Below the pieces are notes generated by a model. It did not search any database, had not been told where the DNA came from, and saw only the letters and a program-made list of their open reading frames with translations. The position numbers and the translations under genes were made by a program. From assembly GCA_000182565.2 (NCBI GenBank), contig KQ257468.1: a stretch of DNA of 64,000 nucleotides; one strand, 5' to 3'. The DNA comes from Spizellomyces punctatus DAOM BR117. Its lineage: Eukaryota. Positions 1 to 64,000 of the stretch are shown here, piece after piece. The first letter of the stretch is position 1. Each line of letters begins with the position of its first letter.

Positions 1-903
1 CGAGAATCCAGCGTAATTGTCAGTTGCCTCCACACTGGCAACGACTTTGGCTTTTCCGATATAATCTTTCTTGTCAGAGTTCTTGACTTTGCCCTTTGGA
101 GGTCTGTAAATGAGGTCTGGCGGGAGGGCATAGGGGCCGAGGTATTCTGGAGCCCTCTCACCCATTTTGAGGGCTTCGTCCATATTTCCGAGGTCTTCTT
201 GGGAATCTGATGGGGAGGGCCGGGAGCGGACAGCGTCGTCAAAATCTCTGTAGGCTTCGTTGGCTTGACCCATTGCTGCGAGACAGAGACCCCGATTGAA
301 GGAGACTTTGGCCGAGTAGAGTTTGTAAGGGAGTCCGAGTTGGGCATAGTCTATAAACTGGTTTCCTCGAAGGTACTAGAGAGCGGGACGAATACAATGA
401 GTAACAGTCCACGTAATGTGAAACCCAAGATTCCGGCTCGCCATCTTTTGGCAGCCAGAAACCCGCATTAACCCTAACTCTATCTGTAACCCCCAAAACC
501 TGAACCTTCAAATTAGTCATCCACAACACTCACCGTCAGGGCGTCGTTAAAGTCGGCAAGACTGTCGTTGAGAGCATTTGAATTGTAAAGACAGACTCCG
601 CGCATAAAGTAAGCGACTGCCAAAAACGGGTCACAAGCGACCGACCGAGTCAGCGCAGCAATCTGGCAAAATTCCAAATTCATAATGAGCATTCCACTCA
701 ATACAACACACATTCTTTTGCAAATTCGCAATACGTACAGCCTCGTCAAGCAGTCCCATATTTACAAACGTCATTGCAATATTAAAGTGAATCTTGCTCG
801 TGTCTGCAATCTGCTCGAAAGCGCGGAGTGCTCCGTCAAAGTCTCCATTCTCGTATGCCTCCACGCCCACCACCCACTGCGTGAGTTCCACCTTGAGAGC
901 CAT
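1..903 (-). CDS. noxR: NADPH oxidase regulator NoxR (p67phox-like, TPR), 3' end runs off the window
   Basis: Exons ~903-739, 662-534, 375-<1 give MALKVELTQWVVGVEAYENGDFDGALRAFEQIADTSKIHFNIAM..., AVAYFMRGVC..., YLRGNQFIDYAQLGLPYKLY...FNRGLC, and KDYIGKAKVVASVEATDNYAGF. All match the fungal NoxR/p67phox TPR region. Confidence 0.9.
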
Positions 904-3900
904 CAACGGATGGACAAGGACAATGGGAGAACGAGAAGAAAGGTATCCACTGTATATAACAGAAATATATAAAAAAAGGAAAAAAGCCGATGGAAAGGAA
1001 ATGACCAATTGCCAACTCAACAAATACTAAAATAACCGTGGGAAAAAAATGCCCAGAACCTGCAGTTGGAAAATAAGTTTGGAAGCCGTTTTGGAATGAA
1101 ACACAAATCATGTGACACGAGAGACGGCTACGGCAAGTGGCAAATGGGAAGAAGGCTCTAGACACGGGGGAGACAGTGTTTCAGATGATGGTTTCACATG
1201 TATACACAATGTGTCATTCAGTGTCCGCGGATTTAAGCGCAAGTTTATGGAATATCAACTGCTTTTATTCAACGGAGACTTGCGAGGGGGGACATTGATG
1301 GGATTGTTAGTTGCATTGTATGAGAATGATTGTTACTGACTGTTATTTAGTATCGGAATGCACCGAGCATTGAGCGGAGGAATGAAGCAATGTCAAGTAA
1401 CAAAGTGTGCTTTGTAGGTCTAGGCACATTCTGTTTGAGTTCCAAACGTTGACCACGGACAGAAGCGCATCTAGAAACAACATGACAGGATATCACTCAC
1501 TTTGCACATGGCACACACACATGAAGGCAATACATGTATCCATTAGCTTTTAGTCAAGCAGCATTCCATTGACCAAGTCTTAATTACTCATATCCAAAAT
1601 GTACACATTCGCATCCAATATCCCTTGAGCATGTGTATCCCTTGAACATTTCCCTTGAGGATAGGTATCCACGTCCAATCACATGGGAAATTGACCGTTG
1701 CATCCCGTAGATGTATATTGGGATAAAGGATCTAAAGGGACAAGAGGAGGGGCATGATCCCAATCGATTCCAAATCCAGATGAACATTGGGTTCGATGAA
1801 ATTGCTGTTTGTTAGAAAGCATCGTGAAACAAGTTGCAAAAGCGTATCTCAAGTACTTTCCAGCAACGTATCAAAAACAAAAGATTGCTTACACACGAAT
1901 GCTATTCCCTAGCTCCATCAAGCGAGGATTCCATCACCAACCTTCTGGAACCACACACACACAGCCACTTGAACACGCGCATGATGCTATTGGTCAAAAC
2001 CCACATCACATGGACCCACATGCCATTTTTCTTCCTATATAAACCCCTCTGATCACATTTCTTTTTCCAATCAACTCATTTCAAAAGGCCCGTTTATTGT
2101 GGAGAGTTTGCGAAATATATATGGCATATCTTCTCCCTACCACGGATGGAATAAACCTGAGATTGAATATAAAGCGTCTCCCAGCTGGAAAGGATTCTTT
2201 TTTTCAGTGGAATTTTGTTATTTCCTTACCAGGAGACGCACAGCTTTTTATTGCAACCCACTATGTGGACATTGGAATACTCTAAGCCGATGGGTCATTA
2301 TGAATTTGGATGGAAATGTTGCTGAATGCTTGCATCTGCCCTTTTGCAATAATGGTCATGATCCAAGTCTTTTGAATCCATTCCCATGCATAGTGTGGAG
2401 GCGATTGAAAATGGCACTGTGACCCATTATTATCCGGATCAATCCGGTTAATCATATCGCATATTCAGAACCCCCTTCTATCGCTCAGATTGGTGTGGCA
2501 TGCATGTAATGTTTTTTTTTTTAAACTGCGGTGAGGCGCATGCCAAAGGTCTATAAAAGGGGGGCCTTTTCCCTCTTTCCTCTTTACCCATCCTCGACTC
2601 GAAGCATCTGCGCAACGCTCATTGCGACCCACATTGCAACCTCATAGCGACCCACACAACCTCATCGCGACTCGGTCAACCATGAGAACGCCGATGTGGT
2701 GGTGTCGAGGACCTCGACCGCCCGACAGCAACCGTGACCAGAACCAGTGGCAACCAATCGGATCTGATAACAAAACCTACTATTATGCTGCCACATTAGT
2801 TGAGCTTGGTTGGTATGTATCGATGGCATTTCTTGCATTTCTTGTCATCGGGTCATCTTCTGACATGCAGTTTTTTTCTCTAGTCTCCAAGCCTTGTCAC
2901 TGAACATCCTCCAGCTTGCGAGTCTCCCCAATGTTGCGAAGACTCTGGCTTCAATGCCATCAAGAGTTCTGGATCAAGGCCTAGTAGGGACCGTGTGTGG
3001 TGGTGGGCAGTTATCCGGTTAGAACCAACCGTTACGTATTGCGTGTATAATTGCCTAGTAGTAGCTTAGTTAGCTTTTCCGAACCGGTTGTCGCCGGTTT
3101 ATTCCCTGGTGTAGTAGCTAGTGCCAGTTTCTGTCACATCTACACTATCGCATTGAACTCGTTTGAATGAACGATACGCAGAAATGAAGGAAACACGTGA
3201 CACTTCACATGATCCGCCACCACAGCCACATTCGACTTTTCTTTAAATACGGGCGATCAACTTTAGTTTTTGTTTTTACGCGGAATTTGGGATTTGCTCA
3301 ACCAGAATTGCCAGTGTAGGTCCAATGGGCATTGAATTCCCGCGTAGAGTCGACGAGGGGCCAAAAGTAATCCGCTGTATGTATTTTGGTGGTCAGTGTG
3401 ATAGTCACGGTCCCGATATTTTACGTTACAAAAGTTTTTTTCGCATTTGGGGCATGATTGTGTTTTTTGATTTGTCGTTGTTGTGAAGATGTGAGGTGGG
3501 TTGTGTGGAGTTGTTACTAATGGTGATGAGTTTGAAAGCAACGCAGACAAGTGATGATGCTTTGCGATGTTGCGAATGGACTATGTATTTATCGAAAATG
3601 CCAACTTACGCAACCTTTTGGCTTTTCTGGTAATACGTACCGTTCATTATGGGTATTCGTTACGCGGTATGGCCAAGATAAATGCACGCTCCGTGTGCTT
3701 TATAACGTATGGTTCATAATGAAGTTGTGTCGCTTAATGATGGGGATTGTTTGCATTTTGAGTGTGCTTCAAATGTTTTCTTGACAGCATGCAGGTGCAT
3801 GCTGTTGGGCATTAGATTTTGGGGCAGTAAGGCTTTTGGCATTTGGTCAACTCTTGAATATCAAGCAATGGTCTTGTGGGTATTCCTCAACGATCATACA

Positions 3901-4150
3901 TGGACAGACAAGCAGGGACTGATTATTCACCTTTGTGGATTTCTCAAGTATTGCTATGTGTATGTTTATATTCACTACCTATTTGATATATACGTTCTGG
4001 TGTCAGGTTCTTTTTTTCTATCCAATATTTTACTCCAACGCTATAAATCAAACACTAGATAAACAAAAGCCGTTATAAACAAACCACCTAGCTCGGACCT
4101 CAATAAAAAAAACCGCTTTTTCCAAAAACTCTTCTTTTGAACTCTGACGC

Positions 4151-7100
4151 TTAGGTCTTGCCCGCACACAACACCTGAATCTTTTCAAAAAGCTCCTCCT
4201 TATCATACGGCTTCACAACCCACTCATCCATACCAACCTGCATAGCTCGTTCCAAATACGCTCCTCTGGCATTCCCAGTAACAGCAACAATGGGTACCCT
4301 CCCAACAAGGACCCCCTCCTTTTCCCAAGCCCGAATCCGTTCGGCAGCACCTAGTCCATCCAAAATAGGCATTTCGAGATCCATGAGAATGATATCGTAT
4401 GTGGTTTGCCGGAGCATGTCGAGGGCTTCTTGGCCGTTATTGGCGATATGGGATGTATGGCCTTGACGATCTAGATGGCGTTTTAGGACTTTTTGGTTCA
4501 CGAGGTTATCTTCTACTATAAGGATTTTGTAAACGTTTTTGCTAGTATCGAGTCGTGGTGGTTTTGTTGTTGTTGTTGTTGTTGATGGTGTACATTGTCG
4601 GACGAGAACTGTAAATGTCCATTCTGTATTGGAGGGGTTGGAAAGCACCGTCATGGTCCCACCCATGAGTTCCACGATACGTTTCGAGACGAATAGACTT
4701 AGATTTGGGGAATTGTAGTCTGTGTAGGTTTTATGGGTTGTTGGGAGCGTAAGGTGGTTTCGTGTTGGTGTTGTTTCGACGAGTTTGTAGATTAGGTAGA
4801 GTGTATTATCGAGGTTGGATGTGTCGATGGTGACGGTAATGTGTTTTGTGTGGGCGGTTTCGAGAGAAACGAGGGCGTTGGAGATTAGGTTCATGAGAAC
4901 TTGGGAGATACGCATTGGATCTCCCGTAACGTTTTCCAGAGTGTTTTTGATATGAATCTCCCATTGAATGTTTTTGGTTTTCATTTCGTTTACGAGTTCC
5001 ATGTGGGGGTCGAAACGGGTGTTGGTTAATACGAGGAGGTCAAAACCTAATTTGGAGACGTTGAGAACGTCGTCTGCGATTTTTTTTTGGTGGCGGGCGC
5101 AGAGTGTTATTGTTTTTGTTGCTTCGAGGTTGTTTGCTAGTTCGGTTTTTAGCCAAGTGTCCTTTTCGTCGTTTTCATTCTCGTCAGTGTCGTGATGAGA
5201 GTGACGAGATGAATCCTCCTCCAATCGCTCCCGTATCCGCTCCAAACTCGCTTGAATCAAATCCGCACTATTATAAATCCCATTCAAAGGATTCCGCCAC
5301 TCATGACAGGCCATATCAATAAACCTTTCCTGCTGTTTCTTGACATGTTCAGCATCTTCTGCTCGTTTGCGTAATTGTCGTTCAACAAGTTGCATGACTT
5401 GATATTTCTCTCGTTCGAGTTTTTTCGTAATGCTTAGATCGGTTATACTGCCTACGGCGCCTAGGACGTCTGTACCATTTTTTTCAATGGTCCATTGAGC
5501 GAGGCACCAGCGTTCTGTACCGTCTGGATAGTTTTTTGCCCAGCGGAATTCCATTTTAAAGGGTGTCCCCTTTGCAAGACTTTTATTCCAACTGGCAATG
5601 ACTTGGTCCTTATCATCGGGATGAATGGACATTAAATGGTGTCGACAGTCGGGATCGAGCGTTTTATCATGTCCAGTGATTTCCCACCATTTGTCGTTGG
5701 TGTATGTAACGGTTCCGTCCACGGTGGTACGGAATATACCCACTGGAGCAAGATTGGCGAGGGTTTTGTACCGGGCTTGACTTTCTGCTAATGATTTGGT
5801 TTGGATGTCGATACGGTTTTGCAGGGATTTACGGAGGTGGCCTAGTTCGAGGTGGGTTGTGATTCTTGCGACGAGTTCTTTGGCGCTAAAGGGTTTGACG
5901 AGGTAGTCGTCTTCATAAACAAAAGAATGTCAACTTTTTCCATCCAAGGGTATTATAAACAAAAAACTCGTTCATTTGTTGTTTTCTTTTTTTTTTTTGA
6001 CTTACCGGCACCTGCATTCAACCCCTCATAAAGTGCCTCAGCACCCGCTCGAGCACTCACCAAAATAACCGGCAAACATCTCGTCTCATTCCGACTCTTT
6101 AGAGCCTTTATCAACTCAAATCCATCCAACCCAGGCATCATCACATCCGATAGAACCAAATCGGGTGGATCGGATAATGCGAGTTGGAGGGCTTGGGTTC
6201 CGTCTTTTGCGTGGGTTACGCGCCAGTTTTGGTGTATTAGGAGTGAGGTGATGTAGGACCTTATATCTGCGTTATCGTCTACCAAGAGGATTCTGGGTCG
6301 ATTTGTTGTGGTTGTGGTTGTGTTGTCGGGTAAAGAGGGCGGAGAAGACTCTTCATCATTCCACGTTTCTAAATCTTGTACAAAAGTCCTCGCAAAACTA
6401 CTAGGCCCGTCTTGTCGTTTCTCAGATTCGATTTGACTTGGTAAATGCTCCCTCCCGACTGGAATCACGACTTGGAACGTACTCCCCTCCCCAAGGACAC
6501 TCGAAACCCTAATACTCCCTCCATGGAGTTTAACGAGTTCATTGGCGAGTGCTAACCCGATTCCAGTTCCTTCTCCGCCACGTCCCTTGTGGTTTTGGAT
6601 TGTGTGGAATCTGTCAAAGAGTTTGGGGAGGTGGTCCGCGGGGATTCCTAGACCTGTGTCGGTTACGGAAAAGTAGATTTGGGTGTCGGTTCGGGTGAGT
6701 GTAATGTGGATCTTGCCTTGAAGGGTATACTTGTATGCATTGCTATTTTAGAAAATACAAGTTTTGTTTTGTTTTTGGTTAACTAGAGTCTTTATCGGCG
6801 GTAATAAAAAACAAATAAAAAAAAACATACCTCACAAGATTAAACACAATCTTCTCCCACAACTCTGCATCGACCCACACACCCCCAACCTCATCACACT
6901 CTACACAAAACTCCAACCCAGCCTTCTCAACAGCAGCCCGAAACACACTCGCCAAATCTCTCGTAAGGCATCCTAAATCCGTTTCACGAAACACACCTTG
7001 CATACCACCCGCTTCAACTTTGGATACATCCAATAGGGAATTCACCATTTTTAATAACCGGGTTCCGTTTTTGGTGATTGCTACTAGGTGGGATTTTAGG

Positions 7101-9207
7101 GGGTCTGGTAAGGGGTTTGAAAGGGCTTGGGCGCTTGTTCCTAGGATTAGGGTCAGTGGTGTTCGGAGCTCGTGGGAGATGGACTGAAAAACTGGGAATG
7201 CGTTTTAGAGTTAGAGTAGGTGTCTGTTTGAAATGTATGTTAAAGGAGACTTACAAGTTGTTTTGGCGTGATCGAGTTCTGCTAGTTTTTTGGCACTAGA
7301 TGGTTGTTTTTTCCATTTCAGGAGTCGTCAACATTTATGCAAAATTAATGTAGATGTGTTGAATACAACGTACCGGGTAACTTGCTCTTCATGAGATCGC
7401 GCACTCGTCAACGACGCACCAAGGTGGCGTACAAGCAACTCTACAAACGTCCTATCCAAAAATAAAGAAACAATAAACACCAAGATTCAAATTACCAAAA
7501 CAAACAATAAACAAACCTATACTCTCCACAAAACCGACTCCGCGCACTCACACCCAACACGACCACCCCTTCACACCGTCCACCACTCCACACAGGGGCA
7601 ACAACAGCCGTTTTGGGTATATCCCCCCACCCCCGTCTAGGCAACGTTTCCCTAATCTCCCCAATCTCAATCACCATCATCTCAGACTTTTGTAAAGCTT
7701 CTTCAAAAGGCCATGGACAGTCTATACCCGGTTGTATTATCTTTGGGGCAGCGATATGGGGGAGGGGTATACCCGCCGTACTAGCGAGTTCGAACCCATT
7801 GTTACTGGATTGGTAAAATAGGGCAAAGGGGAGGTCGTAGGGGTTGGAGGATATGATTGTTGCGGCGGTTTCGTAGACGGTTGTTGTGGTTCGGGTGCTG
7901 GCCAGGTGGGTTGAGAGTTCGCGGAGGGTTCGGAGACGGCGGCTGGCCAGGCAGCGATCTATAAGTTTTTGAATGTTGAGTAAATATGTAACGTAGGTAA
8001 ATACGTAAAATGTTTGTTTACCTGTTGTTTCAAAGGCGGGGTTTAACCAACCCCCAATAGACCCATTTTCTTGTCGAATCGGTATAAAAGACCACTAAAA
8101 TCCCACCCAAAAACCAGAATAAACAAACTAGTGAAAAACAAAAACCCACAAAAACAAAATAAACAAACCGTAAAATACCCCTCCTCTTTAAACCCAAACC
8201 TCTCAACAAACAACCTCTGTTCCGTCACAAAATGCGTTTCCCCATTCCATACTTTACCCACAATGGGTTGTACGATATCGTCCCAGAGTTCTGCCCAGAA
8301 TTCTCGACCAGAGATTCCAAAACCGTGTGGGTGTTTATTTCCAGTGATGGGTACGTATCCGTCATTACTAGAAATTTAAAAACATTTTTGTGAGAAAAGA
8401 ATGCCCATATGTGAGAGGTAGAAACAAAAGGTGTTTTATAAGAATTTTTCTTTCTATATTGCTTTTTTTATTTTTTTTTTTTACGTACTAGATCAAGGTC
8501 ATCTCTTTCCCCCACCAAATCGACATTGGAAACGAACTCGAAAGGACGACACTCAACACTGTCAAAAACGAATTTGGCCAGCTCGACATGGGGCCTAATG
8601 GTGTTTTACTCCAGTCTTTTGTGTACAGGAGGTGAGATGTTTTGCTTTGCGAGGGGTTTAGGAGGCGGAGGGTTGGGAAGATGGGTTGGGATTTGTGGGC
8701 TTCTGGGGTTGGTGGGGGGCTTGTTGGGTGGTGTGTTTGAGTTACGGTGCTTTGGATGCGGTGGGGAGAAGTTTCGACGATTGGTTCTTGTTGATGGTTT
8801 CGTAATGGAAGGTTACTTTCTTGATTGTCAACTTGCTCTTCAAGCCGCATAGCCTCGATATTGTCAACAACCCCCATCACATCCTGTCCATCCCTTCCCT
8901 TCCGTTCATCACATATCTTGTTCTCATCCTTGACCCACCCCCGCACAACAACAACACCCTCCACATCAACCCCCTCAAAAACCACCTCCCCAACCCCCCA
9001 AACCCACAACCCCCGTCTCCCCATCCCACTCCAAAACCACTCTCGAACCCCCTCACGATCGACAAACCCATCGAAAAAACTGTCTTGGAACGTTCCGAGG
9101 GATTTGAGAGCTTGATTTGCGTATAGGATTTCGTGCGTTGGTGAGAGGATTAGGTGCGGGGTGCGTAGTGTTGAGAGGTAGGTCGTTAGAGATGGGAAGG
9201 GTGTCAT
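4151..9207 (-). CDS. Dual hybrid sensor histidine kinase (PAS-like/GAF-HisKA-HATPase-REC-PAS-HisKA-degenerate HATPase-REC), multi-exon
   Basis: DWSKTPLGPMSSWP...FPMSIWWG sensor motif; H-box SHELRTPL (~7160-7185); G1 DTGLGIP and G2 EGTGIGL (~6550-6665); REC1 ILLVDDN...SDVMMPGLDG; PAS with YTNDKWWEITG; second H-box CHEWRNPL; REC2 ILIVEDNLVNQ...MDLEMPILDG...KP. Start ATG at 9207 is inferred. Confidence 0.9.
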
Positions 9208-10209
9208 GGTTTGGATATGTATTGTTTTGTTTTTTTTTGTAACTTTCAAGGTTGGAGGATCTGCAAAAAGACGCTTATAACATCCCACTCAATAAACAAA
9301 AGATACCGATAACCCAAACCTTTTCTATTGATATAAACCTCGTATTTATTTTTCTATTTCCAAGCCTTTAACTTTTCTTTCTTTTTGCTCTTCTTTTTTG
9401 TTGCTTCTCCTCCGTTTCCTCCGCTCCCCCCCTCCACGCCCTCCGCAATAAAAACACCTTTTGTATCGAATACAAAGCAGGGCAGCGGGTTTGAACTGGT
9501 GTTTATGGTTGCAATCACCAAGTAGTCAAATAAGCCATATCATCAAACCTGGTTGACATATGCATTACAATGTTTATTGCTATGTTTTGGTCGATCGACG
9601 ACATTTGATGCGATGGTGCAATGCAACAAAAAAAGAAATGCACAGTCACAAAGCATAACACGGATAAACTTGGGCGTATGAGGGTGTATAAGACGGGAGA
9701 ATGGATTTTATAGTTCCCAGTAGGATGGCTATTGGACATTTGAGATATACAAAAAAGATGGGGGACATCCCCTCGGGTTTTTTACTATTCCCAAAACAAA
9801 ACTTGCCAATAAACGATACGAGTGTTGTGTGCTGCATGGGTGGGTCTAGATTCCCTTTTCCCTTTTCCTTTTTTTGCTAGGTCAAAGCGACATGGGTGTT
9901 CATGTGTGATCGGCTCAGTTTCTGATTGGATTTGACACACAGTTACTTGTATGGCAATTGCTATCGTAACGGGATATTGCCTCATAAACCACGTTTAGGC
10001 AATTTCAACACTTGGCAACTTCACACGTGCATAAAAAGGGCCAATTGCACTGTAAAAATAACCGACGGATTTTGTCATTCCCCATTGCACACAATGCACA
10101 TTGGACATGTTCGTTGCAAAAAGGGGGGAATATATTCGTTCACATATCATGATTCGCAACGACACAAAAGACAACATACTACATGCAAAAACTGACAAAC
10201 ACAAACGAT

Positions 10210-11899
10210 TTAAAAGGCCTTGTGCTCCAACATCATATCATTCTGAGGAGGCAAGCCAACGCAGGCACGGAAAATGTTTTCCATAGCAGCACGCTGCTTG
10301 GCTAACGCGTTCACGACCGGAGTGCCGGGGGGAACCATGGGAGCCTTGAGCATGTAGCTGAGGACAGACAAGACGGCATGGAAAGGAGCGTACTCGGTCA
10401 TGTCGTCCGTCTTGTACTCGATACGCGTCATCAACTCGGTGATGATGGTCAAGTCGAGAATGAGGGGAGACGCAAGAAGCGAGTCCTCACAGACATTGTA
10501 GAGGGAAATCGTGTTGCGACCACTGCACACAAAAAAGTAAGCTCCTTTATCCACTAATGCACAAACCAAAAAAAAATACCTACCCCATGAAAATCTCGCT
10601 CACGTACTCGTCCAGAGCACGCTTACTGTCACCTACAGAGGGACAGTACTTGATGACCACAATGTGGTCAGGGTGCTCGCCCTTCTTGTACAGGATATGG
10701 TTGGCAGCCACCATGTCGTCAACCACATTACTCTTTGAAATCTCCTTGGAACGGAACTGCTGAGGAGCCGACAAGTTCTTTCCGTCATTGTTGCCAAGAT
10801 GGTTGTAACTGGTAATGGCAATGGGCTTGATACCCGCATTGACCAAAAAGTCCACCATGACCGACTTGACCTTTGTCTGGCCACTCTTGAAATCGTCACC
10901 GCCAATGTAGACACGCTCTTGCTCCGCGAGCTGGATGGCACCAGGAACAAAGGTGTTTTGGGGACTGCCGTTCACAAACGGAGTCTTTTCCAGGATACTG
11001 GCGACGGCAAAGATTGTCGAAGGAGCCACTTCTTCATGGCCGTTTTTAATGGATGCCAAAAGGTTCTCGGCCGTGTCATTGACGCCAGGGATGATGCTCG
11101 AGAAGCGCTCCGTGTTGGCGGTCCAGAGGACAATGACCTTGTCAAGACTGTGCAGAGCCTTAAAGTCGCGAATGTCCTTGCGGATCTGCTCCAAATGGTC
11201 TTGCTTGGTACCCTTGAGGACATTGTCCGCACGGTCGCTCTGGTTGGCGGCAATATAGTCGGGGTAGTAAATGGAGGGCAAGGGTTGGAGTCCCTCCATT
11301 TCGTCACGGACTTGACGCTGAAGGTCGTATTCAAGGACCTTTGCGCGCTCCATGGCTTGCGCCAAATTGGCAGAGCTAATGTCCCAACCACCCAACACCA
11401 AGTCATTGGGGTGGACCATGGGAAGGATGTCGCTAAAAGGGATAAAGACATCTTGGCCCTTTTCGTCGGTACCCAACTTGAGGGTGGACGCTTGGGTGAC
11501 AGAGCCGTAATAGTTGGGCGCCTGAACGCCTTCCTTTGTGCGCCAGTGAATGTTGCGGCGGTTCGCAATGATGGAAGCCGTGAGGGTGGAGCCATTGTTA
11601 CCACCCCAGCCGACCATCATGAGACTGTTGACGTTGTTGAATCAGTATATATTTTTCTTAGTAATTCAAAAAAACAGAGACACCTACCCGACACGAGGAA
11701 CGCCGCGAGCGACACGGAATTGATACGTTTTTTCAGTGGGAACGACAGTGATTTTGCCGTCCACCTTGTGAACCTTGGAGTCACGGTAGACATAGGTAGA
11801 TTCAATATGGTCATCCGTGTAGACCACATTGTCTGATTGAACACGGAAAAGCTCCGAGACAGAGCCAGAAGCTTCAAATTGAGTTTGATGGGGAGCCAT
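10210..11899 (-). CDS. INO1: myo-inositol-1-phosphate synthase
   Basis: Three exons with [64 protein letters not shown] and [12 protein letters not shown]. Confidence 0.97.
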
Positions 11900-12397
11900 T
11901 TGTAAAAGAGTAAAAGAGTGATGACTAATTGTCTTTTTAAGCTGTTTTTGGTTTGGGGGTAGTGCGCTTGCCTCCCCTGTGTTGGTTGTGAGACGAGTAG
12001 AGCTGATTTGAGACTATCAAAACAAGAGTGAGATATCCAGTCCCATAACAAGAATAAAGAAGAGAGAATACATACACGTTTTGACGACTGTTCCCCTGTG
12101 GGTAAAAGAGAAAGAAGATGTGTGGTTTGTTCACAACAGAAAGAGATGAGAGAGATGATGAGAAACTAAAAACGAGGGCGGAGAGACAATCCCTCCCCTT
12201 TTTATAGTGAATGGAGCGTGAGAAATAAACGCGTAAAAGATGGGGAACGGGCCGTGCCGCTTTTTGCACAAATTTGCGTGTAAAATGAGAGCCCATGGCG
12301 GGCGCAAGTTGGAAGAGATGGCACTGTGACTGTGAGAAATGTGTATATGGATTCTAGAGAGAGAGAAGAGAGAATCCTTCTAAACCTTCTAAACACA

Positions 12398-12683
12398 CAC
12401 AGAGAGAGAGAGAAGAGACATTCCACACACACACACACACACTCTACGTTCTCTCTCTCACTCTCACACACACATGGCTATATGCAAAATTCTTTAAATC
12501 TCTTTATGGGCCGCTTTCTTACTCACACAAAACTATTTAACCGTAATATTCCCCCATTTTAACCGTTTGTTTTTTCACGCGTTACTTTTTTATTTTACGC
12601 GTATTTCTCTCACTCTCTCACTCACTCTCACATGTGGACAGATTGCATTTTATTATTATTCTCTCTCTCTCTCTCTCTCTCTC
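12398..12683. repeat. Microsatellite cluster (AG)n, (AC)n, (CT)n upstream of INO1
   Basis: agagagagag ~12400, acacacacacacacac ~12425-12442, ctctctctct... 12661-12683. Confidence 0.8.
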
Positions 12684-12765
12684 AACAACAAGAATTACTA
12701 GAAACTAGGAAAAACAAAATGACACTCTAATCAACGTATTCTCTCTATATAATACACACAATCTT

Positions 12766-13683
12766 CTACAACATGGCCAACGCGCCAAAGAGCAATGTGC
12801 CCAATCCAATACCTGCAGCACCATAGAGTTTGCCAGCATTGCTCGTTTGTTGTTGTTGCTGGTTTCCTCCAGTCGTTCCTCCATTCGTTCCTGTGGCTTT
12901 GGGTGCTCCCGTGGTTGTTGGGACAGGAGTCGATCCACCTGCAGGAACAGTCGTGTTCTTTCCAAGGGGTCCATTGTCACCACAATCACGAATGAGACGG
13001 AGGTTGCTAATTTGGAATCGCGCGCCTTCAGGGACAAATGAAGTCAGGGTCCAGTCCTTCAAGTGGACAAAGTCAAACGCGCCCCCAGCCAGGTTCTTTT
13101 TAAAGTCTGCAAATGGAACCACGACGCTCTGCTTTTGGCCGTTGGGGGTAACGTATTTGGTGATGGGAACGTAGTCAGAGTCCGAGTTTCCAGGGACACG
13201 AATCGTACAGTTTTCACTCTTTTGTGTGAGCGTCATGGTGAAGGTGGAACCGACGGGAGCCACCAAATCGTACGCAACCGCAGCAATGTGAGTGAGATCG
13301 TAGCAGGCACCAGCGTCCTAAACAAAGAATTAGAATCTATATCTGCTCATTGGAGACACACACGCGTCAATACTTACAAACTTTGAAAAGAAAAAGTTGT
13401 TGTTGGGAGGAGCATTGGGGCCAGCAACAATCTCCACATATTTGCCCTCGGTATTGATCGTGTACGTCAGATTCGCCTCACTCTTTCCATAGTCTGCACC
13501 CAACAAGTTGAGATCCCGAATGACAGTCTCCCCAGGAAGGGCTCCTGTGCGGTGTACTGAAAAGTCATCCACAAGAATGTCGGGACCACAGTTGATGAAT
13601 TCTGGGACAGTGTGGTTTTGCGCGTAGGTGGTGGTTGCTAGGGACGCAACGAGGAGAGTGACAGCGACCTTGACGTTCATCAT
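12766..13683 (-). CDS. Secreted, probably GPI-anchored protein with a beta-sandwich (CBM11/galactose-binding-like) domain
   Basis: Signal peptide MMNVKVAVTLLVASLATTTYA. Two exons join ...NFFFSKF|DAGACYDLT.... Contains VVVPFADF...DFVHLKDWTL...FQISNLRL, a T/G/P-rich linker and a C-terminal hydrophobic tail (SNAGKLYGAAGIGLGTLLFGALAML). The domain identity is an inference. Confidence 0.7.
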
Positions 13684-16301
13684 TTTGAGAGAGAGAGAAG
13701 GAAGGAAGGGAGGAATATTCTATAATCTACAAGTGGTAATAGAAAAGAGAGGGAAATGCTGCGAGTCCCCCCCTTATATATGGGTGGAATTTCCCGTTTT
13801 CTTGTTTTGAAACGGCCGCTTGTGTTTTTTTTTGCCAGTGGCCAGTTGTGTGTGTGTGTGTGTCTTCTTTCCAAAGCGGTCAACAAAAAGAACGCGTCTC
13901 TCAACACAGAAAGAATTTTCAATACTTCTAAAATTATTCCCATTTACAGATACAACGCCCTCCAAAGAGAGGGGGCGCTTCCTTTTTGAAAAGGAGAGGA
14001 ATATTCCGCAACCACTGCCACCCTTTGATTCTATTTCTGGCATTCCATTCATTCTATTTTGGGAATTTCTATGATTTTCATGTATTGTTACTCATTCTAT
14101 ATTCAACTTTCAACAAGCGGCTGGGGGGGAGGCATATCGGAACTCTCCTGTCAATATGGCCTATCCCACATCCATGTATTCATATACATGTCAAGGTATT
14201 CAACTCGAGTCAAATTGTTTACCAGTTAGACAGAGCAGAAACATGGCAGTGCTGGCGTTTAATCCCGCCATAGCAACAGCTATAAAAGTTACTTTGACTC
14301 GAGTCGCATAACGTATGTACTCCTGGGTACTAAGAGTGTCTCACAGTGTCAATGTTTGGAAATATGTCAAACTGCGGGGGATATGCATCGAGAACACACG
14401 CACCGCCTCGATTCTGTTCCGTGGCTGAGTAATTGGCAAGATTTCACGGAATTCAAAAAACGAGAAAACGGATGATCTCCATTGGGTTTACACCGTTTAA
14501 TTGAAAAGGGGGGCGCGAGTGTATGTTCCTCGCGTTTGCCACTGGTGGGGGATGATTGACCATGGCCTAAATGCCCCCATTTTCACCTGAATACAAAGTA
14601 GAAAACATACAACGTGTTATGGGATGGTATATCAGACTTTATTGGGACATTCATACATGGATACTTTTGTGTGATGCGTACTGTGTGTAGGTGTATGGCG
14701 CGTATGAGGATAGCTTGCCAGTTGGCCCATTCAAAAGGTGTGAAACTCTTCCCAAAAGCCTCATTCAATAAGAAACCCAACTTTTATGGCAAAAATAAAA
14801 TACCAATATTGGCATCTCAAACCCACCCATTGACCTTTAGCCCCGAACTTTCACGCGTTGCGCGTCACTGCCACCACCCACATACAGACATTGTTTTTTT
14901 CTCATGATTACGACATTGTCATCCTTGCCTACAAGTATATAATCCATGCCCCCAACACACATACTCCTACAAAACCATAAGTTACGAATAATGACTAGAA
15001 TACAGTTTATTCCCAATATCACACGTATGACGACTCGGTTCACCTCGACTCACTCGTCAACACATGCGCGATATACTGGAACACGTAGCCGCGTTCGACC
15101 CATGAATGTCGTGCTGGGGTTGGGTGGTCTTGTGCTTGGGACGGCTGTGTATAGAGAGCTACACTGATGGGATTAGAGGATGTGATTGGAAAGGGTGCTT
15201 TGTAGAAGATGGGTTATGCATGACTGCTCCTGCCATTTATGGCTGAGATGGCACAGTGAAGTGGATGGTTCAATAGACAAGACTTTAATCAGCACGTTCC
15301 CTAAAGTACCAAAGATCAATGACGGGATCCTGTTCGTATAGACAACCAGTCGATGGACTCTCTGGTATGGTCAATGATTGGGGTTTAACTAAAACGTGCT
15401 ACAATTTCGAAAAGGAACAAAGAAAACACATAGTAAAGAGCCGTTGCTTGTATTCCCTTGGCTGGTGGCCTTCCAACAACTCGTGCGTAGGGCACCGTAG
15501 TTGATTCCTTGGCAGCATGGTGAAGATCATCTAGGTTTCTGAATGCCCATAAGCCGTGAATTGGCCGCAATTCCAGTCAAGAGAGTCGTTTGTCCACGAT
15601 GAATATTCACTGATCAAGCTCAGCAGTCCATCTGCCACGAATATCATTCACTGCGAACCGCTTGTTAGGATCGGCATCACATGATCCAGGCTCTGCGACA
15701 GAAAGCACGTGACCAAGACGGAGCAAGCAAAGATCGTCTGTGTCCGTCAACCAATTCTTTCTTTCTCTCTCTCTCGCATCTCACTTACGACGGGATCTAT
15801 CCATCCATCCATCCGTTGTCGAGGTTCGTTTTCATCCTCCCATCCATCGAGTGTTCAATGAGTGCTACCTACACTACCCGATCCTTTGACCATTGAGCCA
15901 AGAGAGCAAGATGTGAACGAAAGCCTGAGCACTCGCAAGAGTGGCCCATGTGATGGAGTGTAAAAAACAATTTCGACAACAGAAGCAGTTTCTACCAAGT
16001 ACGCCATTCTCCACCATGCGAGCTTTGATTTTATTTCAAAGGACTGCGAAAAACAAACGAAAACAGAAACTGCTTCAGGAATCACATTGGCGCTCATTAG
16101 CTGGCCATTGTGACACTCTTGATGGGCAGTCCCTAAACTTTGCAAAAGAGGGGGCTCTTAGGAATCGTTTTGCACTTTCTATGGCCGTGGGTGGTGTAGT
16201 TTGCGCAACGACACTCCTATTGGAGCAAATCTTGTCCTTACGCAGTCTAATGTCAAGCTCATGATCTAACTCGCTGTTATTTTTTTTTCTTTTAGATCAA
16301 A

Positions 16302-17003
16302 ATGGTTCGCATCTCTGTCCTTAACGACTGCCTAAAGAGCATTGTCAATGCCGAGAAGCGCGGAAAGCGCCAGGTGCTCGTCCGCCCTAGCTCCAAGGTC
16401 ATTGTCAAGTTTTTGTCGGTCATGCAAAAGCACGGTAAGTTGGCCTGACGTGATCACCAAAAACGAGTTTTGGGGAGTGTGTATGATTCGAAGTTATAAC
16501 TGGATGCTTGTCGGACACTGTGGGCAGATGTCTTTTAATGCTTCGATATAAAGACAGAGTGTACTTACACCCCACGTCTTTATCACCTATGGGCGGGGGG
16601 TTTATATACGCACAACATATGAATGCACAGATGCGCATCGTTTACATGATGATGGAACAATCACTCATGACTATTTCTCATAAAGGCTACATTGGCGAAT
16701 TCGAGATCATTGACGACCACCGCTCCGGCAAGATCGTCATCCAACTTATTGGTCGTCTCAACAAGTGCGGAGTCATTTCCCCCCGCTTCAACGTGAAACA
16801 AAAGGACATTGAGACTTGGATCAACAACCTTTTGCCCTCTCGTCAGTTTGGGTACATTGTCCTGACCACCTCTGCTGGTATCATGGACCACGAGGAGGCC
16901 CGTCGTAAGAAGACTGGTGGCAAGGTGTGTATGGTGTTTCTTCTTTGTTGGATATATGGGATTTTTTCTGACGTGTTGTTAGATCCTTGGATTCTTTTAC
17001 TAG
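16302..17003 (+). CDS. RPS22: 40S ribosomal protein S22/S15a (uS8)
   Basis: Exons 16302-16434, 16686-16924, 16983-17003: [29 protein letters not shown]...[20 protein letters not shown]...GGKILGFFY*. A 5'UTR intron ends at 16295 (ctaac...tttag). Confidence 0.97.
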
Positions 17004-18081
17004 GGGTTGAGCACTGTCGGCTTTGGTAGAGTGGGATCCGTCAGAGACTTGTTGTATCGCATTCTGCTGTGGCTTTCATAATACATTGAATTGTGTATAT
17101 TTATTTTCTTTATCTTAATGATGGGTGTGGCGACTACGCCGTATCGTAAAGAGGGAGTGTTCCGTGGTGGGGATACGGGAGCACAGCACTCTCGTATACT
17201 AGGACTTATGGCTGTCATGCTGACATGTTTTACAGTACATCGGCGCTTACTAGTGTGTATTTTGAGGAAGTTTTGAACAGGACGAATGTTAGTCTGTGGA
17301 TTCGGAATATGGGGTACTCTGTAGAATCAGGTACTGGCGTGATCTCACATGACTAAACGCATCGATAAATCTTTGATGACGCGGACAGTCGAAGTTCATC
17401 ATCCATCGTGTTTTCCTCTACATTAATACATATCAAAAACTAGTTTAACATGCTTTAAAAATGCAGAAAAACAGGTGGGATATTTTCTATGCATCGGATA
17501 ATAACTTCTGTGTATGTACTTTGTCACATACCCGGCAATATTTGATGTTCTAGCCTAATGGAAGTCTGTGCAAGTGTCGGCCAATGTCCAATTGAGATTT
17601 TGGGGGTTATACTTGATTTGTACCCGTACTACGGAGTACGGTACCCGGAATGTGCATGGCTACCTATTTGATTATGATTACGGGGGTTGGGGTGCTTGTG
17701 ACTGATTGGCGGGCGATCAAGGAAAATGGATTTTGTACTGGGTATGGACAACTGGCAGTCTTGCCTTTCGATGACTAAATGTGAGATACACTATTCCTTG
17801 ATCATGGGACCAACGACTTTGATACACATATCTTCATGTTAGAACGGATGTGCAATATGTGAAAAGGCACAATGAGATCATTTCAGAGGTTTAACGCGTT
17901 CATGTCCGGATGTTATAATCTACGCGATTAGTTCTGTCCGGATGTCATGCCAATTCCTTAAAACGAGGCCTCGTGGGAAACATCCCCTAAATAAATCTTT
18001 TGCCTCACAATCTGCTTCAAAACTTTCTCAAAACTTGTTGAATATTTTTTGGCTTCAGGTGTCGTCGAGTAGACCACAACC

Positions 18082-21000
18082 ATGGCACGCAATGCAGAGA
18101 ACACGCAGATTGGAGGGACCTTGGTGAAAGACCTTCCCTGTGATGTTGCATTGAATTATTTTCGCATATGCTCGCCGTATGAGAGTACGCCCAATGTGCA
18201 GGAACTGGGCGATATGCTCGCTAATGCCATCTACGCACATTCCCAACGGGAGGATGGCCGAGCGGACAATGGTCAACTTGTGAACTTTAATGTCCCGGAT
18301 GCCGGTGAGTCCAGAAATCGAAAAAGCACTACTAATCGAGACTAAAATAATCTCTTAGACACTGTAATGGCTTGGACGCGGGAAGTCTCTTTGGCCGAGA
18401 TTTTCTCTAAAGGAACAGGGATCCGCACTTTAGTCATTCCTGTTTACCAGAGGCCGTACACTTGGGGACGGACGGTTGTCAAGCGCTTACTAGGGGACAT
18501 TTATGAGGCTTTCAGTATTAATAAAAATAAACCGTATTTTATCGGAAGCATCGTGCTGAACGACAGTCATGATCTTTTGGACGAAGATGGGAACGAGGGA
18601 GAATTTAGCGTTGTGGATGGTCAGCAGCGCCTGACTACATTAATGTTAATATTTGCTGGTTGTCGATCACTGTGCAGCGAGTCCACGCAGGATGAGGTAG
18701 GTGTGCTTCTGACGATCCGCCTTTAACGACGGAACGAATAAGTATTCCACCATTCAGATTCAAGACTACCTCGAGCATTCACCGAAATTTAAGCGGCTGT
18801 ATCATTTGCGAGAGGGGCCTGGACCAGAGATATTTCGAAAGTACGCGATGCAAAACAAGGAAAATATTGCAGATGCAGCAAACGAGGATAATTCGGGAAA
18901 AAATGCCCAAGAGGCTCGTACATTGGTAGATGCAATGACCGCCATATATGAAGAGTTGGAAGAACGTACCGAGCAACTGGAGACCAATGAGGCGGACGAG
19001 TTCCTTGCGAGTTTCGCTGATTATGTCTATAGTCGATGCCGTATGATTTGCATGACCGGCGCAGGGGAACGCGGCGGTCATCGAATTTTTAGTACGTTGA
19101 ACGTATGTGGGGTTAAGCTGGATGTACTTGACTTCGTAAAGGTAAGTAAACAAAGGCATGCGCCGTGGGCTCACCCATCCTAACAACAACAACGGTCGAC
19201 AGGCAAGTATCTACACACATGCTATCATGGAGTTTAACGACAGTCAGGCGACACGTAGCCGACGAAACTTCAATGCCACAATCCAAAAAGGGATGAACGC
19301 TTGGAACGCCGTTGAGGACAAGCTACGGCGATGGCCGAGTGGTATGCACAGTGGTTTGACAAGGTTCCACGACCTTTTCCTGCATTTCTACCGTCTTCAC
19401 TTGGTGTGGCTATGCGCCGACGTCTCTTACCGGGGGAGCTGCATTGGCGATTCATCAAAAGAGGAAAAAGAGGACCACTTCCAGACTCTCTACATGGACA
19501 GTTTCTCAGCGACGACGATGTCAGAAACAGATCGATATGCTCCTATGTACAGCTGGTGTGGGGACGTTGCTGACATAAAGAGCGCTATACCCCGTCTCAA
19601 TTTCGAGATCACGATGCAACTCATCAAGGAAATCGGATCTCATTTTTACCAAATTGTCATCACTTATGCTAGCAGTCGTGGCAGCACGGTTGACGGCTTA
19701 CTAAACCTGGAAAAAAAACTTTTAAACTGCGAGAAGTGGCAATTGACCTACTCCTTGTGGGTCACAATTGCACTTGCTGCAATGCAACGTCTCGCCAAGC
19801 TATCCAAAAGGAAAGGCGGTGCAACTACTGGACAGCCTGCCTTTTGGACATATCTTGAAACGCTGATGGTTGCATACATGTTGGAGATAGAGGCTAAAGA
19901 AGACTTTGCTGAACATTTACTAAGGAGGTCTTTCGAAGACCTGAAGAAGATCGTGACAGCTGCAAGAGTTGAAGACATCATTGAACAGCTGTCTCTGCGG
20001 CATGCACCGCGCGAAGGACGCCGATACAGCGAAGCGGCTGAATTCCTTAGGAGAATCAAAGAAAATGTCTACAAAACTTCCGGACCCTTCGCAACGAAAT
20101 ATCTTCTCGTTCGTTTAAATACGTGCTCATACGAACGGCCGGATTGTCAACCATACGAGGTAAACTGGAAACTGACCGAAGTGGAGCACCTGCTTCCAGT
20201 GTCGCTCGATCAGCCTGACGACGGTTGGCCAGGGTGGACGGCCAAGCAAATCAAGGATGCCAAAAACAAGCTTGGTAATCTGCTGTTACTTGGTCCTGGA
20301 CAAAACAAAGAACTGTCGAATAAGGCATTTCAAAAAAAGCAATCGCTTTATCTGAGGTCATCACTGGGTCCTTGCCCTTTTGCCATTACGGTCCGACGTG
20401 CTGGGTTGGACAGCTGGACTTATGATGATTTTGAAAGGGAGCAAAACGATATTATCAAGAGGCTACAGAAAGTTTTCATGACTCCGGCCTCCCCAGTCCA
20501 GGCTGGGGCTTCAGGATCAATACAGGATATGCATCCGCATGATGTCCAATATGCGGCTGCTGACTCGGGGGAGAATATACATTGGCAAGGTTCGACTGGC
20601 GCCAGCGGCTTGCCGGGGGTCCAAATGCCGTCAGCTCAAGCAGAGCTGTCACCTGCCAATTTGTTCTCTGATCCCAGCACGGCCGCGGAAGACGACCATG
20701 ACAGCCACGCGGCGACTGTGATGGCAGAATCAGGAGAGAATGGGCAAGGCGCTGCTGCCGCTGACATCCTGCCACGAGCACCTCCGCTGTCAGCGCAAGC
20801 AGAGTTGTCACTTGATTCTGTCATTCTCACCTCCATGGACGTCGCCGTGGAGAAAGATGTCTCTGACGATGACGCGGAAAACGAACTGGGAGAGAGAATA
20901 CTAGCCCAACAGTTGCAAGAAGATCAGGTTAGATATATGCAAGAAAGGCAGACTGTTGGTGATGATGTTCGACCTTGTCCAGAGAAATGCTACAAAGAGA

Positions 21001-21455
21001 GAGTCGCAACAGCCACATGTTCAGGAACAATCACTGCGAATGAATCTCATTGCCATTTATGTCACTGGATCGAAAGCGGCGGACAATGTTCGAAGACACC
21101 ATCTGAAGGAAAGAAATTGTGTATCGATCATAACCGGCTGCTTCACTCTTGTGCCCAACATCTTTTCGTCGGAAAGAGCAACTCTCCGAGCCACAGGATC
21201 TGCTACCGTCCTCATGTGCCGGGCCGTGAGTTTCGCGGAAAGCACGCGTGCGATCAATGTCACCATTGCAAGGCGCGCTCTCGGATCGCATGTAAAGAGC
21301 CTTCCACCAAAGACGATATTTTTTGTGTTGAGCATAGGAAACATTTCGACAGTTTGAAGGACGCTGCTAGAAGTCGCAGACAGAAGGCTGATGAACGCAA
21401 ACGGAAAAAACGTCAAAAGTCCCAAGATAGTTCCAAGCGAGCTAAGCCTTCTTAG
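18082..21455 (+). CDS. DUF262 + DUF1524(HNH) GmrSD/SspE-like protein with C-terminal Cys/His zinc fingers and basic tail (~1065 aa, 4 exons)
   Basis: Exons 18082-18304, 18359-18696, 18758-19141, 19203-21455 splice in frame via GT-AG introns. DUF262 motifs IPVYQRPYTW, YFIGSIVL, VVDGQQRLTTL, IFSTLNVCGVKL; DUF1524 motifs TEVEHLLP and NKLGNLLLL...NKELSNKAFQKK. Confidence 0.88.
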
Positions 21456-22076
21456 CGGATGCTGATAAATGCAAGTGGAAACAATTCCAAAGTTCTTTAA
21501 AAGAGTTCCAAGATAGCCACGTCGTCATTAGCTGACTTTGAGAGTGGGAACACTGTGTTACATGTCTTCATCTCTCCCGTATTCTTCTTAAGCAGCCCTG
21601 ATAGGCAAGTTGCTTATCTGCTACTGTTACGACAGGGTATCTGAACCACAGTGGTTATGGGCAGCATAAACAAATACATCATCACAGTACATGCCTTCAT
21701 CTCTCCCGCGTGTGTGATGGGCCTTTTGAGGAGGACTTGTGTATATTGGGCGTAGTAGTGCTCGGTTGAGATTGGGATTGTCATTGTCGTAAACTTGCGA
21801 ATTTGGCACTTTGGTCCTGCAAGTTCGTACTTTATAAACACTGGAGAAATTGGCCAGCAATCGTGGCAGCACCTTACTACCTTTAAAGAAATTAGTACAT
21901 GTGCTGTGCGAGACTATGACTTGAATTCCAGATGATCCGGCTAGCAACTGTGACAGCATTCCACTTGACCATTTTATCGGCCGCTGTCAGATGGCTACCA
22001 GAATACATGTGTCAGACAGCGAAAAAAGTATAGAAAGTGACGATCGAAAATAAAAAGGCAGTGGATCCTCGTTGAA

Positions 22077-22159
22077 CTCCCAGACGGGGAATCGAACCCC
22101 GATCTTCCCCGTACTGTCAATTTGACAGGGGGAGATACTAACCATTATACTATCTGGGA
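22077..22159 (-). tRNA. tRNA-Asp(GTC) with ~11-nt intron
   Basis: Reverse complement TCCCAGATAGTATAATGGTTAGTATCTCCCCCT-GTC-A[AATTGACAGTA]CGGGGAAGATCGGGGTTCGATTCCCCGTCTGGGAG forms a cloverleaf with A/B boxes; intron at the canonical 37/38 position. Confidence 0.93.
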
Positions 22160-22953
22160 CTTGTATTCCTTGACTTTATGGAACACCATATGGTATGCAA
22201 GGCCTGGCAGTCCTGTACGGAAGGGATGCTGGTATGAAATGCCGCTGACGAAGCAAAGGACAATTGGGTGTTATTTGTCGAACCCCGATTTTTGTTTTAT
22301 GCAACATATTTTTGGACAAGATCCTGTTTTTAAGGGGTTTCATTGTATGTGGTTTGTTGTATGCGTATCAGATCTTGCATACCTTACAAGTTTGACTTTT
22401 ATGATAATCGTATCCTTGTTTGCCAAGTGTTCAAACAAGAAATGATTTGTGTTTGTGATGTGTACATGCCCAGCCCATCATATTTGTACTGAATGCGAAT
22501 ACGTTTTTCGTTATGATGCAAAAGGAACCTTTACATATCCTTCAAAAAAAGAAGTTTATCATCATCGTGTCTGGATTAAAGTTTTAGGTTTCCAAGGGAT
22601 GTGATATTCCTTTGATGAGATGAGCGGATTCTGAACTATCCGACCCATATAGATATAAATGATATCCAAATAGCCATGTTGAATAAACCCACATTGCATT
22701 CTCCATCCATCTGGCCGTTGTCCTTATCTAACAACCCTCCCCAATTTCACCAAATACAAGTGTTCCCCTTTAAACCCTTTAACCAACTCAGCCAGTCACG
22801 TCATACCATCCACGTGACAAACCACATGACCATCTTTCCTTCTCTGTGCCGCCCCTTCATAAGCGGGCTGGTGTGCAATCCCCCCATCCATCTCCCGTAA
22901 TCCTCGCTTGGAACCAACCGCCGACGCCATCTTGTAAAATATTGGAATTGACA

Positions 22954-23368
22954 ATGAATACCCCTACGGCAAAGAAAACGCGTACGGATGTACACTCGCC
23001 TTCCATGACCCATTCTCAGCGGCCGCAGATTCCTGGGCAAATGCAGGCTCAGTTAGTCAAGTAAATGTGAAAAACGAGTGGTGTAATTGTATGTACTGTT
23101 TGTCTAATTCTTTTTTGTTTTTTTTGGTATAGTTTGGGGATGCGGGTTCGTAAATGTGAGTTACAAAATAAAGGATTGACACGAGATGCGGTTTACTGAT
23201 GTTGTTTGTTTTGTAGCAATCGCGGATGGATACAAAACACCCAATAAACCCATCTACGGCATGCCCCAATCAACCGATATTACACCCCCCAAACATGAAC
23301 AAACACAAAACCCTAGGAAACGGGGACTTATTACGGATTTTTTTGGACCGCAAGAGAATGGGCAGTAG
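22954..23368 (+). CDS. Spd1/Dif1/Hug1-family ribonucleotide reductase inhibitor (~93 aa, 3 exons including a 23-nt micro-exon)
   Basis: Exons 22954-23060, 23133-23155, 23217-23368 give ...RPQIPGQMQAQLVNLGMRVRKSIADGYKTP..., matching the Hug/RNR-inhibitor motif of S. pombe Spd1 (VGMRVRKSISTGYK). C-terminus RKRGLITDFFG. Confidence 0.85.
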
Positions 23369-23652
23369 TTTTTATGTTTTGTTTGAGAAGGATGTGGGTT
23401 CGAGTCCTATATTCCTTTTATTTTCTTGTATTTAGTGGTTGCGAGTTGGAGTGGGCATACCGTGGATGAGTAAGAGTGGTTTTGTGTACAGTGTTGGCTT
23501 GGGACAATGTGGGAATCGAAAACATTAAAGACAAGGGAATATATTTCGCTTCTTTACTAAAAAAAAATCCAAAATGTAAACCATATACGTTTTCTTTTCG
23601 TCGTTTGCTATCTTCTTTTTTTTTGCTAGTCAAGCTCGTCCTATTCCGATTC

Positions 23653-25605
23653 TCAACCCTTGTGCTCCACAGGCACCGTCACAAGATTCCCATTCCTAAC
23701 CGTCGTCTTAAATTGCTCCGAAAGGGGTTTCTCCGTGTAATCCCCATCAGCACCCTGCACAAGCACATTCATTTCTGAACTCTTTGCCGTAAGGATCTCA
23801 ATATCCAACGTCTCTTTGGAAAGGTACAATTGTAATCCGTCCGTTTTGTCAATCGCGACCGTAGGTGCTTTGCCGGTGATTTGGACTTGGGCGGATTTGG
23901 TGTTCACCACGTCGATCGTTGAGACCACGTTCTCGACTAGGAGGCCAACCTTTCTGGAGCCATCTATAAACATACACGATAGAATCGTCAATCAAAACCA
24001 AATCTTTTGTTCTTTTCAAAATTGTTCAATAAAAGGACTTACCGATCGTAACGGCATTAACCTTGCCCTTGATTTGAATCGTACAGTTTTGGCAATTGTA
24101 AATATAAACAACATGCCTCAATTCCGTTTGATCTATAATGATTTCATTGTTGTTGACTTGGTTCTCCTATTTGGTTTTATCGCACATTTTATTAAATGGT
24201 TCGTTTTGAATCACGCAGTGGGTTAGGAAGAACTTACCACCACCCACTTGTTGCCTTCAAGAGCAAGCTTTGGAGGGGCCTTGAGTGCTGCAGCAGGTCT
24301 TGCAGACGGAGCTGTTAAAACAGAAAGAGTGAGATGGATGGCCGCCATTTGCCCTTGTTCTCTTTTTTTTTTTTACCTGCAGCGCCTCCTCCGGTACCGC
24401 TCTTGACGATACTGGATGCTCGAAGTTCGGGGTTCTTGTGCGTCATTTCAGATTTATCCACCTTTCGTAAACCTAGAACATAATCACACATTACCAAAGT
24501 GACATTAGAAAATGGAAAAGTGGACATTACGCACCGCTGGTGAGACCTTCCTTGTTCAACTCGCTAAACAATGCAGCGGTAGGTGGGGCGCCTCCTTGCG
24601 AACTGGTTGGGAGAATCCCGACAGCCGGTGGTGGGGGTGGAGCTGGGGCACCGCCACGGGTAACAGGTGCAGGAGCAGCAACTGGGAAACCCAATTCCAT
24701 CAGATGTAAATCTAACTAAAACGAATCTGTTCATTCATACCGCTGGCGGACTTTGCATCTCCTCCACGCGGGTTCCATGACAACCCTGTGGTATGGTGCT
24801 TTTTAACATATGTCTGCAGTTCGGTCAAAAAGGTCACAAAGCTGTTGGCCCAGTCAACGTGACTCTTGTCCCTGCATCAAAGTAAAACAGTATTAAACGG
24901 GATGAATTTTGATGATCAATGAGAATGTCATCTACGCACTTGTCCTTGTACTCTTTGATAACACGGTTAGCCCAAAATTGTGCAGAATCCCTCATTTCTC
25001 CAACGAATGGCGCAGGTGCAGGTTCCTGTGGTGCACATACGTTCATACATTAGCATTAACAACGTAGTGACATACATCTACGTTTAAATAACTTACCACA
25101 ACCACCCATCCCAAACCAGGAATACCCTCACTAACGGTAGAGAGATGGTTATAAAACGGGCTGGCCCGATTTTTCTCGCGCAGTTCCGTAATCTTTGTAA
25201 TGGCAGCCTGCGTGGGTTTCAGCAATTCCTGCAGAGTGGTCGTATCGGGTTTCTTGGACGCCGCGGCGACCTGAATGAGCGCTTTCTGGGCTTGAATGGC
25301 TTCGCGTACGCTCTCGGCCTGTTTTGATAGAGCTAGCTTAGCAGAAAATCCTCAACATCATAGTATATTTATCATACCTGTTCCTTGACCAAACCGCCAA
25401 TAGCTGCACTACCGCTGACATACACTTGGAGCGGTCCACCAACAAGGTCCTCAAATGCAGTAATACTTGGACCACCACTACCAGCAGACGAAACTGGAGC
25501 TGACGGAGCAGCTTCCGCAGATTTACTCCGGCCAGCTACTTCCTCGATACGTTGCGTGGCCGCTTCGAGTCGCTTGATGAGGGATGCAAGGGTTGCTTCA
25601 GACAT
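23653..25605 (-). CDS. SRV2: Adenylyl cyclase-associated protein (CAP/Srv2), multi-exon
   Basis: LIKRLEAATQRIE (RLE motif); NHLSTVSEGIPGLGWV; DSAQFWANRVIKEYKD; polyproline; GLRKVDKSEMTHKNPELR; C-terminal CARP repeats ending SSEMNV...EQFKT...TVPVEHKG. Confidence 0.95.
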
Positions 25606-27112
25606 GTTGCTGTTGACACAACGAGCGATATTGTGTGCAGAGTGAGTTTATATCAGTTTCTGATTGATCAATGCTTTGTTATTTTGAATTTGCTTGGGTA
25701 CCTTGTCGTTTATTGTTTACACCTTTAGGAAAAAAACCGCCGAATAGAATAAACATGATGCGACAAGGAAAAACGCGATAGTCATCGTGAGCACTTTCTC
25801 TACATCTAGAACCCAAAGACACTGCCATATTATTTTACATACCCGATAAAGAATTACTTTTGCTTGGGCTACTGGTGGGATGAGGCAAGGGAAAAGCAGC
25901 AAAAAGAAATGTGTAGTGTTTTGCTGATGTCGTCCTTTGGTAAGTGGCAGCGGCTTCCAGAACTTGTTGGAAGTGGCTTTGGTAAGCGCACAAGTCACGT
26001 GCATTCAATGAACTTTAGAAACGTTGAGGGCAGAGCTGTAGAGCTCGATTGTATTTTAAAAGGTTGGAAGGAAGGAACTCTTTAGATGTTTATTCCAGAT
26101 CTGAGGATAATGGGCATTTACCTGTCCATCGACGCACTCCATCATACACGCCAGAAGTGCAAGTTCGAATAAAAGTGAGGTTGATGTTATTGACATGTAC
26201 AGCAGCTAGTGCCAAACCACCTCCGTGGCCACATCTTCCAGCACTCACCAAACTCACACAATTCTGATAATCGTCTCAACACTCCTTGCACGCTAGTTAT
26301 GCTTAAACTTGACCGGCACATACCAGACAGTCCATTGCGATCAAATGGGTTTCCCCCAAATGACTTTTAATCTGACTCCAATCAATGAACTCCCATCAAT
26401 GACTCTTACAAAGGATATTCGCAAGTCTTTTTCAATGTAGAAATCAGTATCATTTGTGATGCGTACCCACTCGATTTCCAGGAAGGCTGAATGTTCTTTC
26501 CATGTTGTGCTTTGCCCGGCGGAAACGAAGAACCTCTACTTTTTGCGTAAATTCTGGAGTTAATTACTTGGGTAATATGGCTGTTATACTGGAGATTCGT
26601 CCCAATGAGATGTGATAAAGTAACTGTCAAACTACTTTGAAAGAAAACAGGCTGTGTCCAAGGACGGCGCCTTTTTTTGCATAGTGTTTATAATTACCCC
26701 AGTACGCAGAGAGACCCTTGCGCGCTCCCCTACTTTCGGTTCAGTGTGCAGCTACGGCGGCCTTTACCCTTTATATGCTTGATCTAACACTACTTTTGCG
26801 AGATGCTGGCCAGCCCTGTGGCTATTCCTTGTTCACAGTCTCTTAGTTCCGACGATGACACATCAAGCCAGGAATCACGTGAAACAGAGTGAAGGTTTCA
26901 AAATCAACCGAACGATGCAAAGCAACAGCGAACGTTAACGGCTCATTTCTCAGCTGGCTGGGTCCTTACAGATTTGGGAATGCAAGAGCACGAGGCGACG
27001 GACTTGGCTGTTACAGTCGTCTTTAGATAGATAATAGCTAGCGTTTTTCTCTGGTCTCTTTTAGAGAGGCCTCACAGATTGCTTCTACTAACGACCGGTT
27101 GATGCAACTTGA

Positions 27113-29441
27113 ATGACGATAATGAAAGTCCCCTGCCAAGAAGTCGTTTCCTCACCACTCGTCTCACTCCCCATTCCCTCCCTGCTCACCCTACCCGAAG
27201 ATGTCCTAATTTCAATCATACCGTGGGTCCGCAACCCAATGCCCCTCATTCGATCCTGCAGTTACCTACATCACCTCTTCACTACTCTACCGTCCATCCG
27301 AGCGCAGTGGCTCATACATCGATACGGCAAAGCCCATGTTCTCTTTTATCCAATGTTGGTTGAACGTCATCCTGCCTTGGACGCAGCTACGGTGGATGTA
27401 TTGTTAAATTTGGGTGCGCGGTTCAAGTTCCAGCCATTATTTGAGGATGCCCCATTACCGTTGCCTACACTGCATAGCCTTGCTTGCGCTGCCGTTGGGG
27501 AATTCAAAGCGTATGTTTTTGGAGTTTGTAAGAACGGGTCCTTTTTACGTAGCTCATTGTGATATTTGGTTTTATCTTTAGAGCACCGGTTCGTGCTGCA
27601 GAGCCGAGCGTGGACTCTAGTGATCTATTTGATCTTTGGACATGGGTCATTCAGACTTGTGGCGCTCAATCCCTCATAGAACGACTCGTTAAAGCCGGTG
27701 CAGATCCAAACTACCTCGACGCTTTTGCGGTCTCTTTTGCACTGCAAACTCGCAATGCGGTCCTGCTACGCACGCTCTTGATGGATCTTGGTGCATCGAT
27801 TCCAGTCGTCAGAGATCGCCATGAGCGATCCTCGCAGCCTCCTCACTCTTGCCTGCGTTTTGCTACCGAGTTGGTTTCATGGTACCCTGCTCCAGATATT
27901 CTCGCGCTTATTCGGCGCTGTGATGCCCAATGTGACCCTGGCGAAAAGTCTGGAACAACGAAACGTCAAGGTCAAAAAATGTTTTGGCAGCAAGTTGGCC
28001 GAAACAGTCGGACAGATATATTACGCTTATTGAAAATGAAGCCAGCGTCGCCAGATTGGAGTCTTGATTTTGTCTCTGCCTGCGCTGTTTTCGTTGGTGC
28101 TACTATGGGGGGACATTTGCCCTTGATGACAGAGATGGTAGGTCTCGTCCTCTGTTATAGGTGATGATTCTGGATACACTAACAGTGAACTCTCGACGAT
28201 AGGTTCTTTCCAATTCTGTCCCTATCGACCATTCGTCCTCCATTGCCCTTCAAACCGCTGTTCGTCTCATGCGTTCAGACCTTCTCTATGCATGTCTTTC
28301 TCTCGGGGCCACCATTCCGAGATCTGCTGCCTCCGCATTGGCGATCGACCTTCTATCCTGGGCCTCCACGGACGCCATTTTAGCTTTCCTCGCTCGCGCA
28401 GACGATCGCGGTCGAACTCCTCGTCTGCACTGTACAGAATCTTTTCTGCACCATTTGGGCCGTTGCGGGCGTGGTGATGTCATTGAAGCACTGGTATCGA
28501 GGGACGTTATGAGCAAAGGTGGACGAAGTGGGAAAGCTACGAATAGCAGTTTAGCGTTGACGAGTGAGCAAGCGACGACGGTTTTGGTTGGTGCCGCGGG
28601 TGCAGGGCACCTTGATCTTTGCCGGGATCTAGTCACTCGCTACGAAGGTGACCCTGTCGGATACAAATTCGCTGCAATACGTGCAGCATGTCGAAGCGTC
28701 AAAGCGTCTTCCGCTGAAATAATCGGTTATCTTCTCGCCATGTGGCAAGTCACTGGTGACGATGACGAAGATGAGAAACGGTTCGCGAGACGATGTCTGG
28801 CAGAGTGTCTTGTCGAAGCCTGTAAGTTTGTTGGCCAGAATAAAGTTCAAGTAGTGGAGTGCCTCATTGAGTGGATGGGACCGGCTGAGCTAAGGCGAGT
28901 GGGTGGTCGGGCGTTGGTTGAGGCATTGAGAAGCTGGCAGTGGACCCCCGCACGAGTCATCAAAAACCAAATGAAAAAGGCGGCAAAGGACACCGAAGGA
29001 GAATATGGAGTTTTACTGGTGCTTGTAGGTGGCAGGAGCGATGACCGGGCGATATCCACCGTGTGTATTCCAGGGCAGGTCAAAACCTGTGCAGATGACG
29101 GTAGAATATGGTCCATCTGGCTTCCCACTCACATGATTAAAGAAGATGCCGAGGAACTAGCACACGGGATAGAGCACCTTATACAACGGGCGGGATTCCA
29201 AGCTTTTGTTCAAGACCTTGGTGCGGGAACCCGGTCCCCTCGGACCCTGTGGGACGCGCTACATTCCCGTCAGATACTGATTCCGAGTCGAGTATGCTGG
29301 TGCACGGCGTGTGCTGCCTATGATAAACGTAAGCGAAAGACTTGGAGGCAGTGGTGGTTAGATCTCTGGGCAGGTGCCTGGAGAAGTGAGGATGTATATA
29401 ATAAGGAGCAGAAAGTGTCGTTGGTTACTGGGTCGGCGTAA
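27113..29441 (+). CDS. F-box-like N-terminus plus degenerate ankyrin-like repeat protein
   Basis: Exons 27113-27510, 27582-28137, 28203-29441 are in frame. LLTLPEDVLISI (F-box-like), RAQWLIHRYG, LVKAGADPN and AAGAGHLDLCRDLV (ankyrin-like). Confidence 0.65.
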
Positions 29442-30706
29442 CGTGTTGCGTTATTCCTTTTTTGACTTCATAAGCTATTTATTGTATATATTGCTCTGTA
29501 TGTATCATAATTTGTATTTATGAAATGCTGGAGATATTAGCCGGAACATCCGCCCCGGGACAGAGTTCAATGTTGAAAATAGCGAGTTGTCAAATCCGTG
29601 GCGACAAAATCCATATGTCCATTTTAGGAATAAATTGCGGACATTGAACTTGAAGCGAGCGTTTTTGCCAACGTTTCCGACATTAGACCAACCCTACATT
29701 ATGACTGATCCCAGTGACAACCCAACACCACCAGCACCACCACCCTCCGGTCCCTCTCCCGAAGCACTAGCACAGCGACGGGCGCTGGTAAACGCAAAGT
29801 TCGGACCAGGGTAACTGACTATTCACCGACGAGTACAAAGCTGCCAGCATGTATACTTAAAGAATGTCTCCCCTTGTACAGCGCTTGGGAAAGATCCCAA
29901 CCACGCCCCCACCGATGCAACGGCCACCTAGAAGATTTCATTGTAGCCCTCACGACATGGCCAATGCAGGATGTTCCTTCCACATTTCGCATATTCTGGT
30001 CATGCATGCGTAGCGAACCTGGGTGCGTAAACACTAAAATGTGCATTAAAAAATACTTTTTAACACTTGAACAAATCAAATAGGAATGAACCACCAAGGG
30101 ATTACAAAACGCCTGTACCGTATGGATCCCAGGCTGGTCAAAAACGGGGAATGTGGTTTGGTGACGATGAACCCAATGATATGAGTTGGATGGAAAAAAA
30201 GTGAAATATTGTTGTGTGGATACCCTTTTGTTTGGGTGTGCATGGTGAGGAAGATGTCCTAGTGTTGGGCATGCGTGCATATCCCATTGTCTGTCTTTTT
30301 TGGCGATGGCAAGTTCCCTCCCATTGAAGGATCACTGGTGGGAGGACATCATCAGCAGGATGGGTAATCGGAGCTGGATGGATAGTTCTTGTTCAACATC
30401 TGAGTATATGGATTATGGAGGGTGCTGGATGTTATCTCCAAGCACCAAAAGAAGAAAACTAAACCAACAAGGTAGCTGGAAATGAATGTACCGAAACCAC
30501 ACAAAACACATGTAAATATAATCATTGAAATGAGCATTTCAAAAAGAACGGATGAATCATTGGCAATCGAAAACATTGTAACAGTTCATGACACACGAAA
30601 CTCAAATATAAATAATTGTGCACAGTCTATGGCATAGGGTAGTATCCCAGCCAATACTTTATGTTTAAAAAAAAAAGCATCCATAAATCAAAGTCACAAC
30701 TCAACC

Positions 30707-33700
30707 CTAGCCGTGCTCTCCACCATCATCTTCTTCACCACCACCACCAGGACCCGCTCCTTGTCCTGATATCTTTCGTCTCGCGACTCTCCCCACCACA
30801 CTCTCCCGGGCACCAAAACCTCCACTCCCCGGGTCCTCTGCACCCATCTCCCCAGCCGCAGCGCCGCCTAAAGCATCTGCAACACCACTGGATCCCCGAT
30901 GTATGACTTTAGCCTGGCTGGCAAGTGTATGTGCATTCGCTAACCGCTCAAAAACGTCCCCTCCGCTGCCAGGTCTCGAGCCAACAGGAGGAGGCTGATG
31001 CGTAGCCATTCCACCTCCACTGCCCGCAACGCTGCTCCGTCCGCTTGCCGTGCCTCCAACACTGCTACTACTGACGACATTTAGAAAAGGTGGGGGTTGT
31101 ACAGTATGGTCGTCGTTTTCGAATGCTCGGAAAGGGCCACGGGTTGGACTGGCGGCTTGGTTCAAGTATCCTCTTTTCTTTGGGGACGTGCTTGGACTCC
31201 TGTTGCCCTTGTTTGTGGTTGAGGATCGCGGACTATCTTTCCCGTAAGTCCAACTGGGGCTCCTTCTCCGTCGCGCTGCGTTAGATGCACTCGCACTAGA
31301 AGACTTGGTCCCTGATCCGCCAGCTCCTTCTGCCATCATTGCAGAAGCGGACATGCTCACACTACGTGGAGACGATACTCCGTCTCGACTCGGTGGTTTG
31401 TCGTGCCGTGTTGTTCGACCTCGTTCTGAGCCGGTCGTGCTGCCGGCTTTGGACGATGTAGACCCGGATCGCTCTCGCGTGGGTGTCCGTGGGACGGCTA
31501 GGGAGGGTTTTGGAGTCGCGGGTGCAGAACTCACTCGTCCTGGTGACGACGGTTCCGGTTCCGCTCGGTTTTCCTTTCCAGCGTCATCCTTGACTTGTCC
31601 ATCCTTATCACTTGCCTGAATTCCTCTCAACAGCTCATGCCCCCCTGGAGCCCCTTTTAGCCACCACACCATGCGATCTCGTAATGACATGTTGGCCAGA
31701 TCGACAGCTTCGTCTTTCTTCTCTTCCCCTTGAACATTACTCGCCGAGATGATTTCCTGCTCGCTGTTACTCCTCGGTGAAGCCGTCAACTCGCCCAGTG
31801 GATGCCGATCCTCCTCCAAATCAAAGACCTCAACATCGTCTCCTGTCCGGTCATCGAGCACTTCTTCACTCGCCCAAAGCTCTTTTGAGACAAGCTCTTC
31901 TAGAACTGCGTGCTGCTTGGCTTCACCGGCATTCAACATGGGCTCAGAGATCGATCGCAACATGCCAGCGTTCTCCTTCAGAAAGGAGATTTGCTGCTGT
32001 TCCTTCACCCGGCGACGTTCCTCCTCACGAGCGTCCTCCAGTCTCCTCTGGAATTCCATGGCGGCTTTTCTGGCAGTTTCACGGCACCTCTCCAGATTCT
32101 CGGTCAACTCCTCAATCTTACTATCCCGCTCCTGGACCTTCACCTCTCCTTCTTCAAGCAAGCACCTGACTTCAACAAGATCCTCCAAGCACATCTCTGC
32201 AATCGCTTCCAACTCATATGGATCAAGCGACCGTATGATATTCGTAGCATTTTCCCATCCAACATCCACGTCAGGTGTTAACGACGAGATGCTAGTTGAG
32301 GAAGATACGAGACCCTCTTGCCCTGCGGGTTGTCCTCCCAATCTTGCCCTTCTAACCAGTTCCTCAACCCTGGATATTCGATGTCCAATCATCGCAATCT
32401 CGTGATCCAATACTCCTAATCTCTCATCCATATACTGGGGTTTCTCAGGGTCAAACCGTCCCGTCGCCTCCTGCTCAGCACGCACGCATCGTTCTCGCTC
32501 CGCAACCAACTCCCGCTGCTCGCCGACCAATCTATCCCGTGAGACCTTCAGTTCGTCTAAAGCCTTTTGTGCTCGTCGAACAGCAATGCAGGATGCAAGT
32601 TCCTTTTCCAACATTTGCTTCTTGAACTGGGCACGTACATTGACTGGGAGATGGTTGGGGACATCACCGTCATCCAACCCAATATCTGACGGTAGCTTGG
32701 TTTCAGGAGAAGATTTGTTGGTGGATTTGGCGTACATGGATACGGCTCGTCGGTTCGAGGATGATCCGCTACTTCCTGGTCGTGATGAATCGATTGGAGC
32801 CGTAGACACTTTCCATGTTCCGCTTCGTCGCTTGGGAGACATACTTCCGCTGGACCCACCGGATTTCGAGATTCGGTTGGGGGTACTGGTTCGCTTCAGT
32901 ATCTTCATAACGGAACGTCGATTAATGTTGTGTATTTCGTCGCTGCGGCGCTGCAGAATCAGGCGCTGAAAGCGAGAGGCAGCGTCGTGAACATCTATCC
33001 GGTACACATAGTGAAAGGAAAAGTAGATTACGAACCTGCATCTGGTTACGACTTTGCTCTAGTTTCTTAACCAGATCGGCAGCCTTTTTCTCCTTGCGCT
33101 TCAAAATGGCAATCTGTCGCTGACTTGTCATTTCCAATGCCCGGCTCTTTTCCCTCTCTTTTTTGAGGTCTTTGAGCATGCGTGCCTTCTCCGCTGTGGA
33201 TCATGAACAAAAAATTCGTGTCAAGCTATCTCTTTCTAGCGGCTATCGCAATGAAACCAATCACAAACCTTTCATGCTAGCAATCGTGTCCTTCAAACCC
33301 TTCATCAAGCCCTCATCCTTGCCCTTCCTCTCATCCCTGGCTCTCGTATTCTCTGCCAACTTTCGCCGGAATTCGTCAATCTGCTTCTCCAGCTGCCGCT
33401 TCTTGTCTTCATATCGCTGTTTGATCGCCACAGTCCCTTTTTTCTCCTCCTTGCGTTCGCCACCCTGCATTCGCTTCAACGCTTGATCACGCTCCTTTTT
33501 GGATTGAAGTAATTGCGTTTGAAGATCCCGAAGTTTTTGCTCATAGGCTGTTTTCATCGTTTCGTATTCGGCGTCGCGATGCTGTATTCGTGAGACGAGC
33601 TTTTCGTGTTCAGCAATGTCCGCCTGGATTTTAGCAATGACAAGGAACATGTCTGATGTGCTTGAATCTGGTGATGTTGAAGATGCTTCGTCTGTTGCTT

Positions 33701-36315
33701 CGTCCAAGGCTGTTGACTCTTCGAAATCCTCTGCTACGTTGAGCGAAGATGATTCCCAAACCACAGAGTTCGTCCGGGGTACCCCATACAGCCGTGGCCC
33801 AGGTGATACTCCATCGACCTCACCTGCATCCTGTGATTTTGACTGCTTGAGCATCTCATCTACATCAGGATTATCCTGTAGCGCCTTCATTAGCCGTCTT
33901 TCCTGTCCACCTTCGTCTAATGTCTCCTCTTCCTCCCGGCATACTTCCTTGACTTGCCGTTGTAACGGTCGACAAGGAATACCAAGTTCAGCATCGGCCT
34001 CAGCATCTGCTCCAATCTCTTCCGCACTGAAAAGACGCCCGTCCCCACCTCTATTAGGAGCTGTGAACGCATTGCGTCCGCCTTTGCTTTTGCCGCCCAG
34101 CTTTGCCACAACATCATTGTACCATGTGAGCTTATCCTCCGCCTCTGAAAGACGGAATCGCAAATCGGAAATGGTGCGCACGTAGCTTTGTATAATTGGA
34201 TGGGCGGTGAGCTGCTTCTTGTAGGCGGATTGTAGTGTCTGAGAATCATTTTCAGCGAGATTCGGTGTTGCTTCAGGACTGAGGGGGTCATTTTCGGGAA
34301 TAAGCTTGCTAGTATCGTCAGGTTCATCACTGCCAACCTCAAAACTTCGTTCCGGGAAGGATTCTGTTGACGGAGAGCGGACGATCTCGCCTTTAGCCTC
34401 TCCCCAAACTTTGCGCAGCTTGACACCACCGTTCTCCTCTTCCATATCTCGCCCTTTCCGTTTCATACTCTTATTTCCAGGTAGAAACATACGACTTCGT
34501 TCTACAACCGCCCGATCCCGTTGCACAATCGTATCGGCCAACTCCCTTCCAAGCTCTCTGCATCGATCTTGCAATCGAAAACAACGAAACTTTAGCCGCT
34601 CATTTTCGAACCGTATTGCATCTCGTTCTCGCTTTGTACGGTCCATCTCTGCGTCGAGTTCTCGTTCTCGTTGTATTCGCATCTGCAATTCTCGCTCCCG
34701 GAGTGTACCCGAAACTGTCTGTCTTTGATTCGCTAAATAACTCGCATCAAATGCATCACCACCCGTGGTGGATACCCGAAGAGAGCCTCCCGGCCCACCA
34801 TCTTGAATGTCCGCTTTCAGCTGAGCAACTGTCGCGCGCAATATCCGGACCTCCCTCTCCAAAGCCAAAGTGTTCCCCCCTCCAGCCCATTCCTGGTTAA
34901 TCACCACCTTATTTTTTATGTTCCTCGCTCGATTCGCATAATTTAAAGTGTTGACTGTTTCGCCGTAGTTGGTATCACTGGGACTCACACAGGCGAGCAT
35001 CAATGTCTGGCTATTTCCACCCAAACTGTCTTGTAACATTCGGGTAAGTTTGGAATCCCGGTATGGAACGTGAACGTGCGCGGACTTTCGGGTATCGTCG
35101 CCTAGGGCAGAGATCACATTCCCAAGGGCAAGTAAGCCTTGATTAATTGATATTCCCTCCTTTTTCCTATCTCCCTCAGCGTTTGTGCGTTTGAGACGTT
35201 CGGATCCCGCCAAATCAACAAAGTGAAATTTGGACAAGAGATGCTGGAAGGAGCCGTCTGGGTGTGTTGTGGGATCCACCGATGTCGGCGTGAAATGCTC
35301 CTCACCCTCTTGCTTTGTGATTTCCTCCAAGGGACTTTCCCCGCTCGCACCGTCACCATCCTCCTCTGCGGTGGAACGAGGCACCCATTTCTGTTGTTTT
35401 AAAATTACGCTAAAGATAGCATGACTTCGAGAGGACGAAGCATTCATGTCGGTTGATCCAGTCGTTCGGCAGAGTGAGCCCTTTTCAAGGACACTACCAA
35501 ATAGAGCATATAAAAATACGTCCCAGTCGATACACTGCACATCAACCTGAGCAAACGTACCTCAAGAGCTCCTCCGGTGAGGATACAGCCTGCTCCTTTA
35601 CCCCATACCACATAATTTTTCCCGCTCCATCCTCTCTAATCGACAGACCACCCCAGCCAGTCGTACCCTCTTTAGGTCGCGCATTTAGCAAGTCTACAAG
35701 TTCTTCGTTATAAAGTTCTAGGAACGAAACAAGCACTTCGTATTTGAATCCTTCGGGACTGGCTGCTGCCTGTGCTTGCAGTCTATCAAAGAGATGATAG
35801 ATGGATCTAGGTACGATGCCCTGATGCTCTGGATCTGCAACCGCCTCCAAGCCGGTGCCCATCGAATAAGTTTTTCCAGATCCCGTCTGCGCAAAGTCGC
35901 GAAGAGCTTTAGACTTTTGCTCGACAAGTAATGACAGATCAAGCTTGATCTACTCATCAAGAGGTGTCGCACCAATACCATTGCTTACCTGTCCATATGC
36001 TAATACAGTTGCATTAAATCCCTCTAAAAATCTGTCGACGAGAGGCTTTACACAATCCCGGTACACCTCCTCCTGCGTACTAGCCGTATCGAACACATGG
36101 TCAAAGGTGAAGGCCTTTTGTTGATGCTGTGGTAAAGAGGCCATCGACGTCGAAAATCCAAACGAGGTATCCGCTCCACCACCGCCAGTCGGTCCTATTG
36201 TTACCTGAGGTATTCCGACGCCCATGAAGCTGATACATTCTTGAGCATTTGCAAGAACTTCTTTTGCATTGAGGGGCCGGACTCGAAGCGCGACTTTGAC
36301 GGAGGTGGAAGCCAT
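30707..36315 (-). CDS. Kinesin-4-like (KIF4/KIF21/KIF27 type) motor with long coiled-coil tail
   Basis: [18 protein letters not shown]-loop [14 protein letters not shown] split by an intron, [66 protein letters not shown]-terminal DVFERLA motif. Confidence 0.92.
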
Positions 36316-37114
36316 TGTATATCCAGAGGGAGAGAGTGTATGAGGGAGGGCAGTGTTTGGTATACGACAAAGCAATAGCAAGTCAAGTTGCTACAGAACC
36401 GTCAAATGCCGGTCTGTGCTGTACGACCACTCGTCTTAACGGACCGGTCGTGGAAAGTCACAACAAATCCTTTCTAATTCTATAGCGTCCAAAGGGCACC
36501 CTGCGTCTAACAGCTTTTTTCGTCCTTTCACTCGGATGTCTCGTCCATTGACTCGTGTGCCTTGCGATTCAAGCGGTGTCCCAAAATACTCCAAAATGGC
36601 AACAAGCTGTGAGATAATGTCCCCCTCTGGGCATGCAGCTCTCGTCTCCGTAATTTCCACCCCCAAGGATCACCACCAACGAACAAGCCGATATTCAACG
36701 TGTCCGAACACTTTCGAACGTGATGTTTACGGGAATACAAAATAAATGACTGTGCCATACCGGAGCTCAAAGTCAAATTGGAACACTTTAAACGTTTTTT
36801 GTTATTTGGGTGAAGAGTGAATGCAAAATGAGTGTTCATGAGCATTGAACCAATGGTAGCAAGTAGAGAGAGAGTTATTCAGATGGATATTCTGTGTGTA
36901 GCGGTGGATGAACACTTTGTTGCTGCCAAGAAACAAGATCCACATCTAAACGAGTGCCATCAATGGTGAACCCAATCAACAAACGTGTTGGACTTGTGTG
37001 TCGTCCTCCCCAAAGCGTCAAATATGTTTAAAATGGAGAAACATCTTCCACCATTCCAAGGCATGAACTTCAATGCAGCGCAAGAGTAGAAAAAGAAAGC
37101 TGATGATCAACGAA

Positions 37115-37186
37115 AGGTCCCACCGAGAATCGAACTCGGGTCGCAGGATTCAGAGTCCTGAGTGCTAACCGCTACACCATGGAACC
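37115..37186 (-). tRNA. tRNA-Gln(CTG)
   Basis: Reverse complement GGTTCCATGGTGTAGCGGTTAGCACTCAGGACT-CTG-AATCCTGCGACCCGAGTTCGATTCTCGGTGGGACCT, 72 nt. Confidence 0.95.
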
Positions 37187-37969
37187 ACGGGGCATCTTGT
37201 CGACGCAAAGGCATCTCCATTTGGTGTTTAGCCAAACGATGAGAATCCAATCAGCAATTGTTCCCTATCTCATGAATTCCTCCTTCCCGGATCTTGCGAA
37301 ACCAAACTGGCAGAGGAACGACATTGCATGGAGTATTAAGTGTACCAACTGCTGGCTCTTCCGGTGGTCATGTAAATTCCAACTTTACTATAAAACAAGA
37401 AGCCTCGTAAACCTCCGTCAAATCGCATGCCCTCGATACTCACCGACAACTTGACCTACTGAAGATCCAAATAAACCTCCTTCAAAATCATGTGGAAGCT
37501 ACATTTACGACTCAGTGAAAGGCAGTTGCGATTGGGCAACTTGCAGACGGGCGCTTCCCAATCAGATAAGTGTTCCGTCCTCTTGAAGCAAATCAGTCGG
37601 AGGTCGGTCTAGTGCTTAGAATCTTAAATCCGATTAGAATGCACTAAAAGCTGCAATTAAACCAAAATAGGAAAGTGGAGGTGGCGTTGTCGCAAGTCAC
37701 CAAGCGATGAACAAACTGGTGCTGGTGCCTGCTTGTGACCCAGTAGGACAGAATCACATTTGAACACATCATTGGCATTTGCAAAAACTACCCATTGAGC
37801 GGTGATTTGGACATGAGCACATGAACACCTCTTAGAACTTTTTCTCTTGTACGTATCGGTTGCACTGGCTAAAGTGTCGAACAAGTAGCCTTCCCGCCCA
37901 CTCTATTACTCAGCGGCAACGTCAAACAGCCTTGCTTTTCCGTGAGATATTCCCAATCTTTCATTCCCG

Positions 37970-40900
37970 ATGGCCGACACGGGCTATCGTCCAAGGGAGC
38001 CGCCGCGCATTCTGAACAGGAATGCTAATGGCTTCTTTGACCCTGCGGCCGCGGATCCACCACCGGCAACACCTGAAAGTAGTAGGAGCCGAGAAAACGT
38101 TTACCCGTCCGTTGCTGCTCGTATCCCCACATCCAGAAGTAAAAGTAGAACGAGGGATCCCAACAAGTAAGAATGCCTTATTTGTCTTTGTTGAATCTTT
38201 AAAAGCCTTGACCAGAATCCACACTCTCCGCGGGTCACAGTCCCAATTCCCCATTATACAGTCCCAACTCCCCACTCAGCCCAGTGCCCCCGCCTTCCCG
38301 TTACTATCAATCCAGCAGCACTGGCAGTAGTCCGCCCCGTTCTCGTCGACCATCCGAGGATAGCTATGCAAATGGTAACCGGCGACCGCCACCAGAAGGC
38401 GTCGTGTCAGTGTATGAGAACGATCGCGAGCGACGACGGCCATCAGCAGACTCTGGCTCATCACGTTCAAGTCCTAATTCGTCTCGACGTCCCAGCCTCA
38501 GTGGTGACCATCCTCCTCGCAATGGCTCATTGTTGAGATCAGGTAGTGGGGCCAGTATAGGAAGTCGAAGCGGCAGTGATGAGCAGCTGCTCCGCAGCGC
38601 GACGACGAAATCCTCGACCAGAAACTACGGAGAGCGTGAGCGGGATTATGATTCTGGTCCTTCCCGATCTTTTACTACCAGGGAACCATCTTCGCGTGAA
38701 GGAGAGCGCGGCCGAGAGAGGGAGACTGAACGGTCTCGTACACGGGAGAGCCCTCTAAATCGCGCTTCAGAACGTATCCCTGACAAACTAAGTAGACTTG
38801 CAGCAGCACCGTCGAATAGACATACCACGGAACCCGCATCGGCATCAGCATCAGCGAGCTTTGATGATATGCTCAAAGCCTTGGATGACTTACACACCAA
38901 GACCGCAGCGAATCCACCGCGCTCATCCCCTCTACCACCGGAGACCGCGAATGACCGAGGCTCGGATAGACCGAATAGCGGTCGAGCATCTAAAGACTAC
39001 GAGCTAATGACGGCTAGCTTGGACCAGCTGATAGACAACACACGCAAATCCGTGCCTTCATCGGCCACTGGGACACTTGGAAGGGAGGCTGAGCGGAGAG
39101 AACGAGACAGGCAAAGAGCAAAGGAAAAAGAACTTGAAATCCAGCGCGAGAAGGAAAGAGAGAAGGAGTTGGAGAGGGAACGAGAAGTGGACAAGGAACG
39201 GGAGAAAGAAAAGGCGAGGGACCGGATCAGGGAGAAAGAGAGGGAAAAAGAACGTGGAAGGCAGCGTGAGCGCGACGAGATCTTGGTAGCGGAGCAGGCT
39301 GATGCTGAAAAAACCGCCCAAGCGGACAGAATGGAAGCCCGGGAGGTGCAGCGGAAACGCAAAGAGCAGGAACGTATTGAGGCGGAGCGTCGAGACGCCG
39401 ATAGGAGAGAATTGCAAATGATTGCAGAAGCTAGACAGCGAGAAATGGCGGCAGATAGACAAAGGGATGCTACCAGAATCAGGGAACCCGATGGTCGTGC
39501 CGATGAAAGTGTAAGGAACTTTTGAGTTGCTCGCTGCGACCTTTGTACTGATCCTATAAACATTTTCAGATCATCGTACGCGACTATGTTAGTGCGTTGA
39601 TGATGACCCTCCGCGCCGACACGAGTTACCCAAACCCCGATGATTTCGCTACTCCAGACGGTTATGCAATATGGGAGGACACACTGGGCATGAGCTATTC
39701 TGAAGTTCTTTGTGAGCTCCTCAAAGCACGATTCATTGATAAGAAAGGGAAGCAGGAAAAGAAAGAGAAGTCTCAGGAACCAACCGTCATACAGCTTTTC
39801 TTTAAAATTGTCGAAGCCCGCGGACTCGTAGCCAAAGAAGGCCGAAGCCGTGATCCGTACTGTACTATTGAGCATGGCAATATTCCAGATGATGGAACCG
39901 AAGAAGCGCGAAAAGCGGACAAGGAGCGCAAAGACAAGGAGGTTCTGCAGACTGACACCATTAAGGGCACCACGAATCCGAGATGGAACGAGCACGTGAA
40001 TATCCCTGCTAAAGCGCTGACGGATAAGGTGATGGTGTCCGTGTATGATCGTGCAAAGGAGCAGTTCTTGGGTCGCGTCAAGATTCCGTTTAGCGAATTG
40101 ATACCAATAGCGGCCAGGGATGGCTATGTAAAGAAATGGTTCCGACTGACTGGATTGGGCAAGAAGGAGAAGGATAAGTACGTGGGTGGAGAAATTTTGA
40201 TCGAAGCAGCAATCAAAGACGATGGAACCTCAGGGGTATGTGTTCTGCGTAACTGAGCATGTGGTTGCTCTCCTCACCTGTTTCGTGTTCTACCATCACG
40301 TAGCCTAGTGCCAAGCGTCCCAAGCAGGATCCAATTGCTGCTCTGCAATCTGCCATATCTGCAACGGATCTCGACCTTCGCGCCTTATACAGAACCCTCC
40401 TCCGAGCGTGCTTGATTTTGGATATGAACATGCTTGGAAAACAAATCAATGAGAAGACACAGCGTCTACTTTCAGAGGAAAGCAAAGCCCTTTTAACTAT
40501 CCTTGGACGAACGTGGGGATTGAGCGAGGCCTTCATGGTTATGGCGTACCTTCAATTGCTGTTTGAAAAGTACAAAGTGTATGAAATTCCGCAGAGTGCC
40601 CTTCTTGACGCTTTTGAAACCCTAAAGGAAGATCTCAAGAAACGCGGATGGCTGAGCGAATATGAGGTGCAGTTCATTGGTTTATTTGTTTAGGCTCAAA
40701 GTGCTTACTGGCATTATTATTGACTTGTTCAGAGACCCGCCGTCCTTGAGCTTTTGGCGGATATGGACGAATATTACCGAACACAGATCACAAAATACAA
40801 GGAGTTTTTCCCTGAAAATAAGCCTAAGCAAGCTCTCGCTACCACCATTCTTATGCTCCGTATGATCTTCAAGAATCCGCTCTATCGACAGAGTCATCCT

Positions 40901-43499
40901 GATAAACCAGAAAGCTTCCGTGATGAATTGCGCGGTATGCTCACGGAAGCCGCCATCGCCAGATACGAAAAGCTGAAGGAGTTGACTACACCCTTTGACA
41001 CGAATGATTTGGAAGCGGTTATTGAGGGAATCAACAAACTAGCGGAGATGGTATCTGAAGAGATCGAAGCTGATGGAAAATGGTATAGAAAACCATTCGA
41101 AAAGTGAGTATCAATTTGAAAAGCCGTCATCGTTTATAGCACTAACGACGTGATTTAGGGAACTGGATATAGTCCGACTAACGGCGGAAAACTATCTCAA
41201 ATACTTTGTACTGACGTTGGAGAGCGCGTCGGAAGACATGGCGTCTGATGTAGCCGTGAAGTCTGCTAGCAAAAGTGTGTTTGAGTTGTACAAACGGGTC
41301 AGAGTCATGGATGAGCGTTACGCCAAAATGGTTCCTGGGTACGTATCTTACAGGACCTGCGATATGGTGATTTCTTGGCAACGTCCAATATTCACGTTTA
41401 CTGTTTTTATCAGACTCAAACGTATGTCGATGAATGCGGGCTTCAATGTTGAGAGATGGTTTGCCCCGTTCGTGCAAAAATGGCTGGAACACCTCAGCGA
41501 TCGCACATTGGAATGGGTTTCTAACGCTGTGAAGGCGGATAACTTTGAGCCTCTTGCGGACGGTGTGGGACAAGGACAACATCATAGTAGCAGTGTGACA
41601 GATCTCTTTTCTGCTGTATACCAGGAACTGGCCTTTATTAATGATCTCGGGTGGAGTGATCGGGTACAGAATGCTGGCTTTATGCAAGGTTTTGCAAAGG
41701 TATGTTCCGTGGCTCTTCATGGTTCCTATACTACAGGCAACTGAGCCTCGTTCTTTTAAAGTCCGTCAGCAAGGCCATTGAGCAGTACTGCGATGCTATT
41801 GCCTTGGGTGAGATTAAGGCCGACTCAGCAGGAACGGCTTGGCAAGGATTGCTTCAGACAGCAGCTAACGTTGGTGCCATCGGCGGCAAATTTGGAGCAA
41901 ATGGACCTCGCGATATTGCCAACGAGGTAAGAATGTCCAGTGTTTTACGTCAGTCTCCACGGCTGCTACTAATCGGTTAAATGTTTGTCCAGTCCTGTGT
42001 AAAGCTCTGTAATATCGAGTATGCAATGTCCAAGCTCGATGATATGTACAGAGTGATGAACGTACAGGAATTGACCAGTATCATACGACGACATCGGGCT
42101 GCGATGGCTGCAGAGAATGGATCATCAGCGGTCTCATCTGAGGATAACGAGATGACCGTTAAGGGTGCATTCAAGATTCAGTTGTCTTACGCAGAGAACC
42201 TGAAGCCGTGCAACAAGAACGGGCTGGCGAATCCGTACTGTATTGTGAGAGTCCCAGACGGTACTGTTGTCCCTGTCGAGGAACCTCCCAGCATGTCACC
42301 ATCTAGTGTGCGTGCTTCATCCACCAGCTCGTCATCAAGGACAAGTACGGGATCAAGCAGCGCGGGACCGACTGTTTTGAACGGCATTCAATGCGAACTG
42401 GCACGTTCCCGCGCAGTTAGTGACACAATCAACCCAACTTGGGATGAAACATTCCAGGTCATCTTGCCACCGGTGACGAAATTAGAAGTTGCTGTTCTTT
42501 CCAAGAACATGCTCACAGCAGATGAGATTGCTGGTAAAGCTGTTGTGGATCTGTCTCGCGGCACGCGGTTGAGGCGTAAGCTTGGTGATCATCAAACGCA
42601 TGATGTATATGTCGAAATGGAGCCACAAGGTCGTGTGCTCGTGCGGTTTACGATGGAGGGCGCGGACGAGGACGTTGATTTCTGGTTTAGGAGGAGCAAA
42701 GAGAAGTTGGGGAGAACCAGGGATGATTTTGTCAGAGCTTTGACTGGAAAGGTGAGCATTGTCCACAAGGGCGACAAACAGGCGTTGAAAAATTCTGACA
42801 AAGTACTTTTACCAGATCATCCCCTACGCAAGAGAAGAGATTTTGAAGATTATCAAATCTCACGAAGCTGCGCCTTTACCTTCCAAATCCTTCTTCTCGT
42901 CCCTCACCACTGCTGTTCAGTATTCTGACAAGACAGCATCCGGTGCATCGATTGACGAGCGCGTCAGTGTCCAAGACGCGGACGCGGCGCTGGAACCTCT
43001 CACAGAGTACCTGAACAAAAACCTCGGTACTTTGGCCGACTATCTCTCGGAGCGCATGGCACAAGAAGTCATCCGACGCTGTTGGGATGAGGTCGTATCC
43101 ATCATTGAATGGTCACTTATCCCTCCACTGTACGGCCCTATTGAGCGGGACCGTCGCGTCCTTAATAGACGTCAAACTAGTATGGCCACATCCATCCTCC
43201 GCATCCTCAAAGAATTCTTTTACGCCGACGGTCAAGGTGTACCCCTTCGTATGCTGGAAACCCGTAAGCACAAATACCTAGAGTCTCTCTTAGACCAGTA
43301 CCACGCCGACATAGGACGGCTGAAACGGGAATATGAGTTGGACTTGTTAAAAGGACGCGACCGAGAAGTCATCCTACGATTGGTCCGAGTCAAGGTTGAG
43401 AAGGAATTAGATGGCACTAGTGCGAATGAAGAGCGGGAAGAGGGCCGCAAGTGGATTGAAACGCAGCTGGCAAGACGGAAGGAATTGGTTAGACGATGA
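37970..43499 (+). CDS. Munc13/Ync13-like protein (disordered/coiled-coil N-terminus, C2, MHD1, C2, MHD2), multi-exon
   Basis: C2A (IVEARGLVAKEGRSRDPYC...TTNPRWNE...VYDR...FLGRVKIP); MHD1 (WFAPFVQKWL...HSSSVTDLF; CVKLCNIEY); C2B (AENLKPCNKNGLANPYC...TINPTWDETF); MHD2 (LEPLTEYLNKNL...FFYADGQGVP). Confidence 0.85.
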
Positions 43500-43791
43500 T
43501 GATGTGCGTGTTGTGAATGGGCAGGAGGGATTTTTGTAATTTTTGTCTTTTTTTTCGTCGCATGTTCTATGTAGTAGTAGTAAGGGCTGGGCCGATTGTA
43601 TTGGATCCAGAATTTATTAGGAGATTCTTATGGTCTACTGTAGCGGTTTATATGTGCTCATTTTATATGGAGCAGTTTTATCATTTTACGATATTCAGTG
43701 GTTGAACTTAGCAATTATCGATTTGGTTGTAGGCCGCAAGCCTTGGTTCTATATAGAAGCATGAATTTTTACCCCTGCAGGGGAAATTACT

Positions 43792-43863
43792 GGTTCCATG
43801 GTGTAGCGGTCAGCACTCAGGACTCTGAATCCTGCGACCCGAGTTCGATTCTCGGTGGGACCT
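43792..43863 (+). tRNA. tRNA-Gln(CTG)
   Basis: GGTTCCATGGTGTAGCGGTCAGCACTCAGGACTCTGAATCCTGCGACCCGAGTTCGATTCTCGGTGGGACCT, with a T-run terminator downstream; 1 nt different from the copy at 37115-37186. Confidence 0.95.
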
Positions 43864-44191
43864 TTGGTATGTTGTGCGCCGTATTTTTTTTGAATGCCTA
43901 AAAGTGATATTCCTCGTTCAGTTTGCCAACGACTTGCGTTTTGTATTGATCCTCCTTGCCTACATTGTGTATAGTGCTAGGGAGCTGGATTGAGCCAGCT
44001 TCGTAGCGTTTGCAAAGGGTGTCGAAGAAAGCCGCGACACGGAGTTACTGCGCTCCCAATTTTCGTGGAGTTTTGAAAGACCCAGTGCGCAGTAGGCAAA
44101 CAGCTTGTTCAACATCATTGCCTTCCACCCAGAGGGAAATCCCCTCTGGTACACCTCCCGCCTCTTTTCCTAGAGCATTCCTTTTAGAGTC

Positions 44192-46651
44192 ATGTCAGAA
44201 CCAGCAGAGCAACTAGAGCAGCTGCTCCCCACACCAGCACAAACACCCGTGGGGTCCCCAAATCGACTAGCCAGAGGCGCACAACAACCTTTGGATTCAA
44301 ACAGAGTATCACTCTATTGCACTTGGTGCTTGCGCATAGCAGTTGTGCTTACTTTTGGGAGCTTGTTAGTACGGTTATTTCAAGTTGGGTTTGGCAAGTA
44401 CTCACTGCTGCTTGGTACATGCGTCGGTTGTTATGGCCTTCGAACTCATTCTTTTGACAATGCAGTTGGTAGATATCGAGGCTCGTGCGACCCAGCGTTG
44501 GCCGACGGTCATTGGGAAGGATCGCCATCACCTAAAGCAACATGGCTCCCCAATTCATGTTACCTGCATCCGTATACTCGAAAAGAAACCACCACATGCC
44601 TTGCGAATTCACGAGTCGTCTTTGCGGGTGACTCGACGGCTCGGGATGTGTTCAATGCTTTGCGAGAGAAGATTGGGGCTGATATAGAACAACCTGACAA
44701 GCACGCGGATGTGTTTGTTAAAACCAAGGAAAATATCGAAATGCAGTTTTACTGGGACCCTTTTTGGAACCGGACCGATGTGTTGAGCAAAGAGCAGCAT
44801 TATGGTGGACGCAACGAAGGTGGATACGAGCATGTGAATGCCTTGATGGTTTTCTCGGCTGGACACTGGTTCATGAAGCATATGGGAGAAAGTGGGTACG
44901 GCCAATTTGGACACGCTTTGGACGAAATCTTGGATATGGTGGCGTCCCGGGGACATGAAAAAGGAGCCATTGCGGACATGGTTGTCGTGCGACCTGTGAA
45001 TCCCGTCATTCCCGCTAAACTGATTCCAACTCGGCGAGCGATCTCAAGGAGCAAGGTGGATGCTTACAATGCCTATCTACGGAAAGTGATTGGACAACCA
45101 CGGGTGATCGAGGATATACATGTCCCGGAGTACGTGGAAGCGCTATACAGGACAGCGGCACAGCATACCGCGGATGGACTACATTATGATAAGAGGGTGC
45201 TGTTGAGCGAGGTGGAAATGTATCTTAATAGGCGATGCAATCCCATTTTGTTTGCCAAAAGCCCGGCGGGGAAGGCGACGTGCTGTGTAAACTACGCCAG
45301 CATTGGACGGAGGCAATGGGCCACTGTTTTGGGCCTCGGCTTTGTGGGGTGTTTAGGATGGGCTTGGCGCTCCTTTGGGTCAGCGAGTCAGGGAGATCGG
45401 TCCCGTTTGAAAAGACTGATGGAGGTGGGCTTACCAAGTGTGGATCTGTCCAAGGATTTGGCAATCCTGGCGTTGGGTCTCCTATACATGCTCATCGTCG
45501 ACCGAACCGCCTATCTCCCCAAAATCAACAAATTCTTTTCCATGCCCGCCTTTACGTTCCTCACCCTCCTCTACCTCGTCCCTGGATTCCTTTCTCTCAC
45601 ACCCCGAAAGGACACAACCTTCCTCTCCCGCTATCAAACCGATGAGTGGAAAGGGTGGATGCAACTCGCTATCCTCATCTACCACTACACAGGCGCGAGT
45701 TCGCAACCCGTTATTTACGCCTTTATCCGGTGCTGCGTAGCTGGATATCTCTTTATGACCGGATACGGTCACTTTATCTATTTTTACACCAAAGCAGAGT
45801 TTGGAATTAAACGGGTTGTTAATGTCATCTTGCGATTGAATCTATTGAGCGCATTAATGGCGTATACGATGGACAAGGACGTTTTATTTTATTACTTTGG
45901 ACCAATGGTGTCGGTGTGGTTTGGTGTTGTCTACCTTACGATGAGGATTGGACGGGCATGGAACAATCGTCCCGGGTTTGTCCTGGGCAAGATTTGCGCA
46001 TCCGGCGTGCTGTGTGCGATTTTGATGCAGGAATGGTTTTTTCAACCTTTCTTTAGTGTTCTTGGTGCCGCAACGGGTGTCGAGTGGGACGCGCGGGAGA
46101 GCGTGTTCCGTTTGGCCTTGGATCGGTGGATTGTCTTTGTGGGGATGGGTGTGGGTTTATGTGTTCGTTATTTTAAAAGTGGTGCCGTGGACGTGGCGAG
46201 GTACCGGACACATGCCATCTGGATATCTGTTGCTGCTCTGGCCGCCTACACCCTATTTGTCGCTTTCCTTCAGTCGAAATTCGTCTATAACAGCTACCAC
46301 CCTTACGTGTCCCCTATCCCCGTGGTAGCTTACACGATCCTCCGAAACAGCCCCATCCTTGCTTTGAGAACCAGTGCCTTTTTTGAATGGATCGGCAAGT
46401 TCTCGCTCGAACTCTTTTTGGTTCAGTACCATGTTTGGTTGGGGGTGGATACAAAGGGACTTGTGGGACTTGGATGGGGTGGGAAATGGACAGGGTTCCT
46501 TGTTCTGGGGGTGGTGTTTTTTGGGGTAGCATACACTTTGGAGGGGATTTCTGGGAGGCTGGTCAAGGCTTTGGCGACGGGAAACTGGACAAGCGCTTTG
46601 GGGAGAACCGCGCTGGCATTGGGGGTTATGATTTTGATGAACTGGACTTGA
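44192..46651 (+). CDS. CAS1: Cas1p/CASD1-type polysaccharide O-acetyltransferase (SGNH/PC-esterase domain + multi-TM Cas1 domain)
   Basis: Single 819-aa ORF: FAGDSTAR (GDS), DGLH, FLSRYQTDEWKGWMQLAILIYHY, YLFMTGYGH, YYFGPMVS, GKFSLELFLVQYHVWL. Confidence 0.92.
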   Translation: MSEPAEQLEQLLPTPAQTPVGSPNRLARGAQQPLDSNRVSLYCTWCLRIAVVLTFGSLLVRLFQVGFGKYSLLLGTCVGCYGLRTHSFDNAVGRYRGSCDPALADGHWEGSPSPKATWLPNSCYLHPYTRKETTTCLANSRVVFAGDSTARDVFNALREKIGADIEQPDKHADVFVKTKENIEMQFYWDPFWNRTDVLSKEQHYGGRNEGGYEHVNALMVFSAGHWFMKHMGESGYGQFGHALDEILDMVASRGHEKGAIADMVVVRPVNPVIPAKLIPTRRAISRSKVDAYNAYLRKVIGQPRVIEDIHVPEYVEALYRTAAQHTADGLHYDKRVLLSEVEMYLNRRCNPILFAKSPAGKATCCVNYASIGRRQWATVLGLGFVGCLGWAWRSFGSASQGDRSRLKRLMEVGLPSVDLSKDLAILALGLLYMLIVDRTAYLPKINKFFSMPAFTFLTLLYLVPGFLSLTPRKDTTFLSRYQTDEWKGWMQLAILIYHYTGASSQPVIYAFIRCCVAGYLFMTGYGHFIYFYTKAEFGIKRVVNVILRLNLLSALMAYTMDKDVLFYYFGPMVSVWFGVVYLTMRIGRAWNNRPGFVLGKICASGVLCAILMQEWFFQPFFSVLGAATGVEWDARESVFRLALDRWIVFVGMGVGLCVRYFKSGAVDVARYRTHAIWISVAALAAYTLFVAFLQSKFVYNSYHPYVSPIPVVAYTILRNSPILALRTSAFFEWIGKFSLELFLVQYHVWLGVDTKGLVGLGWGGKWTGFLVLGVVFFGVAYTLEGISGRLVKALATGNWTSALGRTALALGVMILMNWT

Positions 46652-47550
46652 TGAATGTTGCGTAGACTAGATATGGGATTGTAGCTTAATTTAGTGTAGA
46701 GGTGACAGAAACTGGCACTAGCTACTACACCAGGGGATAGACTGGCGACAACCCGGTTCGGAAAAGCCAAGTAATTCCCTCCTTACAACCAACCAACTAC
46801 TACTAGGCCCAATGACACATGCAATACATAATGGTTGTTCTAACCGGGTAACTAAGCCCACCACACGAGAGAAATCCTACTAAGCCCTTGATTCCGAAAT
46901 TCTTTAGTCGGAGGATGTTCAGATACTAAGGTAGATCAGAATTAGACTGGGAATACACATGGGAAAATACAAAGATAATGCATACCTGCAATCGTTGCAG
47001 CATAGTAGTAGCAGCATTTACAAGGGGTTATGTTGTATTTGTCAGGAGGGCGAGGTCCTCGGCACCAGAGTGGCATTCTCATGGTGGACTGAGATGTGTT
47101 GGGCAGATGCTTGTGTCGAGGGATAAAGAAACAAGAGGGAAGAGGGACAAGGGGGGGTTTATATAGAAAACTGAGTGGATATATTGAGTCATGGGAGCGT
47201 CATGCAGGTGGCAACTGCAGAATATTCCTCTCATAGATGGCTGCAAGGGATAGTAATTGCACCATTCATGGCTGCACATATTGGACCCATTTTTCATGAT
47301 GGAGCATCTCTGTGGGCATAGTTCATTTACCTAAATCGAGGGAGGCATCTTGCATTTCATCTCATTCGATCCAGATAGATGCAGTCTGTCACAGTCTTTT
47401 ACACACACGATGTATTTACGAACTGGACATTTACTGATTAATAAGTAACTGAGATGAAATTGATCATGGCCCCAAAGGGCCGAAATCAATCTTAATGATA
47501 CCAGATCCGATGCAAACGATATCACAATCCATCTTCAACAGATTTTCAAC

Positions 47551-48356
47551 ATGCTCCGCACACACCCGCCTCAGGATATTGTCGTCACCTACGGTCCGGG
47601 CCACTTGAACTCCAAATATATACCAGATGATCCTCAGCACGAATCAGTCTATCGAATGGTTCAAGAAGATATCCCTGAACCACTCTTCAAGTCCAAATAT
47701 AATGGAAAGATTTTGAAGTCCGCTGGTATGTTAGGACTTTGTGGGTAACATATTTGTGATCGCTAAAGATTTGAGATATAGAATCGTTTCCGCGACTGGC
47801 AACGGACAGTGGGGAATGTCCGAATGTGCCTAAAACGGTGCCGGTGACCTCCACCGGTTTGTACATTACACCTGGCAGCAAAAGTGGACTAAATGAGAGG
47901 CAGAAACCTGTGGGTAGCCCTGGGACGAATGCGGTTAAGAGTGAGAGTCATTCGAGGTTTTGGCCAAGTTCGTGATGTTATATCTTTACGATTTTGTACA
48001 TAGAATCTAAGATCCCGACCCGCACCCTCGATCGCAGCACGCCCACAAACCCAAACCCACGCAGCGCCCCCGCAAACTCAAACCCACGCAGCATCTCGGC
48101 GAACACAACTCCACGCCGGACACCCATCCAAAATAAAGCACGCACAACACCACCCCGCAAAACACCTCTCCAATCTCGTACTCCAATCAAATCACTTCCC
48201 AAAAAGCCACCCACTCCACCACCCGCCTCTCCACTGGAGCTCTTGAAAAGACGACACAAGAAGCTCGAAGGATTGTATATGAAGCTGCCCATTGCGAGCG
48301 ATGTGCCCTCTGCGATCCGGAGGTTCGTATCTGTTAGCATTTCAGCCTATCCCTAA
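47551..48356 (+). CDS. Hypothetical low-complexity P/T/R/K-rich protein, probably 3 exons
   Basis: In-frame splice model 47551-47725, 47782-47940, 48004-48356 with GT-AG sites; no recognisable domain. Confidence 0.4.
48033..48120 (+). repeat. Imperfect 27-bp tandem repeat, ~3 copies
   Basis: cgcagcacgcccacaaacccaaaccca / cgcagcgcccccgcaaactcaaaccca / cgcagcatctcggcgaacacaactcca (RS-x-P-x-N-x-N-P). Confidence 0.75.
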
Positions 48357-50698
48357 CCCCAAATCTAATTCTAAATTGATATAGGAAAGTGGGGTTGGAA
48401 AAGGAGCTTGAGGAGCTTGAACGAGAGATCGCGAGATTGAACATGGTGCAGTGATTGGAACGGTTCCCTTGGACGTGATCAAGGTTCGGCGTGTTTGCTC
48501 ACATGTGGGCGTTGTACGTTCCGTGAAGTCGTGACAGGCTTGGGTCCGGAACAAGATGACAATAGTAAATAATAATCATTTTATTTATCGTCGTCATTCC
48601 CTCTAAGATAAAATGTATGCAACATGCATTCTATTGTAAATATGGATGTTCGGTGTCATTCTGTCAATTAGTGCATATATGCAATAATCTGGACGTTATT
48701 CTATCCTCTATTCTCTACATGATCAGGACACTGTGATCTGACAAGTTCTCTAAGCCATGGTTGTGATGTTGGGCAGGAAACTTGTGTGGGGTTGGTGGAG
48801 GTTGCGTGCCAGATGGTGCAGTCCTGTGATCATGCGTAGAAGGCGGGTGGTACGTGGGATGGCTTGGGACATGATAGGAATGAGTAGTCACATCAGGAGA
48901 AGGCCCGTACATTACAACCTCCTTGCATGTATTCTCTTCATGATTTGACGTAGGAAGGTCAACGCCTTTGGGTGCAGGTGAACCCATGATTCGCGGACGG
49001 AAATACTTTGGATATCGTCGCACGAGGGTAAGGAAGACGTCTAGGGCACCTTCACCCAAGAAGAGGAATTGAAGGACGATCCAGCGGAGTGCTGGAGAGG
49101 ATATCGTTTCTGTCGCAAAGTCTAAAGACCCTGGTCAATGACCGGCTCGCCAGCGTATATCAGGAAAGGACATACCAACGTTCCCGACTCGTCTTAGCCC
49201 AGCCATCAATGATGCAAGAAGGAGGCAATCGACAAAAGCTGGAATAAGCCGAGGCATGACTGGCAGAAGGGCTTTGATGACTGCTTGAACGTCTGATAGC
49301 ATGAACTCTCTCAGCGACAAAGAATGGGACACTACGAATGAGTTGAGCAGAGGAACGAGTTTTTATCCGCCTATACATGACGCCAAAACCATGTAGCTCA
49401 CTGCCGATACTCAAGGAAACAAATTGAAACGCCTCCACTTTTACCGCTAGGGACGAGAGTGTGCAAAAAACCTGCAGCTTTTGACGCGTTGAAAGCTGAT
49501 TACGTACGCAGTGTTCTCCACCAAATTCATCTTAAGACCACTAACGATACCCACTACTATTTCGACTTTGGACGGCAGGCCGTTGCCACCGGCCACTTGC
49601 ATTGGAAGGTTGGAGTGCAAAATAAAGGAAATTGAGAGTGGAGGTCCCAAGAGACGGAATCTGGGAATAGAACAGTAGTTGGCTCTTTTTTCGTCGATGG
49701 GCTTCCCGTTTTTTTTTTTTTTTTTGATGCTTTCCGGGGTTAGGCCCAGGGTTTAATTGAAAACATACAGTGTTCTGAGCTGGTATGTCACAGCACCACA
49801 CTTGCTCAGGTTCAAATCGACGACCGTCAATAGAAACGGGAATACCCTGGCCATCCCGCACATTGTTTGGAGCTGTAGTCAAGTTGCATGCAAAGATCCA
49901 CTCTATCAAGGTGAACAACTTTTTCTGTAGATATTTTAAGCGCATTCCTAGCGTAGATGGACACCCGTCCCAATTTTTTAATGGTGTACAGTACATGGAA
50001 AAGAAGATGCACGAGTGAATCTGGCATCAAGGCAATATGCTTACAGCACGTACAGCAGGCTAAAAGCGAGGGTTAGACTTACCAAGTGATTAGCGTCGCC
50101 GCTTTAGTATGCTCCCATCTCTGAGTACAACCTCAGAGTACAACTTTTGGCGCTGAACGAGTTGAGCATGGATGTGTGTAATGAAGGACCGACATGCAGG
50201 CGTTTAAAGACTATGCCAGAGTTTGAGCACCTGCCCTTTGTTATTTTGGGCATTTTCAATGATGCTGCAACCCATAACATTTCACAAGAGAATCCTTGAC
50301 GATGAAATGCAATGGTCGTTTTGTTTATACTTGTACGATCACGTGGATTCTTGTCGCCAAATGGAACACCTTCCGAGTGTAGGATCGACACTCCGCTTCT
50401 GCGTAACCAGTTCTTTCTTTGCAGGATACCCGCCAGACTAGAGACATTTTCGGTTCGCTACTTTGCGTCCGCAAGCGTCTGGCTAGGCAAAACCGAGTCT
50501 GGACAGACTTTACCAAGTTGTTTGACGAGGCGGAGTTTGTAACCTGAAGTGATGACTGGTAAGCCGCCGAAGCGCCTCCGTATGCAACCATTGTTCTGAC
50601 AGAATGGTCGCCTGGTAGAGGGAGCACTCCGCAAGCCAAGTTACAAGCATAGACCGTTCAATGCAGTCACATCTCGCAACTCAACAACGCTCTGAACC

Positions 50699-53600
50699 AT
50701 GACCACACAGCATGTTTCCGCCACGACCTACACACACCGCCCTACCCGGGCTCAAAGTACATTACCCCCGCTCCCAACCAAGAAACAACAGCGCTCCCAC
50801 TCCGTTATTATACCCCTCGCGCTCTGTGTAGCCATACCTTACCTTCGGAGGATGCCGCTAAAGGGACGCATGGAAGGCTGGCAGTTTTTCCTGGTGTTGC
50901 TTGCTGTGGCTTTCGTTGGGGGCGCTTGGAGTTGGGGGTTTGGGTGGAGGAAGGGCGAGGGGATGGAGATAAAAGACGGGAAAGAGGGGGAAAGTGAGGA
51001 TGAGAGGAAGCCGTTGTTGGAAGAGGAAGAAGAAATTGTGAAGCCGAGCGGGAAGGCGCCGGGAGGGGATGAGGATAAGGCTGAGAGATGCTCCAACCTT
51101 GATTCCTCGCTTTGCCCAAGTTCAGAAGCAGACATAATTACACCGACACCTCTTTCTAAATCTATGACAGATGCGACCATCGAGGAGCATCTGCAACAAG
51201 GCAACATAGCTTCCGTCATCAGCAATGTGTCAACCATTAACGAGGACAAGATTGTAGAGAAACCTCGTGCTGGAAACGAGTTTGCTTTAGAAGGTAGAAC
51301 CAAACCCCTCAATATTCTCTCTACTTGGGGTTTTAATCGTGCTGTTGGTTACCAATCTAGGACCCACATTTTCGATGGGGCGCAAGTTAGAACAGGTTCC
51401 ACCTGCGTTGGACCGAACTGAAAGTTTCTCTGACGACTTTTGGAAGTCGGTTGGTCTCGAGACGACACCACCTACAGAAGATCGTGTCCATGATTTAGAG
51501 GTAGAGATAGAAAAGGAGAGTGAGGTGGTGAAACCTCCTGAAGAACGTGTCCCTATTGATGATGACCAGTCGGATCAAGCTTCCTCTGTAGAGCAGAAAT
51601 CTGATGAGGATCTTGGAGATGATACCACGGAACAGATGGTTCCGACCACTCCGCGCCGATCAAGTTACCGTCCACTACCACCTTTACCACCAGATACCCC
51701 TTTGTCACATGAAAACGCACCAAAGGTCGAGCGTGACCCAAATAGTGATCGACGTCCCAGTCGCGGACATCGTAAAGAACTGCCGTCACCCCCGACTGGT
51801 CCCACCCCAACGGCGTCTCATACTGACCTCACATCTGACACCACCCCTCCCCTCCTCCCCACATTCTTGGACCTCCACAATCAAAACCTACCGGCCCTTC
51901 CACCGCTCTCTCAAGCCCACTGCAGAGCCCTTACCCGTCTGATTGTAAACCATAATCGTCTGACACAACTCCCAGACGCGGCTCTGGAACTCATGTCCGG
52001 TCTCCGCGTCCTCGATGTATCGGATAATGCGCTTGGGAATGTGCCTTCTGGATTGCGGTTCTGTAGAGAGCTAAGGGAGGTTTATTTGAGTGGAAATGGG
52101 ATTGAGAGGATTGGGCCTGGGGACTTGGACGGATGTGTCGGGGTGGAGGTGTTGGGGTTGGCGCGAAATGGTCTTTTTGAGATCGGTAAGTTGAATGAGC
52201 ATGTGATGAATGGCCGTGTGGTGGGGTTTGGAACTTAAAAGCTTTCACTTTTGCCAGCACCAAATGCATTTAAAAATCATGTGAATCTCCGCTTCCTGGA
52301 TATATCCTTTAACCGTCTCCGCACCTTTCCCGCCTCGCTCGGCCTACACTCCTCTACTCTTCAAAAGCTCGTGTTAGACGACAATCCCATCGAAACAAGC
52401 CTCTTCCCCCTCATCCAACCCCTCCTCACCATCAATCCCTCATCCCAACCGCGGCCACCCCTCCGCGCCCGTCAAAGTTCAGGGAATTTCAAGGCACTTC
52501 TGTCCAGCATGGGACGAAAGCGAGAGGGGTCTGTTGGGTCTTTTGAGGAGAGTGTTGAGGAGGAGGAAGGTGATGGGCGAAGTATGACGAGCTTTGATAG
52601 TGGAGTAGCGGATTTGAGGGGAAGTTTGGTGAGGAGTCGAACGGCGATTGACGAAGGTAGGTCAGCGAGTTTGATGAGGCTCTTGACTATATTGTTGACT
52701 CTGGTCATATAGATTTCCGCACGCCCGAAATTGTTCCACGATCGTCTGTTAGCGAAACTAATGTCTTGGCTGCAGCCGGCCGTTCCAACAGCATTGCATC
52801 CCGAATTGCTTTGCGCCGCCTTCTGAATTATCTCCGGGACGTATGGGACATTAGCCTTGCCGAACAAGCGTCCCGCAAACTTCTCGCCACGACGGTCGCG
52901 TCCCCAGTGACGGAAGTGGAACGGTGCCTTGTCCCCGACGAATATGAGGAGGAGGATGAGGAGGACAATGATTCGACACGGACTCCTGGCTCCGAGTCAC
53001 CTCCTTCAGATTCACCCCCTGTGCAAAAGAAGGCTTACTCTCCTGAGCGACGACGGCAAATTGCGAATGAGATTTTGTCGACAGAAAGGACATATGTGAA
53101 GGAATTGCAGGGACTGGTGGATGTTTATGTTGGGCCGTTGAGGGAGGAGGGAGTATTTGGAGAGCGGGAGTTGGGCGTTGTGTTTGGGAACGTGGAAAAG
53201 CTCTTGGAGTTTCACAAGAGGTGAGTAGTCTGGGTTGAACGGTTGGTTAGTTAGAATGAGGACTGACCGCGTACATCTCCTATAGTCACCTATTACCAGA
53301 CTTTATCGCCAAAGCAGCTGACTCTACTCAACCGCTGGGCTCTGCGTTCCTGACCATGGGCCCTTACCTAAAAGCCTATCAGTCCTACTACAACAATTAT
53401 GACTCTGCCAATGCATTTATCACCCATCTGGACGCTCTCAGTTCTTCATCTTCTTCGATAACATTGACTCAAGCACCAACACCGGCACCCCCTAAGCCGG
53501 CGGCGACAAGCGAAAAACCCAAACACGTCTCAAAACGATACAGACTCTTTTGCCAAAAAGCGAAAACAAGTCCTGCGCACGGTCCGCATCTCAACCTCCA

Positions 53601-54327
53601 ATCGTGGCTCATTCTCCCTGTTCAGCGGTTACCCCGGTACAAACTCTTGATTGACGCCTTGTTGAACGCGACCCCGCCTACGCATCCAGATTTTGCGGCA
53701 TGTCAAGAGGCTGCGTCACTTTTATCCAGAATGGTCCGGGAATGCAATGAATCTAAACGGGAATTTGAAGCCCTCGAAGGGGGATTAGGTGTCCTTTCTC
53801 GACTTCGGGTCAAGAAATTCAGCGTAGGAAACTTGGAAGTCAGTTGTAAGGACGCCAAGATGATGTGGGGGGGTACACTCCGAGTCCTCAAGTATGTGTG
53901 TAAGCCCACGGATTCATTGGACTTTATCACTGTGGTTGGAAAACGGAAAGTTTTTCCCGAACGGATTGGATCTCTTATGGAGATGCGAGTCAATAAACGT
54001 CGGAAGAAGCCAAAACAAGATTCCGATCGCATTCTTACATTGTTGGCTGAACACGGTCTCATTTCCACTACCCACGGCCAAGACTTTTCGTTTCACGTTA
54101 TTGGGTCCCGCTTCTTTTGGTGTCGGGCTCATAAAGACGATACTGATCTCGACCTTGTTAAGTCAGTTGATGTGGATCGAATTTGGTGTGGAATGGTGTT
54201 CGCAGAGGGCGGTGTGGGGTGTGTGAGGGTGTGGGATGAGGGTGGTGTGGTGTATTTGGCTGGGAAGGATGTAAAGGCATTTGTGAAGGCTTTAGAGGGG
54301 GCTGGGGCGGCAGTGGGCGGGAGGTAA
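50699..54327 (+). CDS. N-terminal TM + leucine-rich repeats + RhoGEF (DH) + PH-like protein
   Basis: Exons 50699-51293, 51361-52185, 52258-52656, 52713-53220, 53286-54327 are in frame. LRRs LTRLIVNHNRL, LRVLDVSDNAL, LREVYLSGNGI, LRFLDISFNRL; DH motifs RRQIANEILSTERTYVKEL and LILPVQRLPRYKLL. Confidence 0.88.
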
Positions 54328-54459
54328 ATGTAGTATATATCATTTCTTCAGTTTTTATTTTTCTCATTATATGTGTTCATTTCATTTTTTCTTTATATTT
54401 TGTGTATGTGAAATTGCGTTTGTGATAATGCCAACCGACAACTAACAAGTATGATAATA

Positions 54460-56734
54460 CTAAAGTATGACCCAGACCGACAGAACGACCACGAGAACCG
54501 CAACACCCACGCTGGTCCATACTTGAGCTGTAGCAAGGGCATATCAGTACATAGTGTCACTCACAAACGCAAATGAGCGGAACGTACTATTAAACACGCC
54601 AAAAGCCCCGCTCTTGGCAGCCGTCCCACTTCCGGGCGTCGACGAACTCCCAGTCGCACCGGTCTGCCCTCCTGGAGCCGTCGTCGTCCCCGGTGCACAC
54701 GGCTGGCACGTATGATAGCAATCCCCGGCAGGATACGTTGGCTGTTTCGTCGCATTGGGATGTTTCCATCCCAAATCCAACTCACAATCCGACGCCGTCT
54801 TGAATTTGCTTGGTCCGTAAAGAGAAACAAGACCTGCCAACGCACCCGTAAAGGCTGCATTGTAGTCTTGAGTAACTTCAGTGTATTCATAGTTTTGACG
54901 GTTATCTACGTAAGCATCCGTTGCTTCGGGTCCGCCTACAAGTGCACCGTAGAGGATGAAGCGGTTCGGCGTTGTCGAGGTGAGAAAATCATCGCCGATT
55001 ACATTATTACTTTGTCCACGCTGTTTGAGGGTGAGTAGCGTTCATGATGAGAAACAAACGACATATGGGGACATACCATGGGATAATCAATGTAGGCATT
55101 GTAACTGCCCTTGTGGTAGGGTAGCTTGGGATAGTTTTCGCCAAATCCGGGGATCCATGACCGTCCGCAATCGCCCAATATGTAATTTATCTGTTGGACT
55201 GCAAAGTTCCGTAACTGGGTTACAAAGGCTTGATCACCCGCATTCTTTTCCAGAAAGTCTGCGTGCACGAGAGCAATGAATGCGACATTGGTTGCATAAC
55301 GGAGGGCACCCCATTGCATGTAAAACACGAGCCCGCGAGGTGTGCGCTTGACTTTACCACCTGGTAGCCAGGCGGTGAAAAACGTACGGATGGTAGTAGC
55401 AAGGGCTGCGTCCTTTGTTAGCTTGTGCAGGAGAATAGCAGCCGCAATGCCCTTGTCGGACCACGAGTATTCGCTGTAGCCATCAATTTTGGCGAGGTGT
55501 TGTTGGGACTGGGTCAAGTAGGTTGCATCGTTGGTCGCTAGATGAAGAAGAACGGAGGCCAGGGAGAGTTCATCGTAGTAGCCGTAGGAGGGATACCATT
55601 GTTTGTAGTTTGCCCACCCAAAATCTGCGGAGTGGGAGATACGGTGAATTATTTTGTGATGGAAAAGCATAATGTGCCATCAGATGGCGTTATTAGGACT
55701 CTGGTCGGATGACCGCCCTCACTCCTTGTAAGAAAGTTGACATCTGGCGAAAGCCATACAAAGGTGACAGGCAGGAGTGCGTCACACGGCGATGGCTTCC
55801 CTTTTTGTTGGCTCATCCATCTCTGGGCCTGCTCTTTCACTCACTTACCATCAAAGACGCTTGCGTTGTAACTATTGAGATACCTCATAGCAAAGTCGTA
55901 AATCGTCTTTGCCATTTCCAGACATCGAGCAGCAAACGCCTCATCTACAGGTTTGAGAGCCAAGCTCGCTGCTGCCAGTGCGCTCGCATAATCGCCGGCA
56001 ATGTCCGAGCATCCCTTGTTCAATGTGGCACTCCCTTCGCAGTAAAAGGCTCTTCTCCCAAAGTTCAGGGGAACCCACTGAAGGTACTCTTCTGGAGGTC
56101 CAAAGTAACCAAAGTCAATGTCAGTTGCACCGACTGCTGATACTCCGTAGACACCGACCAAACGCTCGTGGGTTGCGTTTTTCGAATACACGTTGAGAAG
56201 GTACTCTGCACCTTGCCTGACCCAGTCTATGGATTCCTTGTATTCATTGACTTGCTTAAGGGCATCGCCGTACTCGAGAACGTTCCATGCGAGTTGGAAA
56301 GCCGTAAAACCAAACGGGCCACCCCATTTCATAGTATTTGCTGCTTCGTACCATCCGCCTGAGAGGTCTTCTCCATACTGCCCCCGGCAATCTAGACACG
56401 AGTCTGAGCGCCAAGCGAGCCGCTGATACGGCAGTTTTCCTGAACGTTGAGCCCAGTAAAAGAGATACGATTTGTGAATGACCTGTAAAATAGAAGTCAG
56501 TATTGGTACTATAAAGGTCACACATGTTGGTTATGATATTACATCAACATAATCGTATTTCGGTTGAGCTGGAGCGACATAGGTTGCTGAATCAACGATC
56601 GGACCTGGCGGAGTGATCAAGTTTATTGGGGCGGGCGTTCCACTGTCTTCCCGAGAAGTGGTTCGCTGGGCCAGCGTGCCCACCCATACAGTCGCCGCGA
56701 GGGCACAATTTGTCCAAAACTGTAATGTCGGCAT
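54460..56734 (-). CDS. Glycoside hydrolase family 9 (endoglucanase-like), secreted, with GPI-like C-terminal tail
   Basis: Signal peptide MPTLQFWTNCALAATVWVGTLA; FYWAQRSGKLP, WRSDSC, DLSGGWYEAAN, YYDELSLA, YSWSDK, WGALRYATNVAF, QQINYILGD, YLDNRQNYEYTEVTQDYNAA; tail AQVWTSVGVAVLVVVLSVWVIL*. Confidence 0.9.
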
Positions 56735-59477
56735 CCCGCGGAGTGTAAGTGGGTATTCCGAATGATACCGTTCGAATAAAACGCAGAACAAACAGCTTAA
56801 AGAGAAATTCGGGGAGCAGAAGAATACGATCTCACTATTTAAAGGTCTATATTTATGGTAACAGATTCCGATATTACAGCACCAGAAACGTGTCGCCCAC
56901 TTGCGTCTTTTGAGCGACGATCCTTTTCGCCAGCTTGCCACACCCCAAAGAGCACCCGTTTAACCTTTTGCAACCCAGCCCACGGGGTTCTTTTTGCCTG
57001 TTCGTTCCTCTCCTTGCCCATGTCTGGCATACGGTTACGCCAGCACCGGCCTTTCGAAACACGGCATTTTGTTGTTCTTTTTTGGCACACTTTTCCGCCC
57101 CATGTCACACTTTTGAAGTTTATGGCATCTGTGGCTTGAATAAGCAGCCTCAGCGCGGAAAACCTTGTCCGAAAACTACAAAACCTTAACTCACGTGCCT
57201 ACAGGGACGGTTTCAGCGCGCTTTCGGTTAATGTTTATGCTCAACGAGCGTGCTTTGTTAAATGGTTTGCAAATGGCGCCAAGCTCTTTGTCGATGGCTC
57301 TGCTCTTTTGTCTTTTCTGTCGTTGTCGATTTTTTGTCCTTTTTCCTGCTGATCGTAGCGTTGATTTCGTCTGCAGTGACGTACTTAATCCCCTTTTTCC
57401 CTTTTGGTCAGCTGCATTGGCCCGCCCATATCCTGAAAATCAAAACGGCACATGTGTTCTTTGATCGACATGTGCGGTGCCCGTGGCGACTTTTGCCTGC
57501 GCCTTTTTGTTGGGATCCAGCGCACAAAATGGAATTTGTTCGATAAGGGAAATGTAGAACAATTGGCCCTTTACATTTTTGCCCCTGGGTCAAAAAACGT
57601 TCTGTATTGGCAAAAACAGTTTGCCCAGCAACGTCCTTGCAAGTCCTGTGCACAGGAATCAGCCATTCAGGATTCGCAGAACATTGCCCTACGCGCAAAG
57701 ATTGGGCGGGATTGTTCTGTTTTGGGTTGTAGAAGGTATCAACCTTCCTAGTGTTCTGAACTGCCATAAATACAAGTATGATCTCGTCAGGGAGGCAAGT
57801 GATCCACTATTCCATCAGGACATGAAGAATGTTCCGCCCTAAGAACCGCAATGAGCAGGAACGAAACGACGCACAGGTTCAAAGAAAGGATTCCCATCCT
57901 ACGCCCATCAGGGTTTGCCGAACATTGGCCCTGCGACATTCCATCTCATGGATACAGGAAACCACATTCATTTCATTCAAGGCACGTGCCTTATTGTCCC
58001 GCCTGTCAGCCCTGGGGGGAAACCTTTGGGGGTACAACTCGTATCGAATATTTGATCGGACAAGCATAGCAGCCGGTTTGACCTCGTGTATTGTGGTTGC
58101 CCATCATTCAACTATTCAAGTAGGCCATACATCAAGCCTGGTTAACGCACGCACTGCAATGCACCTGCTATGCTTTGTCCGATCACATATTCGATACGAG
58201 TTGTAAACCCTGGGGCAATCATCTGAACAAGGAAGATCATTAGCATCGTGTCAGGTTGCTCAGCTACTTTGTGTTCTGCATGAACTTTGCGTAGACACCT
58301 TGCACCTGCAAGAGTCTAACAATAGTGACATGAGACATTTTCGCAAAAGTTGGAGCCCCAAATCCTCATCGTCACCTCCAAATCGTCGAGTCTCGTTCAT
58401 GGAACGGGGGTTTTTACACAGGATTGCCAAAGGCTCCAGAATGGTTGAAATGTCGAGACTTGAACTGATGTTGCCAAATGGCAAGTGGCTTTTTCTGTTC
58501 TCCTGGCTGCTGAGGAACCAATGCTTTGTGCGGATATCAGCTGGTTGGGCGGTGAGGAATAACAGGGCGTACTTGACTTTGTGGCTGCTACGCGACACGG
58601 GAGCCGACGTCTTCGCTAACACAATCTTGGTTCGGACTTGGGACGGGATGGTGTCCGGCTTATCACCGCGGCATTGCTTCGGGGCATAGCTGCTCAAAGC
58701 ATTCGCCACTTGTTATTTAGGATGATACAGAGAACATTCTAATCGGGTGCAAGAGAGCCCAGAATGGGCAGAACCACGAAGTCTACAAATTAATAGCACG
58801 TAAATAGATCTTGGTTTTTAAACTAAACTATACGGGAGCGATGCTCCAGTACCTGGTCTTATCTTCACTGCCCCAAATCATCTCCACATTGTGCAGCCTT
58901 TTATCGTTGTCTCACCCACACTTTTTAAAGTTAGAGCTTTTAAACTTACAGGTTTAAAGTTTTAGGTTTGGGCTCGGAAGCCAAACCTTATTTTGTGTCA
59001 CGTGTCTAACCCTGGGCAGCGCTGCCTGAATTTCATACTCTGGGCTCTTCGGCGCTGTTTACTTGGTTTTTTGCTGATATCTGCTTTTGGCTCAGCTCGT
59101 CTTGTCCTTGCGCCGTCTGTGACGTACTCGACATCTGGGTTTTGTTGGGTTGCCCACGGCCCACTCGCGTCTATTTGAAAGCACGGGCGTTTGTTTCTTT
59201 CAAAAACAAGTCGTTTGCAAATGGTCTAAAGCATTCCAGATTGCTCGTCTCTTAGCTGTCCAGTGCGCAAAATACTGCCTTAATCCAAAGCTCACTGCGT
59301 CCCATGCGGCAAATCAAGGACACTAAGGACGTTCCACGCCCCCATATAGTTACTGCAAATGTATTCATCACTCACAAAATTCCCTTTATGGGCTCTCTTA
59401 TTCGCATAATTAATCAGAAACTGAGCATGAGGAGCATATACAAGATAATTCTCAAGGATTTGTCAGGCAAAATCCTT

Positions 59478-60722
59478 TCAAGCAAAGTCTTTGCTACTTT
59501 TCAGAATGACTGGCTCCCTTGACCCCTTTTCAATATCGCCTTTGTGAAGAGGAGTCGGCGCGCCGTGGAGCGAGTACGCCCAGACGGAACTGACGACGAT
59601 TACAGCGCCAATCAAGAAATTAGGCGTAAAGGTGAAGTCACCTAGGAAAGCAGATATCATGCCACTTGCAACTATAGATATTGCTATCGCAGAGTTCTTT
59701 ACAATGTTGTCTTGCAAATCAAGAATGTTAGCCGGACCGTCGTACATGAATAGGAACAGCAGATAAACATCACATACCAGCGTACTTGATTACGTTCGCC
59801 ACAAGCAGACCGCCGACTGCATTGAGCAAAACCGCACATGTCGTTGCCCAACCGTAACCAGCAAAAAAGCCTCTCTCGTAAACCGCCGCACCATCATGTA
59901 GCATAACTCCAAATATAGCACAAAATATCGAACTGAAGATTGCCAACTGAATGTTTCGGACCCATAAGGTCGTCGCTGACTGCTTCAATACCTTCTCCAA
60001 ATAGACACCTGACAACCCTGACGTGAGACAGGTGAGAGCGACGGCACTCAAGCCGACAAATTGATCCATTGACGCTTTACTGCCGAGGGCATATTTGTGG
60101 CTTGTCACACCCATAGGCAGCTGTGTCAGAGCCATTCCAAGCGTAAGTGTCACCAGGGCAATCCACTGCTCCCATGCGAGCTTCTTATTAAGCATGATGA
60201 CAGCACACATAGCAGTTGCAAGGATACGGAGTTGCATAGTAACTTTTATAATGTGGAACATACAGATGAGCAACTTCCGTTTAGACAACGCAGCAAACTC
60301 AGCCTACCTTGATGGGTCGTTGCATCAATCAATGATAATGCAAAATAATGGAGCCAATTTTGCAATGTATAGAGTGCTGCTGGGACTGTCATCTTGATCC
60401 AAAGGGAATCTTTCCCAAATATGTCATTGGCAACGCTCTCGACGCTCGGCGATCTCTGTTGAGAGACGTGCACGGTGAACGATATAAAAAGCTTGAGAAT
60501 TTCTGCCAGCAGAACTGCTGTGGAGGCAATGGCGTGCTGTTCGGAGGACGTGCGGGACCATCGCATAACCACCACTGATACAGTGTTCTGAACAGCAAGA
60601 GCCACAAGGGCGCCGTACTTTCTGTAACCTTCAGAATATATTCAGATAAATACATACACTTTGAAACAGGCGAGTGGTAACATGAACATACCATCCGCAA
60701 TGGAGATCGTAGATTTTCTCAT
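59478..60722 (-). CDS. Nucleotide-sugar transporter, SLC35A (UDP-galactose/Gms1-like)
   Basis: Four exons: STAVLLAEILKL, VPAALYTLQN, HQVTMQLRILATA, SGLSGVYLEKVLK, LWVRNIQL, GGLLVANVIKYADNIVKNSA. Confidence 0.88.
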
Positions 60723-61392
60723 TGTAGACGTGAGGGATGAACTTGAAGAAGAGTGGGATAAGTTTTATAGTAGCAAAGAACGGGCCGTGCCAAGCGGAGA
60801 CTGTTTACCTAATAAACAATCAACTACTGGGCACGTGATCAATGCTCCAGATCAACAATCACCGCAACAAACACTGTTTCTTTGAAGGTTTTTGAAATAT
60901 ATCAGTAGATGGTTATAGGCTACATATAGTAGGAATTTTCCAAATTTCTATCTATATCCAAGTTTCAAGAAGGGAGCACTGCGATAGACTACCACGAACA
61001 CAACATGATCAGGCGCATGAAGACCAATGTGATTAATCTTGGCTTGTTCCAACGCGAAAGCCAACTGAATAGGAAACTAAAGGCTATGCAGAGCAACGGG
61101 CCAATACTTTGTATACTGCGCAAATTGAAGACTTCTGATCAATATTTTGGAAGCTACATCTACTCGACCACATCTGCACCATATATGAGACGCGATATTG
61201 AAAAAGCATGGCCATCCTTTGCCTTATATACACCTTGTTTCTGCTCTACTGATACTTCCCATTGACCTGTTGCATGTCCCTTCTTCCGACAAACCGTACT
61301 TCTTACAAGACGCAGTTGTAAGCACTCGCCACGCCAGATAAAATTCAACACTCCAATACAAGTGGTCCTTGCTGTCTCGCACAAGCTGGTCC

Positions 61393-62704
61393 TTATCGTA
61401 GATCATTCGATCGGCTAACCTTTAGTCGTTCTGGTGCCGTTGATTGTCCCATCGGCAGAAGGGACACTTTAGTGGACTTGTCTTTGATGCTACCATATAT
61501 AAGAATACCAATAAATGCAACGACCACTCCTGCCATCCGGTACACATCCATATTTTCTGCGTCTTGTCCAAAAAGAACGGTGGCTCCTGTGATTGTGAGA
61601 ATTGTTTTGAAATGACCAACTACTTGAAATGTCACTGCGCCTGGTGAATAGGTAAGGGACTGAAATTGCCACCTACATCTGCAGCAGGAAAACAAAACTT
61701 ACTGGTTTTTTTGAGCAATCCGAACCCTGTGAAATTGCTACACACCGCCAACGTGCAGGAAACAAACAATGCCCCCACAATATGGCCATTCCCCATTTTG
61801 TCGGAATCACGATTACCAGTTTCCACTGCCCCTCCACGATACATGCGCCCAAGATCCAGTCCAGCGGCAATCAGCGCGCAAGCAGTCGAGTAAGGTGCCA
61901 GCGCCGCCATAAGGTGGACGCTCGATAAGGCTTTTGCCTTTGTTCTGTTCTGCACCCATACTTGGTGCAATGATACTGACAAGACCCCAATGGTACCAAA
62001 ACACAATCCCGTGAAGTCAACCGAGAGTTCTCGAACGGATGCGATAGTAACTCCGATGATGATAATTGCGAGTGACTGAATGACAGGTTGCCGTAGGCGC
62101 ACCGAATAGAGAGAATATTGAAGAATGGCGATGGTGGGAAGGTTGAGAATTTTTAGGAGCTATTATCACAAAAAATTCGAAAATGAAAACTGATGCTTAG
62201 CGATGGAAGCCTTCGGAAAAGTTTCTGGCTTACCTGATATGCACCAACAGAGTTAGTGGCCAAACTCAAGTTCATAAAAACAATTCCTGCTGCATTCGTC
62301 CCTCCCAGCATAAGCCCATCCGTGACATCAAGAAGCGACGAGAATTTTTGACCTGTATAAAAACCCCAACAGCTTGTAATGACCCATATGGTAACCTACA
62401 AACAAAGACGTTCTGGGTGTATCAGACTCAAAAAGCAACCAATCGACCATATGGCACGTCGACAAACCTGGTGAAGCGCGGTTAAAATCAGTGGATAGTT
62501 GAAGCTCTGCATCACTGCTTTGTTTGCCAGGACAATGAGAACGGTTGACGCAATGTTACCGATCATCCATAACCCTTTCACATATGGATCGTAGCTGGCG
62601 GACACCCGCCACTTGGTGCCATTCCAGGACACTTTGTCTTCATGAGTCCGGGTGAAATCCGAGGCATTTTTGGGACCGTCGTAGTGCTTTCTCTCCTCAT
62701 TCAT
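61393..62704 (-). CDS. Nucleotide-sugar transporter, TPT/SLC35E3 (plant UXT-like) family
   Basis: Four in-frame exons: NIASTVLIVLANK...LTALH, MNLSLATNSVGAYQLLKIL, KKTSAVTFQVVGHFKT. Confidence 0.82.
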
Positions 62705-62943
62705 TGGATGTCTTGACTGTTTTGAGCATCAGATTCAACCGCGTGTTGGGACGTGTAAATAATTCAACGCGTATCACGTCAGCATCCATAGCATGGCCCA
62801 CCTTGGGCTCGCGACGCGTTTGCTATTTAAAAGCGAATCGTCTGGCGGCTTGCCTTTGGCATCAAGATAATGTTCGCCTCCGCACAAAATCGCCCACGCA
62901 TCGGTCTCTTCTTGCTGGCAGTCTTTATAGCAGTCTGCTTCTT

Positions 62944-63963
62944 ATGGTCCTGGCAGCCGCGGGGCCTTCAAATAGCACCAAATGTAAAACGAGAAACGCT
63001 GGTGCCGCGCAACCCGTCAAAGAGGTGAACTTCCCAGTAGGAGGCTTGAAAGCGAAGATATCACCGATTCTACGCCCGGACTGGTGTAACTCAAATGGAG
63101 AAAGGAGAATGGGAAAAGGAAACCTACATTAAGTGGGGAGTTCATTGTATGCATACCGTGCCATTCGTTCATATCTTGCAGTTTTCACAAGTACATTGAC
63201 TCGGAAACTGTCTTGGTGGATTTTGAACCTGGTGTGGTCCGACGGTACTGTTTGGTGCACAGCTTGCGAAAGCCACTATTGGTATTGAAGGGGATCCGGC
63301 CGCATTTGCCGAAGTATCATTCAACGTCAAGGTAAGATAAGTGATCGTACATTTCCGGAAGATGCCGCGAGAATCTCTGGTGCTCAACAAGCTGAATTTA
63401 GGCCAATGCGGAGCAAACGTGGAGCAAAAGAATTACTTTGCGCCCTTTCTGCGTGTCTGATGCGGCGGCACAAGTTCAAATGGAAAGTGACACTCCCGGA
63501 AATTCTATCTCCCATGTCGGCGCAACCCCAGATGGAAAAAACCTCAAAGGATGGACTTCACAGTGTTATCCACTGGAAACCATTCTGGAGGACGCTGGTC
63601 TCCTAATTCCGACCTCCAAGATGTTCATCAAGATTGATGTAGAAGGCTACGAATGCACAATCTTTCCGGTTTTGGAGAACGTAGGTGTCATTCTTCGAAA
63701 ATATTGCATCTATCTTGCAATTGTAGATACTGATCTACCTCAATGTGAACCAGTTTCTGTCAAGAATGGCAGTCAAACCCATAATTTACCTATCAACACA
63801 CGCTCATTTTGTGAAATGTACGGACGAGCAGTACCGCAAGATGAAGGAAATACTATCGACTTACAAGGTCTGGGGCAAGGTGTTGGGATCAGGCGCCGTA
63901 GCTCAAGGAGAATTCCTCGCGGACGGTGGGGCGATGCTGGCCACTGACACGTATCTCTTTTGA
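62944..63963 (+). pseudogene. FkbM-family (Methyltransf_21) SAM-dependent methyltransferase with two apparent frameshifts
   Basis: Pieces GEWEKETY, KYIDSETVLVDF[G]TWCGPTVLFGAQ...IEGDPAAF, FIKIDVEGYEC, KPIIYLSTH. Frame jumps near 63085 and 63225; the start codon is uncertain. Confidence 0.7.
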
Positions 63964-64000
63964 TATTGTAAAAAATATCATGGTTCAAGATTAGTTATGT

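What the first reader, a model, noticed from the sequence alone, without database searches (positions are those of the whole stretch)
18082..20480. Intron-containing fungal gene with bacterial GmrSD/SspE anti-phage restriction architecture (DUF262 NTPase + DUF1524 HNH)
Seen: four exons splice in frame to ~1065 aa. All three DUF262 motifs are present (YQRPYTW ~18445, VDGQQRLTTL ~18613, FSTLN ~19087), followed by a DUF1524 His-Me nuclease (EHLLP ~20184; LGNLLLL...N...SN ~20271-20320). Known: DUF262+DUF1524 fusions are prokaryotic type IV restriction/defence enzymes (GmrSD and BrxU cut modified phage DNA; SspE acts with phosphorothioation) and are not a standard fungal family. Three canonical introns and intron-rich fungal neighbours argue against contamination. 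Inference: a horizontally acquired, domesticated modification-dependent nuclease, possibly an innate defence against DNA viruses or other foreign DNA. The usual N-x-R-G reads N-V-C-G here, which may alter NTPase coupling.
Basis: partly seen in the sequence, partly recalled or inferred. Interest (0 to 1): 0.92.

Follow-up and report, generated by a model that had tools for sequence, protein, structure and literature searches.

The report
Bacterial-type restriction nuclease gene in a chytrid
A soil chytrid fungus carries an intron-containing gene for a bacterial-type anti-phage restriction nuclease (GmrSD-like) that has gained eukaryote-style additions, so it may be a bacterial immune tool kept in use by a fungus, though no activity has been shown.

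Summary
Four exons (18082-18304, 18359-18696, 18758-19141, 19203-21455) splice to a 1065-aa protein identical to SPPG_08139 of Spizellomyces punctatus. It has GmrSD_N (E 7.5e-28) and GmrSD_C (E 1.3e-16), and every family-defining motif is intact (QR, VDGQQR, FxxxN, E-H-N-N). That extra part encodes a low-complexity tail, a Cys/His module with two C-x2-C...C-x10-C-x2-H repeats, and a basic cluster.

It is not an orphan. A paralogue (SPPG_03059) and relatives in Geranomyces variabilis and Rhizophlyctis rosea, plus four unnamed proteins, form one clade (100/99 support). Bacterial sequences are its nearest neighbours on every tree. GC3 matches neighbouring genes, and two introns lie inside the N-terminal domain. 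The best reading is an old bacterium-to-chytrid transfer followed by duplication and domestication.

The function is inferred: a nuclear, NTP-gated HNH nuclease or nickase that tells DNA apart by its modification state. The polarity is open, because characterised relatives include enzymes that cut modified DNA (BrxU, GmrSD) and enzymes that sense a self mark and cut unmarked DNA (SspE, DndI). Splice junctions were not seen in RNA because coverage was too thin. Earlier surveys had already counted eukaryotic members of this family. I rate interest as moderate.

The parts
18082..18304 (+). Exon 1 (aa 1-74 plus the first base of codon 75); non-conserved N-terminus
   Evidence: The model equals NCBI SPPG_08139. 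No significant similarity to a relative, so this is the least supported exon.
18305..18358 (+). Intron 1, 54 nt, GTGAGT..TAG, with an in-frame stop
18359..18696 (+). Exon 2 (aa 75-187): first half of GmrSD_N, with YQRPYTW (18445-18465) and VDGQQR (18613-18630)
   Evidence: Pfam on the exon alone gives E 3e-22, profile 2-77 of 199. Motif coordinates.
18697..18757 (+). Intron 2, 61 nt, GTAGGT..CAG, inside the DUF262 domain
   Evidence: The Pfam match becomes continuous only after removal.
18758..19141 (+). Exon 3 (aa 188-315): second half of GmrSD_N, with FSTLN (19088-19102) and NVCG (19100-19111)
19142..19202 (+). Intron 3, 61 nt, GTAAGT..CAG, inside the DUF262 domain; splicing restores the conserved ...D-x-x-K|A...
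   Evidence: The alignment to intronless bacterial relatives has no gap across K315|A316.
19203..21455 (+). Exon 4 (aa 316-1065 plus stop TAG)
   Evidence: ORF 19146-21455.
18394..19211 (+). GmrSD_N / DUF262 ParB-like NTPase domain, aa 87-318 (spans introns 2 and 3)
   Evidence: Pfam PF03235, E 7.5e-28, 98.4 bits against a cut-off of 33.2.
19212..20036 (+). Linker, aa 319-593 (275 aa), with W349 invariant and E353 and W501 nearly invariant (shared with bacterial relatives)
   Evidence: Alignment A3, 99 sequences. Linkers of 200-400 residues are typical of the family (PMC4619093 passage).
20037..20459 (+). GmrSD_C / DUF1524 His-Me (HNH) nuclease domain, aa 594-734: E643-H644 (20184-20189), N674 within LGNLLLL (20271-20291), N683 (20304-20306), S687-N688 (20316-20321)
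   Evidence: Pfam PF07510, E 1.3e-16, 61.2 bits against a cut-off of 23. Residue counts.
20493..20972 (+). Low-complexity tail, aa 746-905, rich in A, D, S, Q, G and E
   Evidence: Composition. Relatives in the clade have similar acidic tails. No Pfam match.
20973..21344 (+). Cys/His-rich module, aa 906-1029, with two C-x2-C-x(8-10)-C-x10-C-x2-H repeats (21051-21131 and 21249-21335); putative zinc-binding
   Evidence: Regex scans. BLASTP to the C-terminus of P0009 gives E 6e-5. No match in Pfam, PDB sequences or the Atlas.
21399..21419 (+). Basic cluster KRKKRQK (aa 1048-1054); putative nuclear localisation signal
   Evidence: Read directly from the sequence. The role is inferred.
21456..21700 (+). 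3' flank with the highest RNA-read depth, possibly the 3' UTR
   Evidence: Run X4 gives depth 14.9 and 21.5 (first mate on +) against 0-1.2 over the exons. Which transcript these reads belong to was not resolved.

Best explanation
This is SPPG_08139 of the chytrid Spizellomyces punctatus. It is a chromosomal, intron-bearing descendant of a bacterial GmrSD-like defence gene (DUF262 ParB-like NTPase, helical linker, DUF1524 HNH nuclease). The gene entered an ancestor of the Spizellomycetales/Rhizophlyctidales chytrids, duplicated into two subfamilies and was domesticated. Domestication shows in host-like base composition, spliceosomal introns inside the catalytic domain, and a eukaryote-type C-terminal extension (low-complexity tail, Cys/His module, basic cluster).

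Proposed mechanism, by analogy with characterised relatives. The protein enters the nucleus. The DUF262 domain binds and hydrolyses NTP through the DGQQR motif. The nucleotide cycle, tuned by the chemical state of the bound DNA, licenses the HNH domain (E643/H644/N674/N683) to nick or cut DNA that differs in modification from the host's own. That would make it a genome-defence nuclease against DNA viruses or other invading DNA.

Shown here: gene structure, domain content, intact motifs, clade membership, and bacterial nearest relatives. Inferred: transfer direction, nuclear location, enzymatic activity, dependence on DNA modification and its polarity, and the defence role.

My odds: bacterial origin and long residence about 0.9; active NTPase/nuclease about 0.7; defence role about 0.45.
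For: Gene and family. The spliced product is identical to P0001/SPPG_08139. GmrSD_N and GmrSD_C score well above the Pfam cut-offs. The best PADLOC matches are HEC-06 (E 6e-45) and 'Orf5' (8e-36), then SspE (1.9e-22). QR, DGQQR and F...N are present in 385 of 386 aligned relatives, the target included; the one exception is the N-terminally truncated model P0002. The target also keeps E643, H644, N674, N683 and N688.

Clade. P0003 (Geranomyces variabilis), P0004 (Rhizophlyctis rosea) and P0169 (S. punctatus SPPG_03059) were named, and P0002 (G. variabilis). The orders were checked. The nine-member clade (5 named chytrid proteins and 4 unnamed) has 100/99 support and appears in 100% of 200 bootstrap trees. 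It was also recovered, and seven of the nine rows present grouped there too. Its neighbours are P0039 and a group containing Nesterenkonia and Saccharothrix (supports 90/86 and 90/95). GmrSD_N is found in 8 of 8 and GmrSD_C in 7 of 8 clade members scanned.

The family is overwhelmingly prokaryotic. There are 9016 representatives at E<=1e-3, and apart from the three chytrid entries the source names are bacterial (most rows carry no name). A published count gives 12124 bacterial against 263 eukaryotic sequences (PMC5714182 Table 1).

Long residence. GC is 0.49 and GC3 0.50, against 0.46-0.55 for 13 of the 14 other long ORFs in the window. Two introns lie inside DUF262. No flanking repeats were found. 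Neighbouring genes are eukaryotic.

Eukaryote-type additions. C-x10-C-x2-H occurs in 3 of 9 clade members and in 1 of 377 other relatives. The Cys module is shared with P0009 at E 6e-5.

Mechanism precedents, from passages read. In BrxU, nucleotide binding and hydrolysis precede HNH cleavage, and DGQQR and D-H mutants lose defence (PMC8565348). In HEC-06, Q79A/R80A and E471A/H472A mutants lose defence (bioRxiv 10.1101/2024.01.29.577857). DndI is an ATPase and nickase (PMC11662687).

Plausible targets exist: giant DNA viruses infect zoosporic fungi (PMC13533422).
Against: No activity, localisation or phenotype data exist for any member of the clade, and I found no paper on them.

Splicing was not seen in RNA. 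The one RNA run laid gave depth 0-1.2 over the exons and listed no joints, so the junctions rest on the annotation, the stops in the introns and domain continuity.

The Arg of N-x-R-G is Cys here and is absent from all 8 clade members that have the N-domain. Its role is unknown.

One clade member (P0141) has lost the catalytic E-H, reading D-R instead, and lacks a GmrSD_C hit. So at least one lineage keeps the protein without a nuclease, which fits a non-nuclease role.

Four of the nine clade members are unnamed, so calling the clade 'eukaryotic' is shown for five and inferred for four (long tails; the shared Cys module in P0009).

The tree is unrooted. The claim that the clade is nested among bacteria rests on midpoint rooting and on this set being only the nearest 386 of more than 9000 relatives.

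dN/dS could not be computed because no chytrid genome is held.

The census of eukaryotes is incomplete. The last profile search did not even list four of the five proteins of its own query alignment among the best 120 of 3415 hits shown.
Confidence: 0.5

Rival explanations
1. Same origin, different job. The protein has been re-used for an endogenous nuclear task, such as DNA repair, processing of the fungus's own modified bases, chromatin regulation or programmed DNA cleavage. The Cys/His module would target it to particular DNA or chromatin, and it would not serve defence.
For: It is flanked by housekeeping genes with no defence-type context. The clade has conserved eukaryote-specific C-terminal additions. 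The gene has been kept as two old paralogue lines in at least two orders. A nuclease-dead relative, P0141, is retained. ParB/Srx-fold domains have been re-used in eukaryotes before, as with sulfiredoxin (PMC4619093 passage).
Against: All catalytic motifs of both domains are intact in the target and in 7 of 8 clade members scanned. Every characterised relative is a defence enzyme. The narrow, patchy distribution is more typical of conflict genes than of core repair factors. Nothing here ties the gene to a repair pathway.
Confidence: 0.25
2. It is cargo or a relic of a mobile element or an integrated virus (for example a giant-virus insertion or a transposon), and serves the element rather than the host.
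For: GmrSD-like genes travel on mobile elements in prokaryotes (PMC4619093 conclusions passage). Integrated giant viruses exist in zoosporic fungi (PMC13533422). One IMG/VR contig encodes a distant relative at 25% identity.
Against: No direct or inverted repeats flank the gene within 14000-25000. The nearest neighbours are a ribosomal protein gene and a tRNA gene. Base composition is host-like. Only two paralogues from this genome appeared in the protein searches. The single viral hit looks like a contig of a virus of prokaryotes, with dense ORFs, and is no closer than the bacterial relatives.
Confidence: 0.07
3. It is a decaying or functionless leftover of an old transfer, open by chance and little expressed.
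For: RNA depth over the exons is very low in the one run laid. The Arg of N-x-R-G is lost. Gene models of some relatives look truncated; P0002 lacks the N-domain and ends at the start of the Cys module.
Against: A 3198-nt reading frame across four exons stays open, with all family motifs intact. Orthologues at 45-54% identity (P0001 and P0002) and 68% identity (P0169 and P0003) keep the same motifs. The clade has gained and kept new modules.
Confidence: 0.08
4. It is bacterial contamination or a chimeric assembly.
For: The domain architecture is otherwise almost entirely prokaryotic.
Against: There are three GT..AG introns, each with an in-frame stop. The contig is 511 kb. Eukaryotic genes lie on both sides. 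Composition is host-like. Contigs from three further public runs cover 18257-19001, 18382-19362 and other parts with no differences; their kind is unknown and they may come from the same strain. Relatives occur in three chytrid genera.
Confidence: 0.01

Closest known systems
HEC-06 (PADLOC models PDLC04154/04155/04157), a stand-alone GmrSD-like antiphage protein of bacteria
   Same: Best-scoring defence model (E 6e-45; all 8 of 8 clade members match). Same DUF262-linker-DUF1524 order. Both have DGQQR and an E-H nuclease motif (EHICP in HEC-06, EHLLP here), and mutating these abolishes defence in HEC-06 (bioRxiv 10.1101/2024.01.29.577857, passages).
   Different: HEC-06 models are about 560 aa, prokaryotic and embedded in defence systems. 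The chytrid protein is 1065 aa and intron-bearing, with an N-terminal extension, a low-complexity tail, a Cys/His module and a basic cluster. The Arg of N-x-R-G is replaced.
DndI of Salmonella enterica Cerro 87 (PDB 9JFL)
   Same: Closest solved structure by sequence. The target alone gives E 1.9e-8. The subfamily profile A3 matches it end to end (E 7.3e-60, profile 9-564, chain 3-595). It is a DUF262 ATPase with DGQQR plus an HNH nickase and forms a homodimer (PMC11662687).
   Different: DndI works with IscS-DndBCDE phosphorothioation, senses the self mark and spares self DNA. No such partner is known or expected in a chytrid. The sensing Tyr (Y25, equivalent to Y104 here) is nearly invariant across the subfamily (at least 90% of 99 sequences), so it does not indicate phosphorothioate sensing.
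SspE (PDB 6JIV/7DRS)
   Same: DUF262 GTPase plus DUF1524 nickase. PADLOC SspE models match at E 1.9e-22, and the PDB sequence match is E 8.3e-7 for the target and 3.8e-37 for the profile.
   Different: It depends on SspABCD phosphorothioation. The match covers mainly the first 80-100 residues of the N-domain.
BrxU (PDB 7P9K) and E. coli GmrSD (Eco94GmrSD, EcoCT GmrSD): classical type IV, modification-dependent enzymes
   Same: Same two Pfam domains and motif set. The reaction logic, with the NTP cycle preceding HNH cleavage, is the template for the proposed mechanism (PMC8565348; PMC4619093).
   Different: These are much more distant. BrxU matches the subfamily profile only at E 4.4e-6, and the PADLOC type IV model mREase_IV matches only at 3.9e-8. 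They cut 5mC, hmC or glucosyl-hmC DNA, and nothing here shows that specificity.
Chytrid paralogue line B: SPPG_03059 (S. punctatus), HDU89_000947 (G. variabilis), HK097_009813 (R. rosea)
   Same: Same clade (100/99) and same domains. They also lack the Arg of N-x-R-G, reading N-V/I-P-G. They carry acidic tails, and SPPG_03059 also has C-x10-C-x2-H near its C-terminus.
   Different: Only about 25% identical to the target. They are shorter (686-796 aa). They have a conserved N-terminal motif that the target lacks.

Membership tests
GmrSD-like family (Pfam PF03235 + PF07510; motifs of Machnicka et al. 2015, Table 2) | N-terminal DUF262/GmrSD_N domain above the Pfam gathering score | tested here: met
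   98.4 bits against 33.2; aa 87-318; profile 2-198 of 199.
GmrSD-like family | C-terminal DUF1524/GmrSD_C domain above the Pfam gathering score, in the order N-domain, linker, C-domain on one polypeptide | tested here: met
   61.2 bits against 23; aa 594-734. The linker is 275 aa, inside the 200-400 range quoted in PMC4619093.
GmrSD-like family | GmrS motifs QR, (I/V)DGQQR and FxxxN | tested here: met
   Q105-R106, V160-D161-G-Q-Q-R165 and F298...N302. Each column is identical in 385 of 386 aligned relatives. Motif list from PMC4619093 Table 2.
GmrSD-like family | GmrD motif E/D-H-N-N (His-Me finger) | tested here: met
   E643 (E in 379 of 386), H644 (381 of 386), N674 (369 of 386), N683 (381 of 386).
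GmrSD-like family | NTPase activity and NTP-dependent DNA cleavage | not testable with these tools
   Needs biochemistry. Inferred from the motifs only.
Type IV (modification-dependent) restriction enzyme in the strict sense (GmrSD, BrxU) | Cleaves only modified DNA (5mC, hmC, glc-hmC) | not testable with these tools
   No sequence signature for substrate choice is known; the BrxU authors found no modification-binding pocket (PMC8565348 discussion passage). Similarity to BrxU and to the mREase_IV model is weak.
Type IV restriction enzyme / prokaryotic defence gene | Prokaryotic host and defence-island or mobile-element context | tested here: not met
   Eukaryotic chromosome with introns. Of 17 neighbouring ORFs scanned, none is a defence or DNA-modification gene. 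It is therefore a relative of this kind, not a member of a prokaryotic defence system.
SspE / DndI (phosphorothioate-sensing) | Partner PT-modification genes (sspABCD or iscS-dndBCDE) in the genome | not testable with these tools
   No whole genome is held. None were seen among the 17 window ORFs scanned.
SspE / DndI | PT-sensing Tyr in the N-terminal hydrophobic patch (DndI Y25, SspE Y30) | tested here: inconclusive
   Y104 aligns with DndI Y25. But this Tyr is nearly invariant across the subfamily (at least 90% of 99 sequences), so it does not discriminate.
BrxU subgroup | RLFDS nucleotide-binding/dimer-switch motif | not tested
   The motif is said to be absent from HEC-06, EcoCT GmrSD and SspE (bioRxiv 10.1101/2024.01.29.577857). 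I made no residue-level alignment to BrxU.
Eukaryote-like (chytrid) GmrSD clade defined here | Groups with named chytrid proteins to the exclusion of bacterial relatives | tested here: met
   Nine rows with 100/99 support, present in 100% of 200 bootstrap trees. Also recovered; the seven of the nine rows that were included grouped together.

The most novel reading that the evidence does not exclude
Chytrids run a restriction-modification-like self/non-self system in the nucleus. The DUF262 NTPase would read the fungus's own abundant DNA marks (6mA and/or 5mC) as a 'self' signal, as SspE and DndI read phosphorothioate. The NTP cycle would then release the enzyme from marked host DNA, while unmarked incoming DNA (giant viruses of zoosporic fungi, transposons, transforming DNA) is nicked or cut by the HNH domain. 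The Cys/His module and basic cluster would be the eukaryotic adaptations that bring the enzyme to nuclear DNA. Passages of PMC13533422 report that integrated giant-virus DNA in Allomyces carries less 6mA than the rest of the chromosome, which is the kind of contrast such a system could read. High 6mA in chytrids is recalled, not checked here.
Probability: 0.08. Interest if true: 0.9.

Novelty: new variant of a known kind. Interest (0 to 1): 0.55.

Why it matters
Several animal, plant and fungal immune modules are now traced to bacterial anti-phage systems, but restriction-type nucleases that judge DNA by its chemical marks are treated as a prokaryotic speciality. This locus is a full-length GmrSD-like enzyme with intact catalytic motifs. 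It has lived long enough in chytrids to gain introns, duplicate, and acquire a probable zinc-binding module and a nuclear-import-type signal. If it is active, it would be a concrete, testable case of restriction-like DNA discrimination in a eukaryotic nucleus, in a group of fungi now known to host giant DNA viruses. From recall, and not checked here, S. punctatus can be transformed, so the idea could be tested directly. If the protein has instead been re-used for a host task, it would show how a defence nuclease is tamed. The finding is tempered by three facts: the protein is already in databases as a 'DUF262 domain-containing protein', eukaryotic family members have been counted before, and nothing about function is shown.

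Tried and rejected
1. RNA evidence. The look-up of sequencing runs listed no RNA holder.

2. Laying reads. I laid one RNA raw-read run of the same species label (X4, about 6% of it read) and three contig sets of unknown kind. No joints were listed. Exon depth was 0-1.2 and a joint needs 3 reads, so splicing remains untested. X1-X3 contigs run unspliced through introns 1-3 and are probably DNA.

The fold of the Cys/His module is unknown.

No whole genome is held, so there was no paralogue scan, no synteny, no dN/dS and no search for partner genes.

5. Census. The profile search with the five chytrid proteins showed no further eukaryote-named hit in the best 120 of 3415. It also failed to list four of its own five query proteins, so it says nothing about absence.

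6. Viral contigs. One locus at 25% identity on a contig of a virus of prokaryotes, judging by its dense ORFs. No giant-virus link.

7. Genome contigs. Only 3 loci (Halorubrum, a nanohaloarchaeon, a verrucomicrobium), too few to name a donor.

8. Metagenome contigs. Of 80 loci kept, none was closer than about 30% over long spans. L017, whose match stopped exactly at the exon 2 end, turned out to be one uninterrupted AT-rich ORF, so it is not an intron-sharing relative.

9. C-terminal module. There was no significant hit in Pfam at E up to 10 (best PF12772 GHBP at 0.013 and a Tet-like 2OG domain at 0.13, both far below their cut-offs), none in PDB sequences at E up to 10 and none in the Atlas. 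A resemblance to plant WRC zinc fingers that I recalled was not supported by Pfam and is dropped.

10. Exon 1 against a clade relative (P0004): no significant match.

11. Donor lineage. Actinobacterial sequences sit in the nearest named group, but support is 90/95 and sampling is thin, so I make no donor claim.

12. Literature. Searches found no study of fungal or chytrid GmrSD-like proteins.


Full report
WHAT IS THERE

Reading 17000-22500 and the stop-to-stop frames gives four exons on the + strand: 18082-18304, 18359-18696, 18758-19141 and 19203-21455. They are separated by introns of 54, 61 and 61 nt with GTGAGT..TAG, GTAGGT..CAG and GTAAGT..CAG ends. Each intron carries an in-frame stop, so all three must be removed. 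A script check shows that the spliced CDS is 3198 nt and translates to 1065 aa. The product is identical to database protein P0001, the NCBI model SPPG_08139 of Spizellomyces punctatus DAOM BR117, which is recorded on a 511-kb contig.

FAMILY

Pfam on the whole protein gives GmrSD_N (PF03235, aa 87-318, E 7.5e-28, 98.4 bits against a cut-off of 33.2) and GmrSD_C (PF07510, aa 594-734, E 1.3e-16, 61.2 against 23). Exons 2 and 3 alone match only profile positions 2-77 and 110-195. After splicing the match is one stretch covering 2-198 of 199. This is homology evidence for introns 2 and 3. The alignment to intronless bacterial relatives also runs without a gap across K315|A316.

Exon 1 has no significant similarity to a relative. 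Exon 1 and intron 1 therefore rest on the annotation and on splice-site logic, and Met78 is a possible alternative start.

The motifs that define the family in Machnicka et al. 2015 (Table 2, passage seen) are all present: QR, (I/V)DGQQR, FxxxN and E/D-H-N-N. These are Q105-R106, V160-R165, F298...N302, E643, H644, N674 and N683. In my alignment of 386 relatives those columns are near-invariant.

NCBIfam has no model for the protein. PADLOC's best models are HEC-06 (E 6e-45), a model named 'Orf5' whose system the output does not give (8e-36), and SspE (1.9e-22). The type IV model mREase_IV scores only 3.9e-8.

Against PDB sequences the target alone hits 9JFL (E 1.9e-8), two entries labelled DUF262 proteins, and SspE. 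A profile of 99 relatives hits 9JFL end to end (E 7.3e-60) and BrxU only at 4.4e-6. 9JFL is DndI of Salmonella (PMC11662687, outline and passages).

After the nuclease domain come three further elements:
- A 160-aa low-complexity stretch rich in A, D, S, Q, G and E (aa 746-905).
- A Cys/His-rich module (aa 906-1029) with two repeats of C-x2-C-x(8-10)-C-x10-C-x2-H.
- A basic cluster, KRKKRQK.

The module has no match in Pfam, PDB sequences or the ESM Atlas. It does align with the C-terminus of relative P0009 (BLASTP E 6e-5, Cys positions aligned). The core C-x10-C-x2-H occurs in 3 of 9 clade members and in 1 of 377 other relatives. I read the module as zinc-binding and the basic cluster as a nuclear import signal. 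Both readings are inferences.

RELATIVES AND ORIGIN

An exhaustive HMMER search of 1.84 billion cluster representatives found 9016 relatives at E<=1e-3 but only 3 at E<=1e-30. Word-indexed searches gave names for some of them:
- P0002 is Geranomyces variabilis HDU89_006152. It is 45-54% identical to the target and is a model lacking the N-domain.
- P0003 is G. variabilis HDU89_000947.
- P0004 is Rhizophlyctis rosea HK097_009813.
- P0169 is S. punctatus SPPG_03059, on a 1.74-Mb contig.

These genera belong to Spizellomycetales (two families) and Rhizophlyctidales. There are therefore two old paralogue lines:
- Line A: SPPG_08139 and HDU89_006152.
- Line B: SPPG_03059, HDU89_000947 and HK097_009813.

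The two lines are about 25% identical to each other.

Four trees were built:
- FastTree, 93 rows.
- FastTree, all 386 proteins in hand.
- IQ-TREE quick, 48 rows.
- IQ-TREE with 1000 ultrafast bootstraps, LG+G4, 48 rows and 551 columns.

All four place these five proteins in one clade together with unnamed proteins. The clade also holds P0009 (870 aa), P0056 (1053 aa), P0117 (780 aa) and P0141 (708 aa), which joined in each tree that included them. Support is 100/99 and the clade appears in 100% of 200 bootstrap trees. The order of branches inside the clade is unresolved.

The next neighbours are P0039, which keeps the bacterial-style N-A-R-G (90/86), and then a group containing Nesterenkonia and Saccharothrix (90/95).

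The 48 rows were my own selection from the 386: the nine clade members, all named bacterial hits, and representatives of each major branch of the tree.

I could not name the four unnamed members because the listing of cluster members was off. They look eukaryotic: they have long N- or C-terminal extensions and acidic repeats, and P0009 shares the Cys module. That is inference.

Other points bear on origin:
- The family as a whole is overwhelmingly prokaryotic. Apart from the three chytrid entries, the source names are bacterial (most rows carry no name); the Atlas neighbours are 88-100% bacterial; and a 2017 survey counted 12124 bacterial, 174 archaeal, 28 viral and 263 eukaryotic sequences (PMC5714182 Table 1).
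- GC (0.49) and GC3 (0.50) match the other long ORFs of the window.
- No repeats flank the gene.
- The neighbours are a Ribosomal_S8-family gene upstream (16487-17029), a tRNA-Ile downstream, and, further out, kinesin, C2, Cas1p-type acyltransferase, LRR, RhoGEF and hybrid histidine-kinase genes.

Together these make one old transfer from a bacterium into a chytrid ancestor, followed by duplication, the most economical account.

The caveats are these. The trees are unrooted. Four clade members are unnamed. The eukaryote census is incomplete, because the last profile search did not even show four of the five proteins of its own query alignment among the 120 rows listed. No donor can be named: the genome-contig scan returned only 3 loci and the metagenome scan found nothing closer than about 30%.

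HOW IT PROBABLY WORKS

The characterised relatives share one scheme. The DUF262 domain binds and hydrolyses NTP through DGQQR, and the nucleotide cycle controls the HNH domain.
- In BrxU, nucleotide binding splits an intertwined dimer. Hydrolysis must precede cleavage, and mutants in DGQQR or in the D-H motif lose defence (PMC8565348 passages).
- In HEC-06, Q79A/R80A and E471A/H472A abolish defence (bioRxiv 10.1101/2024.01.29.577857 passages).
- SspE and DndI are nickases whose NTPase is stimulated by phosphorothioate on self DNA. That stimulation releases them from self DNA, so unmarked DNA is attacked (PMC11662687).

The family therefore contains both polarities, cutting modified DNA and cutting unmarked DNA, and domain content cannot tell them apart. 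The Tyr that senses phosphorothioate in DndI aligns with Y104 here, but it is nearly invariant across the subfamily, so it decides nothing.

All eight clade members that have the N-domain lack the Arg (C, P, P, P, S, T, E/V, S). It is a clade trait of unknown meaning, not a clear defect.

My best account is a nuclear, NTP-gated nuclease or nickase that separates foreign from host DNA by modification state. Giant DNA viruses of zoosporic fungi are now documented (PMC13533422, listing and passages) and are plausible targets.

Two observations stand against a simple defence reading. One clade member (P0141) has lost the catalytic E-H and has no GmrSD_C hit. The added Cys/His module could equally target the enzyme to host chromatin for an endogenous task.

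EXPRESSION

No RNA holder was listed. Laying one RNA raw-read run of the same species label (about 6% of it read) gave depth 0-1.2 over the exons, 3.7 at 21329-21455, and 14.9-21.5 at 21456-21700, mostly with the first mate on +. No joints were listed. At this depth that neither supports nor refutes the junctions. The pile just after the stop codon may be the 3' UTR in a 3'-biased library, or it may be another transcript. I could not tell.

WHAT IS KNOWN AND WHAT IS NEW

The protein is already in NCBI and UniRef as an uncharacterised 'DUF262 domain-containing protein'. Two surveys counted eukaryotic family members without discussing them: 3 eukaryotic organisms of 613, Thalassiosira oceanica being named (PMC4619093), and 263 eukaryotic sequences (PMC5714182). 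My literature searches found no paper on fungal or chytrid members. Supplementary lists were closed.

This analysis adds the following:
- The verified gene structure.
- The two-line chytrid clade.
- Clade-specific traits: loss of the N-x-R-G arginine, acidic tails and the Cys/His module.
- The point that the closest characterised relatives are HEC-06/DndI-like rather than classical type IV enzymes.

I class it as a new variant of a known kind, of moderate interest until an activity is shown.

Noticed in passing
window 21456-21700: RNA-read depth of 15-21 (first mate on +) begins right after the stop codon, against 0-1.2 or less over the coding exons. It could be a 3' UTR seen by a 3'-biased library, or a separate transcript.
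   Followed up: partly
window 21559-21579 and 21688-21708: A 21-nt direct repeat (95% identical, 129 nt apart) lies in the region just downstream of the stop codon.
   Followed up: no
window 22077-22159 (-): ARAGORN calls an 83-nt tRNA-Ile(AAT) gene with the anticodon at position 38, which suggests an intron. It lies about 620 nt downstream of the nuclease gene on the other strand.
   Followed up: no
window 37115-37186 (-) and 43792-43863 (+): Two tRNA-Gln(CTG) genes lie in opposite orientation about 6.6 kb apart.
   Followed up: no
window 4154-6747 (-): Two adjacent long ORFs carry PAS, HisKA, HATPase_c and response-regulator receiver domains. They are probably exons of one or two hybrid histidine kinases.
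   Followed up: no
P0141 (unnamed clade member, 708 aa): This N/K-rich relative keeps QR, DGQQR and F...N but has lost the catalytic E-H (it reads D-R) and the second Asn, and it has no GmrSD_C hit. It is a likely nuclease-dead member of the clade.
   Followed up: partly
P0002 (Geranomyces variabilis HDU89_006152, 548 aa): The model starts at the equivalent of target residue about 346 and ends just after 'CPEKCY', the first residues of the target's Cys module. The model is probably truncated at both ends rather than the gene being shortened.
   Followed up: no
window 21249-21452 (aa 997-1063): There is a weak, sub-threshold Pfam match of the second Cys repeat and basic tail to the N-terminal part of a Tet-like 2OG-Fe(II) oxygenase family (PF20515, E 0.13, 12.7 bits against a cut-off of 27). 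It is probably compositional.
   Followed up: no
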